Both the position numbers and the translations under genes were made by a program. Below, piece after piece: positions 1 through 64,000 of a stretch of 64,000 nucleotides of DNA. Position 1 is the stretch's first letter, and each line of letters opens with the position of its first letter. This DNA comes from Escherichia phage p000v, in the sequence record NC_055781.1; one strand, written 5' to 3'. A model generated the notes under the pieces. It was not told the origin of the DNA. It searched no databases and saw only the letters and a program-made list of their open reading frames with translations.

Positions 1-1
1 T

Positions 2-412
2 AGTCTGTTAGACCGTAAATTCCAAGATACGTTAACTAACAAAGAGTTCAATGCCATCCTGGTTAAACTGGAAGAGAACTACGGTGAACGTGCTCGTAAG
101 GCGGAAGCCAACGAAGGTATTGACTGGAAAGCATTGAGTCATGCATGTCGTGGTGGACTTCAATTATTAGAAATTTACAAAACAGGCGACCTGGTTTACC
201 CACTTCAGGATGCTCCATTTATTCTCGATGTTAAGCTTGGTAAACATACGTTTAAAACTGTACAAGAATTCCTAGAAGATATCGTTGACCAAGTTGAACA
301 TGCGTCAGAACAAGCTGCCAAGAACGGTATGCAACAAAAAGTAGATATGAGTTTCTGGGATGACTTCCTTGAACAAGTCTATCTCGAAAATCATAATTCT
401 TACTATAAATAA
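2..412 (+). CDS. hypothetical protein, C-terminal part (5' end lies outside window)
   Basis: Frame 2 is open from window edge to stop at 410-412; ORF track only shows the part after an internal TTG. Confidence 0.45.
   Translation, partial: SLLDRKFQDTLTNKEFNAILVKLEENYGERARKAEANEGIDWKALSHACRGGLQLLEIYKTGDLVYPLQDAPFILDVKLGKHTFKTVQEFLEDIVDQVEHASEQAAKNGMQQKVDMSFWDDFLEQVYLENHNSYYK
404..411 (+). promoter_or_regulatory. candidate T4-type late promoter (TATAAATA)
   Basis: Exact TATAAATA about 30 nt upstream of the 444 ORF. Confidence 0.4.
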
Positions 413-443
413 GTAGATAAATAACCCTTAACTTGAGGTAAAT

Positions 444-710
444 ATGAAAAAATTAGTAATTGGTTTATTCGCAGTAATGATGACATTCTCTGTTGGTGCT
501 ACCACGGGTGCAGGAGCTGGTGGTGGCCAGTCTTCTGCGCCTTCTAACGGTTCGGTAAATGCATCACATTCTCAGGGTATTGAGAACATTAAATCAAGCT
601 ATATTAATAGCACGGCCGGACAAGCAACTGAAGCATGGTCAAAGGGTCGAGTAGTTACTCGCTCTGTATTCTGTGATATGCCTAATTATGTTGCTAAGTG
701 TGATAAGTAA
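444..710 (+). CDS. small secreted protein (N-terminal signal peptide, Gly/Ser-rich linker)
   Basis: ORF track; RBS GAGGT 7 nt upstream; hydrophobic N-terminus MKKLVIGLFAVMMTFSVGA. Confidence 0.5.
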   Translation: MKKLVIGLFAVMMTFSVGATTGAGAGGGQSSAPSNGSVNASHSQGIENIKSSYINSTAGQATEAWSKGRVVTRSVFCDMPNYVAKCDK

Positions 711-715
711 ATGTG

Positions 716-734
716 GGGACCTTCGGGTCCCTTT
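716..734 (+). terminator. hairpin GGGACC-UUCG-GGUCCC followed by short T run
   Basis: Perfect 6 bp stem with UUCG tetraloop directly after stop of 444-710 ORF. Confidence 0.5.
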
Positions 735-761
735 AGGGGGTTAAAATATTTTTAAAAAGTA

Positions 762-791
762 GTGTACATGCTTTTAGGATATGATACTATA
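762..791 (+). promoter_or_regulatory. candidate early promoter (GTGTAC -35 like, TACTAT -10) with conserved AGACCTATC downstream
   Basis: 17 nt spacer; downstream motif TATAGACCTATC recurs at several other promoters in window. Confidence 0.4.
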
Positions 792-807
792 GACCTATCG
801 AAACGAA

Positions 808-1809
808 ATGAGTAAATTGGAGAATAAAATGTTCAACGTTCAAATCAAAAAAGGTATCTATCGTAATAACGAAATCTCTGGTTCTTATGTTGCCACAAAG
901 ACCTGGTTCCCGGCAAAGCTTAATCCTGAATGTTCCCACTTAGGTGACGGTAAAATTTTCGTTATGATTGATGGTTCTGAACGTGGAGTATGGGTCTTCA
1001 AATCAGACATCGTAATGGAAGGAGTTGAGACATCACCAGTTGCAGTTGTTGAAAGCACTGAAGATATGAAAACTCGTATCAACAAACGCTTTAAAGTAAT
1101 GAACATGATGACGAATGGCATTATTGATGGCAAAATTCGTTCACTCATTATTTCAGGTGCAGCTGGTATTGGTAAGACGTATTCTCTGGATAAAGCACTT
1201 AATAATGCTAATGATAATGGTTTCATCAAATACAAAAGCATTAATGGTAAAATCTCCGGTATTGGCCTTTACGAACAACTTTGGCTCAACCGTGATGCAG
1301 ACAGCGTTCTCTTAATCGATGACGTTGACGTATTCTCAGATATGGACATCCTGAACCTTCTTAAAGCCGCATTAGATACCGGCGATAAACGCAAAGTTTG
1401 CTGGAGCACTGCATCATCTTATCTTGATGATAAGGGTATCGATAAAGAATTTGAGTTTGAAGGTACTATCGTTTTCATTACAAACGTTGATATTGATAAA
1501 GAGTTAGAACGCGGTTCGAAACTTGCTCCGCACCTTCAAGCTCTAGTATCTCGTTCAGTGTATCTCGACCTTGGAGTACACTCTAATGAAGAGATTATGG
1601 TTCGAGTTGAAGATGTAATATTATCTACTGACATGATGCAGAAACGTGGCTTGACTGATGCTGAAACGTACAAAGCATTGTCCTGGATGAAGGCTAACGT
1701 ATCTCGTCTTCGCAATGTATCATTACGTACGGCTCTTTATGTAGCAGATTTTATTTCAACTGATAAAGATGGTTGGGAAGAAATCTCGGAAGTTACTTTA
1801 CTGAAATAA
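808..1809 (+). CDS. P-loop NTPase of unknown function
   Basis: Walker A GAAGIGKT and Walker B-like LLIDDVD read in translation; 333 aa. Confidence 0.6.
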   Translation: MSKLENKMFNVQIKKGIYRNNEISGSYVATKTWFPAKLNPECSHLGDGKIFVMIDGSERGVWVFKSDIVMEGVETSPVAVVESTEDMKTRINKRFKVMNMMTNGIIDGKIRSLIISGAAGIGKTYSLDKALNNANDNGFIKYKSINGKISGIGLYEQLWLNRDADSVLLIDDVDVFSDMDILNLLKAALDTGDKRKVCWSTASSYLDDKGIDKEFEFEGTIVFITNVDIDKELERGSKLAPHLQALVSRSVYLDLGVHSNEEIMVRVEDVILSTDMMQKRGLTDAETYKALSWMKANVSRLRNVSLRTALYVADFISTDKDGWEEISEVTLLK

Positions 1810-1947
1810 GCTTATAGGAAGTTCTTAGGTAACAAAAGCCATAAAGATGAATAATCATATGGCTTACCTCAAAGAAGGACACCAGGAACCTACTGAGGGC
1901 ATAGAAATATTTAAAAATAATGATGTACAAATCAAAGAGGATATGTT

Positions 1948-2235
1948 ATGGATTTTATGCAAAAAATTAAAGCCGCAGTCGAACTCTATGCACATCGTAT
2001 GGTTAGTTCTACGATGCAATATAGCGAGGAAGTTCGCCAGGACTCTTCCTTGAAAGGAAAAACTAAAGCCTTAATTACCTTAGATCATTTGCAAAAGAAT
2101 GCCATAGAGATGCTCCAGTACGACAAGAGTGTATATAAGAAAGAACAGGAAGAGAAACTTAAATCTGAAAAATTACAAAAAATCCCGAAGTCTGTTTGGT
2201 TCAGTGGAAAAAATACCGAAAAAAGTTTCTTTTAG
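1948..2235 (+). CDS. hypothetical protein
   Basis: ORF track; RBS AGAGGA upstream; Lys/Glu-rich. Confidence 0.4.
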   Translation: MDFMQKIKAAVELYAHRMVSSTMQYSEEVRQDSSLKGKTKALITLDHLQKNAIEMLQYDKSVYKKEQEEKLKSEKLQKIPKSVWFSGKNTEKSFF

Positions 2236-2237
2236 TT

Positions 2238-2266
2238 GTTTACAAGGTCTATGGTTATGTTATTAT
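2238..2266 (+). promoter_or_regulatory. candidate early promoter GTTTAC-N17-TATTAT
   Basis: -35 GTTTAC at 2238-2243, -10 TATTAT at 2261-2266, followed by AGACCTATC. Confidence 0.45.
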
Positions 2267-2293
2267 AGACCTATCAACTACTGGAGGTAAAAC

Positions 2294-2821
2294 ATGAACG
2301 CTAAAGATATTTTCAACCTGGTAAATTATAACGACGGTAAATTTAAATCTGAAGCACAGAGCAAGTTCTTTAATGACGTTGCTTATGGTAACGAGATTAC
2401 CGTGGATGGAGGTCAGATTTTCAAATCTCGCTGGAATTGGATTGTTATCATCGATTCAGTTGGAATTGTGGAAGTCTACAAAAACACTAACAAAAAACGT
2501 ACATTATTCTGGTCTCGTGAAACTAACGAGCAGTACAAAAAGGATAAAGCATCTCGTTTATCCAAAGTAACCCAGGAAGATATCGAGTTCATTAAGAAAG
2601 ATATCGAGATGTATGAAAATTTAATCGCTGAAGACCAGGCAGTACTCGATAAGTTTGATGAAATTAAAGCTTCTCGTGAAATCCCTGACTTCATGAAAGA
2701 AACAGTAAACGAACGATACGCTCTCACTTCAGAACGTATTGCAAACTATACAAAACAGAAAGCAGAACGTATTAGTACTCTTCGGAAATTTGAAGAACGT
2801 TTAAAGACGGTTCACGCATAA
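2294..2821 (+). CDS. hypothetical protein
   Basis: ORF track 175 aa; RBS GGAGG upstream. Confidence 0.55.
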   Translation: MNAKDIFNLVNYNDGKFKSEAQSKFFNDVAYGNEITVDGGQIFKSRWNWIVIIDSVGIVEVYKNTNKKRTLFWSRETNEQYKKDKASRLSKVTQEDIEFIKKDIEMYENLIAEDQAVLDKFDEIKASREIPDFMKETVNERYALTSERIANYTKQKAERISTLRKFEERLKTVHA

Positions 2822-2883
2822 ACGCTTTACCCAAGGACGGGTTATAATGGTTTTGAGTTCCAATTCAATCTGAGGAAATAGTT

Positions 2884-3879
2884 ATGAGCATTACATCTGA
2901 TGCGGTAAAACATGAAATTAACGGTTTATGTGCTTCACAGATTAAAGTGTGGTTTAAAGACCATAACGATCGCAGAGCACTTAATTATGAGCAAATTGCT
3001 ATCCAAGTTCATCAATTACTGACTAGTAAATTTGATTTTCATATGCCGTCTGAAATCTATACTAATCTGCCGCGAGCACTTATTAAAGCGTGTAAAGGTT
3101 ATGGAAAATCAATGGCTGACGGAATCTTCAGCGCGCTGAATAAACTTAACGTTCTGTCGATGATTAACTCTAACAATATCCTGCGTAATCTAGGACGTAC
3201 TGATTTGTTCGGTCGTGAACAGTGTAAAATGCCTTTGAAATGGATTGTTGCTCATCTTAACGAGAACCAAACACGTTTTATGGCCGTAACAGCACGTTTA
3301 CAAATGGGCCTAGATCGTCAGATGAACTTTAAAACTCATCCACGTTATTCAGGTTCAACAGACTTTTATAAATGTGAGCTTCAAAAGGTTGGTGGTAAAA
3401 CTGTCTTAGTAGTTCGTGTAACGTTTGAAGGACGACGTCAAGGATATTTTGACATAATCGGCTCTGGTCTTAAACATTGTGGATTTATCGACGAAGTTGA
3501 TATCAAGCGAGACGGCATTGGATACCGTATTGGGTATGTTTGTACTCTTAAAGAAGAGATTTCAGGACCAGCTCCAGGACTAAAAGACGTTAGATATAAA
3601 GACGAGCTCGTTGAAGAAATAAAAGAAGTTGAATATGATATCAACCAAGAAGATGCTCTTAAAGACCTTATTGATGAACTGAACCAAGATGTTATTCCTG
3701 TTCAGAAATTTGAATCAAAACATGCTGAGCAAATCAAATACTTTGAAGCTTTGATTAACGAACTTAATGTAACTATTCAACAGACTGACGATGAAATCTC
3801 ACGATTAGCAGGCTTAAACGGTAAAAATAAAACAGAACGAGCTAATCTTATTCAAGTAGTAAAACTTCTTAAGGAATGA
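2884..3879 (+). CDS. hypothetical protein with C-terminal coiled-coil-like region
   Basis: ORF track 331 aa; RBS GAGGAAA. Confidence 0.55.
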   Translation: MSITSDAVKHEINGLCASQIKVWFKDHNDRRALNYEQIAIQVHQLLTSKFDFHMPSEIYTNLPRALIKACKGYGKSMADGIFSALNKLNVLSMINSNNILRNLGRTDLFGREQCKMPLKWIVAHLNENQTRFMAVTARLQMGLDRQMNFKTHPRYSGSTDFYKCELQKVGGKTVLVVRVTFEGRRQGYFDIIGSGLKHCGFIDEVDIKRDGIGYRIGYVCTLKEEISGPAPGLKDVRYKDELVEEIKEVEYDINQEDALKDLIDELNQDVIPVQKFESKHAEQIKYFEALINELNVTIQQTDDEISRLAGLNGKNKTERANLIQVVKLLKE

Positions 3880-3925
3880 TGTACAACCAAGGATGGTTGG
3901 AGTATAATGAATCTATCTTAACTAG
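3877..3925 (+). repeat. repeated early-promoter cassette (copy 1 of CAACCAAGGATGGTTGGAGTATAAT...CTATCTTAAC)
   Basis: Near-identical copy at 45146-45190 and a diverged copy at 45701-45730. Confidence 0.6.
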
Positions 3926-3936
3926 AGGAAAATATT

Positions 3937-4887
3937 ATGACACGTTCACATTACATTGAATACTTTGCCGGTCTTATCGCTAACGTTCATGCTCAGCGCG
4001 CTTCTGGTGCACTAGGATTTGATGTTCCACACCGAGATGTAGTAAGTGGTATTCTTCGCGATTTTGGTACATACACAGGCCAAGAAAATCATATCTGTAA
4101 AGATACTCAGAATGCATATTCTCATTCATTAGGGACACTGCTTCAATGGTTCAAACGTTCTCGTTTATTATCTTCTACTGTAGCTCGCGATAACATTAAA
4201 AACTTTATGAAACCGAGCTTTATTAAATCTGTGACATCTAAAACCGATTTGGTTGAATTCACTATTGTTAATGATGTTAAAAAGACTCATTTAGCTGATT
4301 GGTTATCTACCATTCCTGAAACTAAATTTGCTGATAAATTTGCTTGTGAATTCAATAACCAAGTGAATATGCTTTTTAAACATTCTCGTAAATTATTCAC
4401 AGGCGGCGATGATCGTACAAATAAAGTTCATGTTAAAGATTGGGTTACTGCAGTATTCAAACCAACAGGTAATGGTAACGCATCATTGTCAATTGATATT
4501 CAGGTTCCTTATTACTACTCACGTAATCTCGGCACCATGAAAGCCGAAGAAATTAATAAGCGCAACAAAACCATTCGTTCGCTGTCTTATAAACTTCGCA
4601 TGATGTTAAGAATCATGGACGTGGTAGAAATGTATGATGAAACCGAAGATAATGGTTCAATGTTATACAGTTCTCGCATTCAAATTAAGTTGAAGAACCC
4701 TAACGAGTATAAGCCTAAGCCTATTAAAGAGCCTAAAGCAGAAAAAGTTGATAACTTAAGAGAAGAACGCGAATATCTCAAATCTCGTCTGAAAGAAGTC
4801 GAAGCCCAGATTAAAGAACAGACTAAATCGTTAAAAGCTCTGAATGCGAAAGCGGATGGTTTACGAAATGCCATTGAGGTGTTATAA
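3937..4887 (+). CDS. hypothetical protein with C-terminal coiled-coil-like region
   Basis: ORF track 316 aa; RBS GAGGAAAA. Confidence 0.55.
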   Translation: MTRSHYIEYFAGLIANVHAQRASGALGFDVPHRDVVSGILRDFGTYTGQENHICKDTQNAYSHSLGTLLQWFKRSRLLSSTVARDNIKNFMKPSFIKSVTSKTDLVEFTIVNDVKKTHLADWLSTIPETKFADKFACEFNNQVNMLFKHSRKLFTGGDDRTNKVHVKDWVTAVFKPTGNGNASLSIDIQVPYYYSRNLGTMKAEEINKRNKTIRSLSYKLRMMLRIMDVVEMYDETEDNGSMLYSSRIQIKLKNPNEYKPKPIKEPKAEKVDNLREEREYLKSRLKEVEAQIKEQTKSLKALNAKADGLRNAIEVL

Positions 4888-5192
4888 TGAAACTACGTCT
4901 TTTAGAGGATATTGATATGAGCACTAATCATGGCTTGGTTAAGTTTATTGACGATAGTTCAAAGATTGAATTTGTTCAGCGAGATAAAATCCACGGTGAA
5001 GAAGAGTTCGTTCCTCCAGCATGGAACGAAATAATGAAAATGGTTGAACGACGTGAAAATGCCGCCAAATCGGCAGCAAAACATCCGTGTCCGGAATGTG
5101 GAACTATCCAAGTCCAACTGGTTAACTGGACCAGTGATAACTTGAAATTGAAATGCCGTAAATGCTTCCACAAATTTGAGAGAACATTATAA
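4887..5192 (+). CDS. small Cys4 zinc-ribbon protein
   Basis: CPECG ... CRKC pairs; start overlaps upstream stop (TAATG). Confidence 0.5.
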   Translation: MKLRLLEDIDMSTNHGLVKFIDDSSKIEFVQRDKIHGEEEFVPPAWNEIMKMVERRENAAKSAAKHPCPECGTIQVQLVNWTSDNLKLKCRKCFHKFERTL

Positions 5193-5605
5193 TGAGATAT
5201 AGCCTTCGTTGTTTTATCGCAGCTTTAGTTTTTGCCATTATTCCATTCATTTGGAACAGCCAGAATACTTACATGGAAACTAAAGTAATTCCTGTGGAGG
5301 TAGTGGAATTAATCTCAGGCCAATCTACAGGAAAATATTCTAAATTAGAATTTATTGCAGTCTATAAAGATGAGCAAGGACGAGTTTTTGACAGGCGTGT
5401 ATCACCTTCGTTTTATACGCTTCTGAATAAAGGTGATACGATAGCTATAGAAATTCGTGAGATGGATATCAAACAAACTACTAAAGATAACTTGATTTGG
5501 TTCTTTGGTACAGTGTTGTTGGTTTCTATCTGTATCACAGGTTTTATTACATGTATTGTATTTGGCATTGCATATTTAATCGATGAAAGGAAAAATAATG
5601 TTTAA
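5192..5605 (+). CDS. membrane protein (two predicted TM segments)
   Basis: Hydrophobic N- and C-terminal segments; ATGA-type start overlap. Confidence 0.5.
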   Translation: MRYSLRCFIAALVFAIIPFIWNSQNTYMETKVIPVEVVELISGQSTGKYSKLEFIAVYKDEQGRVFDRRVSPSFYTLLNKGDTIAIEIREMDIKQTTKDNLIWFFGTVLLVSICITGFITCIVFGIAYLIDERKNNV

Positions 5606-5861
5606 AGTGTACGGGTATGACTCTACTATTCATAAATGCATTTATTGTGATAATGCGAAACGATTGCTGACTGTTAAGAAACAGCCGTTCGAATTCATTA
5701 ATGTTATGCCAGAAAAAGGTGTTTTTGATGATGAGAAAATTGCTGAGCTTCTGGTTAAGCTTGGACGTGAATCACAAGTCGGATTGACTATGCCTCAAGT
5801 GTTTGCTCCTGACGGAAGTCACATTGGTGGATTTGACCAACTACGAGAATATTTTAAATGA
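5598..5861 (+). CDS. nrdC: glutaredoxin-like thioredoxin NrdC
   Basis: MFKVYGYDS..KCIYCDNAK..PQVFAPDGSHIGGFDQLREYFK matches recalled T4 NrdC almost residue for residue. Confidence 0.85.
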   Translation: MFKVYGYDSTIHKCIYCDNAKRLLTVKKQPFEFINVMPEKGVFDDEKIAELLVKLGRESQVGLTMPQVFAPDGSHIGGFDQLREYFK

Positions 5862-6154
5862 GTATTGATTTAACTTTCCCTGGCCCTTATGACCAGGGTG
5901 AATTAGAAGCTTTATTATATCAAGAAATGTGCTCTCGTGCCAAGAACGATATTCAGTATGCTATCGATAATCCATGGGGCGAATTTCGAGTAATGATGGG
6001 TAATCGAATCATCGGTGTCCAATGGCGATTCGTTGGCCTTGAGCCTGAGGACTATGAAGAAAACGAGCACGGTGACTGGATTCCTGTTGGTGAATATCAC
6101 TGGGAATACGGTGGTCCTGATTTTGAAGTCTCTTGTTCATGGGTAGAACAATAA
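5858..6154 (+). CDS. hypothetical protein
   Basis: ORF track 98 aa; coupled start. Confidence 0.5.
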   Translation: MSIDLTFPGPYDQGELEALLYQEMCSRAKNDIQYAIDNPWGEFRVMMGNRIIGVQWRFVGLEPEDYEENEHGDWIPVGEYHWEYGGPDFEVSCSWVEQ

Positions 6155-6172
6155 CCTGCGAGAAAATTTTAA

Positions 6173-6529
6173 ATGACATATTCATTAAATCTTAAAGATT
6201 TCCAGGATGTATACGAAGTTTGTGCCAACGAACTTGGTCCTGATGCTCCAACTATTATTGAAGTTTTAAATGTGCTCCCTTCATCATTAGCTTACGAAGC
6301 CAAATCATGGGGATGGAACGACACTGTCGTTCGTGATGACCTTTACGTCCTGATGAACGACATGATGGTTAAAAAGGCAGAACCGGTTGCACCAATGGTT
6401 ACCATTACCATTGAAGAATATAATCGCCTGCAAGCCATTGAAGAGCTTCTGTGGAACATTGAATGTGACCTGCCGTCAGGGCTAGAATCCTGGATTGATT
6501 ATGAAGAGCTCAATAAACTCCGGGGTTAA
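6173..6529 (+). CDS. hypothetical protein
   Basis: ORF track 118 aa. Confidence 0.5.
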   Translation: MTYSLNLKDFQDVYEVCANELGPDAPTIIEVLNVLPSSLAYEAKSWGWNDTVVRDDLYVLMNDMMVKKAEPVAPMVTITIEEYNRLQAIEELLWNIECDLPSGLESWIDYEELNKLRG

Positions 6530-6829
6530 ACCGTGGTATTCTGCTCGATGGGAGACTGTCGAGCCAGACGTCGAAACAGTTTACAACGACGAAGAAACGT
6601 GTTATGATGAACCTACAGTAAACGATATGATTGATTTGGAAATGGGAAGAGATTATTATGCAAGTTAAATTATTGTACCGTTTATTAAAAAGTGGCAAGC
6701 ATGATTGGTATTTGCTTATTAAAACCGATCCGAATTTTTTCTCTGGACAACCATTTACAGTTCGTCCTACTAAACGTCAGCTTCGCAAAGCTAAACGTTC
6801 TCATCGTAACTTTTATAGAGAATATTGAT

Positions 6830-7243
6830 ATGAATATTTCTGAAACTCGCGGTAAATGGTTCAAGATTGTTAAAGAAGACGAAGAACTACAAGTCAAGTT
6901 TCCTGAATTAAAGAAAGGAACAATCATCAAGGTAATTGGTACTACTACCGAAGATGGTTATGGCGACCATGGCATTATCGAAGTGATGTTGAACACAGGT
7001 GAGAAACTTTGCATCTATGACCGTGATACTTCTCTTTGGTGCTTCTGGGAATCCCATTCAATAGATGAACTCGAAGAAATTGACCAAGTAGTTTGTGATG
7101 GTGGACTTGGTGAATTCGAAGGTGAACGTATTTCTTATGCTTTAGCTAAATTAGCTGGTCAAGAAAATAATGACGGTTATGAAGGTAATCTGATGCAAGC
7201 CGCAGCGGAATACATTGAATATTTAGAAAGACGTTTAAGTTAA
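6830..7243 (+). CDS. hypothetical acidic protein
   Basis: Internal ATG at 6830 directly after upstream stop (TGATATG); 5' part of tracked ORF overlaps another ORF. Confidence 0.5.
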   Translation: MNISETRGKWFKIVKEDEELQVKFPELKKGTIIKVIGTTTEDGYGDHGIIEVMLNTGEKLCIYDRDTSLWCFWESHSIDELEEIDQVVCDGGLGEFEGERISYALAKLAGQENNDGYEGNLMQAAAEYIEYLERRLS

Positions 7244-7248
7244 TAAAT

Positions 7249-7273
7249 ACCCTTATCTATTTAAGGTAAGGGT
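7249..7273 (+). promoter_or_regulatory. hairpin ACCCTTA...TAAGGGT enclosing the Shine-Dalgarno of gene 49
   Basis: 7 bp inverted repeat; 3' arm contains AAGGG immediately 5' of ATG at 7279. Confidence 0.4.
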
Positions 7274-7278
7274 TTATT

Positions 7279-7752
7279 ATGTTATTATCTGGCAAATTAT
7301 ACAAAGAAGAAAAACAAAAATTTTATGATGCACAGAACGGTAAGTGTCCTATTTGCCACCGTGAATTAGACCCTGATGTTCAAGGTAACCATCTTGACCA
7401 CGACCACGAGTTAAACGGGCCAAAAGCCGGTAGAGTTCGTGGATTACTCTGTAATCTGTGCAACGCAGCAGAAGGCCAAATGAAGCATAAGTTCAACCGT
7501 TCTGGTCTTAAAGGTCAAAACGTTGATTACCTCGAATGGCTTGAAGCTCTTCTTGCTTATTTGAAACAAGATTATTCTGATAATAATATCCATCCTAATT
7601 TTGTTCCAGACAAAACTAAAGAGTTCTCAAGACTAGGTAAAGAGGAAATGATGGCTGAGATGCTTCAAAGAGGATTTGAATATAATGAATCTGATACTAA
7701 AACACAATTAATAGCTTCATTCAAAAAGCAGCTTAGAAAGAGTTTAAAATGA
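7279..7752 (+). CDS. 49: endonuclease VII (Holliday junction resolvase)
   Basis: 157 aa; near-identical to recalled T4 gp49 (MLL.GKLYKEEKQKFYDAQNGKC.IC..EL.PDVQ.NHLDHDHELNGPKAG). Confidence 0.9.
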   Translation: MLLSGKLYKEEKQKFYDAQNGKCPICHRELDPDVQGNHLDHDHELNGPKAGRVRGLLCNLCNAAEGQMKHKFNRSGLKGQNVDYLEWLEALLAYLKQDYSDNNIHPNFVPDKTKEFSRLGKEEMMAEMLQRGFEYNESDTKTQLIASFKKQLRKSLK

Positions 7753-9566
7753 AAATTGAAAAAGAAATTGAAGGATTAATTTATAAAACTAATAAAGATC
7801 TTTTGAACGAGAATGCTAATAAAGATTCTCGTGTTTTTCCAACTCAACGGGACCTTATGGCTGGTATTGTGTCTAAGCACATTGCCAAAAATATGGTCCC
7901 GTCTTTTATTATGAATGCGCATGAAAGTGGAATTATCCACATGCATGATATTGATTATTCTCCTGCTCTTCCGTTTACTAATTGTTGTTTAGTCGATTTA
8001 AAGGGGATGCTTGAGAACGGATTTAAATTAGGCAATGCTCAAATTGAAACGCCTAAATCGATTGGTGTTGCTACTGCAATTATGGCACAAATTACTGCAC
8101 AAGTTGCTTCACATCAGTATGGCGGAACTACATTTGCAAATGTCGATAAAGTTCTTTCTCCTTATGTTAAACGTACATACGCTAAACATGTTGAAGATGC
8201 AGAAAAATGGCAAATCGCTGATGCGTTGAATTATGCTCAATCTAAAACAGAAAAAGACGTATACGATGCATTCCAAGCTTATGAATATGAAGTAAATACT
8301 CTCTTTAGTTCAAACGGACAAACGCCTTTTGTAACAATTACATTTGGTACGGGAACCGATTGGACTGAACGAATGATTCAGAAGGCAATTCTGAAAAATC
8401 GGATTAAAGGTCTTGGTCGTGATGGGATAACTCCTATTTTTCCTAAACTTGTTATGTTTGTTGAAGAAGGTGTTAATCTTTATAAAGATGATCCAAACTA
8501 TGATATTAAACAACTTGCGTTAGAATGTGCAAGCAAAAGAATGTATCCTGACATTATTTCGGTTAAGAATAATAAAGCTATTACCGGTTCTTCAGTTCCT
8601 GTTTCTCCAATGGGTTGCCGTAGTTTCTTGAGCGTATGGAAAGATTCAACTGGAAATGAAATTCTTGACGGTCGTAATAATCTCGGTGTTGTAACACTGA
8701 ATCTTCCTCGCATCGCATTAGATTCTTATATTGGAACACAGTTCAATGAACAGAAATTTGTTGAATTATTCAATGAACGAATGGATTTATGTTTTGAAGC
8801 TTTGATGTGTAGAATTAGTTCCTTAAAAGGAGTTAAAGCGACTGTTGCTCCTATTCTTTACCAAGAAGGTGCATTCGGGGTTCGTCTTAAACCTGATGAC
8901 GATATAATTGAGTTATTTAAAAACGGTAGAAGTTCAGTGTCTTTAGGATACATCGGTATTCATGAATTGAATATTCTTGTTGGTCGTGATATTGGACAAG
9001 AAATTTTAACTAAAATGAATGCTCATCTTAAACAGTGGACTGAAAGAACTGGTTTTGCTTTTAGTTTGTATTCTACTCCTGCTGAAAACCTTTGTTATCG
9101 CTTCTGTAAACTCGATACAGAAAAATATGGAAGTGTAAAAGATGTTACCGATAAAGGCTGGTACACTAACAGTTTCCACGTTTCAGTAGAAGAAAATATT
9201 ACTCCGTTTGAAAAGATTTCTCGTGAAGCGCCATATCATTTCATTGCGACAGGTGGTCACATTTCTTATGTTGAACTTCCAGATATGAAAAACAATTTAA
9301 AGGGACTTGAGGCCGTCTGGGATTATGCTGCACAACATTTAGATTATTTTGGTGTTAATATGCCAGTGGATAAATGTTTTACATGTGGAAGTACCCATGA
9401 AATGACTCCTACTGAAAACGGATTTGTTTGTTCAGTTTGCGGAGAAACTGATCCTAAAAAGATGAACACCATAAGAAGAACATGCGGTTATTTGGGAAAT
9501 CCGAACGAACGCGGATTTAATCTCGGTAAAAATAAAGAAATCATGCATAGGGTTAAACACCAATGA
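7749..9566 (+). CDS. nrdD: anaerobic ribonucleoside-triphosphate reductase NrdD
   Basis: 605 aa; C-terminal glycyl-radical motif RRTCGYLG and Cys cluster; uninterrupted reading frame. Confidence 0.92.
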   Translation: MKIEKEIEGLIYKTNKDLLNENANKDSRVFPTQRDLMAGIVSKHIAKNMVPSFIMNAHESGIIHMHDIDYSPALPFTNCCLVDLKGMLENGFKLGNAQIETPKSIGVATAIMAQITAQVASHQYGGTTFANVDKVLSPYVKRTYAKHVEDAEKWQIADALNYAQSKTEKDVYDAFQAYEYEVNTLFSSNGQTPFVTITFGTGTDWTERMIQKAILKNRIKGLGRDGITPIFPKLVMFVEEGVNLYKDDPNYDIKQLALECASKRMYPDIISVKNNKAITGSSVPVSPMGCRSFLSVWKDSTGNEILDGRNNLGVVTLNLPRIALDSYIGTQFNEQKFVELFNERMDLCFEALMCRISSLKGVKATVAPILYQEGAFGVRLKPDDDIIELFKNGRSSVSLGYIGIHELNILVGRDIGQEILTKMNAHLKQWTERTGFAFSLYSTPAENLCYRFCKLDTEKYGSVKDVTDKGWYTNSFHVSVEENITPFEKISREAPYHFIATGGHISYVELPDMKNNLKGLEAVWDYAAQHLDYFGVNMPVDKCFTCGSTHEMTPTENGFVCSVCGETDPKKMNTIRRTCGYLGNPNERGFNLGKNKEIMHRVKHQ

Positions 9567-10033
9567 ATTATGATAGATTTTATCCTTGCGATTTTGTGAA
9601 TGGCCCGGGATGCAGGGTCGTTCTTTTCGTTACGGGTTGTTTGCATAAATGCGAAGGGTGTTATAATAAATCAACATGGAATGCTAGAAATGGTATTCCA
9701 TTCACTGGTGAAACACTAGAACAATTAATTGAATGTTTGAATAATGATTATATAGAAGGATTAACTATAACCGGAGGTGACCCTCTCTATCCTGATAACC
9801 GAGATGTTATTCATTGCATTGCTCAAACAGTAAAAAATCTTTATCCCAATAAAAGCATTTGGTTGTGGACAGGATATAAGTTTGAAGATATTAAACAACT
9901 AGAAATGCTTAAATATGTTGATGTTATTATTGATGGGAAGTATGAGAAAAATCTTCCGACTAAAAAGCTGTGGCGAGGATCAGATAATCAGCGACTTTGG
10001 TCAAATACCGATGGGGTGTGGAAACATGATTAA
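9563..10033 (+). CDS. nrdG: anaerobic RNR activating enzyme NrdG (radical SAM)
   Basis: 156 aa; CLHKCEGCYN radical-SAM-type Cys motif; coupled to nrdD (ATGA overlap). Confidence 0.9.
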   Translation: MNYDRFYPCDFVNGPGCRVVLFVTGCLHKCEGCYNKSTWNARNGIPFTGETLEQLIECLNNDYIEGLTITGGDPLYPDNRDVIHCIAQTVKNLYPNKSIWLWTGYKFEDIKQLEMLKYVDVIIDGKYEKNLPTKKLWRGSDNQRLWSNTDGVWKHD

Positions 10034-10143
10034 ATTGAATTACATTATGGATACTATAAATGATATGATTTTTCGTTTTGGTCCAGAATTTTATTCGCAA
10101 TATAGTTTAATGATTATCAATGCTTAGTTAATTAAGGGTAAAT

Positions 10144-10359
10144 ATGTACAAATTTCGTAAAGGTTTAGCTGATTTTCTTACAACTGTAACGTTCTTTTTG
10201 TTTATGGCAGTTGGAGCTATTTTTCTTATTCCTTTTACTGGTGTATTTTTCGTGATTAGTTTAATTTCTCCAGAAAAGGGTTTATCCTCCAGCGAATTCA
10301 ATGAACGTTTGGACAAAATTACTAATAAACTGAATTCTGTTCTTGATAAAAAGGCTTAA
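10144..10359 (+). CDS. small membrane protein
   Basis: ORF track; hydrophobic core. Confidence 0.45.
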   Translation: MYKFRKGLADFLTTVTFFLFMAVGAIFLIPFTGVFFVISLISPEKGLSSSEFNERLDKITNKLNSVLDKKA

Positions 10360-10361
10360 TT

Positions 10362-10679
10362 ATGATTAGTTTTGAGCGGTATGTAGTAGAGAGTTGGAAT
10401 GGTTTTGATATGTTCGGTAATGACTATTATTTCTATGAATGTAGTCTGAACCCAAGCTTCTGGGCTGGACGTGAACAAGACCTCGAAGAAATCAACGCTC
10501 GTGCCGATTTGTTAGGTGAACTGCCTACGGTTTATTTTACCTTTGATGAATCCGGCTTCGTTATCCAGGTTTATTTTCCTGAAGAAAACTCTGGTGAGGA
10601 TTCTGTTAATCCTCCTTATTGGGCTTACCAAGGAATTATTTCTCGTGGAACAAAACTCGAACTTAAAGAACAAGATTGA
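10362..10679 (+). CDS. hypothetical protein
   Basis: ORF track 105 aa. Confidence 0.5.
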   Translation: MISFERYVVESWNGFDMFGNDYYFYECSLNPSFWAGREQDLEEINARADLLGELPTVYFTFDESGFVIQVYFPEENSGEDSVNPPYWAYQGIISRGTKLELKEQD

Positions 10680-10968
10680 AATTTATGGCATCCCTGAAGA
10701 AGTTGGACGTTGTCCAGGATGTTATACTGTTACAAAACTTTTAAAGGAGCTCAATGCTCCTTATACATTTTATAAAGTCCTCACTAATAATGGTAAGATT
10801 GAATATGACCGTCCTTTAATCGTATCTCTTGCTAAACGTGCAGGATTCACTTCACTTAATATTCGTTATCCTGTCATATTTTTAAATGATAAGAAACAAA
10901 AGAATATTGCAGAGTTTAAAAAGTCCTTGATTTCATTAGGATATGACTCTGATATCATAGAAGATTGA
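10645..10968 (+). CDS. glutaredoxin/NrdH-like redoxin (CPGC motif); start uncertain, GTG at 10645 proposed
   Basis: IEIYGIPEEVGRCPGCY thioredoxin-fold motif; no in-frame ATG near the domain start; GTG preceded by AGGA. Confidence 0.5.
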   Translation: MEQNSNLKNKIEIYGIPEEVGRCPGCYTVTKLLKELNAPYTFYKVLTNNGKIEYDRPLIVSLAKRAGFTSLNIRYPVIFLNDKKQKNIAEFKKSLISLGYDSDIIED

Positions 10969-10992
10969 CCAGGTGCCGCCTGGTCTTCTTTA
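10967..10992 (+). terminator. hairpin GACCAGG-UGCCG-CCUGGUC followed by T-rich run
   Basis: 7 bp stem overlapping stop codon of redoxin gene. Confidence 0.4.
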
Positions 10993-11133
10993 TCCCATTT
11001 CCAATATAATCTATTGGAATCTTCACTTCACTATCTCCTTGTGCCCCTCTCAAACCAAAAATATTTTCATAAAACAGTTTACATCCTCAATAGTTGTGTT
11101 AAGATTAAACCATCTACTATAGAGGAAAATAAA

Positions 11134-11316
11134 ATGACAATTGAAGATAAAGAAATTAAGGTTGACCAGTACTATTCTGTCAACGGTAATGCAGTACAGA
11201 TAACCAGAGTTTCAAGCCTGGATGTTTGGTACCGTTCAATCAAATATCCAGAAATTGGTGAAATGCTTTGTGACCGTGGTATCTTCTGTTCAATTGCAAA
11301 GGAAATTAAGCCATGA
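11134..11316 (+). CDS. hypothetical small protein
   Basis: Internal ATG with RBS AGAGGAAAA; upstream part of tracked ORF lacks RBS. Confidence 0.4.
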   Translation: MTIEDKEIKVDQYYSVNGNAVQITRVSSLDVWYRSIKYPEIGEMLCDRGIFCSIAKEIKP

Positions 11317-11561
11317 TTAGTTTAGACTCAAAGAAAGTTGTTCTAACCCTTAAAGTTAATGACGAGCGACTGGTATTCATTACCATTTCCGATTTACATG
11401 TTGAAATTGCTAATGGCGTCCGTACTTATCAAGCAAATAAAACTCATTGGGATTATATCCCGATGTTGACGCTTACTCAGCGTTTAGAATCAATCGGTCT
11501 TAAAGACCTTTCAGTAAGTGAAGTGAATTTTATCAAACGTGTCGTATCAATCAACCTCTGA
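11313..11561 (+). CDS. hypothetical protein
   Basis: ORF track; coupled start. Confidence 0.45.
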   Translation: MISLDSKKVVLTLKVNDERLVFITISDLHVEIANGVRTYQANKTHWDYIPMLTLTQRLESIGLKDLSVSEVNFIKRVVSINL

Positions 11562-11568
11562 GGTACTT

Positions 11569-11862
11569 ATGGGTAAAACATATCGTCGTAAAGATTTGAA
11601 AGTTCGCGATTATGACTATTTTGGTAAGCGTAAAGCTCCTGACGGTGTTAGCCACAAGGACATGGTTGAAAACATTTTCCGCTCAGATAAATGGAAACGT
11701 ATGAAAGGAGTTGATTCTGAAGTCAAGAATGAAATGAATCGACAACTCCGCAAAGAAGTTCGTAAGTTGAAAAAAGATGTTTACAGTAAAGAAGAGTATG
11801 ATTATAATACTTCTCATACTGAAGCCAAACGTAAAGCTAACGAATGTTATCGTTACAGTTGA
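11569..11862 (+). CDS. hypothetical basic protein
   Basis: ATG with RBS GAGGT; Lys/Arg-rich. Confidence 0.5.
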   Translation: MGKTYRRKDLKVRDYDYFGKRKAPDGVSHKDMVENIFRSDKWKRMKGVDSEVKNEMNRQLRKEVRKLKKDVYSKEEYDYNTSHTEAKRKANECYRYS

Positions 11863-12000
11863 GGAAATTATGAATATCAAACGAATGCTTTTTAAGCAGG
11901 GATTATATACTTTAAATGTTAATCCAAAGGGTGATACAACTAAATGGTCTGTAAATGACTGGATTAAGTTCATCGATGAAAATGGGGCGTGGAACACAAA

Positions 12001-12201
12001 ATGAATCCTGAAAATATTGTGTCATGGCAACTTCGTGAAGAACGTGCCGAATTCTTTGCCAATATGAAACTCAACGGTGTTGAGGATGAAGACTTTTTAC
12101 GCTGGTTCTGGATTTACAAATACAAAGAATGCCAACATGCTGTGCTATTGACTTGCGCAATTATGTACGAAGGCTGGAAAGGCGCTAAAAAGTTCGGTTA
12201 A
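12001..12201 (+). CDS. hypothetical protein
   Basis: ATG at 12001 overlapping upstream stop. Confidence 0.45.
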   Translation: MNPENIVSWQLREERAEFFANMKLNGVEDEDFLRWFWIYKYKECQHAVLLTCAIMYEGWKGAKKFG

Positions 12202-12256
12202 TAGTTTATGATGGTAGGAAGAAGTGTTATCTTCCTACCAATTTGAGGAGAATATC

Positions 12257-12496
12257 ATGGAACAAGAATTAGACATTATTACATCGAAAAAACGTCTTGA
12301 AGTTGTAGTGAACGGCTCAACTATTAAGTTTGTATATGACACTTTAACTGATGCTATTACCGTTAGTTGTGGCGGAAAGGCTTTTAGTCTAGATTCTACT
12401 GAAAACAAATACCCGTTCTATAAAGGTATCTTTGATATGGGTGTTGATATCAGTGTTCGTCAAGCAAACTATTTACATTATCTTATCACGAAATAA
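12257..12496 (+). CDS. hypothetical protein
   Basis: ATG with RBS GAGGAGAA. Confidence 0.45.
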   Translation: MEQELDIITSKKRLEVVVNGSTIKFVYDTLTDAITVSCGGKAFSLDSTENKYPFYKGIFDMGVDISVRQANYLHYLITK

Positions 12497-12500
12497 CGCA

Positions 12501-12531
12501 CAAACTCTTGAGAGCAGAGTATAATGCTCTC
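12501..12531 (+). repeat. repeated early-promoter cassette CAAACTCTTGAGAGCAGAGTATAATGCTCTC (copy 1)
   Basis: Identical 31 bp at 57446-57476; -10 TATAAT flanked by inverted repeat GAGAGC/GCTCTC. Confidence 0.6.
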
Positions 12532-12562
12532 GTTGGATAATAAAATAACAGAGGAAAATAAT

Positions 12563-12895
12563 ATGTCTACTAAAATCAAAAACGTAGTGAACTCTTTCGC
12601 TTTCGATAAAGTTGTTAGTCTTCTAGAAAAAGGTGGTATTGTTACTCCTCAAGTTCTTGACGCGTGGGAATTCCGTCTTTATGAAATCATGCAAAAACAC
12701 GACCAGAAAATTGGACGTAATTCTATTCGTGAAATTCTAGTACAATATATTCTTTCTGAATTTGACGTTGCCGCATTTGGTGTTGAATCTAAAGCTTATC
12801 AGAAACATGAAATCTCTGAAAAAACTATCCGTCGTATGAAAAATCAACGTAAGAAAAAATTCGCTGACTTGAAAATTGTTAAGGCGGTAAAATGA
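12563..12895 (+). CDS. hypothetical protein
   Basis: ATG with RBS AGAGGAAAA. Confidence 0.5.
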   Translation: MSTKIKNVVNSFAFDKVVSLLEKGGIVTPQVLDAWEFRLYEIMQKHDQKIGRNSIREILVQYILSEFDVAAFGVESKAYQKHEISEKTIRRMKNQRKKKFADLKIVKAVK

Positions 12896-13119
12896 GCATA
12901 CTAACAGAAACTTTGATTAATGATCTGCGTCTAGCTGGTTACGAAGTTGGTACAAATAGTCTAGGTCTTCCTCAGATCGAAGGTCCTGGATTTATTCTAG
13001 AATACGAATTCAAACAATGGTGGTTATATGCTACGGTTGACGATGCGTTGAATATTGATTTCGTTGACCAATTTGATTCATTGGATGCTGCCTTATTTGC
13101 AGCAAAGGAACTAGAATGA
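12892..13119 (+). CDS. hypothetical protein
   Basis: ORF track; coupled start. Confidence 0.45.
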   Translation: MSILTETLINDLRLAGYEVGTNSLGLPQIEGPGFILEYEFKQWWLYATVDDALNIDFVDQFDSLDAALFAAKELE

Positions 13120-13385
13120 AATTAACTCGAATCAGTATAACTGAAGAAAAGCTGGGCGAATTTTACGTCGACAACTTTATGAAAGTTACGTATTTTCCAT
13201 TTGTTAAAGGTGTCGGTTTTTGGGAAACTCATGTATCTCAATTAAACGAAGGCGACTATAACGAAACACATGAGAACTTTTTAGATTTTCTTTATGGAGC
13301 TGGATTAACCGAGCTTTATATTGATATACATGAGTTCAAACGTTTAATGGAAAAAGTATTCCAGGCGTATTGTTTGCTCCGATAG
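13116..13385 (+). CDS. hypothetical protein
   Basis: ORF track; coupled start. Confidence 0.45.
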   Translation: MKLTRISITEEKLGEFYVDNFMKVTYFPFVKGVGFWETHVSQLNEGDYNETHENFLDFLYGAGLTELYIDIHEFKRLMEKVFQAYCLLR

Positions 13386-13457
13386 TATCTCGTGCTTTAA
13401 GATAGGTCTCTAAATATTATGATATAATAGACCTATGAATTGAGCCAAGAGGTACTT

Positions 13458-14015
13458 ATGACTGAACAAAAACCTAAAAATAACTATGTGAATAATAAAG
13501 AGCTTCTCGCCGCTATAATCGAGTGGAAAAAGGAGCTCTTAAATAATAAAGACCCAAACAAAATTATTCGTCAGAATGATACCATCGGTTTAGCAATTAT
13601 GCTTATCGCCGAAGGCCTGTCCAAACGTTTCAACTTTTCAGGATATACCCAGTCTTGGAAGCAGGAGATGATTGCAGATGGGATTGAAGCCTCTATTAAG
13701 GGACTTCATAATTTCGACGAAACTAAGTACAATAACCCACATGCATACATAACTCGAGCTTGTTTTAATGCTTTTGTCCAACGTATCAAAAAAGAACGTA
13801 AGGAAGTTGCAAAGAAATATAGTTACTTCGTTCATAATGTCTACGACAGTCATGACGATGATATGGTAGCGTTGGTAGATGAAACGTTTATTCAAGACAT
13901 CTACGATAAAATGACGCATTATGAAGAATCCGCTTATAAAGCTCCTGGGGCTGAAAAGAAGGAAGTTGTTAGCGATTCGCCTAGTTTGGATTTTTTATAT
14001 GAGGATGACAATTGA
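13458..14015 (+). CDS. 55: late-transcription sigma factor gp55
   Basis: [59 protein letters not shown] matches recalled T4 gp55; ATG 13458 with RBS GAGGT. Confidence 0.9.
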
Positions 14016-14215
14016 CATCTCTAACTACTTAGAAGAACCTTTTGACGAAGCAATCCCTTATTTGGTAAAACTGTTGGGTCGTGAATTTAAAATTAATTTT
14101 GACATCGACCCTTTGAACCCACATGACGTGTCATTTTCAATAAATGGGACTCCAGTTGAGTACGAGTTCTGTATTGAAGAGGATGGACGTTTTTATTTTA
14201 ATTTAATGAGATAAT

Positions 14216-14539
14216 ATGACTACCGAGATTATTGAAAATAAAGAAGCAGAAGATGCAGTAGCTAAAATGCTACAAGAAATCCAAAAGAAAAATGAAGCTG
14301 AAGCACGTAAAAAATCCGAAAAGATTCTTAAAAAGAATCGTTTTGAACTAAACCGTCTTTATGCACATGCTCAAGAAGCAGCAATTCAAAACAACTTCGA
14401 AGCTTACGAATATGCTATTAAGAAATCTCGGGATATTCTACGACAACCATATAATGACAAGTTAATTAAAATCCAGTGGATTACTACTCGTCAGGCTATT
14501 GAGGACATCATTAATGGCGCTAGTTCAAACAAAGTTTAA
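14216..14539 (+). CDS. hypothetical protein
   Basis: ORF track 107 aa. Confidence 0.45.
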   Translation: MTTEIIENKEAEDAVAKMLQEIQKKNEAEARKKSEKILKKNRFELNRLYAHAQEAAIQNNFEAYEYAIKKSRDILRQPYNDKLIKIQWITTRQAIEDIINGASSNKV

Positions 14540-14720
14540 ACGTCTGAAGCTGAACGCAGGGTTCTCTCTTAAATTGGGAGGTCCTCTTTGTGTTAAAATT
14601 TCTGAAAAGGAATATCACGACGGTTCTATTACAGAAATTTGTCCGCCTATTGTAAAGGCAGACCCAAAACAACTCGTATGGGTCGATTCATTTCAAGTTA
14701 AGAAATGGTGGAAACGATGA
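14514..14720 (+). CDS. hypothetical protein
   Basis: Internal ATG with GAGGA 9 nt upstream; overlaps previous ORF. Confidence 0.35.
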   Translation: MALVQTKFKRLKLNAGFSLKLGGPLCVKISEKEYHDGSITEICPPIVKADPKQLVWVDSFQVKKWWKR

Positions 14721-14933
14721 GAGAAATTGATTTAGGCATTTTCTGAGAGGTGCTTATGCATGACGAACATCCCGACTTCTGAAAATTTCGATAAAATCCG
14801 TAAAGGCAAAGCAGAAAGAATGAGACGTTTTAAAGAGTCTTATGATAAAGCTAAAGCCGAAGGAACTATTACGTACAAGCCCATTCGATTTAAAAGTTCA
14901 AATGAGCCTTTGTACGGTGTACTATGTGGATAG

Positions 14934-14957
14934 GAACTCTTCGGAGTTCCTTTTTTG
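14934..14957 (+). terminator. rho-independent terminator GGAACUC-UUCG-GAGUUCC + U6
   Basis: 7 bp stem, UUCG loop, TTTTTT tail. Confidence 0.6.
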
Positions 14958-15002
14958 CTTTATAAACGGATGATAGAATGAATTAACTAATGAGGAAATA
15001 AT

Positions 15003-16022
15003 ATGAAAATTTTGCACTTAGGCGACTTCCATATCGGAGTCAAACAAGACGACCCATGGGTCCAAGATATTCAACGTGATGGTATTCGTCAAGCAATTGA
15101 ATACTCTAAGAAACACGGGATTAAAACTTGGATTCAGTACGGTGATTGGTTTGACGTCCGTAAAGCAATAACACATCGTACAATGGAATTCAATCGTGAA
15201 ATCGTTGATATGATTTCTAAAGCAGGCATTCACGTTCATGTCACGATAGGAAACCATGACATGGCGTTTAAGAATACAATAACACCTAACACTGTTTCTG
15301 AATTGTTAACTCAATTTGAAAACTTTACTATTTACGAACATCCAACTACTGTAGATTTTGACGGATGTCTGATTGATATCGTTCCGTGGATGTGTGAAGA
15401 AAATACAGGTGAAATCTTAGAGCACATCAAGACTTCTTCTGCTGCGTATTGCGTTGGTCACTGGGAACTGAACGGCTTTTATTTCTATAAAGGAATGAAG
15501 TCTCATGGGCTTGAACCTGATTTCTTAAAGACCTATAAACAAGTCTGGTCTGGCCACTTCCACACAATCTCTGAAGCTGCTAACGTCAAATATATTGGGA
15601 CACCATGGACCCTTACTGCAGGTGACGAGAACGACCCACGTGGATTCTGGGTATTTGACACTGATGTTGAACGTATGGAATTTATTCCTAATGAAACAAC
15701 ATGGCATCGACGAATCACTTATCCATTTAAAGGCAAAATCAATTATTCTGATTATACTAATCTAGCCGTACGTGTTATAGTATCAGAAATTGATTCAGAG
15801 TTGACTAAATTTGAATCTGAACTTGAAAAAGTAGTTCACTCTCTTCGTATGGTTTCTAAAGTTGATAACAGTGTTGAATCTGATGACGACCAGGAAATCG
15901 AGATTAAATCACTTCAAGATATCATTAAAGAATATATTGACGCGATTCCAGATATCTCAGACGAAGACAGAGAAGCGCTGGTCAAATATTCCAACGAACT
16001 TTATATTGAGGCAACACAATGA
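15003..16022 (+). CDS. 47: recombination endonuclease subunit gp47 (Mre11/SbcD-like)
   Basis: 339 aa; phosphoesterase motifs LHLGDFHIG and GNHD. Confidence 0.9.
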   Translation: MKILHLGDFHIGVKQDDPWVQDIQRDGIRQAIEYSKKHGIKTWIQYGDWFDVRKAITHRTMEFNREIVDMISKAGIHVHVTIGNHDMAFKNTITPNTVSELLTQFENFTIYEHPTTVDFDGCLIDIVPWMCEENTGEILEHIKTSSAAYCVGHWELNGFYFYKGMKSHGLEPDFLKTYKQVWSGHFHTISEAANVKYIGTPWTLTAGDENDPRGFWVFDTDVERMEFIPNETTWHRRITYPFKGKINYSDYTNLAVRVIVSEIDSELTKFESELEKVVHSLRMVSKVDNSVESDDDQEIEIKSLQDIIKEYIDAIPDISDEDREALVKYSNELYIEATQ

Positions 16023-16276
16023 CTTTAGATGAATTTAACAATGCTGGGCTAGGGCTTGAAGTTGAAATAGACGTTAAAGATGATGATGGATTCGAGAACA
16101 CTATCAAGTATTGGATTGAGCCATTACGTGTTGAAGGCAATGAAGTTAAAGCAGTTCATGTCTACACCGACTGGGCTATTGAATTTAGCTTTAATATAAT
16201 GGACAACGATACTCCTGGCTCTATTCTTAAAATGGCTGAAGCATGTATCAAGGATGCGTATAATGACGAAGACTGA
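16019..16276 (+). CDS. hypothetical protein
   Basis: ORF track; coupled start. Confidence 0.45.
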   Translation: MTLDEFNNAGLGLEVEIDVKDDDGFENTIKYWIEPLRVEGNEVKAVHVYTDWAIEFSFNIMDNDTPGSILKMAEACIKDAYNDED

Positions 16277-16502
16277 CTATGAAATCCATCGTCACGAATT
16301 TAGTATTGGTGACGGTTATATTGGTATCGTTGAATGGACTGAGAATTACGAGGAATCAACTCCTCGTTTCTTTGGAACAATGTATGTTACCTGTGAGTAC
16401 GCACCAGGTGTTGTTATGTATGCAGAACTAGATGAATATTTTTCTGATAGGGATGACATGTTAAAATATGTAGAGGACTTCATTCGAAGAGAATACATAT
16501 GA
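16254..16502 (+). CDS. hypothetical protein
   Basis: ORF track. Confidence 0.45.
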   Translation: MRIMTKTDYEIHRHEFSIGDGYIGIVEWTENYEESTPRFFGTMYVTCEYAPGVVMYAELDEYFSDRDDMLKYVEDFIRREYI

Positions 16503-18187
16503 AATCATTTAAATTAAATCGTGTTCGTTATCAAAACATCATGTCGGTAGGTGGGAATCCTATTGATATCCAATTAGATAAAGTCCAAAAGACATTAATC
16601 ACTGGTAAAAATGGTGGTGGTAAATCTACGATGTTAGAAGCCATTACTTTCGGACTTTTCGGTAAACCATTTCGTGATGTTAAGAAAGGACAAATCATTA
16701 ATAGCACGAACAAGAAAGAGCTCTTAGTTGAGCTTTGGATGGAATTCGATGATAAAAAATACTTCATTAAACGTGGCCAAAAGCCCAATATTTTCGAAAT
16801 CTCCGTTGACGGTGTTCGTCTTGATGAATCTGCCAGCAGTCGTGACTTCCAAGAAGAATTTGAACGTAGCATCGGAATGTCATACGCGTCTTTTAAACAG
16901 ATCGTTGTGCTTGGGACGGCAGGGTATACCCCTTTCATGGCTCTTAGCACCCCTGCTCGTAGAAAACTTGTCGAAGACCTTTTAGAAGTCGGCACACTCG
17001 CTGAAATGGATAAAATCAATAAGTCTCAAGTTCGAGAACTTAATTCCCAGGGGCAAGTTCTCGATGCCAAGAAAGATGGTATTATCCAACAAATTAAGAT
17101 TTATAACGAGAATATCGAACGCCAAAAGAAATTATCTGGCGATAATGTAGCACGTCTACAGAATATGTATGACGACCTAGCCAAAGAAGCTCGTTCATTA
17201 AAAGCAGAAATTGAAGAAGCTAATGAGCGTCTACTTAATATCGTTCTTGACGAAGACCCTACTGAGGCATTCAACAAGATCGGACAAGAAGCATTCTTGA
17301 TTAAATCTAAAATCGACTCATATAACAAAGTTATTAAGATGTATCATGACGGTGGCACATGTCCTACTTGTGCATCACAGTTGCACCAGGGTGATCCTAT
17401 TGTCTCTAAGATTACCGATAAGCTTCATGAATGTAATCACTCATTCGAGCAACTTACCTGTCACAGAGATAATCTGAGTGTCCTAGTGGACGAATATAGA
17501 GCTAATGTTAAGACTAAACAGGACCTTGCATCTGATATTCGTACCAAGAAACAAGCAATGATTGCCACTATTGATAAAGCTAAGAAAGTTAAAGCTGCAA
17601 TAGAACAAGCCTCGGCGGAATTTATCGACCATGCCGATGAGATAGCTTTGCTTCAAAAAGAACTTGATAAAATCATTAAAACAAAATCGGATAACGTTCT
17701 TGAAAAATACCATCGTGGTATTATAACAGATATGTTAAAAGATTCTGGTATTAAAGGTGCTATCATTAAAAAATATGTGCCTCTGTTCAACAAGCAGATT
17801 AACCATTACCTTAAAATCATGGAAGCTGATTATGTGTTTTCTATTGACGAAGAATTCAATGAATCTATAAAATCACGTGGTCGTGAAGATTTTAGTTATG
17901 CTTCATTTAGTCAAGGTGAAAAGGCACGTATCGATATCGCATTGTTGTTTACATGGCGAGATATTGCTGAAAAAGTTTCTGGTGTTAAAATCAACACGTT
18001 GATTCTTGATGAGGTTTTTGACGGCGCTGTAGATTCTGAAGCTGTTAAGGCTATAGATACCATTCTTGGAAGTTTACAAAATACTAACGTGTTCATTATC
18101 TCTCATCGAGACCATGACCCTCAACGTTATGGACAACATCTTCAGATGAGTAAAGTTGGACGATTTACTGTAATGACTGTTTCATAA
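16499..18187 (+). CDS. 46: recombination endonuclease subunit gp46 (Rad50/SbcC-like ATPase)
   Basis: 562 aa; Walker A GKNGGGKST, long coiled-coil middle, D-loop LILDEVFDG. Confidence 0.9.
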   Translation: MKSFKLNRVRYQNIMSVGGNPIDIQLDKVQKTLITGKNGGGKSTMLEAITFGLFGKPFRDVKKGQIINSTNKKELLVELWMEFDDKKYFIKRGQKPNIFEISVDGVRLDESASSRDFQEEFERSIGMSYASFKQIVVLGTAGYTPFMALSTPARRKLVEDLLEVGTLAEMDKINKSQVRELNSQGQVLDAKKDGIIQQIKIYNENIERQKKLSGDNVARLQNMYDDLAKEARSLKAEIEEANERLLNIVLDEDPTEAFNKIGQEAFLIKSKIDSYNKVIKMYHDGGTCPTCASQLHQGDPIVSKITDKLHECNHSFEQLTCHRDNLSVLVDEYRANVKTKQDLASDIRTKKQAMIATIDKAKKVKAAIEQASAEFIDHADEIALLQKELDKIIKTKSDNVLEKYHRGIITDMLKDSGIKGAIIKKYVPLFNKQINHYLKIMEADYVFSIDEEFNESIKSRGREDFSYASFSQGEKARIDIALLFTWRDIAEKVSGVKINTLILDEVFDGAVDSEAVKAIDTILGSLQNTNVFIISHRDHDPQRYGQHLQMSKVGRFTVMTVS

Positions 18188-18213
18188 ACGCTTTAACACG
18201 ATGTGGTTATAAT
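18188..18213 (+). promoter_or_regulatory. candidate middle promoter (MotA box CGCTTTA, -10 TATAAT)
   Basis: GCTTTA then 11 nt then TATAAT. Confidence 0.4.
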
Positions 18214-18241
18214 GACCACATCAAATTAAATGGAGAACAAC

Positions 18242-18430
18242 ATGGAGTATTCAACCGGACAACATCTTCTTGTTGTCCCTGAAATTAAAAAATATGTTTT
18301 GACCAATACGTTTTCAGGTGAAGAACATATTGTTACTGAACAAATGCTCAAATCTGCTTTTAAAGATGAGTATAATAAAATAATGTCTAATCGCAATTCC
18401 GCATGGACAGTTACTGACTTCTACGAATAA
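18242..18430 (+). CDS. hypothetical protein
   Basis: ATG after GGAG. Confidence 0.4.
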   Translation: MEYSTGQHLLVVPEIKKYVLTNTFSGEEHIVTEQMLKSAFKDEYNKIMSNRNSAWTVTDFYE

Positions 18431-18442
18431 GAGAGAAATAAT

Positions 18443-18859
18443 ATGTTTACTACTGCTAAAGGTTTCACTGCTGCTGATCTGAAAGTTACTTCTATCCGTA
18501 CTGACGCTAACCCGCATAACCATAATCGTGTTCGTAAAGCATGGGTCCTGCATTGTGATGACGCAAGTGCTAAAAAGCTTCAATCTTTGCCACAAGAAAC
18601 TCGTTTTATGATTTATGGTTTTATTGATAACGATGTATCTGATATGTGGATTCATCTGATGCGTAAGCACTATAAAGATTCTATTGAAGCAGGTGGAAAA
18701 ATCGTTCTTGATAAAGATGGTTCTGAGCGCCTGGAAGATTTCTACTGTGTTGATGCTGACGAACAACTAATTGCAGCTGGCGAAATTGTTGCTTCTAAAA
18801 TTCCAGAATATATTGAATCACTGCCTGAAGCTATTAAAAAGCAGATGGTTGCTGCATAA
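18443..18859 (+). CDS. hypothetical protein at the position of T4 rpbA
   Basis: ORF track 138 aa; synteny only. Confidence 0.5.
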   Translation: MFTTAKGFTAADLKVTSIRTDANPHNHNRVRKAWVLHCDDASAKKLQSLPQETRFMIYGFIDNDVSDMWIHLMRKHYKDSIEAGGKIVLDKDGSERLEDFYCVDADEQLIAAGEIVASKIPEYIESLPEAIKKQMVAA

Positions 18860-18901
18860 TAAATTTGTTATAAACTTTGAATTGTCTTGAAAGGAAATAA
18901 A

Positions 18902-19588
18902 ATGAAACTGTCTAAAGATACTATCGCTATTCTGAAAAACTTTGCCTCTATTAACTCCGGTATTCTGCTGAGTCAAGGTAAATTTATTATGACCCGTGCA
19001 GTTAATGGCACCACTTATGCGGAAGCAAATATCTCTGATGAAATTGATTTTGACGTAGCACTTTATGATTTGAATAGCTTCTTAAGCATTTTGAGTCTAG
19101 TGTCTGATGATGCTGAAATTTCAATGCACACCGATGGCAATATTAAAATTGCAGATACACGTTCCACAGTTTATTGGCCTGCTGCCGACAAGAGCACCAT
19201 TGTTTTTCCTAATAAGCCAATTCAATTCCCGGTGGCTTCTGTGATTACTGAAATTAAAGCTGAAGACCTTCAACAATTGCTTCGAGTTTCACGTGGTCTT
19301 CAGATTGATACAATTGCTATTACAAATAAAGATGGTAAAATTGTTATCAACGGTTACAATAAAGTTGAAGATTCTGGCTTGACCCGTCCTAAGTATTCTT
19401 TGACTCTTACAGATTATGATGGTTCTAACAACTTTAACTTCGTAATCAATATGGCTAATATGAAAATCCAGCCAGGTAACTATAAAGTAATGTTGTGGGG
19501 AGCTGGTGATAAAGTTGCAGCCAAGTTTGAAAGCTCTCAAGTAAGTTATGTTATTGCAATGGAAGCCGATTCTACTCACGACTTCTAA
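18902..19588 (+). CDS. 45: sliding clamp gp45
   Basis: MKLSKDT.A.LKNFA.INSGI...FIMTRAVNGTTYAEANISD matches recalled T4 gp45; RBS AAAGGAAA. Confidence 0.93.
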   Translation: MKLSKDTIAILKNFASINSGILLSQGKFIMTRAVNGTTYAEANISDEIDFDVALYDLNSFLSILSLVSDDAEISMHTDGNIKIADTRSTVYWPAADKSTIVFPNKPIQFPVASVITEIKAEDLQQLLRVSRGLQIDTIAITNKDGKIVINGYNKVEDSGLTRPKYSLTLTDYDGSNNFNFVINMANMKIQPGNYKVMLWGAGDKVAAKFESSQVSYVIAMEADSTHDF

Positions 19589-19663
19589 GTCAAAGCTTTA
19601 CGTTTAATGTAGTACGATTATGGAGGAGAAATCCTCCAGTTTAATGATAATGAGGAAAATTAC

Positions 19664-20626
19664 ATGATTACTATCAATTCCAAAGAACACATTCTAGAAC
19701 AGAAATATCGTCCTTCTTCCATTGACGAATGTATTCTGCCTGCGTATGACCATGAAACATTCAAGTCTTTAGTATCTAAAGGAAAACTTCCTCATATTAT
19801 TTTGCACTCTCCTTCTCCTGGTACAGGTAAAACAACCGTAGCAAAAGCATTATGTAATGATATCAATGCCGAAATGATGTTCGTCAACGGTTCTGATTGT
19901 AAGATTGATTTTGTGCGTGGTCCGTTAACTGCATTCGCTCGTTCAGTCTCAATGGAAGGCAAGCCTAAAGTTATTGTTATTGATGAATTCGACCGTAGTG
20001 GCCTCGCCGAATCACAACGCCATCTTCGTACGTTTATGGAAGAATTCTCTAGTAACTGCTCTATTGTTATTACTGCTAACAACATCGATGGAATTATTGA
20101 ACCATTACGTAGCCGTTGTCGAGTTATCGAATTCGGTCGTCCAACCGAAGAAGATAAAATCTCGATGATGAAGAAAATGATTCATCGTATGGTTGAAATC
20201 TGTAAGAACGAAAATATCGAAATCGCTGATATGAAAGTTGTTGCAGCTCTTGTTAAAAAGAACTTCCCAGACTTTCGTCGTACAATTGGACAATTAGACC
20301 AGTACTCGTCTAAAGGTGTTCTTGATGCGGGTATTCTGTCTATCGTAACTAATGACCGTGGCACAGTCTCTGATGTTATCGAAGCAATGAAGAACAAAGA
20401 TATAAAACAGCTTCGTGCATTAGCTCCAAAATATGCTGCAGATTATTCATGGTTCATCGATAAATTAGTTTCAGAATGTTATGACCAAGTTGCACCTGGT
20501 AAAAGTATTATTTCGCTTTACGAAATTGCAGGCGAAAATAATAAGTTTCATGGATTAGCAAGTAATATTGAATTACATGTTATGTATATGCTTCTTCAAC
20601 TGACCTGCGAACTGACTTGGAAATAA
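19664..20626 (+). CDS. 44: clamp loader large subunit gp44
   Basis: 320 aa; Walker [11 protein letters not shown]; synteny. Confidence 0.92.
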
Positions 20627-20627
20627 T

Positions 20628-21191
20628 ATGAACTTATTCGATGATGACGTCCAGCTTAACGAGCACCAAATTGCATGGAAGTCTAATGACGCTGATGCGA
20701 TTCAAAAATGTGCTGATATGTTTAAAGAAAAACCTGAGAATGAATTCTTTAAAATCATTAATGCTATTAATGAAAAGAAATCTATGTCAATTGCTCAGGT
20801 CGACTACTCAAAATTTATGGTTGAGAACTCATTATCCCAGTTTCCAGAATGTATGCCAGCCGTTTACATGATGAACTTAGTCGGTTCTGAATTAAGTGAT
20901 GAAGCGCACTTCAACTATATGATGGCGGCAATTCCACGTGGTCGTCGATTCTCTAAATGGGCTAAACTAGTCGAAGACACTTCAGAGTTACTAGTTATCA
21001 AACTGTTGATGAAACATTACACAATCAACATGAATGATGCCACCGAGTATAAACGGCTCCTTGAAAAAAATAACAAGCTGCCAATAGTCCTTAAAGAACT
21101 GAAGGCCATGGTCACTGATGAATTTCTCAAAGAAGTTACTAAAAACGTAAAAGAACAAAAACAATTTAAAAAATTAGCATTGGAATGGTAA
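20628..21191 (+). CDS. 62: clamp loader small subunit gp62
   Basis: 187 aa; synteny between 44 and regA. Confidence 0.85.
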
Positions 21192-21193
21192 AA

Positions 21194-21562
21194 ATGATTG
21201 AAATTAAATTGAAGAACCCTGAAGATTTTCTGAAAGTCAAAGAGACTCTGACCCGTATGGGCATCGCTAATAACAAGGATAAAGTTCTTTATCAGTCCTG
21301 TCATATCCTCCAAAAGCAAGGTAAATACTACATCGTCCACTTTAAAGAAATGCTGCGTATGGACGGACGTCAGGTTGATATTGATGGTGAAGACTATCAG
21401 CGACGTGATTCGATTGCTCAGTTGCTTGAAGACTGGGGATTAATTGTTATTGAAGACTCTGCTCGTGAAGATCTATTTAGCCTGACTAATAACTTCCGAG
21501 TTATCTCTTTTAAACAGAAAGATGACTGGACTTTGAAAGCAAAATATACAATTGGTAATTAA
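21194..21562 (+). CDS. regA: translational repressor RegA
   Basis: MIEI.LK.PEDFLKVKETLTRMGIANNKDKVLYQSCHILQK matches recalled T4 RegA; 122 aa. Confidence 0.9.
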   Translation: MIEIKLKNPEDFLKVKETLTRMGIANNKDKVLYQSCHILQKQGKYYIVHFKEMLRMDGRQVDIDGEDYQRRDSIAQLLEDWGLIVIEDSAREDLFSLTNNFRVISFKQKDDWTLKAKYTIGN

Positions 21563-21567
21563 AGCAA

Positions 21568-21586
21568 TGGGACTTCGGTCCCATTT
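21568..21586 (+). promoter_or_regulatory. hairpin UGGGAC-UUCG-GUCCCA (terminator or RNA stability element)
   Basis: 6 bp stem with UUCG loop, only 3 T after. Confidence 0.4.
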
Positions 21587-21615
21587 GGAGTATAATAAGT
21601 TCATCAACAAACAAA

Positions 21616-21631
21616 AGACAATAACTCGTCT
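21616..21631 (+). promoter_or_regulatory. candidate gp43 translational operator hairpin (AGAC-AAUAACUC-GUCU)
   Basis: Short stem with 8-nt loop AAUAACUC 12 nt upstream of gene 43 ATG. Confidence 0.5.
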
Positions 21632-21643
21632 AAAGGAAATTAA

Positions 21644-24355
21644 ATGAAAGAATTTTACTTAACGGTTGAACAGATTGGTGATTCAATTTTTGAACGTTAC
21701 ATCGATTCTAATGGCCGTGAACGTACTCGTGAAGTAGAATATAAACCATCACTGTTTGCTCATTGTCCGGAAAGTCAGGCTACGAAATATTTTGATATCT
21801 ACGGTAAGCCGTGTACTCGTAAACTATTCGCTAACATGCGTGATGCGTCTCAATGGATTAAACGCATGGAAGATATCGGACTTGAAGCACTTGGCATGGA
21901 CGATTTCAAATTAGCGTATTTGTCTGACACTTATAACTATGAAATCAAATACGACCATACAAAAATTCGTGTGGCTAACTTCGACATCGAAGTAACATCT
22001 CCGGATGGGTTCCCTGAGCCGTCACAAGCAAAACATCCTATTGATGCTATCACCCATTATGACTCAATTGACGACAGGTTCTACGTATTTGATCTATTGA
22101 ATTCTCCATATGGTAATGTAGAAGAATGGTCTATTGAAATCGCTGCTAAGCTTCAAGAACAAGGTGGTGATGAAGTTCCATCTGAAATTATCGATAAAAT
22201 CATTTATATGCCGTTCGATAACGAAAAAGAATTGTTGATGGAATATCTCAACTTCTGGCAACAGAAAACTCCTGTCATTTTGACTGGATGGAACGTTGAG
22301 TCATTTGATATTCCATATGTGTATAACAGAATCAAGAATATTTTTGGCGAATCTACTGCGAAACGTTTATCACCACATCGTAAAACTCGTGTTAAAGTTA
22401 TCGAAAACATGTATGGTTCTCGTGAAATCATTACATTGTTCGGTATCTCTGTTCTTGATTACATTGACCTTTACAAAAAATTCTCTTTTACCAATCAACC
22501 GTCGTATTCTCTGGATTACATTTCAGAATTTGAATTGAACGTTGGTAAACTGAAATATGACGGCCCTATTTCTAAGCTTCGTGAAAGCAATCACCAACGA
22601 TATATTTCTTATAACATCATCGACGTGTATCGTGTATTGCAAATTGATGCTAAGCGCCAGTTCATCAACTTGAGTTTGGACATGGGTTATTATGCTAAGA
22701 TACAGATTCAATCTGTGTTCAGCCCAATTAAAACATGGGATGCTATTATTTTTAATAGCCTTAAAGAGCAGAACAAGGTGATTCCACAAGGTCGTTCTCA
22801 CCCGGTTCAACCTTATCCTGGCGCTTTTGTTAAGGAACCTATTCCAAATCGATACAAATATGTAATGAGTTTCGACCTTACATCTCTGTATCCAAGTATT
22901 ATTCGCCAAGTGAATATTAGCCCAGAAACAATAGCAGGAACGTTTAAAGTAGCTCCATTGCATGATTATATTAACGCAATCGCTGAACGTCCTTCAGATG
23001 TGTACAGCTGCTCTCCTAATGGCATGATGTATTATAAAGACCGTGATGGTGTAGTTCCAACTGAAATCACTAAGGTCTTTAATCAACGTAAAGAACATAA
23101 AGGTTACATGCTTGCAGCTCAACGTAATGGTGAAATAATTAAAGAGGCATTGCATAATCCTAATCTTTCTGTTGACGAACCATTAGATGTTGATTATCGT
23201 TTCGACTTCACTGATGAGATTAAAGAAAAGATTAAAAAGTTGTCTGCTAAATCTCTTAATGAAATGTTGTTCAGAGCTCAACGTACTGAAGTTGCAGGTA
23301 TGACTGCACAAATTAACCGTAAATTGCTTATCAACTCACTTTATGGTGCACTTGGAAACGTTTGGTTCCGTTATTACGATTTGCGTAATGCAACTGCAAT
23401 CACAACATTTGGTCAAATGGCTTTACAGTGGATTGAACGTAAAGTTAATGAATATCTGAATGAAGTTTGTGGTACAGAAGGTGAAGCTTTCGTTCTTTAT
23501 GGTGATACAGACTCTATTTACGTATCTGCAGATAAAATTATTGATAAGGTTGGTGAATCTAAATTCCGTGATACCAACCATTGGGTGGACTTTTTAGATA
23601 AGTTTGCACGTGAACGTATGGAACCGGCTATTGATAGAGGTTTCCGTGAAATGTGTGAATACATGAACAATAAACAACACTTAATGTTCATGGACCGAGA
23701 AGCTATCGCTGGTCCTCCGCTCGGTTCTAAAGGTATTGGTGGATTCTGGACTGGTAAGAAACGTTATGCATTAAACGTGTGGGATATGGAAGGTACTCGT
23801 TACGCTGAGCCTAAACTCAAAATCATGGGTCTAGAGACTCAGAAATCTTCGACCCCTAAAGCAGTACAGAAAGCTCTTAAAGAATGTATTCGTCGTATGC
23901 TTCAAGAAGGTGAAGAATCATTACAAGAATATTTTAAAGAGTTTGAAAAAGAATTCCGTCAATTGAATTATATTAGCATCGCGTCGGTATCTTCTGCGAA
24001 TAACATTGCTAAATATGACGTTGGTGGATTCCCTGGTCCTAAATGCCCGTTCCATATTCGTGGAATTCTGACATATAACAGAGCTATCAAAGGTAATATT
24101 GATGCTCCACAAGTTGTAGAAGGCGAAAAGGTATACGTTCTGCCTTTACGTGATGGAAACCCGTTCGGTGATAAATGTATCGCATGGCCTTCTGGTACTG
24201 AAATCACAGATTTAATTAAAGACGACGTACTTCATTGGATGGACTACACTGTTCTCCTTGAGAAGACATTTATTAAACCACTTGAAGGATTCACATCAGC
24301 AGCGAAACTCGATTACGAGAAGAAAGCATCTCTGTTCGATATGTTCGATTTTTGA
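21644..24355 (+). CDS. 43: DNA polymerase gp43 (family B)
   Basis: 903 aa; exo motifs FDIE, polymerase motifs DLTSLYPSII and YGDTDS; N-terminus MKEFYLTVEQIGDSIFERYIDSNGRERTRE matches my recollection of RB69 gp43. Confidence 0.97.
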   Translation: MKEFYLTVEQIGDSIFERYIDSNGRERTREVEYKPSLFAHCPESQATKYFDIYGKPCTRKLFANMRDASQWIKRMEDIGLEALGMDDFKLAYLSDTYNYEIKYDHTKIRVANFDIEVTSPDGFPEPSQAKHPIDAITHYDSIDDRFYVFDLLNSPYGNVEEWSIEIAAKLQEQGGDEVPSEIIDKIIYMPFDNEKELLMEYLNFWQQKTPVILTGWNVESFDIPYVYNRIKNIFGESTAKRLSPHRKTRVKVIENMYGSREIITLFGISVLDYIDLYKKFSFTNQPSYSLDYISEFELNVGKLKYDGPISKLRESNHQRYISYNIIDVYRVLQIDAKRQFINLSLDMGYYAKIQIQSVFSPIKTWDAIIFNSLKEQNKVIPQGRSHPVQPYPGAFVKEPIPNRYKYVMSFDLTSLYPSIIRQVNISPETIAGTFKVAPLHDYINAIAERPSDVYSCSPNGMMYYKDRDGVVPTEITKVFNQRKEHKGYMLAAQRNGEIIKEALHNPNLSVDEPLDVDYRFDFTDEIKEKIKKLSAKSLNEMLFRAQRTEVAGMTAQINRKLLINSLYGALGNVWFRYYDLRNATAITTFGQMALQWIERKVNEYLNEVCGTEGEAFVLYGDTDSIYVSADKIIDKVGESKFRDTNHWVDFLDKFARERMEPAIDRGFREMCEYMNNKQHLMFMDREAIAGPPLGSKGIGGFWTGKKRYALNVWDMEGTRYAEPKLKIMGLETQKSSTPKAVQKALKECIRRMLQEGEESLQEYFKEFEKEFRQLNYISIASVSSANNIAKYDVGGFPGPKCPFHIRGILTYNRAIKGNIDAPQVVEGEKVYVLPLRDGNPFGDKCIAWPSGTEITDLIKDDVLHWMDYTVLLEKTFIKPLEGFTSAAKLDYEKKASLFDMFDF

Positions 24356-24395
24356 TATAATGCCATGGACGGTAAACTAATTAAATGAGAGAAAT

Positions 24396-25031
24396 ATGAA
24401 AACTACACCAATCACTATCGCTATTGACGCAATCGTAAAACAAGCTTCATCTCTTGCCACTATGGCTAAAGTAATTAGTCAAAACTCTGCCCGATATAAT
24501 GCTATTCTTGAAACTCTTCGTCGCCCTGGACTGAGTAATTATGAAAGCCGAGTAATTATTACAGGTGTTGGTAAGAACGCTAATATCGCAACTAAAGCTT
24601 CCGAGACTTTTGCTTCACTAGGTATTCCTAGCATGTATTTGAACACCGGGCATTATTCTCATGGCGACGCAGGATTTATTGCACCTAATGATGTATTAGT
24701 TCACATCAGTCGTTCTGGTAAGACTGAAGAAATGATAGGTGTTGCTAAACATCTTCGTATGATTCGTCCTCAGGTTAAACAGATTCTGTTACATTGTAAC
24801 CCTGACATTCCGCAAGAATACGAAGCTCTTTTTGATTATACGTTCTGTACAGGCATCGCGGTAGAGGTTGATGAGAATTCTCTGGCTCCGACCATGTCCA
24901 CTACATTGTTGTTAGCGCTTATCGATACGTTTGCTATCAACCTTTCGTCTGAACGTGGATTTACCTCTAATGACTTCCTTAAGTTCCACCCTGGTGGTGC
25001 ACTAGGTGCCATGTTACGAGGCGAACAATGA
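24396..25031 (+). CDS. SIS-domain sugar-phosphate isomerase, KdsD/KpsF-like arabinose-5-phosphate isomerase without CBS domains
   Basis: ITGVGKNANIATKASETFASLGIPS, SHGDAGFIAPNDVLVHISRSGKTEE and HPGGALG resemble the API SIS domain. Confidence 0.8.
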   Translation: MKTTPITIAIDAIVKQASSLATMAKVISQNSARYNAILETLRRPGLSNYESRVIITGVGKNANIATKASETFASLGIPSMYLNTGHYSHGDAGFIAPNDVLVHISRSGKTEEMIGVAKHLRMIRPQVKQILLHCNPDIPQEYEALFDYTFCTGIAVEVDENSLAPTMSTTLLLALIDTFAINLSSERGFTSNDFLKFHPGGALGAMLRGEQ

Positions 25032-25171
25032 AAGCAATAACAATAGGACTTTTACTATTGATGCTTGTCATGACTATCTACTGGAGCTTAACGGCTCCAG
25101 TAATGATTCCGACTCTTATAATCGGATGGATTATGATTGGACTACAAGCAAAGTATGAATGCTTTAACTAG
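25028..25171 (+). CDS. small hydrophobic peptide (47 aa, two predicted TM helices)
   Basis: ATGA overlap with upstream stop; below ORF-track size cutoff. Confidence 0.35.
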   Translation: MKAITIGLLLLMLVMTIYWSLTAPVMIPTLIIGWIMIGLQAKYECFN

Positions 25172-25184
25172 AATAGTGTACAAT
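25158..25184 (+). promoter_or_regulatory. candidate middle promoter (MotA box TGCTTTA, -10 TACAAT)
   Basis: TGCTTTA at 25160-25166, 12 nt spacer, TACAAT at 25179-25184. Confidence 0.4.
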
Positions 25185-25212
25185 ACACCTACTTACCAAT
25201 GAGGACTTCAAC

Positions 25213-26898
25213 ATGAAAAAAGCTGTTATTCTTGGTGCTGGACTGGCAACTCGTTTGTATCCAATAACGCACCATATTCCTAAGGTGCTTGTTAACTATA
25301 AACAAGACACTATTCTGAGCAATTTGTATACAATTTATTCTGACCTTGGCGCAGATGAAATTATTGTAGTAGTTCATTCAAAATTTGCTGAAACTGTTCG
25401 AGCTTATTGCGAGCAAGAAGGGTTCAATGTGACTATTCGTACAGTTGATGAAGCGTATGGTTCTGCTTATGCTCTTGCTAAATTATACAAAGATTTAGAT
25501 GGCCATAACGTAATTGTTAACTGGTGTGATATTATTCCTGACTTTGGTTCATGGTCTTGGAATGTTAACGCAATCTATGTTAAGGGTGATGAATGTCGAT
25601 ATAATTTCGATGGTGAAAATATCACTAACGTAGGTTCAACAGGTGGTAATGTTGTAGGAATTTATCAGTTCAAAGACTGGGAATTCTACATGGGTTCTAC
25701 TGATGAGGAAATTCACGAATACTGCAAAGGTCGTGATTTCGTAGAATTCCTTTACGGCAGTGCATTCAATAAATCAGAGCTTATGAATCTAATTGATTTA
25801 GGTGATATGCCTAAACTTGAAAAGGCTCATGAAGTTCGTGAACTGAATCGTAGTTTTAATGCAGTTGAAATTGGCGAAGAAACTGTAACTAAATTCGCGT
25901 TAACCGAACAAGGTCGAGCTCTTCAAAAAGATGAGATTTCATGGTATTTGAAAGTGAAATCAGATTCAGTTCCTCAGTTAGTTTCGGTAAATGAAAATAA
26001 TTTTGAAATGGAACGTATTAAAGGTAAGCCGGCATTTGAATATATTAAATCCAAATCAAGTCTTGCTCGTCCACAAATTGTTGATGCAATTTTAGATGCA
26101 CTGAAATTCAGCACGGACACTTATTTTGTAAGTCCTGAAACTGTTCGCCGTGATTTCACTAAAGAGTTCTATACGAAAGTTATTGATCGTTGTGAAAGCA
26201 TTCAGCCATTGATTGATTCATTTGGTAAAATCACACGTGTGAACTACACTAAGATTGGACGTCTGAAGCCAATGTTGAAACAAGCTTTAGAACATCTTAT
26301 TCGTTATCATAACCGTTCTCAGGGACAGTACTCTGTTATTCATGGTGACCCGAACTTCAGTAATACTATGATTACCGATAACGGCGAAGTCAAGTTTATC
26401 GACCCTCGTGGATATTTTGGTGAAACCAAGATTTACGGGCCAAAATTGTATGATGAAGCTAAAGTGCTTTATGCTGTTTCAGGTTATGATGAATTCAATG
26501 CTAATCCGACCTGGGGTCAGTTTACTATTGATGAAACAACTTGTAATGTGACTATTAACATCAATCCATTAGTTTACAAATATGGAAAGATGAGTTCGTT
26601 TAACGAGTATCATCATTTGGCAGTAGCAATTATCTGGATTGCATTAGGTGGTTATTTCAAGAATAATCCACTTAAAGCGGTTGCCGCATATTATAAAGGT
26701 ATGGAACTTCTGACTAAGCAATTACGTAACATGGGCCGTGTACTTCAAGACGGCTCTATTAGTTATGACGTAGCAGAACCTGTAACGGCTACTCTGATTA
26801 CAAAAAATCCTGGTAAATGGGTACTAACTGATAAAGAAACTGGTGTTTCCTATCGTCCAATCGGCGGCGATATCACTCATCAATGGGAACGAATCTAA
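25213..26898 (+). CDS. bifunctional sugar-1-phosphate nucleotidyltransferase / APH-like sugar kinase
   Basis: N-terminus ILGAGLATRLYPITHHIPKVLV is an NTP-transferase signature; C-terminal HGDPNFSNTMITDNGEVKFIDPRGYFG is an APH/choline-kinase catalytic motif. Confidence 0.8.
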   Translation: MKKAVILGAGLATRLYPITHHIPKVLVNYKQDTILSNLYTIYSDLGADEIIVVVHSKFAETVRAYCEQEGFNVTIRTVDEAYGSAYALAKLYKDLDGHNVIVNWCDIIPDFGSWSWNVNAIYVKGDECRYNFDGENITNVGSTGGNVVGIYQFKDWEFYMGSTDEEIHEYCKGRDFVEFLYGSAFNKSELMNLIDLGDMPKLEKAHEVRELNRSFNAVEIGEETVTKFALTEQGRALQKDEISWYLKVKSDSVPQLVSVNENNFEMERIKGKPAFEYIKSKSSLARPQIVDAILDALKFSTDTYFVSPETVRRDFTKEFYTKVIDRCESIQPLIDSFGKITRVNYTKIGRLKPMLKQALEHLIRYHNRSQGQYSVIHGDPNFSNTMITDNGEVKFIDPRGYFGETKIYGPKLYDEAKVLYAVSGYDEFNANPTWGQFTIDETTCNVTININPLVYKYGKMSSFNEYHHLAVAIIWIALGGYFKNNPLKAVAAYYKGMELLTKQLRNMGRVLQDGSISYDVAEPVTATLITKNPGKWVLTDKETGVSYRPIGGDITHQWERI

Positions 26899-27284
26899 TG
26901 CACCGTGTAGAAAACATGCTTAATCTTTGTTTTGATGTCGATGATTGTATAACAGAGTGGAATAACAATCGTGATTACGTGAACTTCAAACCAGACGTCG
27001 AAATGGTGTCTGCCATTAATGCCCTGTATGATGCAGGGCATACCATAACGCTTTACACTGCCCGTGGTATGAAGTCGGTAGGTCCTGGTCGTATAGCAAT
27101 TGACATTCTCCCAAGTCTGATTCAGAACTTGGAAAACATTGGTTTGAAGTACCATAATTTGCTAACACATAAACCAGTATATGATTGGATTATCGACGAC
27201 AAAGCTATGCGTCCTGACGAATTCAAAGCTCTTATGAATAAAGGCGAATTCGAAACATTTAAATCATATAAACCAAATCTATAA
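26883..27284 (+). CDS. HAD-superfamily phosphatase (small, capless)
   Basis: Motif I FDVDDCIT, motif II TLYTAR, motif III/IV K..(n)..IIDDKA; alternative ATG at 26898. Confidence 0.7.
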   Translation: MGTNLMHRVENMLNLCFDVDDCITEWNNNRDYVNFKPDVEMVSAINALYDAGHTITLYTARGMKSVGPGRIAIDILPSLIQNLENIGLKYHNLLTHKPVYDWIIDDKAMRPDEFKALMNKGEFETFKSYKPNL

Positions 27285-27341
27285 TAATTTAAGTAAGACC
27301 TGCAAAAACCATCGCATCAATTAACGCGAGATGCAAAAAAA

Positions 27342-28502
27342 ATGAATACTTTTAAAATCGGAACGAATTTTGATTTAGCTCTTCTTGATAAAATCGTAGA
27401 GCTCAATAAAACCTATCCTAATAGCTTGATAAACGAAGTATATGGCTCTACAAGAGAAATGGCTTTTGTAGCAGCCAGACCTGATTTTAGGCTTCCTGAC
27501 GTTGACAAAAAGATGTTAGAAGACTACGTTAAACGTTGTAACGAATTAGGTATTTGCTTTAACTATACACTCAACACGATAAATCCTGGTTCAAAAAGAG
27601 AACTAGTTGAGTGGAAGAAGAAAGCTATTCAGGATTATGTTCAGTATCTTTGGTCAATAGGCGTATGGCGTATTACTATCGCTAACCCTGTTGTTATGGA
27701 AATTGTTCGTGAAGTCAATAAAGATATTGAGATTGAAGTTTCAACAATTCTACATGTCGATGCGGTAACTCAAATCAAATACTTACATGACCAATATAAC
27801 ATCAAAAAGGTCTGTTGCGGAATTCATAAGAACCGTTCAGTTTCTTTCCTGAAGCGTGCAGCAGAGTTTTGCAATAAGAACAATATAATATTTGAAGTTC
27901 TTGTAAATGAGTTCTGTTCTAATGCTGGTAAAGGGTATACAACACATTGTAGTTATCGTGACTCTTGCTATATTTTCCATAGTACTGATGTTACCGCTGA
28001 TGATGCTAAATCCTTAAATGGATATCCTATGCAGCACTGTATTAAAGCTCGTGATACAGACCCATTTAACTGGTTGAGAACTCGTTTTGTTCGTCCTCAA
28101 GATTTGAAACTTTATAATGATATTGGTATCACTCAATTCAAAGTTTCAGGACGTACAGGTAGCACAGACTACATTTTGAAAGTTCTTGAAGCATACGCTT
28201 CTGAAAAGTTTGAAGGTAATTTGTTAGAACTGTGGAAGCCTTTAGAGACTATTTTCACTCTTGAAAATGAGACTGAGTTTTCACATACAGTAAATATTGA
28301 AACCTCTTTGTTAGATGGCTTTTTAGAAAAAAGGTGGTTCAGACATCCAGATTTTGATTGTGCTAATGAAATCTGTGGGTCAACGTGTACATATTGTGAA
28401 AGGTATTATAAACGTCAATTATCTAAAAACGGGTTAGCAGAAAACTCCATATCTATTATTGATATAACTAACTCTGATGACGCTTTGAGGTACCCGGAAT
28501 GA
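27342..28502 (+). CDS. Cys-rich protein of unknown function (possible metal or Fe-S enzyme)
   Basis: 386 aa; Cys clusters CC, C-x10-C-x6-C and C-x4-C-x3-C-x2-C; no recognisable family by eye. Confidence 0.6.
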   Translation: MNTFKIGTNFDLALLDKIVELNKTYPNSLINEVYGSTREMAFVAARPDFRLPDVDKKMLEDYVKRCNELGICFNYTLNTINPGSKRELVEWKKKAIQDYVQYLWSIGVWRITIANPVVMEIVREVNKDIEIEVSTILHVDAVTQIKYLHDQYNIKKVCCGIHKNRSVSFLKRAAEFCNKNNIIFEVLVNEFCSNAGKGYTTHCSYRDSCYIFHSTDVTADDAKSLNGYPMQHCIKARDTDPFNWLRTRFVRPQDLKLYNDIGITQFKVSGRTGSTDYILKVLEAYASEKFEGNLLELWKPLETIFTLENETEFSHTVNIETSLLDGFLEKRWFRHPDFDCANEICGSTCTYCERYYKRQLSKNGLAENSISIIDITNSDDALRYPE

Positions 28503-28738
28503 TTTCTAGAAAAAGTTTTAATTATAAACTTAACGAAGAGATTTTGACTATGAAACTGAACACTAACGAACAAATTCTTAAAAAGGCCCTTATGGGCCTG
28601 TTTGAAACCAAAGCGGCTAAAGTGATTAAAGAACCTGTTCAATTGGAATACTACGCTGATGCATTTCTTCATAGTGTTCTTGGAAGTATCGATGCTGAAG
28701 CTTTACGTTATATCAACATTGTCAAGAAATTCAAATAA
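28499..28738 (+). CDS. hypothetical protein
   Basis: ATGA overlap with upstream stop. Confidence 0.4.
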   Translation: MISRKSFNYKLNEEILTMKLNTNEQILKKALMGLFETKAAKVIKEPVQLEYYADAFLHSVLGSIDAEALRYINIVKKFK

Positions 28739-28761
28739 GCTTTACGAATTGAGTATATAAT
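28738..28761 (+). promoter_or_regulatory. candidate middle promoter (MotA box AGCTTTAC, -10 TATAAT)
   Basis: GCTTTA, 10 nt spacer, TATAAT upstream of gene 42. Confidence 0.4.
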
Positions 28762-28780
28762 AAATTGTATTGAGGTAAAC

Positions 28781-29497
28781 ATGGGAAAACATAACACAAT
28801 GAAATATATCAAAGCCGCAGATTTTCAAACCGCATTTAAAGCAGTCAATCGTGAAATTTTAGAAAACCCGGAATTCGTAACTGATTCTCGTATTGGACGT
28901 TGTAATGAAATTGGGTCTATGACAGTAGTTGTTGACACTCCATCATCATTCAAAATGACCGACCCACGTATTAACCGCATCTCTTATGAATATGCCGAAG
29001 ACTTCTGGAAGTTTATGATTTCTGGTGGTACCAACGCAGAAGAAGCGTTTAAGGCATATCCTAATGTCGCTAAATTTATTTCTAAACCAAAATCAGATGT
29101 TTTGCCGGCGAACTTCAACACTTTCTATGGTCCTCGCATTGCGGCCCAATTACCAACTCTTCTAAAAGAACTTAAAGAGAAGCCTAACTCCCGAAGAGTT
29201 GTGTTCCAAATTCTAGAAAGTTCTGATCAGGCTTTGCTTGATTCGGACGAAACACTTGAATATCCATGTACTGACTCAGTAACTTATTATATTCGTGATG
29301 GTAAGCTTTATACCCACTGTCATATGCGTTCTCAGAACTGTGCTGTTGTTATGCAGTTGGATTTTTATCTCCAAGGAAAATTACTTCATTATATCGCTAA
29401 CGAATGCGGTGTAGAAGTTGGTGATTATACTCATACCATGGTAAGTGCCCATGTGTTTGAACGTGATTTTGATTATGTTAAAGGATTCCTTGACTAA
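28781..29497 (+). CDS. 42: thymidylate-synthase-fold pyrimidine hydroxymethylase (dCMP hydroxymethylase gp42)
   Basis: TS-like motifs NSRRVV, catalytic Cys in EYPCTDS, HMRSQN; synteny with T4 gene 42. Confidence 0.75.
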   Translation: MGKHNTMKYIKAADFQTAFKAVNREILENPEFVTDSRIGRCNEIGSMTVVVDTPSSFKMTDPRINRISYEYAEDFWKFMISGGTNAEEAFKAYPNVAKFISKPKSDVLPANFNTFYGPRIAAQLPTLLKELKEKPNSRRVVFQILESSDQALLDSDETLEYPCTDSVTYYIRDGKLYTHCHMRSQNCAVVMQLDFYLQGKLLHYIANECGVEVGDYTHTMVSAHVFERDFDYVKGFLD

Positions 29498-30396
29498 TGG
29501 CTATTTTCCGCGTACCAATCTTGAGTATGCGGTCTTATGAAACTGGACAGTATGCTATCCTTAAGGATGGCAACTTCCAACTTCATTTGCACCGTGCTAA
29601 TCCGGGTGATGTGATTACATATCCACGTAATGCATCTGATATTAAAGAATGCGAACGTCTTTTCCCAGAATTTAAGTTTGTTCCATTATGGTATAAAGAT
29701 AACGCGTATAACACTCGTAAATATTTCTGGACTGAAAATGAATTTGTGGTTGATTCATTAATTGATTATTATGATTGTGATTTTCTAATCACAGATATCA
29801 CTGGTTATGGTGGCGCTTTTGATGTGGAATTCAATTTCAATATCACTGCAGACCCTAATAAACCACGTTTTTATATTGATGAATTCTTAAAAACCGACAT
29901 GTTGTCTGTTAATCGTTCACTTCAAACTACTGTGTTGAATGAACGTCAAAAAGAAGTGCTGGTTAACGCAGGTGCAGATGGTAATAAGATTATCGTAACG
30001 CAGAAAGTTATACGTCCTTCCATCATGCAGCGTCTTGTAGGTGATTTGGCTCCTATTCATCTAGATGGTATTTTTCATCCATTTCGAATTAGTGACCCAT
30101 GTTATCGTTTTGAACAAGTGGTTGAATGTGCAATTCAATTAGGTCAACCGCTTTATATAACCGATCCAAATAATAGCTTCGACAGAAATAAGTATCCTGA
30201 AGAAGCGCTGATTCGAATTTTTAAACCAACTAAAACTGAGTACTATCAAATTCTTAAAGGACGTCCGAAAATTCAATATTTCGAAAATCCTGAAGAAGTA
30301 TTCCATCCAGGTCTTGGTGAGTTCATCTACTTTAATGCTTTAATTTCTTCGCCGTATAATATACCTAAATACGAAGATGTCGTAATCGAGGAATAA
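29497..30396 (+). CDS. hypothetical protein occupying the T4 b-gt position
   Basis: 299 aa; coupled start TAATG; no recognisable motif. Confidence 0.55.
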   Translation: MAIFRVPILSMRSYETGQYAILKDGNFQLHLHRANPGDVITYPRNASDIKECERLFPEFKFVPLWYKDNAYNTRKYFWTENEFVVDSLIDYYDCDFLITDITGYGGAFDVEFNFNITADPNKPRFYIDEFLKTDMLSVNRSLQTTVLNERQKEVLVNAGADGNKIIVTQKVIRPSIMQRLVGDLAPIHLDGIFHPFRISDPCYRFEQVVECAIQLGQPLYITDPNNSFDRNKYPEEALIRIFKPTKTEYYQILKGRPKIQYFENPEEVFHPGLGEFIYFNALISSPYNIPKYEDVVIEE

Positions 30397-30397
30397 A

Positions 30398-30946
30398 ATG
30401 GCTAAAATTATTTTAGTAGATGGCCCGGATAATGCCGGTAAAACAACTTTCATTAATGACATAATGGAAATTAGTGAAAGATATGTAAAGATTGATTTCC
30501 CTAAACGAACAGTTGATGGACGTTTCGATGTTAAGTCTCGAAATGAAGTTGGCTGTTTCGAAACGATGTTGAATTATTTAGACCCTACTAAGATTTATCT
30601 GTTAGACCGTGGATATATTAGTAACTGGGTTTATGGACGTATTCGACAAGATGCGGACTCGATTCTTGACGTTTATGAACAGGACTATGTTCGTCTTTGC
30701 CAAAACCATGATGTGTTCACAATTATTTTAACACGTAACGAAATGACTGAAAGTTTTGAAGACGACCTTATTACTTTGTCTTCATTCGGTTTTAATACAG
30801 TCATTTCACATTTTGAAGAGTTTGCAATTCATAACAAAATCCAAACATATCAATTACTTAATCATGATGGTGCTAACAAAGTTATAGGATTTAATGCAAG
30901 CGAACGTAATGGTTTGATTACAGAAATCATCAAATGGGCTCGTTAA
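30398..30946 (+). CDS. P-loop kinase-like protein
   Basis: Walker A GPDNAGKTT and LLDRGY motif reminiscent of nucleoside/nucleotide kinases. Confidence 0.55.
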   Translation: MAKIILVDGPDNAGKTTFINDIMEISERYVKIDFPKRTVDGRFDVKSRNEVGCFETMLNYLDPTKIYLLDRGYISNWVYGRIRQDADSILDVYEQDYVRLCQNHDVFTIILTRNEMTESFEDDLITLSSFGFNTVISHFEEFAIHNKIQTYQLLNHDGANKVIGFNASERNGLITEIIKWAR

Positions 30947-31045
30947 GAGCCTGTTTAAAGTTTTAAATGCTGTATAACCCTTAGTATATAATCGTTTTAT
31001 CTTTTAAACATGAGTAAAATATAATGATGCCTATGGAAAAATACA

Positions 31046-32218
31046 ATGTCTGATTTAAAATCTCGTCTGATTAAAGCTTCTACTTCTAAAATGACTGCAG
31101 ACTTGACTAAGTCTAAGCTGTTTAATAATCGTGATGAAGTCCCTACTCGTATTCCGATGTTGAATATTGCACTAGGTGGTGCTCTGAATGCAGGATTGCA
31201 ATCAGGCTTGACTATTTTTGCTGCACCTTCTAAACACTTTAAAACGCTGTTTGGACTAACTATGGTTGCAGCGTATATGAAGAAATATAAAGATGCAATC
31301 TGTTTGTTCTATGACTCAGAATTTGGTGCTTCAGAATCTTATTTTCGTTCAATGGGTGTTGATTTAGACCGTGTAGTTCATACACCAATTCAGTCCGTCG
31401 AACAACTTAAAGTTGATATGACTAATCAGCTTGACGCGATTGAACGCGGTGATAAAGTTATTATCTTTATCGATTCAATCGGTAATACTGCATCTAAGAA
31501 AGAAACCGAAGATGCATTGAATGAGAAAGTCGTAGGTGATATGTCTCGTGCTAAGGCACTTAAATCTCTGTTCCGTATTGTGACCCCGTATCTGACTATT
31601 AAAGATATTCCGTGTGTTGCAATCAACCATACAGCAATGGAAATCGGCGGACTATATCCTAAAGAGATTATGGGTGGTGGTACAGGTATTCTTTATTCTG
31701 CCAACACGGTATTTTTTATCTCTAAACGTCAGGTTAAAGAAGGTACAGAATTGACCGGTTATGACTTCACGTTGAAAGCAGAAAAATCTCGTACAGTTAA
31801 AGAGAAATCTACTTTCCCGATCACGGTTAATTTCGATGGTGGTATCGACCCATTCAGTGGCTTGCTAGAAATGGCAACTGAAATCGGTTTTGTGGTTAAG
31901 CCTAAAGCTGGTTGGTATGCTCGTGAATTCCTTGACGAAGAAACAGGTGAAATGATTCGTGAAGAAAAATCATGGCGTGCTAAAGCTACTGATTGTGTAG
32001 AATTCTGGGGACCTTTGTTTAAACACAAACCTTTCCGTGATGCGATTGAAATGAAATATAAGCTAGGCGCTATCTCGTCTATTAAAGAAGTTGATGACGC
32101 TGTTAACGACCTTATTAATTGCAAAGCAACAACTAAAGTTCCGGTTAAAGCTTCTGATGCTCCGTCTGCAGCAGATATAGAAAACGACCTTGACGAAATG
32201 GAAGATTTCGATGAATAA
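31046..32218 (+). CDS. uvsX: RecA-like recombinase UvsX
   Basis: MSDLKSRLIKASTSK...GPSKHFKT...KSWRAKATDCVEFWGPLFKH matches recalled T4 UvsX. Confidence 0.95.
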   Translation: MSDLKSRLIKASTSKMTADLTKSKLFNNRDEVPTRIPMLNIALGGALNAGLQSGLTIFAAPSKHFKTLFGLTMVAAYMKKYKDAICLFYDSEFGASESYFRSMGVDLDRVVHTPIQSVEQLKVDMTNQLDAIERGDKVIIFIDSIGNTASKKETEDALNEKVVGDMSRAKALKSLFRIVTPYLTIKDIPCVAINHTAMEIGGLYPKEIMGGGTGILYSANTVFFISKRQVKEGTELTGYDFTLKAEKSRTVKEKSTFPITVNFDGGIDPFSGLLEMATEIGFVVKPKAGWYAREFLDEETGEMIREEKSWRAKATDCVEFWGPLFKHKPFRDAIEMKYKLGAISSIKEVDDAVNDLINCKATTKVPVKASDAPSAADIENDLDEMEDFDE

Positions 32219-32552
32219 TCTCGATGATTTAAATCTAGAAATCGTTGATGAATCCCCTTCTTCGGAAGGGGAAGACATTCGCAAAGAACGAGTGTTTAAT
32301 GAATCTCTTAAAATTATCCGTTCAGCAATGGAAAATGTCATTCAAGAGATTCTGATTACACTTGAAGATGGTTCTCATCATATAGTCTATATTACAAAAC
32401 TAGACTGGGTTGATGGTAAAATCGTAATGGACTTTGCAGTTCTTGACCAGGACAGAAAAGCAGAACTTGCACCACATGTTGAAAAATGTGTTACAATGCA
32501 AGTACAACAAGCTTTTAATGAACGAACCAAGAAAAAATTTAAATTCTTTTAA
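32211..32552 (+). CDS. 40: gp40-like protein (position of T4 gene 40)
   Basis: Synteny between uvsX and 41; ATG overlaps uvsX 3' end. Confidence 0.6.
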   Translation: MNNLDDLNLEIVDESPSSEGEDIRKERVFNESLKIIRSAMENVIQEILITLEDGSHHIVYITKLDWVDGKIVMDFAVLDQDRKAELAPHVEKCVTMQVQQAFNERTKKKFKFF

Positions 32553-32561
32553 GGAGTTATC

Positions 32562-34004
32562 GTGGTAGAAATTATTTTGTCTCATCTAGTATACGACCAG
32601 GCTTATTTTTCTAAGGTCTGGCCTTATATGGATTCTGATTACTTTGAGCGTGGACCGGCAAAAAACGTCTTTAAAATTATAAAGAGCCACGTTAACGAAT
32701 ATAATGCAATGCCATCTATCAATGCATTAAAGGTGGCTTTAGATAACAGTTCTTTAACTGAAGCTGAATATAAAGGAACTTCAGACCTAATTGAAAAATT
32801 GGCTGATACTCCTGAAGACCATGAATGGCTGGTTAAAGAAACTGAGAAATATGTCCAGCAAAAAGCGATGTATAATGCTACATCCAAAATCATTGAGATT
32901 CAGTCTAATGCTGAACTACCTCCAGAACAACGTAACAAGAAAATGCCTGACGTAGGAGCTATTCCTGATATTATGCGTCAAGCGCTTTCAATTTCGTTCG
33001 ATAGTTATGTTGGACATGACTGGATGGAAGACTACGAAGCACGCTGGCTTTCTTATCTAAATAAAGCACGTAAGGTCCCGTTCAAATTAAACATTTTGAA
33101 TAAAATCACCAAAGGTGGTGCCGAAACCGGTACACTAAACGTTTTAATGGCGGGTGTTAACGTTGGTAAATCTTTAGGCCTTTGTTCACTTGCTGCAGAT
33201 TATCTTCAAACAGGTCATAATGTTCTTTATATTTCCATGGAAATGGCTGAAGAAGTTTGTGCTAAGCGTATAGATGCAAACATGCTTGACGTATCACTTG
33301 ATGATATCGATGATGGTAACGTATCTTATGCTGAATATAAAGCCAAGATGGAAAAATGGCGTTCAAAAACAACATTAGGACGTTTAGTAGTTAAACAGTA
33401 TCCTACCGGTGGAGCTAATGCTAATACATTCCGTGCATTGCTTAATGAGTTAAAACTCAAGAAGAACTTTGTGCCGTCTGTAATCATGGTTGATTACTTA
33501 GGTATTTGTGGGTCTTGTCGTATCAGAGTTTACACTGAAAATAGCTACACATTAGTTAAAGCTATCGCAGAAGAACTTCGTGCATTAGCAGTAGAATCTG
33601 AAACAGTTCTATGGACTGCTGCTCAGGTAGGACGTGCAGCATGGGATGCTTCAGACATGAACATGAGTGATATCGCAGAATCAGCAGGTTTACCAGCAAC
33701 GGCAGATTTCATGTTGGCTGTAATTGAAACCGAAGAACTTGCACAAGCTGAACAACAACTTATCAAACAAATCAAATCACGATATGGTGATAAGAATAAG
33801 TGGAATAAATTCCTGATGGGTGTACGTAAAGGCAATCAGAAATGGGTTGAGATTGAGCAAGAAGGCATGAACACACCTAACACAGTAAATGAAAACGCAG
33901 GTGCTCAGATGCGTCAAGCAGAGGTGAATCGTACGGAACGCGTAGGTAAAGCCAAAGCAACACGTGCTGACCTAGATAGCTTAGCCAACGAGTTAAAATT
34001 TTAA
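32562..34004 (+). CDS. 41: replicative helicase gp41 (DnaB family), GTG start
   Basis: MVEIILSHL...Walker A GVNVGKS; matches recalled T4 gp41; RBS AAGGAG 5 nt upstream of GTG. Confidence 0.93.
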   Translation: MVEIILSHLVYDQAYFSKVWPYMDSDYFERGPAKNVFKIIKSHVNEYNAMPSINALKVALDNSSLTEAEYKGTSDLIEKLADTPEDHEWLVKETEKYVQQKAMYNATSKIIEIQSNAELPPEQRNKKMPDVGAIPDIMRQALSISFDSYVGHDWMEDYEARWLSYLNKARKVPFKLNILNKITKGGAETGTLNVLMAGVNVGKSLGLCSLAADYLQTGHNVLYISMEMAEEVCAKRIDANMLDVSLDDIDDGNVSYAEYKAKMEKWRSKTTLGRLVVKQYPTGGANANTFRALLNELKLKKNFVPSVIMVDYLGICGSCRIRVYTENSYTLVKAIAEELRALAVESETVLWTAAQVGRAAWDASDMNMSDIAESAGLPATADFMLAVIETEELAQAEQQLIKQIKSRYGDKNKWNKFLMGVRKGNQKWVEIEQEGMNTPNTVNENAGAQMRQAEVNRTERVGKAKATRADLDSLANELKF

Positions 34005-34010
34005 TAAAAA

Positions 34011-34029
34011 GGAGACTTCGGTCTCCTTT
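34011..34029 (+). terminator. hairpin GGAGAC-UUCG-GUCUCC + UUU
   Basis: 6 bp stem with UUCG loop right after gene 41. Confidence 0.55.
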
Positions 34030-34033
34030 CGGG

Positions 34034-34063
34034 GTTTACATCTTCCTCTAGGCATGATATGAT
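34034..34063 (+). promoter_or_regulatory. candidate early promoter GTTTAC ... TATGAT
   Basis: GTTTAC at 34034-34039, -10-like TATGAT 18 nt downstream. Confidence 0.4.
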
Positions 34064-34092
34064 GTACTTACACTAACCAAGAGGAAAACATT

Positions 34093-34467
34093 ATGAATAT
34101 GTCTCAAGCAATTTTTACTGCAATCACCGAAAACACAACTGTTGAAGTAGTTTCTCCGCTGGCAACCTACGTTATTCTTGCTCCTAAATCTATTGTATCT
34201 CGTATGGAAAACATGGGCAAACGTATCGTACAAATCGTTGGAGCCGGAAATCAAAAACTTGATTATCTGCGAACCATCAAAGCTTATGAACATTTCCAAC
34301 TCGAAAAAGGTTCTCCCATCCAGGTAGAACTCGTAAATGGTGATATCGTTCGAGCAATGTTCCATCATTTCTATGCATTGAATGACCCATCTAAAGCGGT
34401 TCGTTTAATTGCATACGACGCAAACCAAAACGAAATCAACGCAGATATATCTAAATTACGTTTTTAA
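34093..34467 (+). CDS. hypothetical protein
   Basis: ORF track 124 aa; RBS GAGGAAAA. Confidence 0.5.
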   Translation: MNMSQAIFTAITENTTVEVVSPLATYVILAPKSIVSRMENMGKRIVQIVGAGNQKLDYLRTIKAYEHFQLEKGSPIQVELVNGDIVRAMFHHFYALNDPSKAVRLIAYDANQNEINADISKLRF

Positions 34468-34515
34468 GTTTACTTCTCCAGTAGTTATGTTATTATAGAT
34501 CTATCAACTACTGGA
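34456..34515 (+). promoter_or_regulatory. early promoter embedded in palindrome (TCTCCAGTAGTT ... AACTACTGGAGA)
   Basis: GTTTAC then ATGTTATTATAGATCTATC flanked by a 12 bp inverted repeat; related copy at 2255-2287. Confidence 0.45.
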
Positions 34516-34522
34516 GAACAAA

Positions 34523-34840
34523 ATGAAAACCATCGATTGTAAAGCAGAATTTAAGATTTTTTATCACGGTTCAAGTAGTTCAGCTAACATCGAAAACATG
34601 CTTTGTCCTCCTGAAGAAACAGGAGTTCTGTCTGAAACCGGACGTAAGAAAAACTTGAATCGTGTATTCTTTACTGAAGATATCGGTTTAGCAAAGATTT
34701 ACGCAGGACGAGCAGCACGCTCTTATGGAGGTGAACCACGTCTCTATCGAGTAATTTCTCCGGTAGATGTAGTTCAAATGAATGATACTAAAGGTGCTAC
34801 AGTTTATCATGCTGAATGGGCATTTTGCGAGGAAATATGA
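34523..34840 (+). CDS. hypothetical protein
   Basis: ORF track 105 aa. Confidence 0.5.
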   Translation: MKTIDCKAEFKIFYHGSSSSANIENMLCPPEETGVLSETGRKKNLNRVFFTEDIGLAKIYAGRAARSYGGEPRLYRVISPVDVVQMNDTKGATVYHAEWAFCEEI

Positions 34841-35025
34841 GCAAATTAACTAAAATTACTTTTATTGGCTGGTTTAAAAGCGGTGAGATGTTCACTAAAG
34901 ATATCATGTTATCAGGTGATCGTGAAGAAATCGAGTGGGTTGCGGTGCAACTCGCCGAAGTGAACAATGCATTAGTTAAAGCATTTATTAATGACGAGAA
35001 AGTTTTTGAAGCTGATTTTCGATAA
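34837..35025 (+). CDS. hypothetical protein
   Basis: ATGA overlap with upstream stop. Confidence 0.4.
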   Translation: MSKLTKITFIGWFKSGEMFTKDIMLSGDREEIEWVAVQLAEVNNALVKAFINDEKVFEADFR

Positions 35026-35096
35026 TTTTAAAATAACTGTTTACAAGCACCACATACTGTGTTACTATCTTTTTATCAACTACAGAGGAAATTGAA

Positions 35097-35465
35097 ATGA
35101 AAAAATTAATCGCTTTAGCAATGGTATTTGGATTAACAGGATGTGGTGCTCATGGCTTTATCCCTAATAACGTTGGCCAATTGATTTATAACCCGAATGT
35201 TAAACAGTACAACCAACCTAAAGTTGAAGTGGAAGACCCGGTTACTGTAGGTAATCGAATGATTCAAGCTGATGCCCATGCTCAACGTTATCGTGATTCT
35301 GATACTGTAGCATTGTCAAAAGAACAACGCGTTAAAGAACATTGCTTACAGGCTACTGAAATCGCATTCATTCGCTATGTTGAAACAACTGGCAAAGAGC
35401 CTTCCCAGAAACAAATCGCGAATAACTACGTCCAGTGTATTGAACGTTTAAACAAATTTAATTAA
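35097..35465 (+). CDS. putative lipoprotein
   Basis: Signal peptide with lipobox LTGC. Confidence 0.55.
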   Translation: MKKLIALAMVFGLTGCGAHGFIPNNVGQLIYNPNVKQYNQPKVEVEDPVTVGNRMIQADAHAQRYRDSDTVALSKEQRVKEHCLQATEIAFIRYVETTGKEPSQKQIANNYVQCIERLNKFN

Positions 35466-35526
35466 TTGGTTTACACCAAAGTTAAACCAAGATACTATAA
35501 ACATAACAAATCAAGAGGAAATTAAC

Positions 35527-35775
35527 ATGGAATTATTCGTGGCTAGTTCAGTAGCAGTTTTAATCGCAGGTATTGGTTCAATCATCATTTACATGTTGCC
35601 TTGGGTAATCGCACTTATTCGTGGCACAAAAAGCACAACAGCAATCTTCTTTGTATCTTTACTCTTTAACTGGACGATGATTGGTTGGATTGGAACTTTA
35701 ATTTGGTCTATCGTTGCCGAAAAGAAATCTGCTCAGCAGACTCAACAAGTAATTATTATTCGCGAAAAAGAATAA
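35527..35775 (+). CDS. membrane protein (two TM segments)
   Basis: Hydrophobic throughout. Confidence 0.5.
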   Translation: MELFVASSVAVLIAGIGSIIIYMLPWVIALIRGTKSTTAIFFVSLLFNWTMIGWIGTLIWSIVAEKKSAQQTQQVIIIREKE

Positions 35776-35838
35776 ACTTGTTTACATTATAGATGGACTA
35801 TAGTATAGTAGTCCTATCAAATCAACTAAGGAGTTAAA

Positions 35839-36132
35839 ATGAAAAAGTTATCATTGGCAGCAATCCTACTTGCAGTATCATGTGCACCGGCTCCAGTTAC
35901 GGCAGGTTATGATAAAGACCTCTGTGAGTGGTCAATGACTGCAAATCAAGAAGATGTTGAACAACAAATCTTCTCTGATATCATGAACATCACTAAACGA
36001 GACCGTCCTAATATGGTTAATAAAGTTGTTGAACAACTTAAGTCTGGCGGTATCATGCAGTACAACTATGTTTTGTATTGTGACCCTAATTTCGATAACA
36101 AAGATATCGTAACCGAAATCACAGGTGAATAA
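35839..36132 (+). CDS. secreted/periplasmic small protein
   Basis: Signal peptide MKKLSLAAILLAVSCAPAPVTAG. Confidence 0.5.
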   Translation: MKKLSLAAILLAVSCAPAPVTAGYDKDLCEWSMTANQEDVEQQIFSDIMNITKRDRPNMVNKVVEQLKSGGIMQYNYVLYCDPNFDNKDIVTEITGE

Positions 36133-36133
36133 T

Positions 36134-36784
36134 ATGATTTATTATATGCACAAAAACGCGCCATTTAAATATGGTAAATTTCCTAATGCACAATGTTATA
36201 ATATAACGCCGAATGAAAATAATAACGGATACCATATTGGTGTAATTTTTGTAATTGTTAAAGATAACGAAATCGTTGCCTGGGCAGATTTTAAAGGTAC
36301 AACATATGATGTTAATCCTGTGCCTTTCACATATTACAATATAATGGATTTGGCATATGATTATAATTGGTTTACTCATGACACGTTGGCTCATATTGAA
36401 GGTGTAGGATTTGACATCTCTTATTCTAGCTATTCGTTACGTCCTATGAGCCGAGCTCACGGTAAAGATGTATCATATCTTTCAATTCGGAAACGTGTAA
36501 ACTTCAAACGTAGTACAGAGTATGTTGGTGGACTCTTTGTTAAAGATAATAAAATAACCCGTATTAGTTATCCTTTAAGTGTAGATCAAAAAGATGTTGA
36601 TGTTGATTTAGTCTTAACTGAAAGTAACATTAATCGTATTGCTTCTGTATATTTTGATATCAATGAAAAAATTGTAGTGTGTGGATACGAATTACCACTT
36701 GAAGAAAAGGCTGAAGCAATTGAAGTCGAATTAGAAATTTCTGTTGATGACCAAATATTTAATGCATTTATGAATCGAGGTTAA
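36134..36784 (+). CDS. hypothetical protein
   Basis: ATG at 36134 just after upstream stop. Confidence 0.5.
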   Translation: MIYYMHKNAPFKYGKFPNAQCYNITPNENNNGYHIGVIFVIVKDNEIVAWADFKGTTYDVNPVPFTYYNIMDLAYDYNWFTHDTLAHIEGVGFDISYSSYSLRPMSRAHGKDVSYLSIRKRVNFKRSTEYVGGLFVKDNKITRISYPLSVDQKDVDVDLVLTESNINRIASVYFDINEKIVVCGYELPLEEKAEAIEVELEISVDDQIFNAFMNRG

Positions 36785-36785
36785 A

Positions 36786-36983
36786 ATGACTACTGCAATT
36801 TGCACTGGTTCTAAAATTAGTGTTTTTACAAGTTTTGAAGATTATGAAGTTGTTTCAAAACACCAATACAATATTAACGTAAAAGCTAATGATGGTGTAA
36901 TTTGGAATATTCCACACTATGAAGACACTACATATGAAGTCACAGATGCGAACGGTGATAAAGCGATCTTTGTGATTGATTAA
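36786..36983 (+). CDS. hypothetical protein
   Basis: ORF track. Confidence 0.4.
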   Translation: MTTAICTGSKISVFTSFEDYEVVSKHQYNINVKANDGVIWNIPHYEDTTYEVTDANGDKAIFVID

Positions 36984-37002
36984 ATATACTCAGGAGGTAC
37001 CT

Positions 37003-37470
37003 ATGGGTATTATTAACACTGCAATAGATTCTGTTTACGCATATAAGTTTATTCGACTAATGCAAAAACCTTTTACCGAATGGAAAGCGTACGAAGCCAA
37101 AATAATCGACGAACGTGGAAGTGTTCTTAAACGTCCTTCTACTCCCGAAGAGAAAGCGGCTTATACACCTTTTCATGCTTCAGTTCGTTCAATGAAGCGA
37201 ATGATGAGTACTGTTCCAGGTCTTAATGGAATGGCCTCAATGATGTCTGCCTGGAGTGCTGTAGCTTCACGCTATAACATTACTGAAGAACAACAGAAAG
37301 AAATATTTAAAGAACTCCCTTTATTTGAGGATATGGTTGCTGGTGATTCAGGTGGCAGTCCTCAAGCTATTGCATCAGGAACAACTACAGGTGCAGTCGT
37401 AAATAAAGGTCCAGAACAAATTCCTTCCAAGAAAAGAAAGCGAATTAAAGTAAATATTAATAAGTTGTGA
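37003..37470 (+). CDS. hypothetical protein
   Basis: ATG with RBS AGGAGG. Confidence 0.5.
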   Translation: MGIINTAIDSVYAYKFIRLMQKPFTEWKAYEAKIIDERGSVLKRPSTPEEKAAYTPFHASVRSMKRMMSTVPGLNGMASMMSAWSAVASRYNITEEQQKEIFKELPLFEDMVAGDSGGSPQAIASGTTTGAVVNKGPEQIPSKKRKRIKVNINKL

Positions 37471-37509
37471 TAAGATGGCCTTATTAATTTAAGGCCTCTG
37501 GAGAATACT

Positions 37510-38532
37510 ATGGCTGAATGGATAGATAATGAATTTGCTTATCGTGCGTTTTCTCACCTACCTCGTTTTAGACAAATCAATAATTCAAGCACATTTAAAT
37601 TAACATTTCGATGCCCAGTTTGTGGCGACTCTCAGACAGATGCAATGAAAGCCCGCGGATGGTATTATGGCGGTACTCCAGGTAATGTGCATTGCTATAA
37701 CTGCCAATATCATAATACAATTTCTGGATACTTAAAAGAGTACGATGAAGAGCTTTATCGCGAGTATCTAATGGAAGTTCGTAAAGAAAAAGCTAGAATG
37801 GAACCAAAGATTGAAAAGGTTCCTGAACATAAACCGGAACCGGAGAAAAAGACTATAAATTCTTTGCCGTCTTGTTCTCGTCTGGACAAGTTGCCTGAAG
37901 AGCATCCTATTGTGAAATATGTTAAGTCTCGGTGTATTCCTAAAGAATCATGGAACAGATTATGGTTCACATTAGAATGGCCCAAATTGGTCAACAAGAT
38001 TCAACCTGGTACGTATAAGAAAGAGATTCCCGAGCCACGTTTAGTGATTCCTATTTTTAATAAAGACGGGAAGGCCGAGTCATTCCAAGGACGTGCACTT
38101 CGTAAAGATGCTCCTCAAAAATATATCACTATTAAAGCTTTTGAATCCGCAACAAAAATTTATGGTGTTGAACGTGTTAAGGAAGGGGACGTCTGGGTAA
38201 TGGAAGGCCCTATTGATAGTTTATTCATACCCAATGCAATAGCTATTACAGGCGGCTCAATAGATTTAGATGTGGTGCCATTTAAAGAACGTCGGGTATG
38301 GGTAATGGATAATGAACCTAGGCATCCGGATACTATAGCTCGTATGAAGCGATTAGTTGATGCAGGCGAACGTGTCATGTTCTGGGACCGAGCTCCATGG
38401 AGATCAAAGGATGTGAATGATATGGTAATGAAAGAAAATGCAACACCACAAGAAATTTTAGAATATATGAAACAGAATATTTCAAGTGGGTTGCATGCTA
38501 AAATGAGATTATCTCGTTATTCGAAGATTTAA
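37510..38532 (+). CDS. 61: DNA primase gp61
   Basis: Zinc ribbon CPVCGDS..CYNC, TOPRIM-like MEGPIDSLF and VMDNE; 340 aa. Confidence 0.9.
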   Translation: MAEWIDNEFAYRAFSHLPRFRQINNSSTFKLTFRCPVCGDSQTDAMKARGWYYGGTPGNVHCYNCQYHNTISGYLKEYDEELYREYLMEVRKEKARMEPKIEKVPEHKPEPEKKTINSLPSCSRLDKLPEEHPIVKYVKSRCIPKESWNRLWFTLEWPKLVNKIQPGTYKKEIPEPRLVIPIFNKDGKAESFQGRALRKDAPQKYITIKAFESATKIYGVERVKEGDVWVMEGPIDSLFIPNAIAITGGSIDLDVVPFKERRVWVMDNEPRHPDTIARMKRLVDAGERVMFWDRAPWRSKDVNDMVMKENATPQEILEYMKQNISSGLHAKMRLSRYSKI

Positions 38533-38726
38533 ACAAGCCCTATAATAGCAAAGGCCAAATCAACTACAGTATCCAATGGAACAGAAGGAACTATAATACC
38601 ATGGGCAACTAACAATGGTGCAATCCCGAAGTTCCATGAAATAATGCCACCTACAACTATTGCAGCGATAGCAGTTTTCTTTTTATTGCCTTTAATAGCG
38701 TTGATTAACGATGGAAGTTTAAACAT
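38529..38726 (-). CDS. small membrane protein encoded on the opposite strand
   Basis: Strong RBS AAGGAG on minus strand 5 nt before ATG; hydrophobic 65 aa. Confidence 0.5.
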   Translation of the reverse strand: MFKLPSLINAIKGNKKKTAIAAIVVGGIISWNFGIAPLLVAHGIIVPSVPLDTVVDLAFAIIGLV

Positions 38727-38814
38727 AATATCTCCTTAGTTACCTATTATTTATTACGCTTTATAAAATTAATGTTAGAATTAACTCTCTTATACTGAAT
38801 TGAAAGGAAAAATA

Positions 38815-39336
38815 ATGGCACACTTTAACGAATGTTCACAACTTATTTCTGGTGTTGATAAAGCAGAAGAAGCTTATTTTAATGCTCTGATTCACGAAGA
38901 TAAAGACCCACTGCAGGTAATGCTTGATATGCAGAAATCTTTACAGGTTCGTCTGGCAAATGACAAGCCTGAACATAACAAACATCCTGATGAATTGGCC
39001 ACTGCTGGTGATGTTGTTGATTGGCTGCGTAATCAGAAAGATTATATTGATGATGAATTTCGTGAACTGCTGACTTCACTTGGTGGTATGAGCAACGGTG
39101 AAAAAGCCGCCAGCAGTGTATGGAAGCCGTGGAAGGCACAACACGCTGAATATCGAAATCGTCGTATCGATGAACTGTCTCCTGAAGACCAGCTCGAAAT
39201 TAAATTCGAAATGATTGATATTCTGCACTTCGTTCTGAACATGTTCCAAGGTCTGGGTCTTTCCGCTGAAGAAATCTTTAAACTTTACTACTTGAAAAAC
39301 CAACACAACTTTGAACGTCAGGATAATGGTTACTGA
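38815..39336 (+). CDS. 56: dCTPase/dUTPase gp56 (MazG-like)
   Basis: MAHFNEC...DPLQVMLDMQ...ETAGDVV.W...EDQLEIKFE..D..HFVLNMF matches recalled T4 gp56. Confidence 0.9.
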   Translation: MAHFNECSQLISGVDKAEEAYFNALIHEDKDPLQVMLDMQKSLQVRLANDKPEHNKHPDELATAGDVVDWLRNQKDYIDDEFRELLTSLGGMSNGEKAASSVWKPWKAQHAEYRNRRIDELSPEDQLEIKFEMIDILHFVLNMFQGLGLSAEEIFKLYYLKNQHNFERQDNGY

Positions 39337-39342
39337 TTAAGT

Positions 39343-39350
39343 TATAAATA
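39343..39350 (+). promoter_or_regulatory. late promoter TATAAATA upstream of soc
   Basis: Exact TATAAATA about 30 nt before soc ATG. Confidence 0.5.
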
Positions 39351-39381
39351 CACCTGTAATTAAACAACAAAGGAGTTAATT

Positions 39382-39618
39382 ATGGGTGGTTACGTTAATA
39401 TCAAAACCTTTACTCATCCAGCGGGTGAAGGCAAAGAAGTTAAAGGTATGGAAGTTTCTGTTCCGTTTGAAATCTATTCTAACGAGCATCGTATTGCAGA
39501 TTCTCATTACCAAATCTTTCCATCAGAAAAGGCAGCTTATTCTACTGTAGTTTCTGATGCAGCTGACTGGAAAACTAAGAACGCTGCAATGTTTACCCCT
39601 ACACCAGTAAGTGGTTAA
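39382..39618 (+). CDS. soc: small outer capsid protein Soc
   Basis: GYVNIKTF ... AHYQ.FPSEKAAYSTV matches recalled T4 Soc. Confidence 0.85.
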   Translation: MGGYVNIKTFTHPAGEGKEVKGMEVSVPFEIYSNEHRIADSHYQIFPSEKAAYSTVVSDAADWKTKNAAMFTPTPVSG

Positions 39619-39627
39619 ATAATTTAA

Positions 39628-39651
39628 GGAATCCTTCGGGATTCCTTTTTT
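39628..39651 (+). terminator. rho-independent terminator GGAAUCC-UUCG-GGAUUCC + U6
   Basis: 7 bp stem, UUCG loop, TTTTTT. Confidence 0.65.
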
Positions 39652-39719
39652 CGTTTCTAGAGTTTACATCTACTAAAAACTGTGTTAAGATATTCTTACT
39701 TACTCAAGAGGAGAACAAT

Positions 39720-39947
39720 ATGTTAAATCGTTGGATTAAACCTAATAACACATTAGGTGCTTTGATTGCTCAAGAAGTTTCGTTGAAATACGGTCTTGGA
39801 TATTACGATGATGTAGTCGTACACTCATTCATGATGGATGGTGAAGACGTCAAATTTAATGCCGAAATCCGTTGGGATGATGGTGGTGTTCGTTTTGTTC
39901 GAGGAACAATTAATGCTTACGATACTGAAGAAGTTATTTGCTGTTAA
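39720..39947 (+). CDS. hypothetical protein
   Basis: ORF track; RBS GAGGAGAA. Confidence 0.45.
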   Translation: MLNRWIKPNNTLGALIAQEVSLKYGLGYYDDVVVHSFMMDGEDVKFNAEIRWDDGGVRFVRGTINAYDTEEVICC

Positions 39948-39960
39948 ACCAGGCGAAGGT

Positions 39961-40149
39961 ATGATGCCTATTCCTGATACACACGAAAAAAGTTGGGAAT
40001 ACATTGGTGACGGCATGATGGAAGAAGTTATTCGTCCTAAGTCTGCTTCAAACTCTTCAAGTTATAATCATTCATACGTATCGTCTTGGCCTGGTGATTC
40101 CGGGTCAAGTTATTCTGATTGTGGTTCAAGCTCAGGGAGCTGCGAATGA
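39961..40149 (+). CDS. hypothetical Ser-rich small protein
   Basis: Internal ATG after upstream stop. Confidence 0.4.
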   Translation: MMPIPDTHEKSWEYIGDGMMEEVIRPKSASNSSSYNHSYVSSWPGDSGSSYSDCGSSSGSCE

Positions 40150-40325
40150 ACAAGATAGTTAAATGGTTTAAAAGCTGGGACGATGGTGTCGGTCCAGAAG
40201 ATTGGCTGGATGTTCTTGAAGAGAATATGGCTAAAGAATTCCAGAAACATGAAGAAAAGCTCGTCGAAGATGAAGGCGAACGTATTGTAAAACTTTATAT
40301 GGGTGAACCATCGAGGAAATTATAA
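40146..40325 (+). CDS. hypothetical protein
   Basis: ATGA overlap. Confidence 0.4.
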   Translation: MNKIVKWFKSWDDGVGPEDWLDVLEENMAKEFQKHEEKLVEDEGERIVKLYMGEPSRKL

Positions 40326-40789
40326 TGGATGCTATGTTATTTAAAATGTACTTGCTTGAAGCCAAGTCGTTTAAACATATACCAGTAGAAGATAAGACTC
40401 CACTAGAAATAGCTATTCTCATTAACAAAAGTCTAAATAATCCGCAATATATCGTAGAAGAATTCTGCAAATTGCAGATTCCTAAAGGTTACAAAATTCG
40501 TGTAGAGCGAGTTGGAGCTATTACTCGTTCTAAAAATTCTCCGTTTAGTCTTGAAGAAGGCATAAAGGACTTAGGTTATGAATCTACGGAAAATGCCGTT
40601 TATGTGAATCCTGAAAAGCGTTTAGACTTGTTTGAAAAGCGAGACCATAAGTATTTTGCCAAAAAATACTTTATTACATCATTAGCAGATTTAATCCATT
40701 TGCAACGAGCTATTTGGAAATTTTTTAAGACAAAAGGTGTAGCGCTAGAAACATTCTCCGAGCAGCCTAGTTTTTATTTAGGTGAATAA
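40325..40789 (+). CDS. hypothetical protein
   Basis: ORF track 154 aa. Confidence 0.5.
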   Translation: MDAMLFKMYLLEAKSFKHIPVEDKTPLEIAILINKSLNNPQYIVEEFCKLQIPKGYKIRVERVGAITRSKNSPFSLEEGIKDLGYESTENAVYVNPEKRLDLFEKRDHKYFAKKYFITSLADLIHLQRAIWKFFKTKGVALETFSEQPSFYLGE

Positions 40790-40790
40790 T

Positions 40791-40970
40791 ATGGACCTTA
40801 TGAGTATGTTTGACGAGCCTGAAGTTGAGGCTCCTAAAGTGCATCGTAGTGAACTTGTTGATGAACTAGATAGTATTATACAACGACACGGCTTTAGTTT
40901 ACCTGTTGAAGCCCTGAAAGACCTTGCCTCTTATTATGACGACCCTCCACCATGGAGTCCTTGGAAATGA
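40791..40970 (+). CDS. hypothetical acidic protein
   Basis: ATG right after upstream stop. Confidence 0.4.
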   Translation: MDLMSMFDEPEVEAPKVHRSELVDELDSIIQRHGFSLPVEALKDLASYYDDPPPWSPWK

Positions 40971-41317
40971 AAGAGAAATTTAAAGAGAAATTCTTACTAG
41001 AAATCAAGGAAAAAGACTTTGAGACATGGTATCGAATGGTGAAAGGGTTGACATTGCTTTTTAAAGCATCCTTATTCATGTTAGAACAACCTGGTCCTGA
41101 TGGACCTTTAGTAGGAAAGCTTAAAAAGTAGTTTACATTCCCTCCTCTCGTGTTATGATAGGCTTATCTTTAAATGGAGGTCTATCATGACATGTCAATC
41201 TGAACTTCAAGAACGCGAATACCTAACAAAATCATTCATTTGAAAATGTTGAATTTTTAGTGTACAAACTCTACTGACGATGATACTATACTTTTATCAA
41301 CCACAGGAGAAACCTAA

Positions 41318-41926
41318 ATGTTTATGCCGTATAATGAATGTGAAATTGAAGAAATGGTTCGTCGTGCTCAAAACCCCGAATATCAAGATGTATTGCAGTA
41401 CGAAATTGATAGTCAATTCAGCGACATTGAACAAAGTGTACTGTGGCAGTGTATGGAAAACAAGCCTGATAGCATCCAACAGGAGTTAAGTTCAATCGTT
41501 CGTAGAAATTGGACGTCTTCTGTTCCTGAGACAATGTATCGTGGAATCTCTAAGAAAACTATGGCCACACTCGATGATAAAGGCGTTGGTAGTATTATTA
41601 AATTTGACAGAGTAATGAGCTTTAGCCCGGTGTTTGGTGTAGCACGTAACTTTGCTTCGTATAATTTTTACGGAACATTTAATATGTTCTGCATCAAAGA
41701 TGCACCATTTGCTTTCAACTTCCGTGAACATATGCTTAACATGATTCTGGCTGCGCCATCTTGTGAGTTCAATGGAGCTTTCCCTGAAGCGACAAGACGG
41801 TCTAATGCTAGACTTATATCTGACGAATGTGAATTTATGCTCCCTATAGGGACTACACTGCGTGTAGATTCTATTATTCAAGATGGAAGTTATACAATCT
41901 GGAATCTGTCTATTGTCGGTTACTGA
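41318..41926 (+). CDS. ADP-ribosyltransferase (ModA/ModB family)
   Basis: ART triad-like elements: R in MYRG, SFSPV, DECEF; 202 aa; synteny near srd/dda. Confidence 0.75.
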   Translation: MFMPYNECEIEEMVRRAQNPEYQDVLQYEIDSQFSDIEQSVLWQCMENKPDSIQQELSSIVRRNWTSSVPETMYRGISKKTMATLDDKGVGSIIKFDRVMSFSPVFGVARNFASYNFYGTFNMFCIKDAPFAFNFREHMLNMILAAPSCEFNGAFPEATRRSNARLISDECEFMLPIGTTLRVDSIIQDGSYTIWNLSIVGY

Positions 41927-42079
41927 CTGGATTGGAATAACCGGATGGAACTCAGAACCATTATAACACATAAAAAATTAAAGCATTTTATGAAAAAAGA
42001 GTGTACACTACCTGAGGGCATGATATTATAGACCTATCAGCTAAATGACCTTAACGTCCGTAAGACAGAGGAAAATATT

Positions 42080-42826
42080 ATGTTATCAAATAATAAAATT
42101 AACAAAATCAATCGTCGTCTTGACCACACCAGAGCTTCTGCGAAGAGACGCTCTAAGGATTTTAACTTAGACTTTAATTACCTTAAAAACATTCTTGATC
42201 AAAAGGTCTGCGCTTACTCAGGTGAATCTTTCAATAACGCTGTTGAAGGTGAGAAATTATCCTTAGAACGTTTTAATAACGATATCGGCTACATTAAAGG
42301 TAATGTTATCCCAGTTAAGAAAAAATATAACACGGCTCGTTCTGATTTAACATTAGAAGAACTTATTGAGAAACGTGATGCCATTGCAAGACGTATCGCT
42401 AATCCTTCTGTCCGTAAAGTAGAGAAACTTAATCTCGACGAGAAGAAATGGGCCCAAATCAAAAAGGTTTATGATACCATTTTAAAAATCCGAGCAAAAC
42501 GTGAAAATCGTGTTAAGCATATGGCGAACATGATGAAAAATCAACCTTTATCTAACGAATCTAAACTTAGAATTGTTGCTTTGAAAGCACGCATTAACGG
42601 CTCACATCAAGCGGAAGGACATGAACTTACTAAACTCAACGTTCTTCTTAAAGGCTCTGACTGGAAAACTAAAACTAAATTAACTGACGCTGAATCGCTT
42701 TTCGATACATATGATAAAGTTATCCAAGGTCTGCAACGTTTTGAAAAGATTGGTTTCATTGGTAAATTAAAATTGAAACGTGGCCTACCACTTAGCGCAT
42801 CATTATTCCAACTGATTAAAGGTTAA
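42080..42826 (+). CDS. hypothetical basic protein at the position of T4 srd
   Basis: Synteny and size only. Confidence 0.5.
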   Translation: MLSNNKINKINRRLDHTRASAKRRSKDFNLDFNYLKNILDQKVCAYSGESFNNAVEGEKLSLERFNNDIGYIKGNVIPVKKKYNTARSDLTLEELIEKRDAIARRIANPSVRKVEKLNLDEKKWAQIKKVYDTILKIRAKRENRVKHMANMMKNQPLSNESKLRIVALKARINGSHQAEGHELTKLNVLLKGSDWKTKTKLTDAESLFDTYDKVIQGLQRFEKIGFIGKLKLKRGLPLSASLFQLIKG

Positions 42827-42828
42827 TT

Positions 42829-43140
42829 ATGGTTTATGTATATGCAATAGTTTATCGAGATATGGAAGGATTTACTGTCCCGGTTCCACTTGATGAGCAT
42901 CGTCCTGCAGTATTTTTTAGAAAGGATATTGCAGATAAAGTTTTCGATACTTTGAAAACACAGTATAAAACAGATTTAAAAATGGGAGTTCTAAGAATGG
43001 TCGAAACTCCGCGTAAGTTCTGGTTTAATAAGCTTGAAATGAAACACATTAAACTAGATGCGGAGACGCAAAGATTGTATCAACGAATTCTAGATACTGG
43101 CCGTATTGTTAGTATTCCAATTGCAGGGACTTTACGATGA
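42829..43140 (+). CDS. hypothetical protein
   Basis: ORF track 103 aa. Confidence 0.45.
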   Translation: MVYVYAIVYRDMEGFTVPVPLDEHRPAVFFRKDIADKVFDTLKTQYKTDLKMGVLRMVETPRKFWFNKLEMKHIKLDAETQRLYQRILDTGRIVSIPIAGTLR

Positions 43141-44450
43141 CATTTGATGATTTGACTGAAGGCCAGAAAAACGCCTTCAACGTTGTTATGAAAGCTATTA
43201 AAGAAAAGAAACATCACGTAACTATTAATGGGCCTGCTGGTACAGGTAAAACAACCCTTACTAGATTCATCGTTGAAGCCCTTATTTCTTCTGGAGAATC
43301 AGGTATTATTTTAGCAGCCCCTACACATGCTGCTAAAAAGGTTCTAAGCAAACTTGCAGGTCAAGAAGCATCGACTATTCATAGCATTCTTAAAATCAAC
43401 CCAACTACATACGAAGAAAACGTATTGTTTGAACAGAAAAAGGTTCCCGACTTAGCCTTGTGTCGTGTACTGTTATTTGATGAAGCATCAATGTGCGACC
43501 GTTCTCTGTTTAAAATAATGTTAGCTAGTATCCCTAAATGGTGTACAGTAATTGGAATCGGCGACAGATGCCAGATTCGTCCAGTGGACCCCGGCGAATC
43601 AACTGCGTATCTAAGTCCTTTCTTCACTCACAAAGACTTCGTGCAATGCAACCTTACAGAAGTTAAACGTAGCAATGCACCAATTATTGATGTTGCGACT
43701 GATATTCGTAATGGCAAATGGATTTACGATAAAGTAGTTGATGGACACGGTGTTCATGGATATACAGACCTTAAATCGTATATGATGAACTATTTTAATG
43801 TCGTTAAAACTCCTGAAGACCTTTTCGAAAATCGAATGATGGCATTCACAAATAAGTCGGTTGACAAGTTGAATTCAATTATTCGCCGAAAACTTCTTGA
43901 AACAGAAAAGCCATTTATTAAAGACGAAGTCATTGTTCTACAAGAGCCGTTTACCAAGACGTATAAGCTAGATGGCAAAAATATGACTGAAATGCTTTTC
44001 AATAACGGGCAATTCGTTCGTATTCGAGATGCCGTAGAAACGTCTACATTCGTTAAAGCACGCGGTGTTTCAGGCGAATATATGATACGATACTGGAATC
44101 TTACAGTAGAAACATATGGGGATGATGAAGAATACGTCCGCGAGGATATAAAGGTTATTTCTTCCGAAGAAGAGCTTTATAAATTCAATTTGTTTTTGGC
44201 TAAGACCGCAGAAACATACAAATTCTGGAATAAAGGTGGTAAAGCTCCATGGAGTGAATTCTGGGATGCTAAACGTATGTTCACTAAGGTGAAGGCACTA
44301 CCAGTATCAACCTTCCATAAGGCCCAGGGTATGTCTGTTGACACGGCCTTTGTTTATACACCGTGTATCCATTATGCTGATTCAGAATTAGCTAAACAGT
44401 TATTGTATGTCGGCACAACTCGTGGTCGTTTTGACGTCCATTTTATTTGA
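43137..44450 (+). CDS. dda: DNA helicase Dda (SF1B)
   Basis: MTFDDLTEGQKNAFN.VMKAIKEKKHHVTINGPAGTGKTT matches recalled T4 Dda. Confidence 0.95.
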   Translation: MTFDDLTEGQKNAFNVVMKAIKEKKHHVTINGPAGTGKTTLTRFIVEALISSGESGIILAAPTHAAKKVLSKLAGQEASTIHSILKINPTTYEENVLFEQKKVPDLALCRVLLFDEASMCDRSLFKIMLASIPKWCTVIGIGDRCQIRPVDPGESTAYLSPFFTHKDFVQCNLTEVKRSNAPIIDVATDIRNGKWIYDKVVDGHGVHGYTDLKSYMMNYFNVVKTPEDLFENRMMAFTNKSVDKLNSIIRRKLLETEKPFIKDEVIVLQEPFTKTYKLDGKNMTEMLFNNGQFVRIRDAVETSTFVKARGVSGEYMIRYWNLTVETYGDDEEYVREDIKVISSEEELYKFNLFLAKTAETYKFWNKGGKAPWSEFWDAKRMFTKVKALPVSTFHKAQGMSVDTAFVYTPCIHYADSELAKQLLYVGTTRGRFDVHFI

Positions 44451-44459
44451 GAGAAAATT

Positions 44460-45137
44460 ATGAGCACTGATGTTATTATAGATTTTGAAACATTCGGCAA
44501 TACGTCAAAAGCTGCTGTTATTGACCTTGCGGTTATTGCATATAATTCAGACCCTGAAGTTGTTGAAACATTTGAAGAACTTGTTCAACGAGGTAAGCGA
44601 ATTAAATTTAATTTAGCTTCTCAAAAAGGGAAGCGAGTTTTCGCTAAATCCACTATGAAATGGTGGAAAGAACAATCGGCTGAAGCACGTAAAAACCTGG
44701 CTCCGTCTGAAGACGATGTCACTACGCTTGAAGGCATTAAAATCTTTTTAGATTATTGTCGAGCTAATAAAGTTGACCAATGGAAATCACAGATGTGGTG
44801 CCGTGGTATGAGCTTTGACTTCCCGATCTTGGTCGATTTGATTCGTGACCTCTATCGTGATGAAGGTGTTCTTGAACCAGATATTGATACCGATAAATTA
44901 GAACCTGTTAAATTCTGGGCTCAACGCGATATTCGTACGGCAATCGAAGCTTACTCGTTGACACGAGGATTAAGTATGTGTCCATTACCGATGGGTACGC
45001 TAAAAGGATTCGTTGCCCATGATAGTATTCATGATTGTGCTAAAGATATTTTGATGTTAAAATATGCTCAGCGTTATGCGCTTGGCCTTGAAGATGTCCC
45101 TGAGAATCCTGACCCGTTAAGTGTAAAACAGCGATAA
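44460..45137 (+). CDS. dexA: exonuclease A (DexA)
   Basis: 225 aa; synteny downstream of dda. Confidence 0.8.
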   Translation: MSTDVIIDFETFGNTSKAAVIDLAVIAYNSDPEVVETFEELVQRGKRIKFNLASQKGKRVFAKSTMKWWKEQSAEARKNLAPSEDDVTTLEGIKIFLDYCRANKVDQWKSQMWCRGMSFDFPILVDLIRDLYRDEGVLEPDIDTDKLEPVKFWAQRDIRTAIEAYSLTRGLSMCPLPMGTLKGFVAHDSIHDCAKDILMLKYAQRYALGLEDVPENPDPLSVKQR

Positions 45138-45145
45138 AACCAGTT

Positions 45146-45190
45146 TACAACCAAGGATGGTTGGAGTATAATCTTTCTATCTTAACCAAA
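45146..45190 (+). repeat. repeated early-promoter cassette (copy 2 of the 3877-3925 element)
   Basis: TACAACCAAGGATGGTTGGAGTATAAT...CTATCTTAACC shared with 3877-3925. Confidence 0.6.
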
Positions 45191-45203
45191 CAGGAAAAAC
45201 ATT

Positions 45204-45698
45204 ATGAATATCAATACTATGGCTACTTACATCCTGAAAGACGAAAAACAAATCAACTGGTACGGTGCTTCAGTGCGAGCTTATGAAAAGTTTTGTGAAA
45301 TTTTAGGTGCCACTCAAGGTAATAGTTTCACTATTGTTAACTTCATCAAACAAGTTGAAGGCCCTTGGTTATTCTTAGAAATTAAAAATTCATATGGTAC
45401 AATTTCTACTACCGCCCTTCCAAGCACCGACTTTGAACTGTTGATTGAAGAAGCACCTGTTAAAGATGGTCTCCACTTTGATATGGATATCGCTTGTATG
45501 TACGGTACTCTGATTAAGCCTATTGAGCCTACTGATTTGTTGTGTAAATATGTTTCAATTCGACGCCCATTCGTTGGTCCAGTAAATGGATGGGTAACTG
45601 ACCAATGGATTGAAGACGGTGTTGAACTTCTGAACGTTGTTCATGCAGGTGATTTTAGTGTAGTTCCACGTAGTGCTGTGGTTAATATCCTTAATTAA
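45204..45698 (+). CDS. hypothetical protein, paralog family member 1
   Basis: C-terminal motif GWVTDQWIEDGVELLNVVHAGDFSVVP shared with next two genes. Confidence 0.55.
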   Translation: MNINTMATYILKDEKQINWYGASVRAYEKFCEILGATQGNSFTIVNFIKQVEGPWLFLEIKNSYGTISTTALPSTDFELLIEEAPVKDGLHFDMDIACMYGTLIKPIEPTDLLCKYVSIRRPFVGPVNGWVTDQWIEDGVELLNVVHAGDFSVVPRSAVVNILN

Positions 45699-45760
45699 TG
45701 TTGTACATCCAAGGATGGATGGAGTATAGCGAATTCAATTTAAACAAAGAGAGAGAAATT

Positions 45761-46216
45761 ATGATTACTATTGGTGAAATTAAGCGTGTATCGTCTGCAT
45801 CTCGTTCTAAAGCTGCAGGTCGTCTAGTTGAAGTTGTCGGACTTCGTACTAATGGTACTGGTCGTGTTAAAGAAGTTAAAGTTCGAATCATTCCTAGTTC
45901 TGGAAAAAGTGAAACTCAGTACGCTTACGTAAGTCCTAAATTCTTGGAAACTCATGTGAGCGCTCATTTTGCTTCTACTGAACCTAATGTACAGTTCAAA
46001 TGGGCCCTTTGCAAAGGCGTTGAATTCCAGACTGATAAAGAATTTGATTTCATCGACGAATATGGTTATCCAAGCAAAACTGATATCATGTGTGGCTTCA
46101 TTAGTGACCAATGGGTTGAAGATGGTGAAAAGTTATACAATATCGTATTCTTAGGTGACTTCCGAGTTGTTAAAGAATCTGAAATCACTCGCTATGTATC
46201 TCCTCGTAAAGCTTAA
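45761..46216 (+). CDS. hypothetical protein, paralog family member 2
   Basis: GFISDQWVEDGEKLYNIVFLGDFRVV; RBS AGAGAGAGA. Confidence 0.55.
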   Translation: MITIGEIKRVSSASRSKAAGRLVEVVGLRTNGTGRVKEVKVRIIPSSGKSETQYAYVSPKFLETHVSAHFASTEPNVQFKWALCKGVEFQTDKEFDFIDEYGYPSKTDIMCGFISDQWVEDGEKLYNIVFLGDFRVVKESEITRYVSPRKA

Positions 46217-46225
46217 GGAATTATT

Positions 46226-46645
46226 ATGAATATTGCAAATCTCTCTATTGGTGATTATGTACACGTATCAGATGCTTCTCGCTCTAAAGTTGCTGGGAAG
46301 TTGGTTGAAGTTCTTTATGTAAGTGATCCGGTTTTTGGACGTAACGAAGTTAAAGTTCGTGACGCCGATGGCAACATTGGTTACGTTAAAAGCCAATTCA
46401 TTGAACCAGAAGAAAAAGCGTTCAAATGGGGACTATGCAGATCAGTTTCTGTTGAAAAAGACCATGAATTCACTATTGCTGCGGCAACTGATGGGACACC
46501 GTGGAAAACTAAGCAAATCGCTGGATTTATTAGCGACCGTTGGGTAGAAGATGGTGTTAAGCTTTATAACATCGTTTTCGCTGGACAGTTCATGGTAGTT
46601 CCTGAATTCCAAATTAAAAAATATAGCCCAGCTGCTTTCGCATAA
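46226..46645 (+). CDS. hypothetical protein, paralog family member 3
   Basis: GFISDRWVEDGVKLYNIVFAGQFMVVP. Confidence 0.55.
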   Translation: MNIANLSIGDYVHVSDASRSKVAGKLVEVLYVSDPVFGRNEVKVRDADGNIGYVKSQFIEPEEKAFKWGLCRSVSVEKDHEFTIAAATDGTPWKTKQIAGFISDRWVEDGVKLYNIVFAGQFMVVPEFQIKKYSPAAFA

Positions 46646-46704
46646 AGTTGTTTACTTCTCCTCTGGTTTTGATATTATAACCATATCAACCAGAGGAGAA
46701 TAAT

Positions 46705-47229
46705 ATGTTAGTTTACCGCGTAGAACGTAGTTTTTGTACTCAACGTGAATCATTACCAGGAGTTGCTATCGAAGACGGTAAAGCCGTCAGAATTTGGGAA
46801 ACCTCCTGGAATAAAGAACCTCGTTCGCCATACGGTTGGTCGGGCACCGACAACTCTGAAGAAACATGGGAGTTCCTTGATAAGCATGGAATACTCTCAG
46901 GTAACTTCTACCATCACGGCGACAACTATAATGTACCTAATCGTCCTACAGTAAATGAAGACAAACTCCTTGAACAAAATATCTTAAGATACTATAGAAT
47001 TGAGCACACATTTGAATTGAACGAAGATTGGGCTCAAGGGTTCTATTTTGGATTTGAAAGCGTTGACGCGGTTTATGCATGGTTTGATGACCAGGTGGAT
47101 GTTGAACTCTTGAAAGCTAAAGGATACTACATCGCGGTCTATGAAGCACCTGATTTCATCCTCGGAAGTTGTCAATTAATGTTTAGACGTTCATTGGCAG
47201 AACAAGTTGATTTTATTTTGCTAAAATGA
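46705..47229 (+). CDS. hypothetical protein
   Basis: ORF track 174 aa; RBS GAGGAGAA. Confidence 0.5.
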   Translation: MLVYRVERSFCTQRESLPGVAIEDGKAVRIWETSWNKEPRSPYGWSGTDNSEETWEFLDKHGILSGNFYHHGDNYNVPNRPTVNEDKLLEQNILRYYRIEHTFELNEDWAQGFYFGFESVDAVYAWFDDQVDVELLKAKGYYIAVYEAPDFILGSCQLMFRRSLAEQVDFILLK

Positions 47230-47286
47230 TGTACAACAACTATGGTCTATGATACTATAGACCTATCAAAACAAGAGGAGAATATT

Positions 47287-47514
47287 ATGAAACGACAAAT
47301 CATTAAAAACGTAACTACTGATTCAAACATCGATGAGTTTGAAGATGTTCTGTTTAATCCTGATTTAGTTGTTGTACAGAAAAACTGGACCGGATTTTTA
47401 TGCTACACCGAAGTGGTTTACGTTTACGAAAAACTCGGTGATGAAATGCCTATCTACGGTATCTTCCGTGAAATCACTGAAAACGGTACAACTTATTGGA
47501 AGGAAACTTACTAA
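47287..47514 (+). CDS. hypothetical protein
   Basis: ATG with RBS AAGAGGAG. Confidence 0.45.
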
Positions 47515-47924
47515 TGGCTAATAAATTCCGCGTTAACTCATGGTACCAATTTAAAGATAAACGTGCCCAAGAAGAGTTTATTAAAGACCATACTGATAAC
47601 GGGATTTATGCACGACGTCTTGGCATGGAACCATTTAAAGTATTAGATGTTGACCATCTTGGTCGTCCTACTAAAATTGTGACATCTACTGGCATGGTTG
47701 GATACGCGACAGGTGGTGATATCCTTGATGAAAACTTTATCTGGCTCTCCACGAATGAAGCAGAGTTCTTTGACGAAGTTGGAAATCCATATCAAGCGTC
47801 TGAAGAGCAAGACTCTGGAGAACTTGATGAATTGTCTGAATTTCCGGTGATGACGATTACTATCAAAAATAACGACCAGGCATGGTCTTTGTATCAAATG
47901 TTGAAAGCACATTTTAAGGAATAA
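47514..47924 (+). CDS. hypothetical protein
   Basis: TAATG overlap. Confidence 0.5.
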
Positions 47925-47926
47925 TA

Positions 47927-48106
47927 ATGCCGTTATACGACTATAAATGCCAATCTGAAGATTGTGGTCATGAATATGAAAAAATTAAAAGGATTTCTGA
48001 ACGAGAAAACGATGTTTGCCCTGAATGTCATCGTCTGTCTACTCGTCGGGTTTCTGCTCCTAAACATGTGAACGGTGGTTTTTACGACTTACTTAAAAAG
48101 GGTTAA
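47927..48106 (+). CDS. small zinc-ribbon protein (CxxC...CPxC)
   Basis: MPLYDYKCQSEDCGHEY...CPECHR; 59 aa, below ORF-track cutoff. Confidence 0.45.
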   Translation: MPLYDYKCQSEDCGHEYEKIKRISERENDVCPECHRLSTRRVSAPKHVNGGFYDLLKKG

Positions 48107-48108
48107 TT

Positions 48109-48531
48109 ATGGCTTTTAAAGGTTTTGAAGTTGGTAAGAAATATCGTATTATCAAAGGTCAAGAAGATAATTTCTTGAGAATTCTTAATACGACTGGTAA
48201 ACGTCTTAACACTACTCTGCATACAGTTTTATTATCAAGAGATTTTATTGTAGAAGAGATGATTGGCTACGGTGTTTCAATGATTGCCGCTGAAACCGAT
48301 GGACCTGGACGTACAATCATTAGTATGCAAGGTGATATTCTAATTTACGGTGCAGAATTTAAATTCTTTGAAGAAGTTCAGGAACCAGATACAGCTGTCG
48401 ATTTCAAAAAAGGCTCTATAGAATTTGTTGATGGTTCGGTGATCGTATCAGGCGATGTGGTCATTACAGTTAAAAGTGAACAAGGGCGTTTGGCTGCAAT
48501 TGATGCACTTCAGAAAATTAAATTTAAATAA
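48109..48531 (+). CDS. hypothetical protein
   Basis: ORF track 140 aa. Confidence 0.5.
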   Translation: MAFKGFEVGKKYRIIKGQEDNFLRILNTTGKRLNTTLHTVLLSRDFIVEEMIGYGVSMIAAETDGPGRTIISMQGDILIYGAEFKFFEEVQEPDTAVDFKKGSIEFVDGSVIVSGDVVITVKSEQGRLAAIDALQKIKFK

Positions 48532-48548
48532 GGGCTTCGGCCCTTTTT
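48531..48548 (+). terminator. hairpin AGGGC-UUCG-GCCCU + U5
   Basis: 5 bp stem, UUCG loop, TTTTT. Confidence 0.55.
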
Positions 48549-48594
48549 GCTTTAGATTTCGGATGATAGAATACCTTCATAACGAGGAGACAAC

Positions 48595-50415
48595 ATGATT
48601 AAAAATGAAATTAAGGTATTGTCGGATGTAGAACATATTAAGAAACGTAGTGGCATGTATATTGGTTCTTCTGCTAAAGAAGCCCACGAGCGTTTTTTGT
48701 TTGGTAAATATCAACAAGTTGAATATGTTCCTGGTCTGGTTAAATTAATCGATGAGATTATTGACAACTCGGTTGATGAAGCTATTCGTACATCATTTAA
48801 GTTTGCAAATAAAATTGATGTGCAAATTAAAAATAATCAAGTTTCGGTGGAAGATAACGGACGTGGTATTCCTCAAGGTTTAGTTACCGACCAAACAGGT
48901 GAACAAATTCCTGGGCCTGTAGCAGCCTGGACTATTCCAAAGGCCGGTGGTAACTTTGGTGATGACTCTGAACGTAAGACTGGTGGTATGAACGGCGTCG
49001 GGAGTAGTTTAACTAATATCTTCTCTACGTTGTTTACAGGCATCACGTCAGATGGCGAAAATGAAATCACTGTTAACTGTTCAAACGGAATGGAAAACAA
49101 ATCATGGTCTTCTAAGAAATCTAAAGGTAAAGGCACTAAAGTAATCTTCACTCCTGATTTCACTTCATTTGAAGAGCATAATTTATCTCAAATTTATTTA
49201 GATATTACTTTAGACCGACTTCAAACATTGGCAGTCGTTTATCCTGATATCAAGTTCACATTTAATGGTAAAAAGGTCGATGGTAATTTTAAACGATTTG
49301 CTAAACAATTTGGTGAAGATAACATCATTCAAGAAAATGATAAAGTCTCTATAGCATTCACAACATCACCAGATGGCTTCCGTCATTTAACTTATGTGAA
49401 TAACATCCATACTAAAAATGGTGGACATCATGTTGAATGTGTAATGGACGATATCTGCGAACATCTTTTGCCGGGTATTAAAAAGAAATATAAGGGTATT
49501 GAAGTCACTAAAGCTCGTGTTAAAGAATGTCTCACAATGTTGATGTTTATTAGAGACATGAGCAACATGCGTTTTGATTCTCAGACTAAAGAACGTTTAA
49601 CGTCAACGTACGGTGATATTCGTAATCATATCCAATTAGATGCTAAGAAAATTGCTCAGGCACTTCTTAAAAATGAAGCCTTGATTATGCCTATTGTTGA
49701 AGCAGCATTAGCTCGTAAATTGGCGGCAGAAAAGGCTGCAGAAACTAAAGCAGCTAAAAAGGCAACTAAAGCTAAGGTTCATAAGCATATTAAAGCTAAC
49801 CAATGTGGTAAAGATGCAGATACGACATTGTTTTTAACAGAAGGTGATTCGGCAATTGGATATCTCATTGATGTTCGTGACCGTGAACTACATGGTGGAT
49901 TCCCATTACGTGGTAAGGTGATGAATAGCTGGGGTATGTCATATGCTGATATGATGAAGAACAAAGAGCTCTTTGATATCTGTGCTATCACGGGTCTTAT
50001 TCTTGGTGAAAAAGCAGAGAATACGAACTATCGTAATATTGCAATTATGACCGATGCCGATCATGACGGCCTTGGAAGTATTTATCCTGCTTTGCTTGCT
50101 TTCTTTAGTAATTGGCCTGAATTGTTTGAACAAGGACGTATTCGCTTTGTTAAAACACCTGTAATTATTGCACAAATTGGCAAAACTCAAAAATGGTTTT
50201 ATACTGTAGCTGAGTATGAAGAAGTTAAAGATACACTGCCTAAGCATAGTATTCGATACATCAAGGGATTGGGCTCACTTCAGCGGGATGAATATAAAGA
50301 AATGATTCAAAACCCTGTGTACGACGTAGTTAAACTTCCTGAAAATTGGAAAGAACTATTTGAAATGCTCATGGGTAACGACCCTGAACTCCGTAAAGAT
50401 TGGATGCTAGGATAA
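48595..50415 (+). CDS. 39: topoisomerase II large subunit (GyrB-like ATPase plus TOPRIM), single uninterrupted ORF
   Basis: GHKL motifs IDEIIDNSVDEA and DNGRGIP; TOPRIM LFLTEGDSA and DADHDG; 606 aa. Confidence 0.92.
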   Translation: MIKNEIKVLSDVEHIKKRSGMYIGSSAKEAHERFLFGKYQQVEYVPGLVKLIDEIIDNSVDEAIRTSFKFANKIDVQIKNNQVSVEDNGRGIPQGLVTDQTGEQIPGPVAAWTIPKAGGNFGDDSERKTGGMNGVGSSLTNIFSTLFTGITSDGENEITVNCSNGMENKSWSSKKSKGKGTKVIFTPDFTSFEEHNLSQIYLDITLDRLQTLAVVYPDIKFTFNGKKVDGNFKRFAKQFGEDNIIQENDKVSIAFTTSPDGFRHLTYVNNIHTKNGGHHVECVMDDICEHLLPGIKKKYKGIEVTKARVKECLTMLMFIRDMSNMRFDSQTKERLTSTYGDIRNHIQLDAKKIAQALLKNEALIMPIVEAALARKLAAEKAAETKAAKKATKAKVHKHIKANQCGKDADTTLFLTEGDSAIGYLIDVRDRELHGGFPLRGKVMNSWGMSYADMMKNKELFDICAITGLILGEKAENTNYRNIAIMTDADHDGLGSIYPALLAFFSNWPELFEQGRIRFVKTPVIIAQIGKTQKWFYTVAEYEEVKDTLPKHSIRYIKGLGSLQRDEYKEMIQNPVYDVVKLPENWKELFEMLMGNDPELRKDWMLG

Positions 50416-51212
50416 TGAATTATCGTAAAATTTATGATAAACTTATCGCTGCGGCTAAAAACCGCAGCACTATTCCTAATTATACTGAAACTCACCATAT
50501 TTTGCCTAAATCTATGGGTGGGAGTAATGCTAAATCAAATCTAGTTAAAATGACCCCTAGAGAGCATTTTATCGCCCATTTATTGCTTTATAAAATTCAT
50601 AAGAACCGTTCTATGCTTATGGCTATTAGAGCTTTTTACATGGGAGCTAGAAATTCTAGAGATTATGATTGGCTTAAACAAGAATTCTCTAAAGAGCACT
50701 CTAGATTTATGAAAGAATGGATTGCTAAAAATGGCAACCCATTTAAAGGTAAAAAACATACTAAAGCAACAAGAGAATTAATGTCACATATTGCTTCACA
50801 ACGTATAGGCGAATTAAATCCGTTTTATGGTAAAACTCATACGCAAGAAGCAATAGATAAAATAATACAGGCCAACAAGTTATCTTGGGAGAATGGGCGA
50901 AAAGCACCTGTAAAAACAAAAGAACACCAGGATAAAATAACTAAATCAAGAATGGAAACATTTAAAACAAAAGGATTTAAACCATACACTCCTAGGTCGG
51001 AAGAAACTAAAGCTAAGACTAGAGAGTTGTATAAATCTAAATATGAAAGAAGGCCTATAAGAATCACAAGTGTAAAAACAGGTGAAACTATTGATTTTAA
51101 CTATCTTTATGAATTAAGGGAGTATTTAGGTATAGGGTCTTCTAATATATTGAAAGCATTAAATAATCCTAACAGAACCTGCAAAGGTTATAAAATGTGT
51201 TGGATGTCCTAA
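50415..51212 (+). CDS. HNH homing endonuclease with NUMOD3-like repeats
   Basis: ETHHILPKSMGG...N...REH HNH motif; repeated NPF(K/Y)GK.HT motifs; start overlaps gene 39 stop (TAATG). Confidence 0.8.
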   Translation: MNYRKIYDKLIAAAKNRSTIPNYTETHHILPKSMGGSNAKSNLVKMTPREHFIAHLLLYKIHKNRSMLMAIRAFYMGARNSRDYDWLKQEFSKEHSRFMKEWIAKNGNPFKGKKHTKATRELMSHIASQRIGELNPFYGKTHTQEAIDKIIQANKLSWENGRKAPVKTKEHQDKITKSRMETFKTKGFKPYTPRSEETKAKTRELYKSKYERRPIRITSVKTGETIDFNYLYELREYLGIGSSNILKALNNPNRTCKGYKMCWMS

Positions 51213-51235
51213 GCTCCTTCGGGAGCTTCATTTTA
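51211..51235 (+). terminator. hairpin AAGCUCC-UUCG-GGAGCUU followed by T-rich run
   Basis: 7 bp stem with UUCG loop. Confidence 0.5.
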
Positions 51236-51254
51236 ATTTTAATAAGGCTTAATT

Positions 51255-52355
51255 ATGAAAGTTATGTTTATCCCATCTCGCGCAGTCCCATTTAACCCAG
51301 AACGTGTACAAGGTGGTCTTGAAGCAGTACATTTAAATGTATTGAAATATCTTGTGTCCATCGGTGCTGATATTGATTATATCGGCTTTGATAATGACAC
51401 GTTTGGTGACTGGAAGGTTAATCATCATCCTGTTGGTCATCTGACTAAATTCAGTCTAGGTATGAGTTATACTATGGCTCGTAAGATTGTTGAACTAGCC
51501 GGCATCCATGAATACGATTTTGTTGTTACTATGGAACCGACTAAACTAACCGTTCAGGCAATTAAAGACGCAGGTCTCTCTAAAGTTCATAAGAATTTTA
51601 TGGCAACACCATTTGAACCGGTATCTCGTGGCATTGTTCAAATTTGGGACCAGACTATTCAAATTCATAAGAATGGTGGTAAGAGTTATGCTCCTACTAA
51701 AGCCTTCCGTGAATTTGAACGCAAATATTGTTATATGACTTCAGGTCTGACTGACAAAATTGATTATGATTATTGGCGAGCAAATCCGTTGTTTGAAGCC
51801 GAAGATTATCCGGTTATTTGTTTGACTGAAAAGCCAGAAGTTCTTCCGGCGACGGATCTGATTATTAGTGCACAACGTTATGACACTAAAATGCGTCGTA
51901 CTGATGTTGCTCTTGAAGCGATTAAAGCACTAGGCGAAAATGGTGCAGGATACTGTCCTAGTAAATGGGCACCACCAGCTAAATATCCTGTTATTATTGA
52001 TGCTCCACACAGCGAAATCATGGAACGTCTTAAAACAGCTAAAGCACTTATCAATACGTGTCCTGACACGGGTACGGTAGAGAATAGTTCTATTGAAGCC
52101 ATCTCTAAAGGTGTCCCTGTGATTCAGTTAGTTTTTAAGGATTATCCGCACGCGACATTCGAATATGACCCAGATACTGTGCGTGTAGAAATTGATTCCT
52201 CTACTCCTAAGAAAGAAGTAGTTGCGCTTTACACAAAAGCTGTATTAGAATTCACTGACACATACGAAGCTCGAGTTAAACGTGCTGAAGCAGTATGGAA
52301 GAAGTATAACCGAGATGCAGTTGTTGCGATGTGGGATAAAATCTTCACAGCGTAA
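51255..52355 (+). CDS. GT-B fold glycosyltransferase (candidate DNA hmC pentosyl/arabinosyl transferase)
   Basis: N-terminus MKVMFIPSRAV...GGLE and C-terminal ...GTVENSSIEAISKGVPVIQ resemble GT4-type GT-B motifs; 366 aa; lies between gene 39 and rIIA. Confidence 0.75.
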   Translation: MKVMFIPSRAVPFNPERVQGGLEAVHLNVLKYLVSIGADIDYIGFDNDTFGDWKVNHHPVGHLTKFSLGMSYTMARKIVELAGIHEYDFVVTMEPTKLTVQAIKDAGLSKVHKNFMATPFEPVSRGIVQIWDQTIQIHKNGGKSYAPTKAFREFERKYCYMTSGLTDKIDYDYWRANPLFEAEDYPVICLTEKPEVLPATDLIISAQRYDTKMRRTDVALEAIKALGENGAGYCPSKWAPPAKYPVIIDAPHSEIMERLKTAKALINTCPDTGTVENSSIEAISKGVPVIQLVFKDYPHATFEYDPDTVRVEIDSSTPKKEVVALYTKAVLEFTDTYEARVKRAEAVWKKYNRDAVVAMWDKIFTA

Positions 52356-52447
52356 ATCCTGAATCGCCTGAGGCACTATTACACATAAGATGATAGATTA
52401 TATGGTCTTTAGTAATAGTGCCCTAGGAATCTACTGAAGAGAATATT

Positions 52448-52648
52448 ATGAGAACATATAACGTGGACTTGGAACTTTTTGATAAAGCAGTGCTCCGGGA
52501 ATTCCGGCTTATCCAAAGATTTTTTGATATCGAATCAGCAGAGTCCTTTAAAGAACGCTTTAAAGAAATTCGATATAAAATACAAACCGATACAGCTACT
52601 AAAGAAGAACTTCTTGAAGTAGCAGAAATTTTTAAACGTAACTTGTGA
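52448..52648 (+). CDS. small protein upstream of rIIA (rIIA.1 position)
   Basis: Synteny. Confidence 0.5.
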   Translation: MRTYNVDLELFDKAVLREFRLIQRFFDIESAESFKERFKEIRYKIQTDTATKEELLEVAEIFKRNL

Positions 52649-52660
52649 TGAGAGAAAAAT

Positions 52661-54874
52661 ATGATTATTGAAACGGCTAAAGAAACGATTATTGGTTCAG
52701 GCGGTAAGAGCACAGCATTCACTATTCAAGGCAATAGCAAAGTTTATAAGATTTTGTCTAATGACCTTTATACAAACAAAGAATTGGCTTGTGTACGTGA
52801 ATTAATTACAAACTGTATCGATGGACAAATTCTTAACGGTTGCACTGATAAGTTTATTGTTCAGGCTCCAGGTCGTTTAGACCCACGCTTTGTAGTTCGA
52901 GACTTTGGTCCTGGTATGAGCGATTTCACCATTAGAGGTAATGACGAAGAGCCAGGAATCTATAACTCATATTTTGCTTCAACTAAAACATCGAGTAACG
53001 ATTTCATCGGTGGATTCGGACTCGGTTCTAAAGCTCCGCTAGCATATACCGATACGTTTAACCTTACGTCTTATCACAACGGTGAAGTTCGTGGTTACGT
53101 AATCTACCAAGATGACACAGGTCCACAAATTAAGCCGACCTTCGTAGATAAGATGGGTCCTGATGACCGTACGGGTGTAGAAGTAGTTGTACCGGTTAAC
53201 CCGGAAGATTTTGAAAAGTTCGCATCCGAAATTGCATATGTTATGCGTCCTCTAGGTGATATTGCAGAAGTTCGTGGTGTTAAAGATATTAAATACTTCC
53301 CGGAATTTGACGATGTATATTTGGCCAAGGAAGCTCCATGGGGTGAACGTGGTAATATCATGGCTGTTTATGGCGGTATTGTATATCCAATCGGAAGCGT
53401 TATTAAAGAACAAACATGGATGATGACACGATGCACTACAGCTTATATTAAATTCCCTATGGGTGAACTAGATGTAGCTCCGTCTCGTGAAGCATTGTCA
53501 TTTGATAAACGTACGGTAGCAAATATCCATAAACGCGTTGCAGAAATCGATGCTAAATTGTTCGCTGAAGATTCTAAGAAATGGATTGATTGTAAATACC
53601 CACGTCATGTGTTCCGTGAAATTGATTCTCTTGGCTATACCGCTCGTAAATACATGGAAAAGGCTGGGTCTAATATTGAATCACTGAAATACTCTAAAGA
53701 ACAACTAACTTATTCTGAGTTGTACAAACGTTTTAAAATGGGGCCTGAGTGGTGTAATCTTGGTGTCGTATACGATATCGTTGAATCCCCTCGTCTTCGT
53801 CGTATTCGTGAAAGTGGTAGCTCAACGGCAACCATTTCAATTAACAGTCTGATTGGCATTAACATTAAAAACGTTGAAATTGTTATTGACGACGTTAAGG
53901 GACGCGTTCCATTAATGCGAGCTCTTAATTCAATTGAAATGTCTAAAGACGAGGTTAAATTAACTGGTAAAGTTCCACGCGGTTTTGGTAAAAGCGTACT
54001 ATTCGTTGACCCTACAGACGAAGATGCAATGAAACTTCTGGAACGCCTTAAAGTTATCTTTGATGGCGACAACATTAACATGTACAAGACTTCAGAGCTT
54101 TTACAAATCGTTAAGCCATGGATTGAAGTCAGGAAACGGACTAATGAGCCTCGTCCTAAATCGCCAAGTGCTCATCGATTCTTTAAGAATGAAAACGATG
54201 TTTGGGTATCAGAAGACCTCTTTATTCCGGCAAGTGAAGCAGATGAAATCCAAGGTTATGCTATAGTTCGTAATCGTTCTAATGCTGAATGTCTTGACGC
54301 AGATAAAGGTTGGTTGAACTATGACTCCAATTTCTTGACCCGTATTGCTGATTTGTCAGGTATTAAAGAGTTCACTGTAGTTCGTCCACAGATTGCTAAG
54401 AAAGTTCGTAAACTTGGTGAAGTAGAATGTTTGTTCGAAAAATCAATTAATGACTATATTACGCTAATCGATAAAGTGGATTATGATGAGTATGTATCAC
54501 CAAGTCGTAGAGCACAGCCTTATTTGAATCATATTACTCGTAATGAAGAGCTTAACTTCCTTAGTAAGTATTTTAGCTCTAAGAACAAAGAAATCAGTAA
54601 AGACTTTGCAAAACTCTCAACAGTAAATAATCGTTGGGGATGGAATCGATTCGCAGGTGCTACTAATACAGACATGAATAAGAAGTTAGAACTGTGTGCT
54701 AAAATTTTCGATAAGCTTAAAGATAATGCTTACGATAATGATGATAAAATGGTTATTGAATTCGAAACCAATTATCATATTGTGTCAGAATACATGGGAC
54801 GACGTGGTACTCTTTCCAAAGAACAGGTCGCTCAAATCGTTAAATTCATGAAGGCCGTGGAAGCGGCCAAATAA
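52661..54874 (+). CDS. rIIA: rIIA protein
   Basis: 737 aa; N-terminal GHKL-like motif RELITNCIDG; synteny with rIIB. Confidence 0.85.
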   Translation: MIIETAKETIIGSGGKSTAFTIQGNSKVYKILSNDLYTNKELACVRELITNCIDGQILNGCTDKFIVQAPGRLDPRFVVRDFGPGMSDFTIRGNDEEPGIYNSYFASTKTSSNDFIGGFGLGSKAPLAYTDTFNLTSYHNGEVRGYVIYQDDTGPQIKPTFVDKMGPDDRTGVEVVVPVNPEDFEKFASEIAYVMRPLGDIAEVRGVKDIKYFPEFDDVYLAKEAPWGERGNIMAVYGGIVYPIGSVIKEQTWMMTRCTTAYIKFPMGELDVAPSREALSFDKRTVANIHKRVAEIDAKLFAEDSKKWIDCKYPRHVFREIDSLGYTARKYMEKAGSNIESLKYSKEQLTYSELYKRFKMGPEWCNLGVVYDIVESPRLRRIRESGSSTATISINSLIGINIKNVEIVIDDVKGRVPLMRALNSIEMSKDEVKLTGKVPRGFGKSVLFVDPTDEDAMKLLERLKVIFDGDNINMYKTSELLQIVKPWIEVRKRTNEPRPKSPSAHRFFKNENDVWVSEDLFIPASEADEIQGYAIVRNRSNAECLDADKGWLNYDSNFLTRIADLSGIKEFTVVRPQIAKKVRKLGEVECLFEKSINDYITLIDKVDYDEYVSPSRRAQPYLNHITRNEELNFLSKYFSSKNKEISKDFAKLSTVNNRWGWNRFAGATNTDMNKKLELCAKIFDKLKDNAYDNDDKMVIEFETNYHIVSEYMGRRGTLSKEQVAQIVKFMKAVEAAK

Positions 54875-54883
54875 GGAAACATT

Positions 54884-55831
54884 ATGTACAATATCAAATG
54901 CTTGTCCCAAGAAGAACAGTTAGAAGCTTACGGCCTGGTTGAATCAGGCAAATGGACTCGTAAAGAAATTGCCGATTACTTCGACATTTCAACAGATACT
55001 CTTCGTAAGATTGTTAAGAATTTTAAAGCAGAAGGCGTTGTCCCTGAAGCAAACGATGCCTCTTATGTAATCGAAGAAGTTCCAGAAAATGATGAACCTA
55101 TTATCGGCGGACATCGTCCTGAAATCGTATGGAACGCGTCATCTAAATTTATTTCAATTATTGAAGGACGCGTAGCATACAATGCGACCCCATCAAGTCA
55201 TGCAAATTTTGAAGAAATTAAAGCTAATCTGGTCGCAGGAAACCTTAGTAAAGCTGTCGAACTTATTAACATCAAGAAAGCTATTAGTAAGTTTGTTGAC
55301 GGTAATGTTGTTATTGAAGGTGGTAGTTTATTTTATCAAGGTATAGAGATTCGTTCTGGCCTGGTTAATCGTATTATTGATTCCATGGAAAAAGGCGAAG
55401 ACTTTAAATTCTATCTGCCGTTCCTTGAAAACCTGTTAGAAAACCCAAGCGAAAAAGCTGTACAACGTTTATTCGACTTCTTGGTTGCAAACGATATTGA
55501 AATCACTGAAGATGGGTATTTCTATGCGTGGAAAGTAGTTCGTAAGGACTATTTAGACTGCTATAGTGGTACATTTGATAACTCCCCAGGTAAAGTTGTT
55601 TCAATGCCTCGTACTCGAGTTAACGACGATGATACTCAAACCTGTTCTCGCGGTCTCCACGTTTGTGCTAAATCTTATATTCGCCACTTTGGTTCAAGCT
55701 CAGATAAAGTTGTGAAAGTTAAAGTTCATCCACGTGATGTTGTATCCATCCCGGTTGACTACGGTGATGCTAAGATGCGTACTTGTCGTTATGAAGTAAT
55801 TTCAGACGTTACTGAATTATTTGCAGAATAA
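54884..55831 (+). CDS. rIIB: rIIB protein
   Basis: MYNIKCL ... IEGGSLFYQ.IE.RSGLV.RI.DSMEKGE.F.FY.PFLENLLENPS.KAV.RLFDFLVANDIEITEDGYFYAWKVV matches recalled T4 rIIB. Confidence 0.9.
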   Translation: MYNIKCLSQEEQLEAYGLVESGKWTRKEIADYFDISTDTLRKIVKNFKAEGVVPEANDASYVIEEVPENDEPIIGGHRPEIVWNASSKFISIIEGRVAYNATPSSHANFEEIKANLVAGNLSKAVELINIKKAISKFVDGNVVIEGGSLFYQGIEIRSGLVNRIIDSMEKGEDFKFYLPFLENLLENPSEKAVQRLFDFLVANDIEITEDGYFYAWKVVRKDYLDCYSGTFDNSPGKVVSMPRTRVNDDDTQTCSRGLHVCAKSYIRHFGSSSDKVVKVKVHPRDVVSIPVDYGDAKMRTCRYEVISDVTELFAE

Positions 55832-55836
55832 TAATT

Positions 55837-55859
55837 GGGGACTTCGGTCCCCTTTTTTT
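55837..55859 (+). terminator. rho-independent terminator GGGGAC-UUCG-GUCCCC + U7
   Basis: 6 bp GC-rich stem, UUCG loop, TTTTTTT. Confidence 0.65.
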
Positions 55860-55873
55860 CTTTAGGGGTAATT

Positions 55874-56161
55874 ATGATTCATCCATTTGACGTATCAGAA
55901 TCCAAAATTGCTAATCTTCGTGGTCATCATAAGTGTAAATCAGTTTATTGTGCTAAATTGGTAAAACATCCTGGTGATGCACACTACGGCTGGTTAGAAT
56001 GCGACGAAGTTGTTATTGAAATCCCGCCTGTAGATGCAGAATATCTTGAAGAAGGAGACCGCATTTATTTTGGCGAACTACACATCAGAGGTATCTATGG
56101 TAAAGACGAACTTGGGACTGTTGAGGCTGAAGAATCTTCCGACATTTATCCTGTCGAATGA
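55874..56161 (+). CDS. hypothetical protein
   Basis: Internal ATG downstream of terminator hairpin. Confidence 0.45.
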   Translation: MIHPFDVSESKIANLRGHHKCKSVYCAKLVKHPGDAHYGWLECDEVVIEIPPVDAEYLEEGDRIYFGELHIRGIYGKDELGTVEAEESSDIYPVE

Positions 56162-56177
56162 GTTTTTGACTAGCGAA

Positions 56178-56654
56178 ATGAAGGTTAAGATCGCTGATAC
56201 TGCTCGGTACTCGTTGAAACAAGATCCAGGTCAAATAAAAGAAGACGTTGTTCGACGTTGTAAGGTTGCAGTCTTTGCAGAGTATGTAGTAGCAAATTGG
56301 CTAGACGGATATGTTAATAAAGGTAATGAAGACGTAGAAGACCCGTACACGTATGCATGGGACGTTTTAGCTCATCCTAAGTACTGTGGTCTACGCATAG
56401 AAGTAAAGACCCATCAGATGGATTCGAAATGGATTTCGGTTACCACAGGATACAGTGGTGATTATCCGGGTGGTAACGGAATCAACATAGGGCCCTTCTT
56501 GAACCATCGAGTCGCTGACTGTATTATTATATTGAATGTCAAAGAAACCTCACCTGACGTCTTCTCTTATTCTATAAAGTTCGTGGGAGACCATGAAGAC
56601 CTAAAGAAAATCGTCCGCAAGAGCAACTACAACGGATGGTATCTTCATCTTTAA
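56178..56654 (+). CDS. hypothetical protein
   Basis: First ATG after upstream stop; tracked ORF extends 5' into previous gene. Confidence 0.45.
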   Translation: MKVKIADTARYSLKQDPGQIKEDVVRRCKVAVFAEYVVANWLDGYVNKGNEDVEDPYTYAWDVLAHPKYCGLRIEVKTHQMDSKWISVTTGYSGDYPGGNGINIGPFLNHRVADCIIILNVKETSPDVFSYSIKFVGDHEDLKKIVRKSNYNGWYLHL

Positions 56655-56722
56655 TTTCATAAAAGTGTTTACAACTAAGTAGGACTATGATATAGTAGTC
56701 CTATCTAAAAGAGGATAACATC

Positions 56723-56986
56723 ATGAAATTTAAATTTTTCTACGCAAAACATAAAGTAACAGGCGAATTTGTTTCAATGTACAACACTGCAGATGACGAA
56801 GGGATGATTTATACCCATTTGGGTCTATCTCATTGGGACTCGGACGTGCCTTATATGTCATCTGAAGCCGAAATAACTCGTTTAGTTAACGGACATATGA
56901 ACGACCATTTTGGTGTTATTCTTTCTAAAGACCTTAAAGAGGTTATCAACAAAGGATATATGGAACTCGCGGAAGTTGAGATATGA
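56723..56986 (+). CDS. hypothetical protein
   Basis: ORF track; RBS AGAGGATAA. Confidence 0.45.
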   Translation: MKFKFFYAKHKVTGEFVSMYNTADDEGMIYTHLGLSHWDSDVPYMSSEAEITRLVNGHMNDHFGVILSKDLKEVINKGYMELAEVEI

Positions 56987-57237
56987 GCTCTAAAATGTGG
57001 ATCGGAATATGGTTGCTTAGTATCCCAATGATTTGTATAATATTTTCAATTGTGTTGAGGTACTTATGAAAAATGCACTTCTTATTGTACTAAGAACAAT
57101 TTGTGATACGGGTTTTTACATTGCATGTTCGTTCACTGGAACATGGTTGGCTTTAACATATTTTAATGTAATTTAATTGTTTACAACACAGTAGGATTAT
57201 GGTATAGTAGTCCTACTGAAACATGAGGAATACAAAA

Positions 57238-57438
57238 ATGGCTAAGCTTTTTAAAGATGTTGAAATTGGTGAAAAATTCGTCCTGAATAATGGACAGCAG
57301 CTTATTCGTGTAGCTTCTATAGCCGGACAAACTCATAACTGTATCGCCCCAACGTGTTGGACTCGATTCTTTATTGAAGATGACACTGAATGTTTAACTG
57401 TTGAAGAGCTTTTTGAACGTTCTGATATAGCCGAATAA
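57238..57438 (+). CDS. hypothetical protein
   Basis: ATG with RBS GAGGAA. Confidence 0.45.
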   Translation: MAKLFKDVEIGEKFVLNNGQQLIRVASIAGQTHNCIAPTCWTRFFIEDDTECLTVEELFERSDIAE

Positions 57439-57445
57439 AATTGTA

Positions 57446-57476
57446 CAAACTCTTGAGAGCAGAGTATAATGCTCTC
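57446..57476 (+). repeat. repeated early-promoter cassette (copy 2 of the 12501-12531 element)
   Basis: 31 bp identical to 12501-12531. Confidence 0.6.
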
Positions 57477-57514
57477 ATGGATTACAAAAACATTAATCAA
57501 TTGAGGAAATTAGC

Positions 57515-57961
57515 ATGTCCAAATATTTAACTCGTAAAGACCTTCTGGCAGTTGGTGGTGAAGTTGTTGCAGTAGTTCGTAATGGCGAATACGGTTCTGA
57601 AGTTTCTAAAGAGTTTCGTTCTCGTGAAGGTTTTTACTTCTTCGTTAAAGGTTCATCTGACTGGCGACAAGTAGCAGCACGATTCTTTGTAGGACGTCAA
57701 CGTTCTAAACAAGGGTTAGATGCAATTCTTTCTCACATTCGTCAAGGCCGTTCACAACTCGCCCGTACTATGGGCACTAACAATATTGAATATGATGTAA
57801 TCTTTGTTTCAGCTAAGAACATGAAACCTCTGACTACTGGTTACGGTAAAGGACAATTGGCTCTAGCGTTCACTCGCAACCATACATCAGAATATCAAAC
57901 ACTCACTGAAATGAACCGTCTTCTGGCCGATAATTTCAAATTCATTCTGCAGAGTTACTAA
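57515..57961 (+). CDS. hypothetical protein (approximate position and size of T4 ndd; unverified)
   Basis: ORF track 148 aa; RBS GAGGAAA. Confidence 0.5.
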
Positions 57962-58013
57962 TTTATACAGGCCTATTAAGTTAGGCCTTTAATTTATTTT
58001 TGAGGTAATTAAA

Positions 58014-58160
58014 ATGGTAGCATGGATTATTGCATTGCTGTGTTGGTCGTTTTTATTCGTTAACACTTTAGTTACAGGCGAAACAACAGTACTTCAACAG
58101 GCCGTATCACAAGGTACCTTAGCGGTCTTAGCTCTTCTTAACGTATTAAAAGGCGAGTAA
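58014..58160 (+). CDS. small membrane peptide
   Basis: 48 aa hydrophobic; RBS GAGGT; below ORF-track cutoff. Confidence 0.4.
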   Translation: MVAWIIALLCWSFLFVNTLVTGETTVLQQAVSQGTLAVLALLNVLKGE

Positions 58161-58300
58161 TGATTAAGAAAATCTTAGCAGGAGCCTTAGGGCTCTTGTT
58201 GTTGCTTACGGTTCTGTACTACGGTGTGATGTTTGGACTAATCCAAGTAGTGCTTTTCATTTCAGATGTTATAATGGATATTCGTTCATTAATATGGTGA
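58160..58300 (+). CDS. small membrane peptide
   Basis: 46 aa hydrophobic; TAATG overlap. Confidence 0.4.
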   Translation: MIKKILAGALGLLLLLTVLYYGVMFGLIQVVLFISDVIMDIRSLIW

Positions 58301-58304
58301 AAAT

Positions 58305-59630
58305 ATGCAATTGAATTCTCGTAATCTAAAAAGTATTATTGATAACGAAGCCTTAGCATATGCGATGTACACCGTTGAAAACCGTGCAATCCCAAACATG
58401 ATTGATGGATTTAAGCCGGTTCAACGTTTTGTGGTTCATCGTGCATTAGATTTGGCTCGTGGTAATAAAGAAAAATTTCATAAACTTGCGTCAATTGCAG
58501 GCGGTGTCGCAGATTTAGGTTATCACCATGGTGAATCTTCTGCACAAGATGCAGGTGCATTAATGGCTAACACATGGAACAACAACTATCCACTGTTAGA
58601 TGGTCAAGGCAACTTTGGTTCTCGAACAGTCCAAAAAGCTGCAGCATCTCGTTATATTTTTGCTCGTGTAAGTAAAAATTTCTATAACGTATATAAAGAT
58701 ACTGAATATGCTCCAGCTCATGAAGATAAAGAACACGTTCCACCAAAATTCTATCTTCCTATTATTCCGACAGTTCTTTTGAATGGCGTCTCTGGTATTG
58801 CAACCGGTTACGCAACAAATATTCTGCCTCATAGTTTTAAATCGGTAAAAAAGGCTGTATTACAAGCTCTTCAAGGTAAAAATGTCACTAAGCCAAAAGT
58901 TGAATTCCCGGAATTCCGTGGTGAAGTGCATGAAGTTGATGGGCGTTATGAGATTCACGGAACATATAAGTTCACATCTCGTACTCAAATGCAGATAACT
59001 GAAATCCCATATAAATTCGACCGTGAAACGTATGTGAGTAAGGTTCTCGACCCGTTGGAAGACAAAGGTCTAATCTCATGGGAAGATGATTGTGGTGAAC
59101 ACGGCTTTGGGTTTAAGGTGAAGTTCCGTAAAGAGTACTCGCTTCCTGATGATGAAGAGCTACGTCATGAAAAAATCATGAAAGATTTTAGTCTCATCGA
59201 ACGTCGTTCACAAAACATCACAGTGATTAATGAAAAGGGTAAATTAGCTGTCTATGATAACGTAGTGGACTTAATCAAAGATTTTGTTGAAGTCCGTAAG
59301 ACTTACGTTCAGAAACGTATTGACAACAAAATCCTTGAATCTGAAAAAGCATTTAAACTGGCTTTTGCTAAGGCACACTTCATCAAAAAAGTTATCAACG
59401 GTGAAATTGTGATTCAGGGCAAGACTCGTAAAGCTTTGACTGAAGAGCTAGCACAAATCGAAATGTATAAAGAACATGTCGATAAACTGGTAGGTCTTAA
59501 CATCTTCCATATCACTTCCGATGAAGCACGTAAACTAGCAGAAGAAGCTAAAGCTAAGAAAGAAGAAAATGAGTATTGGAAGTCTACTGATGTTGTGACA
59601 GAGTACACTAAAGACTTGGAGGCACTTTGA
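58305..59630 (+). CDS. 52: topoisomerase II medium subunit gp52 (GyrA-like)
   Basis: 441 aa; winged-helix active-site region AASRYIFARV with catalytic Tyr. Confidence 0.92.
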   Translation: MQLNSRNLKSIIDNEALAYAMYTVENRAIPNMIDGFKPVQRFVVHRALDLARGNKEKFHKLASIAGGVADLGYHHGESSAQDAGALMANTWNNNYPLLDGQGNFGSRTVQKAAASRYIFARVSKNFYNVYKDTEYAPAHEDKEHVPPKFYLPIIPTVLLNGVSGIATGYATNILPHSFKSVKKAVLQALQGKNVTKPKVEFPEFRGEVHEVDGRYEIHGTYKFTSRTQMQITEIPYKFDRETYVSKVLDPLEDKGLISWEDDCGEHGFGFKVKFRKEYSLPDDEELRHEKIMKDFSLIERRSQNITVINEKGKLAVYDNVVDLIKDFVEVRKTYVQKRIDNKILESEKAFKLAFAKAHFIKKVINGEIVIQGKTRKALTEELAQIEMYKEHVDKLVGLNIFHITSDEARKLAEEAKAKKEENEYWKSTDVVTEYTKDLEAL

Positions 59631-59707
59631 GTGCCCTAGCCTTAGGATTTCTCGGTGCAATAGCTGCACTAGTGATTTGGCTGTATTGGTTGGACAAACA
59701 TGATTAG

Positions 59708-59726
59708 GGAGCTTCGGCTCCTTTTT
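59708..59726 (+). terminator. hairpin GGAGC-UUCG-GCUCC + U5
   Basis: 5 bp stem, UUCG loop, TTTTT. Confidence 0.55.
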
Positions 59727-59741
59727 GTGCATTTTTCTCAC

Positions 59742-59775
59742 AAAACAGTTTACACGTGCTTCAAACATGATATTA
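59742..59775 (+). promoter_or_regulatory. candidate early promoter GTTTAC-N17-TATTAT
   Basis: AGTTTACA ... GATATTATAAACCTATC upstream of motA. Confidence 0.45.
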
Positions 59776-59820
59776 TAAACCTATCAAAACAAAACAAAAC
59801 AACCGAATTGGAGAAATAAA

Positions 59821-60453
59821 ATGTCTAAAGTTACTTACATCATCAAAGCTTCTGAAAACGCTCTGAATGAAAAAACTGCTGCAATAATGGTTTATATCAT
59901 TAAGAACAACTTCACCACTGCTGCCAATGTCCGTGAAGCTCTGGAAGCAGAATACAATGCATCAGTTGTTAACTCTAACATCGGTGTATTGATTAAGAAA
60001 GGTTTAGTCGAAAAATCAGGTGATGGACTTGTAGCAACAGGCGAAGCAATGGATATTATCCAAAAAGCCGCAGATCTATTTGCTCAAGAAAATGCTCCAG
60101 AACTTCTTCAGAAACGTAACACTAGAAAAGCACGTGGAGTTACTCCTGAAATGCATGAATTAGCAAACTTTGTTTTTGAAAATATTAAAGATAAAGTTGA
60201 AGTTAAAGAAATTGGTGAAAACCGTAGTAACTTAGAAGTTCGATTTGCAAAACGAGTTCTAGGTATTCGTCAGATCGAAATTCGTCGAGATGGCGCTCTT
60301 AGAATCTTTGCATACAACATGTCAGAAACTGAATCAAAGCTGTTTACTTCTCTTGAAAATGATGTTAAGATTAAGATCGGTGGTAAATATACTTACATTG
60401 ACTTCCCTAATGTGTCCAAAGAAATCATTACCCTTGTAACTAACGTACTGTGA
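59821..60453 (+). CDS. motA: middle-transcription activator MotA
   Basis: MSKVTYIIKAS...VVNSNIGVLIKKGLVEKSGDGL..TGEA.DII..AA.L.AQENAPELL.KR.TRKAR matches recalled T4 MotA. Confidence 0.9.
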   Translation: MSKVTYIIKASENALNEKTAAIMVYIIKNNFTTAANVREALEAEYNASVVNSNIGVLIKKGLVEKSGDGLVATGEAMDIIQKAADLFAQENAPELLQKRNTRKARGVTPEMHELANFVFENIKDKVEVKEIGENRSNLEVRFAKRVLGIRQIEIRRDGALRIFAYNMSETESKLFTSLENDVKIKIGGKYTYIDFPNVSKEIITLVTNVL

Positions 60454-60463
60454 GGAATACATA

Positions 60464-60793
60464 ATGAATAAGCTGAATATTATTAACGAACTTCGTAAAT
60501 GTGCAGAACCTACTCAGGAAGGATGGGATATTTGGTACCACGGGGCTTATTTAGGGACAATTGTAAAGATTAAAGCAGGTCAATATACGGTTATTCGTGA
60601 AAATAATGACGCGCCATTTGGCCTTCGTAAAAACTACATGGCAGCGATCAGTTCATTTGTTGATGCAGCTTACGAAATCTATAAAGAAGATTATAAAGAA
60701 TATCAGCAGTCACAACCGGTTATTCGTTCGATTGGTGTAAATAAACAATCACAAAAATCTATTTGGCAACGTATTAAAGGATGGTTTAAATGA
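60464..60793 (+). CDS. hypothetical protein
   Basis: ORF track 109 aa. Confidence 0.5.
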
Positions 60794-61251
60794 AAACTTT
60801 TAAAGAACGTTTAGCTCTGTTAGATAAAGCTTTGTCGCGTGAGACTCCGGAAAGTCTGGCTGCTAAATTAGCTTCTTACGGTGGTGAATATACAGAACAA
60901 AATGTTTTAGACGAAGTTCCTGAAATCTGTTGGCAGACTCTGTATTGGGATGAAAACCAAAAGTATCAACGACGAATTGTCTGCGCAGCCAACCGTTTTA
61001 AATTAAAAGATGGACGAACTCTTATTATTCCAGGTGCTCGTCATTATTCTAAAGATATGGCAGAAGTTTTAGATGTAGTTAAACCTCAATTAGTTACTCA
61101 ACAAGTTTGTGATGATGACCAAGGGTTTATTGACCAATATAGTAATTATTGGACACGTGAAGAAGCAATGATTATTGCAACTTACGCTGGACAAGTACGT
61201 ATTGAACGTGGTGGTAATGAAAAAGAACTTTACTCTGAGGACCTTTACTAA
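60790..61251 (+). CDS. hypothetical protein
   Basis: ORF track 153 aa; coupled start. Confidence 0.5.
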
Positions 61252-61532
61252 TGAATCTTAAACAACTCCAGATTGATGCTATTGAAGCCCACATTAATCA
61301 TATCAAACGCCTGAATGCTATGATGGAAGAAAATTATGGTATGTATGCTAATCAGCCTGGTTGGGATGCTTTAGATCATCCTTATTTGGTTAATTTATGT
61401 AAAGGTGATACGTTAGCAATTATTCGTGATGGGTTAAAACCTTTCTTGCGCGACATGTATATTAAAATGAACGAAGAAATTATTAGCTCGTTGCAATATC
61501 AATTAAGGAAATTAGATGATGAGAATAATTGA
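61251..61532 (+). CDS. hypothetical protein
   Basis: ORF track 93 aa. Confidence 0.45.
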   Translation: MNLKQLQIDAIEAHINHIKRLNAMMEENYGMYANQPGWDALDHPYLVNLCKGDTLAIIRDGLKPFLRDMYIKMNEEIISSLQYQLRKLDDENN

Positions 61533-61743
61533 TTCTAAAGCAGATTATTTTAATTCTGTTAATGATAAGAATAAAGCTTTAATTCGCCACTTTATTACTG
61601 AGATGGGTTATACTGACTCTAAAGATTTGAAAGAGCACATTATCGAATGTTCTGTGGCTAAAAAGTTTTCTTTCACAGACAAATGTTTAAATGAGGTTAT
61701 AAATCATTATGAACAATCTTGTAGCAAAACACGATTTCAATAA
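61516..61743 (+). CDS. hypothetical protein
   Basis: ORF track 75 aa. Confidence 0.4.
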   Translation: MMRIIDSKADYFNSVNDKNKALIRHFITEMGYTDSKDLKEHIIECSVAKKFSFTDKCLNEVINHYEQSCSKTRFQ

Positions 61744-61817
61744 GGCTTCCGTCCATAAGGACAAGAAGAAATCAGAACTTCAATCTAAACGCAAACAAAA
61801 ACATAAGGGTAAAGACT

Positions 61818-62105
61818 ATGCTTACTAAAATCAAAGAAAATCCTGCCACTGAACTTGTTATTCGTTGTGAAGAACTTGCAGAGCTTTATCAGGTTAACCG
61901 AGAAGTGTGTCGTAGTGTTATCGTAGATATGGCAGACGAAGTATGTTCTCGTATTCCTTTTAGTGTCGATTTCAACCATATGAAGCCTGGTGAAATCACT
62001 ATCGTCTTTGGTTCTGACTATACTGAAGAACGGGCTCTTAATGTCCTAGAATATGAAATGTCATTCTTTGACATACAGGATTACATTGATAGTTATAAGG
62101 AATGA
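61818..62105 (+). CDS. hypothetical protein
   Basis: ORF track 95 aa. Confidence 0.45.
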   Translation: MLTKIKENPATELVIRCEELAELYQVNREVCRSVIVDMADEVCSRIPFSVDFNHMKPGEITIVFGSDYTEERALNVLEYEMSFFDIQDYIDSYKE

Positions 62106-62106
62106 T

Positions 62107-62268
62107 ATGAGTCATAATCTTCAGAACGTAGTAGAGGCCGAACGTGAGCGTGAGGCTTTAATCTATAATGAACTATTAGTTCCATTCTTGGCCTTACACT
62201 CGTATGAACAGGAAGACTACATTGATTACGTTAAAAGCGTAGAAAAAGCCGTTTACAATCAACACTGA
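62107..62268 (+). CDS. hypothetical small protein
   Basis: ATG right after upstream stop. Confidence 0.35.
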   Translation: MSHNLQNVVEAEREREALIYNELLVPFLALHSYEQEDYIDYVKSVEKAVYNQH

Positions 62269-62314
62269 TAATGGTACTATATCCATATCAACTAAGTGGA
62301 ATGAATAAAACGTT

Positions 62315-62587
62315 ATGAATAAAGACATTGAAATCGTACGCGAAATTATTACTATTGCTTCTATTTTGATTAAATTCTCTAGGGAAGATATTGTTGAAGA
62401 CCGAGCAAGTTTCATCGGATTCTTGAATGAGATTGGAATTAAAAAAGATGGTCGGCAGCTAAATCAGAATTCGTTCAGAAAACTAATTACAAATTTAACT
62501 GCCGAAGAAAAGAAAACACTGATTAGTGAATTCAATGAAGGTTTTGAAAATATTTATCGTCATTTAGCGATGTATTCTAACAACTAA
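62315..62587 (+). CDS. asiA: anti-sigma-70 factor AsiA
   Basis: MNK.I..VREIIT.ASILIKFSREDIVE.RA.FI.FLNEIG....GR.LNQNSFRK matches recalled T4 AsiA; 90 aa. Confidence 0.9.
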   Translation: MNKDIEIVREIITIASILIKFSREDIVEDRASFIGFLNEIGIKKDGRQLNQNSFRKLITNLTAEEKKTLISEFNEGFENIYRHLAMYSNN

Positions 62588-63247
62588 TTATTTAGCCCTT
62601 CCTAGTATTCGGACCGCTTGGTTGCATATAGCTGCTAAGCGATCTTCCTCAAGTATATTACTCCCCTTATACCAATACATCGTCACAGTTCCAGCGTAGA
62701 TGTTATCCAAATTAAAGTATGGACAACTATACATATAAGAAAGTTCGGCAGTCTTAGATTTTGTAGGCAAAAATGCAAATTCTGATTTAGACGAGAAATG
62801 ACGGCCACTTAAATGAATTATATATTCATTGGCCGTTTTATCCACCGGGAATCCCCCAAGGGACTTTTCAGAAATTGTGCTAGGTAGTTTGCCTTCATAA
62901 GCTATAAGGTCGACGAAATAATTTAAGTTTTTAGGTCTGAAAGAATACACAGCACTAAAATCTGCACCAGATGAGATATGAACTATTTGCAGTTGTTCTA
63001 GAGCCGCAGATTCAAAACGTAAAGCTCGTTCTTTTTGGATTATTTCAGTATAAGTATCATACTTAGATCTTACATAATAATCCAGCAAAATACTTCCTTT
63101 GTACCATATTAGTGCCATTAGGAACAAAAGAATAATTACCGCTACTCGGGACATTAAAACCTTTCCAGTAGCGTTATCTTTGAAAATACGATCTAGCAAC
63201 CCAAATAGAATATCACTAGGCGAAAATGACACTTTTGGTGTTGCCAT
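62588..63247 (-). CDS. t: holin T
   Basis: Minus strand; MA.P..SFSPSDILFG.LDR.FKDNATGKVL.SRVAV.ILLF ... matches recalled T4 holin t; 219 aa. Confidence 0.9.
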   Translation of the reverse strand: MATPKVSFSPSDILFGLLDRIFKDNATGKVLMSRVAVIILLFLMALIWYKGSILLDYYVRSKYDTYTEIIQKERALRFESAALEQLQIVHISSGADFSAVYSFRPKNLNYFVDLIAYEGKLPSTISEKSLGGFPVDKTANEYIIHLSGRHFSSKSEFAFLPTKSKTAELSYMYSCPYFNLDNIYAGTVTMYWYKGSNILEEDRLAAICNQAVRILGRAK

Positions 63248-63256
63248 AATACCTCC

Positions 63257-63808
63257 TTACTTAAAGATATTTATAATCGCTTTGATAATAGATTTGTTTT
63301 CAAGGTCAGGGAATTTAGGGAATTCGCCGCCAAGATGTTCATGTTTTTCTAAAAGGGCAAAGAATTTTTTGAGCTCTTTAAATTTTCGTTTTTCTTCTCT
63401 ATTAGCAACCTCTGCGTCAATAAGAGAACTTAAAACACTGAATAATTTATAGAGTTCATGAATTTTCTTATCACGTTGAACTACACGTTTATATGCTTCA
63501 TCTTCCTTCCACCCGTCGTCGGTCCAAAGGTCAAATTCACCAGGTTCTTCTGTAGTAACATTTTGAAGAGCACCTGGAGTGTCAATAACAATTTTTTGCT
63601 TATCATATGTCCATACTGTTTTTCCTCGATGGTCTTCAACATATACCCATTCTTGCTCGCGTTCGTCAAATATAACAGCATAGCCTTCTTTAGGGTCTAA
63701 AGGTTTTTTTGGTGTCGAATGAGCCGGAAATCCTACGCCTTTTAATGGTTTATAATTTTCTTCTTTGTAAAATTCTTTAGTGTCAAAATAATAGTGATAG
63801 AGTTTCAT
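63257..63808 (-). CDS. 38: long tail fiber assembly/adhesin protein gp38
   Basis: Minus strand; MK.YHYYFDTKEFYKEENYKP.KG.G.PAHST.KKPL.PKEGYAV.FDER matches recalled T4 gp38; 183 aa. Confidence 0.85.
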   Translation of the reverse strand: MKLYHYYFDTKEFYKEENYKPLKGVGFPAHSTPKKPLDPKEGYAVIFDEREQEWVYVEDHRGKTVWTYDKQKIVIDTPGALQNVTTEEPGEFDLWTDDGWKEDEAYKRVVQRDKKIHELYKLFSVLSSLIDAEVANREEKRKFKELKKFFALLEKHEHLGGEFPKFPDLENKSIIKAIINIFK

Positions 63809-63839
63809 ATTATAAAAAGGGACCGAAGTCCCTTCTCCT
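63809..63839 (-). promoter_or_regulatory. split ribosome-binding site of gene 38: GGAG, hairpin GGGAC-UUCG-GUCCC, then AUG
   Basis: On minus strand GGAG lies about 25 nt 5' of ATG; the intervening 14 nt form a perfect tetraloop hairpin. Confidence 0.5.
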
Positions 63840-64000
63840 TATGCTAAACGAACGATATAGTTAAAAGCAACGTTTTTAACTGTGTTTTCTGTATTTCCTG
63901 TGGCATTTACAGTTATTGTATGTCCATGGGAACCAATTGCAACAGTATGAGAATGAGCACCAATACCTACCGAATGGGTATGAGCACCAATACCCACAGT
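63840..64000 (-). CDS. 37: long tail fiber distal subunit gp37, C-terminal end (5' part outside window)
   Basis: Minus-strand translation ...[49 protein letters not shown] with His-x-His repeats typical of T4 gp37 C-terminus. Confidence 0.8.

Follow-up and report, generated by a model that had tools for sequence, protein, structure and literature searches.

The junction between genes 37 and 38 of Escherichia phage p000v probably carries an orthologue of the 'split' (non-contiguous) translation initiation region of T4 gene 38, in which the 30S subunit would pair with UAAGGAG while a hairpin lying between this Shine-Dalgarno (SD) element and the AUG is looped out, the split arrangement accommodating a hairpin that appears to be older than itself. 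The anatomy of the junction, its orthology, the stability of the hairpin, its conservation with one covarying pair, and a constant unpaired tail of 6-8 nt are directly established. A split ribosome-binding site at gene 38 is already known, and the DNA analysed here (a stretch of 64,000 nt from sequence record NC_055781.1, hereafter the window) holds a sequence variant that preserves the structure.

Read on the minus strand, positions 63806-63845 are GCA UAA GGAG AA GGGAC UUCG GUCCC UUUUUAUAAU AUG, with AAA as the next codon. The open reading frames, the sequence itself and constrained folding gave the following features for the junction and its two flanking genes.

63839..64000, minus strand: 3' end of gene 37, long tail fibre distal subunit, C-terminus; runs off the window (ORF list)
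63841-63839, minus strand: gene 37 stop codon UAA, running into GGAG to give UAAGGAG (sequence)
63835..63841, minus strand: SD element UAAGGAG, with the core GGAG at 63838-63835; overlaps the gene 37 stop
63817..63834, minus strand: full hairpin AAGGGAC-UUCG-GUCCCUU, made of the 5-bp core stem (63832-63828 with 63823-63819) and two A-U extension pairs
63832-63819, minus strand: 14-nt hairpin core GGGACUUCGGUCCC, GGGAC-UUCG-GUCCC, with the UUCG loop at 63827-63824
63809..63816, minus strand: A/U-rich tail UUUAUAAU, 8 nt unpaired, from the hairpin to the AUG (constrained folding)
63808-63806, minus strand: gene 38 AUG (sequence, ORF)
63257..63808, minus strand: gene 38, T4-type distal tail fibre assembly chaperone, 183 aa (ORF, tblastn)

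The hairpin starts 5-7 nt past the gene 37 stop. All 7 nt of UAAGGAG are complementary to the 3' end of 16S rRNA (CUCCUUA), and the 7-bp duplex of this element with ACCUCCUUA was computed at -9.0 kcal/mol. The window holds eight copies of TAAGGAG, four of which (4/8) are placed 5 nt before a start codon. At gene 38, GGAG and AUG are separated by exactly 26 nt; this spacer contains no second SD motif, and positions 63818-63809 (UUUUUAUAAU) are devoid of any purine-rich, SD-like motif. The earlier note had put GGAG about 25 nt before the gene 38 AUG on the minus strand and had judged it too distant for normal initiation. The measured spacer of 26 nt and the lack of an SD-like motif at the canonical distance agree with both statements, and the interval that it gave, 63809-63839, corresponds exactly to the SD through the last base before the AUG.

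The gene 38 product was 100% identical to gp38 of Aplg8 and ATK47, and ~66% identical to T4 gp38 (tblastn). Gene 38 was placed between gene 37, whose match in T4, Mizar and others carries the annotation gp37 long tail fibre distal subunit, and holin t, the 219-codon ORF that comes next, so that the order 37-38-t is as in T4. Its AUG is the first ATG, GTG or TTG after the in-frame stop (ORF list), and the N-terminus that it opens, MKLYHYYFDTKEFYKEENYKP / MKLYHYYFDTKEF, is common to T4 gp38 and more distant homologues. Another start codon for gene 38 was ruled out on these grounds, no in-frame ATG, GTG or TTG being found upstream after the stop and the N-terminus being conserved.

The last 800 bases of the window matched 206 phage records, the best being Escherichia phages Mizar, LH01 and others at 98-99%; the identity to T4 over the same bases was 76.5%. 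The last 24 kb were ~97% identical to Mosigvirus phages, e.g., SHSML-52-1 and mobillu. The exact variant of the gene 37/38 junction is shared with phiD1, which is classed as Tequatrovirus, and that of Aplg8 differs by one base. The pairing of a Mosigvirus backbone (40000-64000) with a Tequatrovirus junction variant (63200-64000) suggests that the tail-fibre module may be a mosaic between genera.

A motif scan for the late-promoter consensus TATAAATA over 63257-64000 returned one copy:

63268..63275, minus strand: late-promoter consensus TATAAATA, inside the last codons of gene 38, serving holin t (motif scan)

There were no other copies in 63257-64000, including between the end of gene 37 and gene 38, and in T4 the sole TATAAATA between gene 36 and t lies at the same place. 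As no late promoter was found between genes 37 and 38, gene 38 would be read from the gene 37 transcript, on a polycistronic late mRNA. The UUCG loop occurs on the minus (coding) strand only, which fits a role at the level of RNA. Further downstream, at 63247-63275 on the minus strand, TATAAATA precedes UAAGGAGG, a sequence overlapping the stop of gene 38, after which come 5 nt and the holin t AUG; stop and SD overlap here as they do at the start of gene 38, but in a canonical, unsplit site.

Co-transcription of genes 37 and 38, together with a gene 37 stop that is itself part of the 7-nt SD in an overlap (UAA-GGAG) that is invariant in T4-type junctions, could also be read as translational coupling, whereby ribosomes ending at the gene 37 UAA remain held by UAAGGAG until they restart at the AUG, 30 nt further on, with a minor share for de novo binding of 30S subunits across the hairpin. 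We consider such coupling unlikely, given a hairpin of about -10.7 kcal/mol and 26 nt between the stop and the AUG, and given that the published T4 gene 38 model and the gene 25 experiments favour direct initiation on split sites. In some relatives, moreover, the hairpin parts the stop from a normal SD, which suggests insulation between cistrons rather than passage from one to the next. The GGAG beside the hairpin was also considered as a cleavage site of the phage endoribonuclease RegB, which cuts intergenic GGAG (PMC3014915). This reading was rejected as highly improbable because late transcripts with intergenic GGAG are all reported to be resistant, both in vivo and in vitro (PMC3014915), and genes 37 and 38 are late.

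The hairpin is more than a chance fold. The isolated 14-mer had a folding energy of -7.5 kcal/mol, and the 46-nt context one of -15.7 kcal/mol, compared to -7.2 ± 2.0 kcal/mol in dinucleotide shuffles (z = -4.2), with 0 of 200 shuffles as stable. An Rfam scan of 63000-64000 (E <= 10) found no curated family covering the hairpin element; the matches there, to snoRNA and miRNA models, were at chance level (12-21 bits vs gathering scores of 42-80).

The minimum-free-energy stem extends from 63837 to 63814 and comprises 10 bp, with two A-U pairs and then G·U, A-U and G·U pairs added beyond the core. It pairs the GAG of the SD with the U-run, so that the unbound mRNA would partly hide the SD, and in the folding model the SD is free only if this weak lower stem opens. 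When UAAGGAG was forced to be single-stranded in the window, a 7-bp hairpin of -10.7 kcal/mol was obtained, which begins at the base next to the SD and leaves the 8-nt tail UUUAUAAU; with the hairpin looped out, this tail is what would effectively separate the SD from the AUG. Two further claims made from the sequence beforehand, that the spacer forms a stable hairpin and that this hairpin would give a functional SD-AUG spacing, are thus borne out by the energy of the 14-mer, the z-score in context and the in silico fold with the SD free. The picture of a short hairpin drawn there holds for that constrained fold, and needs correction for the minimum-free-energy stem, which is longer and reaches the GAG of the SD.

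Freeing the SD required 3.6 kcal/mol for the window; the range over eight other variants was 1.4-4.9 kcal/mol. With UAAGGAG held free, all nine T4-type variants formed a hairpin of 6-7 bp that abuts the SD with no gap, at -9.2 to -11.9 kcal/mol. The unpaired tail measured 6-8 nt in 9/9 of these variants, despite raw spacers of 22-26 nt. The energies of UUCG and UUCU loops were not separated by ViennaRNA. Sequestration of the SD raises the question of whether the extended stem (63837-63814) acts as a brake that keeps the chaperone gp38 low, with no enhancing effect, as in minimum-free-energy folds the U-run of the window pairs with the GAG of GGAG, and part of the SD is paired in T4, GRNsp7 and ESCO47. 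A brake is nevertheless quite doubtful. The extension is made of only G·U and A-U pairs, and the 1.4-4.9 kcal/mol needed for opening compares with the -9.0 kcal/mol gained by the SD:anti-SD duplex, so the weak lower stem should not block use of the SD; without the core hairpin, the SD would sit 26 nt from the AUG, which would be worse for initiation.

In all, 29 gene 37/38 junctions were read, mostly from GenBank phage records. Searches of IMG/VR with gp38, and with a degenerate pattern from the gene 38 start, gave only two contigs, and the set was therefore built from GenBank; the T4 junction and 21 further junctions were tabulated from GenBank and IMG/VR. The T4 junction reads UAAGGAG A GGGGC UUCG GCCC UUCUAAAU AUG, i.e., UAAGGAG-A-GGGGCUUCGGCCC-UUCUAAAU-AUG, with a 22-nt spacer. 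The hairpin was kept in 23/23 of the T4-type and related junctions examined, and UAAGGAG, including the UAA-GGAG overlap, was invariant in 21/21 T4-type junctions. Close T4-type gene 38 homologues (in Tequatrovirus, Mosigvirus and Gaprivervirus) always had UAAGGAG, the hairpin and a short A/U-rich tail, and an SD-like motif between the hairpin and the AUG was found in none of the T4-type variants read. Because the adjoining end of gene 37 hardly varies either, conservation of GGAG is no independent sign of selection.

Within the stem, pair 4 is G-C in T4, JK45, VR7 and others, G·U in Mizar and Aplg8, A-U in the window, mobillu, phiD1 and SA79RD, and C-G in ESCO47. Over 12 distinct junctions, the counts were six for G-C, three for A-U, two for C-G and one for G·U. 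In the alignment of these 12 junctions, 96.4% of cells were paired, and the covariation score was 0.279 vs 0.135 in shuffled alignments, a value reached by 0 of 500; every measure dropped when the partner columns were slid along the alignment. The comparison points, modestly, to a stem that has been kept in the relatives by compensatory change, as it concerns a single pair varying on both sides among closely related phages.

The loop is UUCU instead of UUCG in SA79RD (L007), BEU50 (L019), ST0 (L018) and IMGVR_UViG_3300030021_000020 (L003), with the stem unchanged. These UUCU-loop junctions sit just upstream of locus position 301 / 1501, and ST0 is also short by one tail U, giving a 25-nt spacer. 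The occurrence of a UUCU loop in four phages indicates that the special tetraloop is not essential. Regulatory annotation at the gene 37/38 junction is absent from the T4 GenBank records. The record of Mizar carries a 'ribosome_binding_site' GGT (L002, 777-779) in the 3' arm of the hairpin, which is not credible and misses the upstream GGAG; this 3-nt annotation looks like an automatic call.

The same junction layout is found in T4, as had been proposed before the comparison and as is described for T4 gene 38 (Gold 1981/1988, cited in PMC3014915 and PMC7297116). The T4 initiation region and that of the window share the position at the junction, UAAGGAG over the stop, a C(UUCG)G-capped, GC-rich hairpin directly after the SD, the lack of an SD near the AUG, and a short A/U-rich tail. 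The window differs from T4 by its spacer (26 nt vs 22 nt), one extra A before the stem, stem pair 4 (A-U vs G-C) and pair 1 (G-C vs G·U), and its tail UUUUUAUAAU, which has a more terminator-like U-run than the T4 tail UUCUAAAU; the gp38 proteins, as noted above, are just ~66% identical.

In T4, the 22-nt SD-AUG spacing of gene 38 is reported to be cut to 5 nt by the intervening RNA structure, and that of gene 25 from 27 nt to 11 nt by a structure between the SD and the AUG, with destabilising mutations lowering initiation (PMC3014915). According to PMC3014915, the gene 25 case was confirmed by Malys and Nivinskas using lacZ fusions and DMS probing; PMC7297116 credits the gene 38 case to Gold 1988 and words its positive effect as one that 'was suggested'. 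Mutational and probing evidence is detailed for gene 25 only (PMC3014915, PMC7297116), and no report of a mutational test or experiment specific to gene 38 was found in the accessible literature. Bridging at T4 gene 38 is the accepted reading, which draws on its sequence and on the analogy with gene 25.

The two T4 systems follow the same principle, an SD 27 nt off being brought to ~11 nt by a stem-loop at gene 25 (Malys and Nivinskas 2009). They differ in that gene 25, which lies outside the window, is another gene with an unrelated hairpin, and has reporter, mutational and DMS-probing support that gene 38 apparently lacks. The gene 25 structure is conserved in close T-even phages and absent from distant relatives. 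In Escherichia coli thrS and rpmE, the ribosome also accommodates a stable hairpin in the initiation region (PMC3936740, PMC7297116), but there the hairpin is a protein-bound regulatory operator and parts upstream single-stranded elements from the SD, not the SD from the AUG.

Hairpins of this kind are not confined to gene 38. The window contained 12 hairpins with a C(UUCG)G cap and a stem of at least 4 bp, compared to 0.74 ± 0.83 expected from shuffles. Ten of the 12 are on the plus strand, and one besides that of gene 38 is on the minus strand:

715-732, plus strand: C(UUCG)G hairpin
14932-14951, plus strand: C(UUCG)G hairpin
21566-21585, plus strand: C(UUCG)G hairpin
32253-32272, plus strand: C(UUCG)G hairpin, inside an ORF
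34008-34029, plus strand: C(UUCG)G hairpin, with AAAGGAG as its 5' arm
39626-39647, plus strand: C(UUCG)G hairpin
48530-48545, plus strand: C(UUCG)G hairpin
51211-51228, plus strand: C(UUCG)G hairpin
55837-55852, plus strand: C(UUCG)G hairpin
59706-59723, plus strand: C(UUCG)G hairpin
44173-44160, minus strand: further C(UUCG)G hairpin

Eight of the ten plus-strand hairpins begin at -2 to +7 nt relative to the stop codon of the ORF before them. Several of the hairpins in the window are followed by TGCTTTA (MotA-box-like) or GTTTACA (early -35-like), forming hairpin-plus-promoter cassettes. The gene 38 hairpin is alone among the 12 in having a start codon less than 10 nt downstream and an SD on its 5' side; for the others, the next start is 21-97 nt or more away. 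Its UUCG loop is closed by C-G on a GC-rich stem, and it is intergenic and on the transcribed strand. In these features it is like the intercistronic hairpins of T4 of Tuerk et al. 1988, with their UUCG loop, C-G closing pair, GC-rich stem, intergenic position and over-representation, as related in PMC8948821, which describes CUUCGG hairpins in T4 as stabilisers and as stops for reverse transcriptase. We infer that the gene 38 hairpin belongs to a T4-family class of post-stop-codon C(UUCG)G hairpins.

The hairpin was also found in relatives in which it bridges nothing. In seven relatives it was kept behind the gene 37 stop and was itself followed by the SD, at a normal spacing of 5-8 nt. Two of them, both Citrobacter phages, have a distant T4-type gene 38: the junction of CkP1 reads UAA-UUUA-GGGCCUUCGGGCCC-UU-GGAG-AAAAU-AUG, and that of Moon UAA-UAGAUU-GGGGCUUCGGCCCC-UCU-GAGG-AAACU-AUG. 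In the other five, RB18, EcS1, fGh-Ecl01, KpM198 and ABTNLS3, gene 38 is an unrelated T2-type adhesin. All of these T2-type phages (5/5) had a C(UUCG)G hairpin 2-6 nt past the gene 37 stop, then AAGGA, GAGG or GGAGG at a normal distance of 5-8 nt from the AUG:

L024, 646-677: T2-type hairpin/SD junction
L025, 275-307: T2-type hairpin/SD junction
L026, 793-825: T2-type hairpin/SD junction
L027, 864-902: T2-type hairpin/SD junction
L028, 630-660: T2-type hairpin/SD junction

The C(UUCG)G hairpin was absent at the junction of the Krischvirus Cognac (L029, 1148-1189). EcS1 (L025) has, around 807-950, two tandem copies of the T2-type gene 38 with a 142-nt spacer between them; the folding energy of this spacer plus 10 nt on either side is -41.5 kcal/mol.

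The common order is stop, hairpin, SD, AUG, and comparison of the junctions indicates that the order stop/SD, hairpin, AUG of the T4 clade, including the window, is the derived one. The split arrangement appears to be younger than the hairpin, for which a second role besides bridging is probable. As it is also present where the SD lies downstream, bridging would not be its only role, and perhaps not the original one. The bridging reading of the earlier note, judged on these junctions, appears incomplete, the hairpin being present at the junction independently of the split arrangement. From the same sequence comparison, the split site would be an accommodation to a hairpin kept for another reason. 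The other role is most likely protection or definition of the 3' end of the gene 37 mRNA, or partial termination, and intercistronic insulation is also a candidate.

These observations lend weight to the view that the hairpin serves above all the 3' end of the gene 37 message, acting as a barrier to 3'-5' exonuclease and/or as a leaky intrinsic terminator that lowers the gene 38 transcript, with bridging incidental. Phages with a downstream SD and an unrelated gene 38 have this same hairpin after the gene 37 stop, the post-stop position of 8/10 plus-strand C(UUCG)G hairpins in the window is in keeping with it, and so is PMC8948821 (citing Tuerk 1988), in which CUUCGG hairpins of T4 are reported to stabilise and to stop reverse transcriptase. 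The core stem in the window also runs directly into UUUUU, although those U residues can pair with the upstream AAGAG. Against this, efficient termination would abolish gene 38 expression, given the lack of a late promoter from the hairpin to gene 38. A scan of 62000-64000 for consensus terminators found none, and the U-run is not conserved: the tail of T4 and JK45 is UUCUAAAU, and UUCUAAAU or UUCUGAAU follows the stem in T4, JK45 and VR7. A strong terminator at the hairpin is thus unlikely; a leaky one may operate in this phage. A purely 3'-end function would also leave unexplained how gene 38 is translated without an SD near its AUG. We rate this view a little below an even chance; it is partly compatible with the split-site model.

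A broader proposition, on which we are evenly divided, is that the hairpin is old and independently selected across the tail-fibre operon of Tevenvirinae, whether a T4-type chaperone or a T2-type adhesin comes next. The split site of the T4 clade would then have arisen when the SD fell 5' of the hairpin, possibly at the joint of a cassette exchange, and the primary function of the hairpin would lie outside bridging: it might define or stabilise the gene 37 mRNA at its 3' end, insulate the two cistrons, or serve as a recombination landmark.

Under the split-site model, which we prefer for the initiation of gene 38, the gene would be read from a late polycistronic gene 37-38 mRNA, without a promoter of its own. 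The 30S subunit would pair with UAAGGAG, overlapping the gene 37 stop, and the next 18 nt would fold into the hairpin of 7 bp, capped by C(UUCG)G and looped out of the path of the mRNA. An AUG that is 26 nt off in sequence would thereby end up ~8 unpaired nt from the SD, which is in the working range. By analogy with T4 gene 25 and with the published proposal for T4 gene 38, the ribosome may tolerate the folded hairpin, and the hairpin may enhance initiation.

The non-contiguous ribosome-binding site of gene 38 has been a cited example since the 1980s, and its presence here carries little weight as a discovery. The value of the window and its relatives is comparative, as natural variants provide ready material for testing gene 38 by mutation, which seems never to have been done. 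On offer are four states of stem pair 4 (G-C, G·U, A-U and C-G), UUCG and UUCU loops, and spacers of 22-26 nt that retain a tail of 6-8 nt. A small addition is the contrast in the order of hairpin and SD among relatives, which may merit a systematic survey; the relatives with the hairpin first and the SD after it imply that the hairpin is not there solely for bridging the SD and the AUG.
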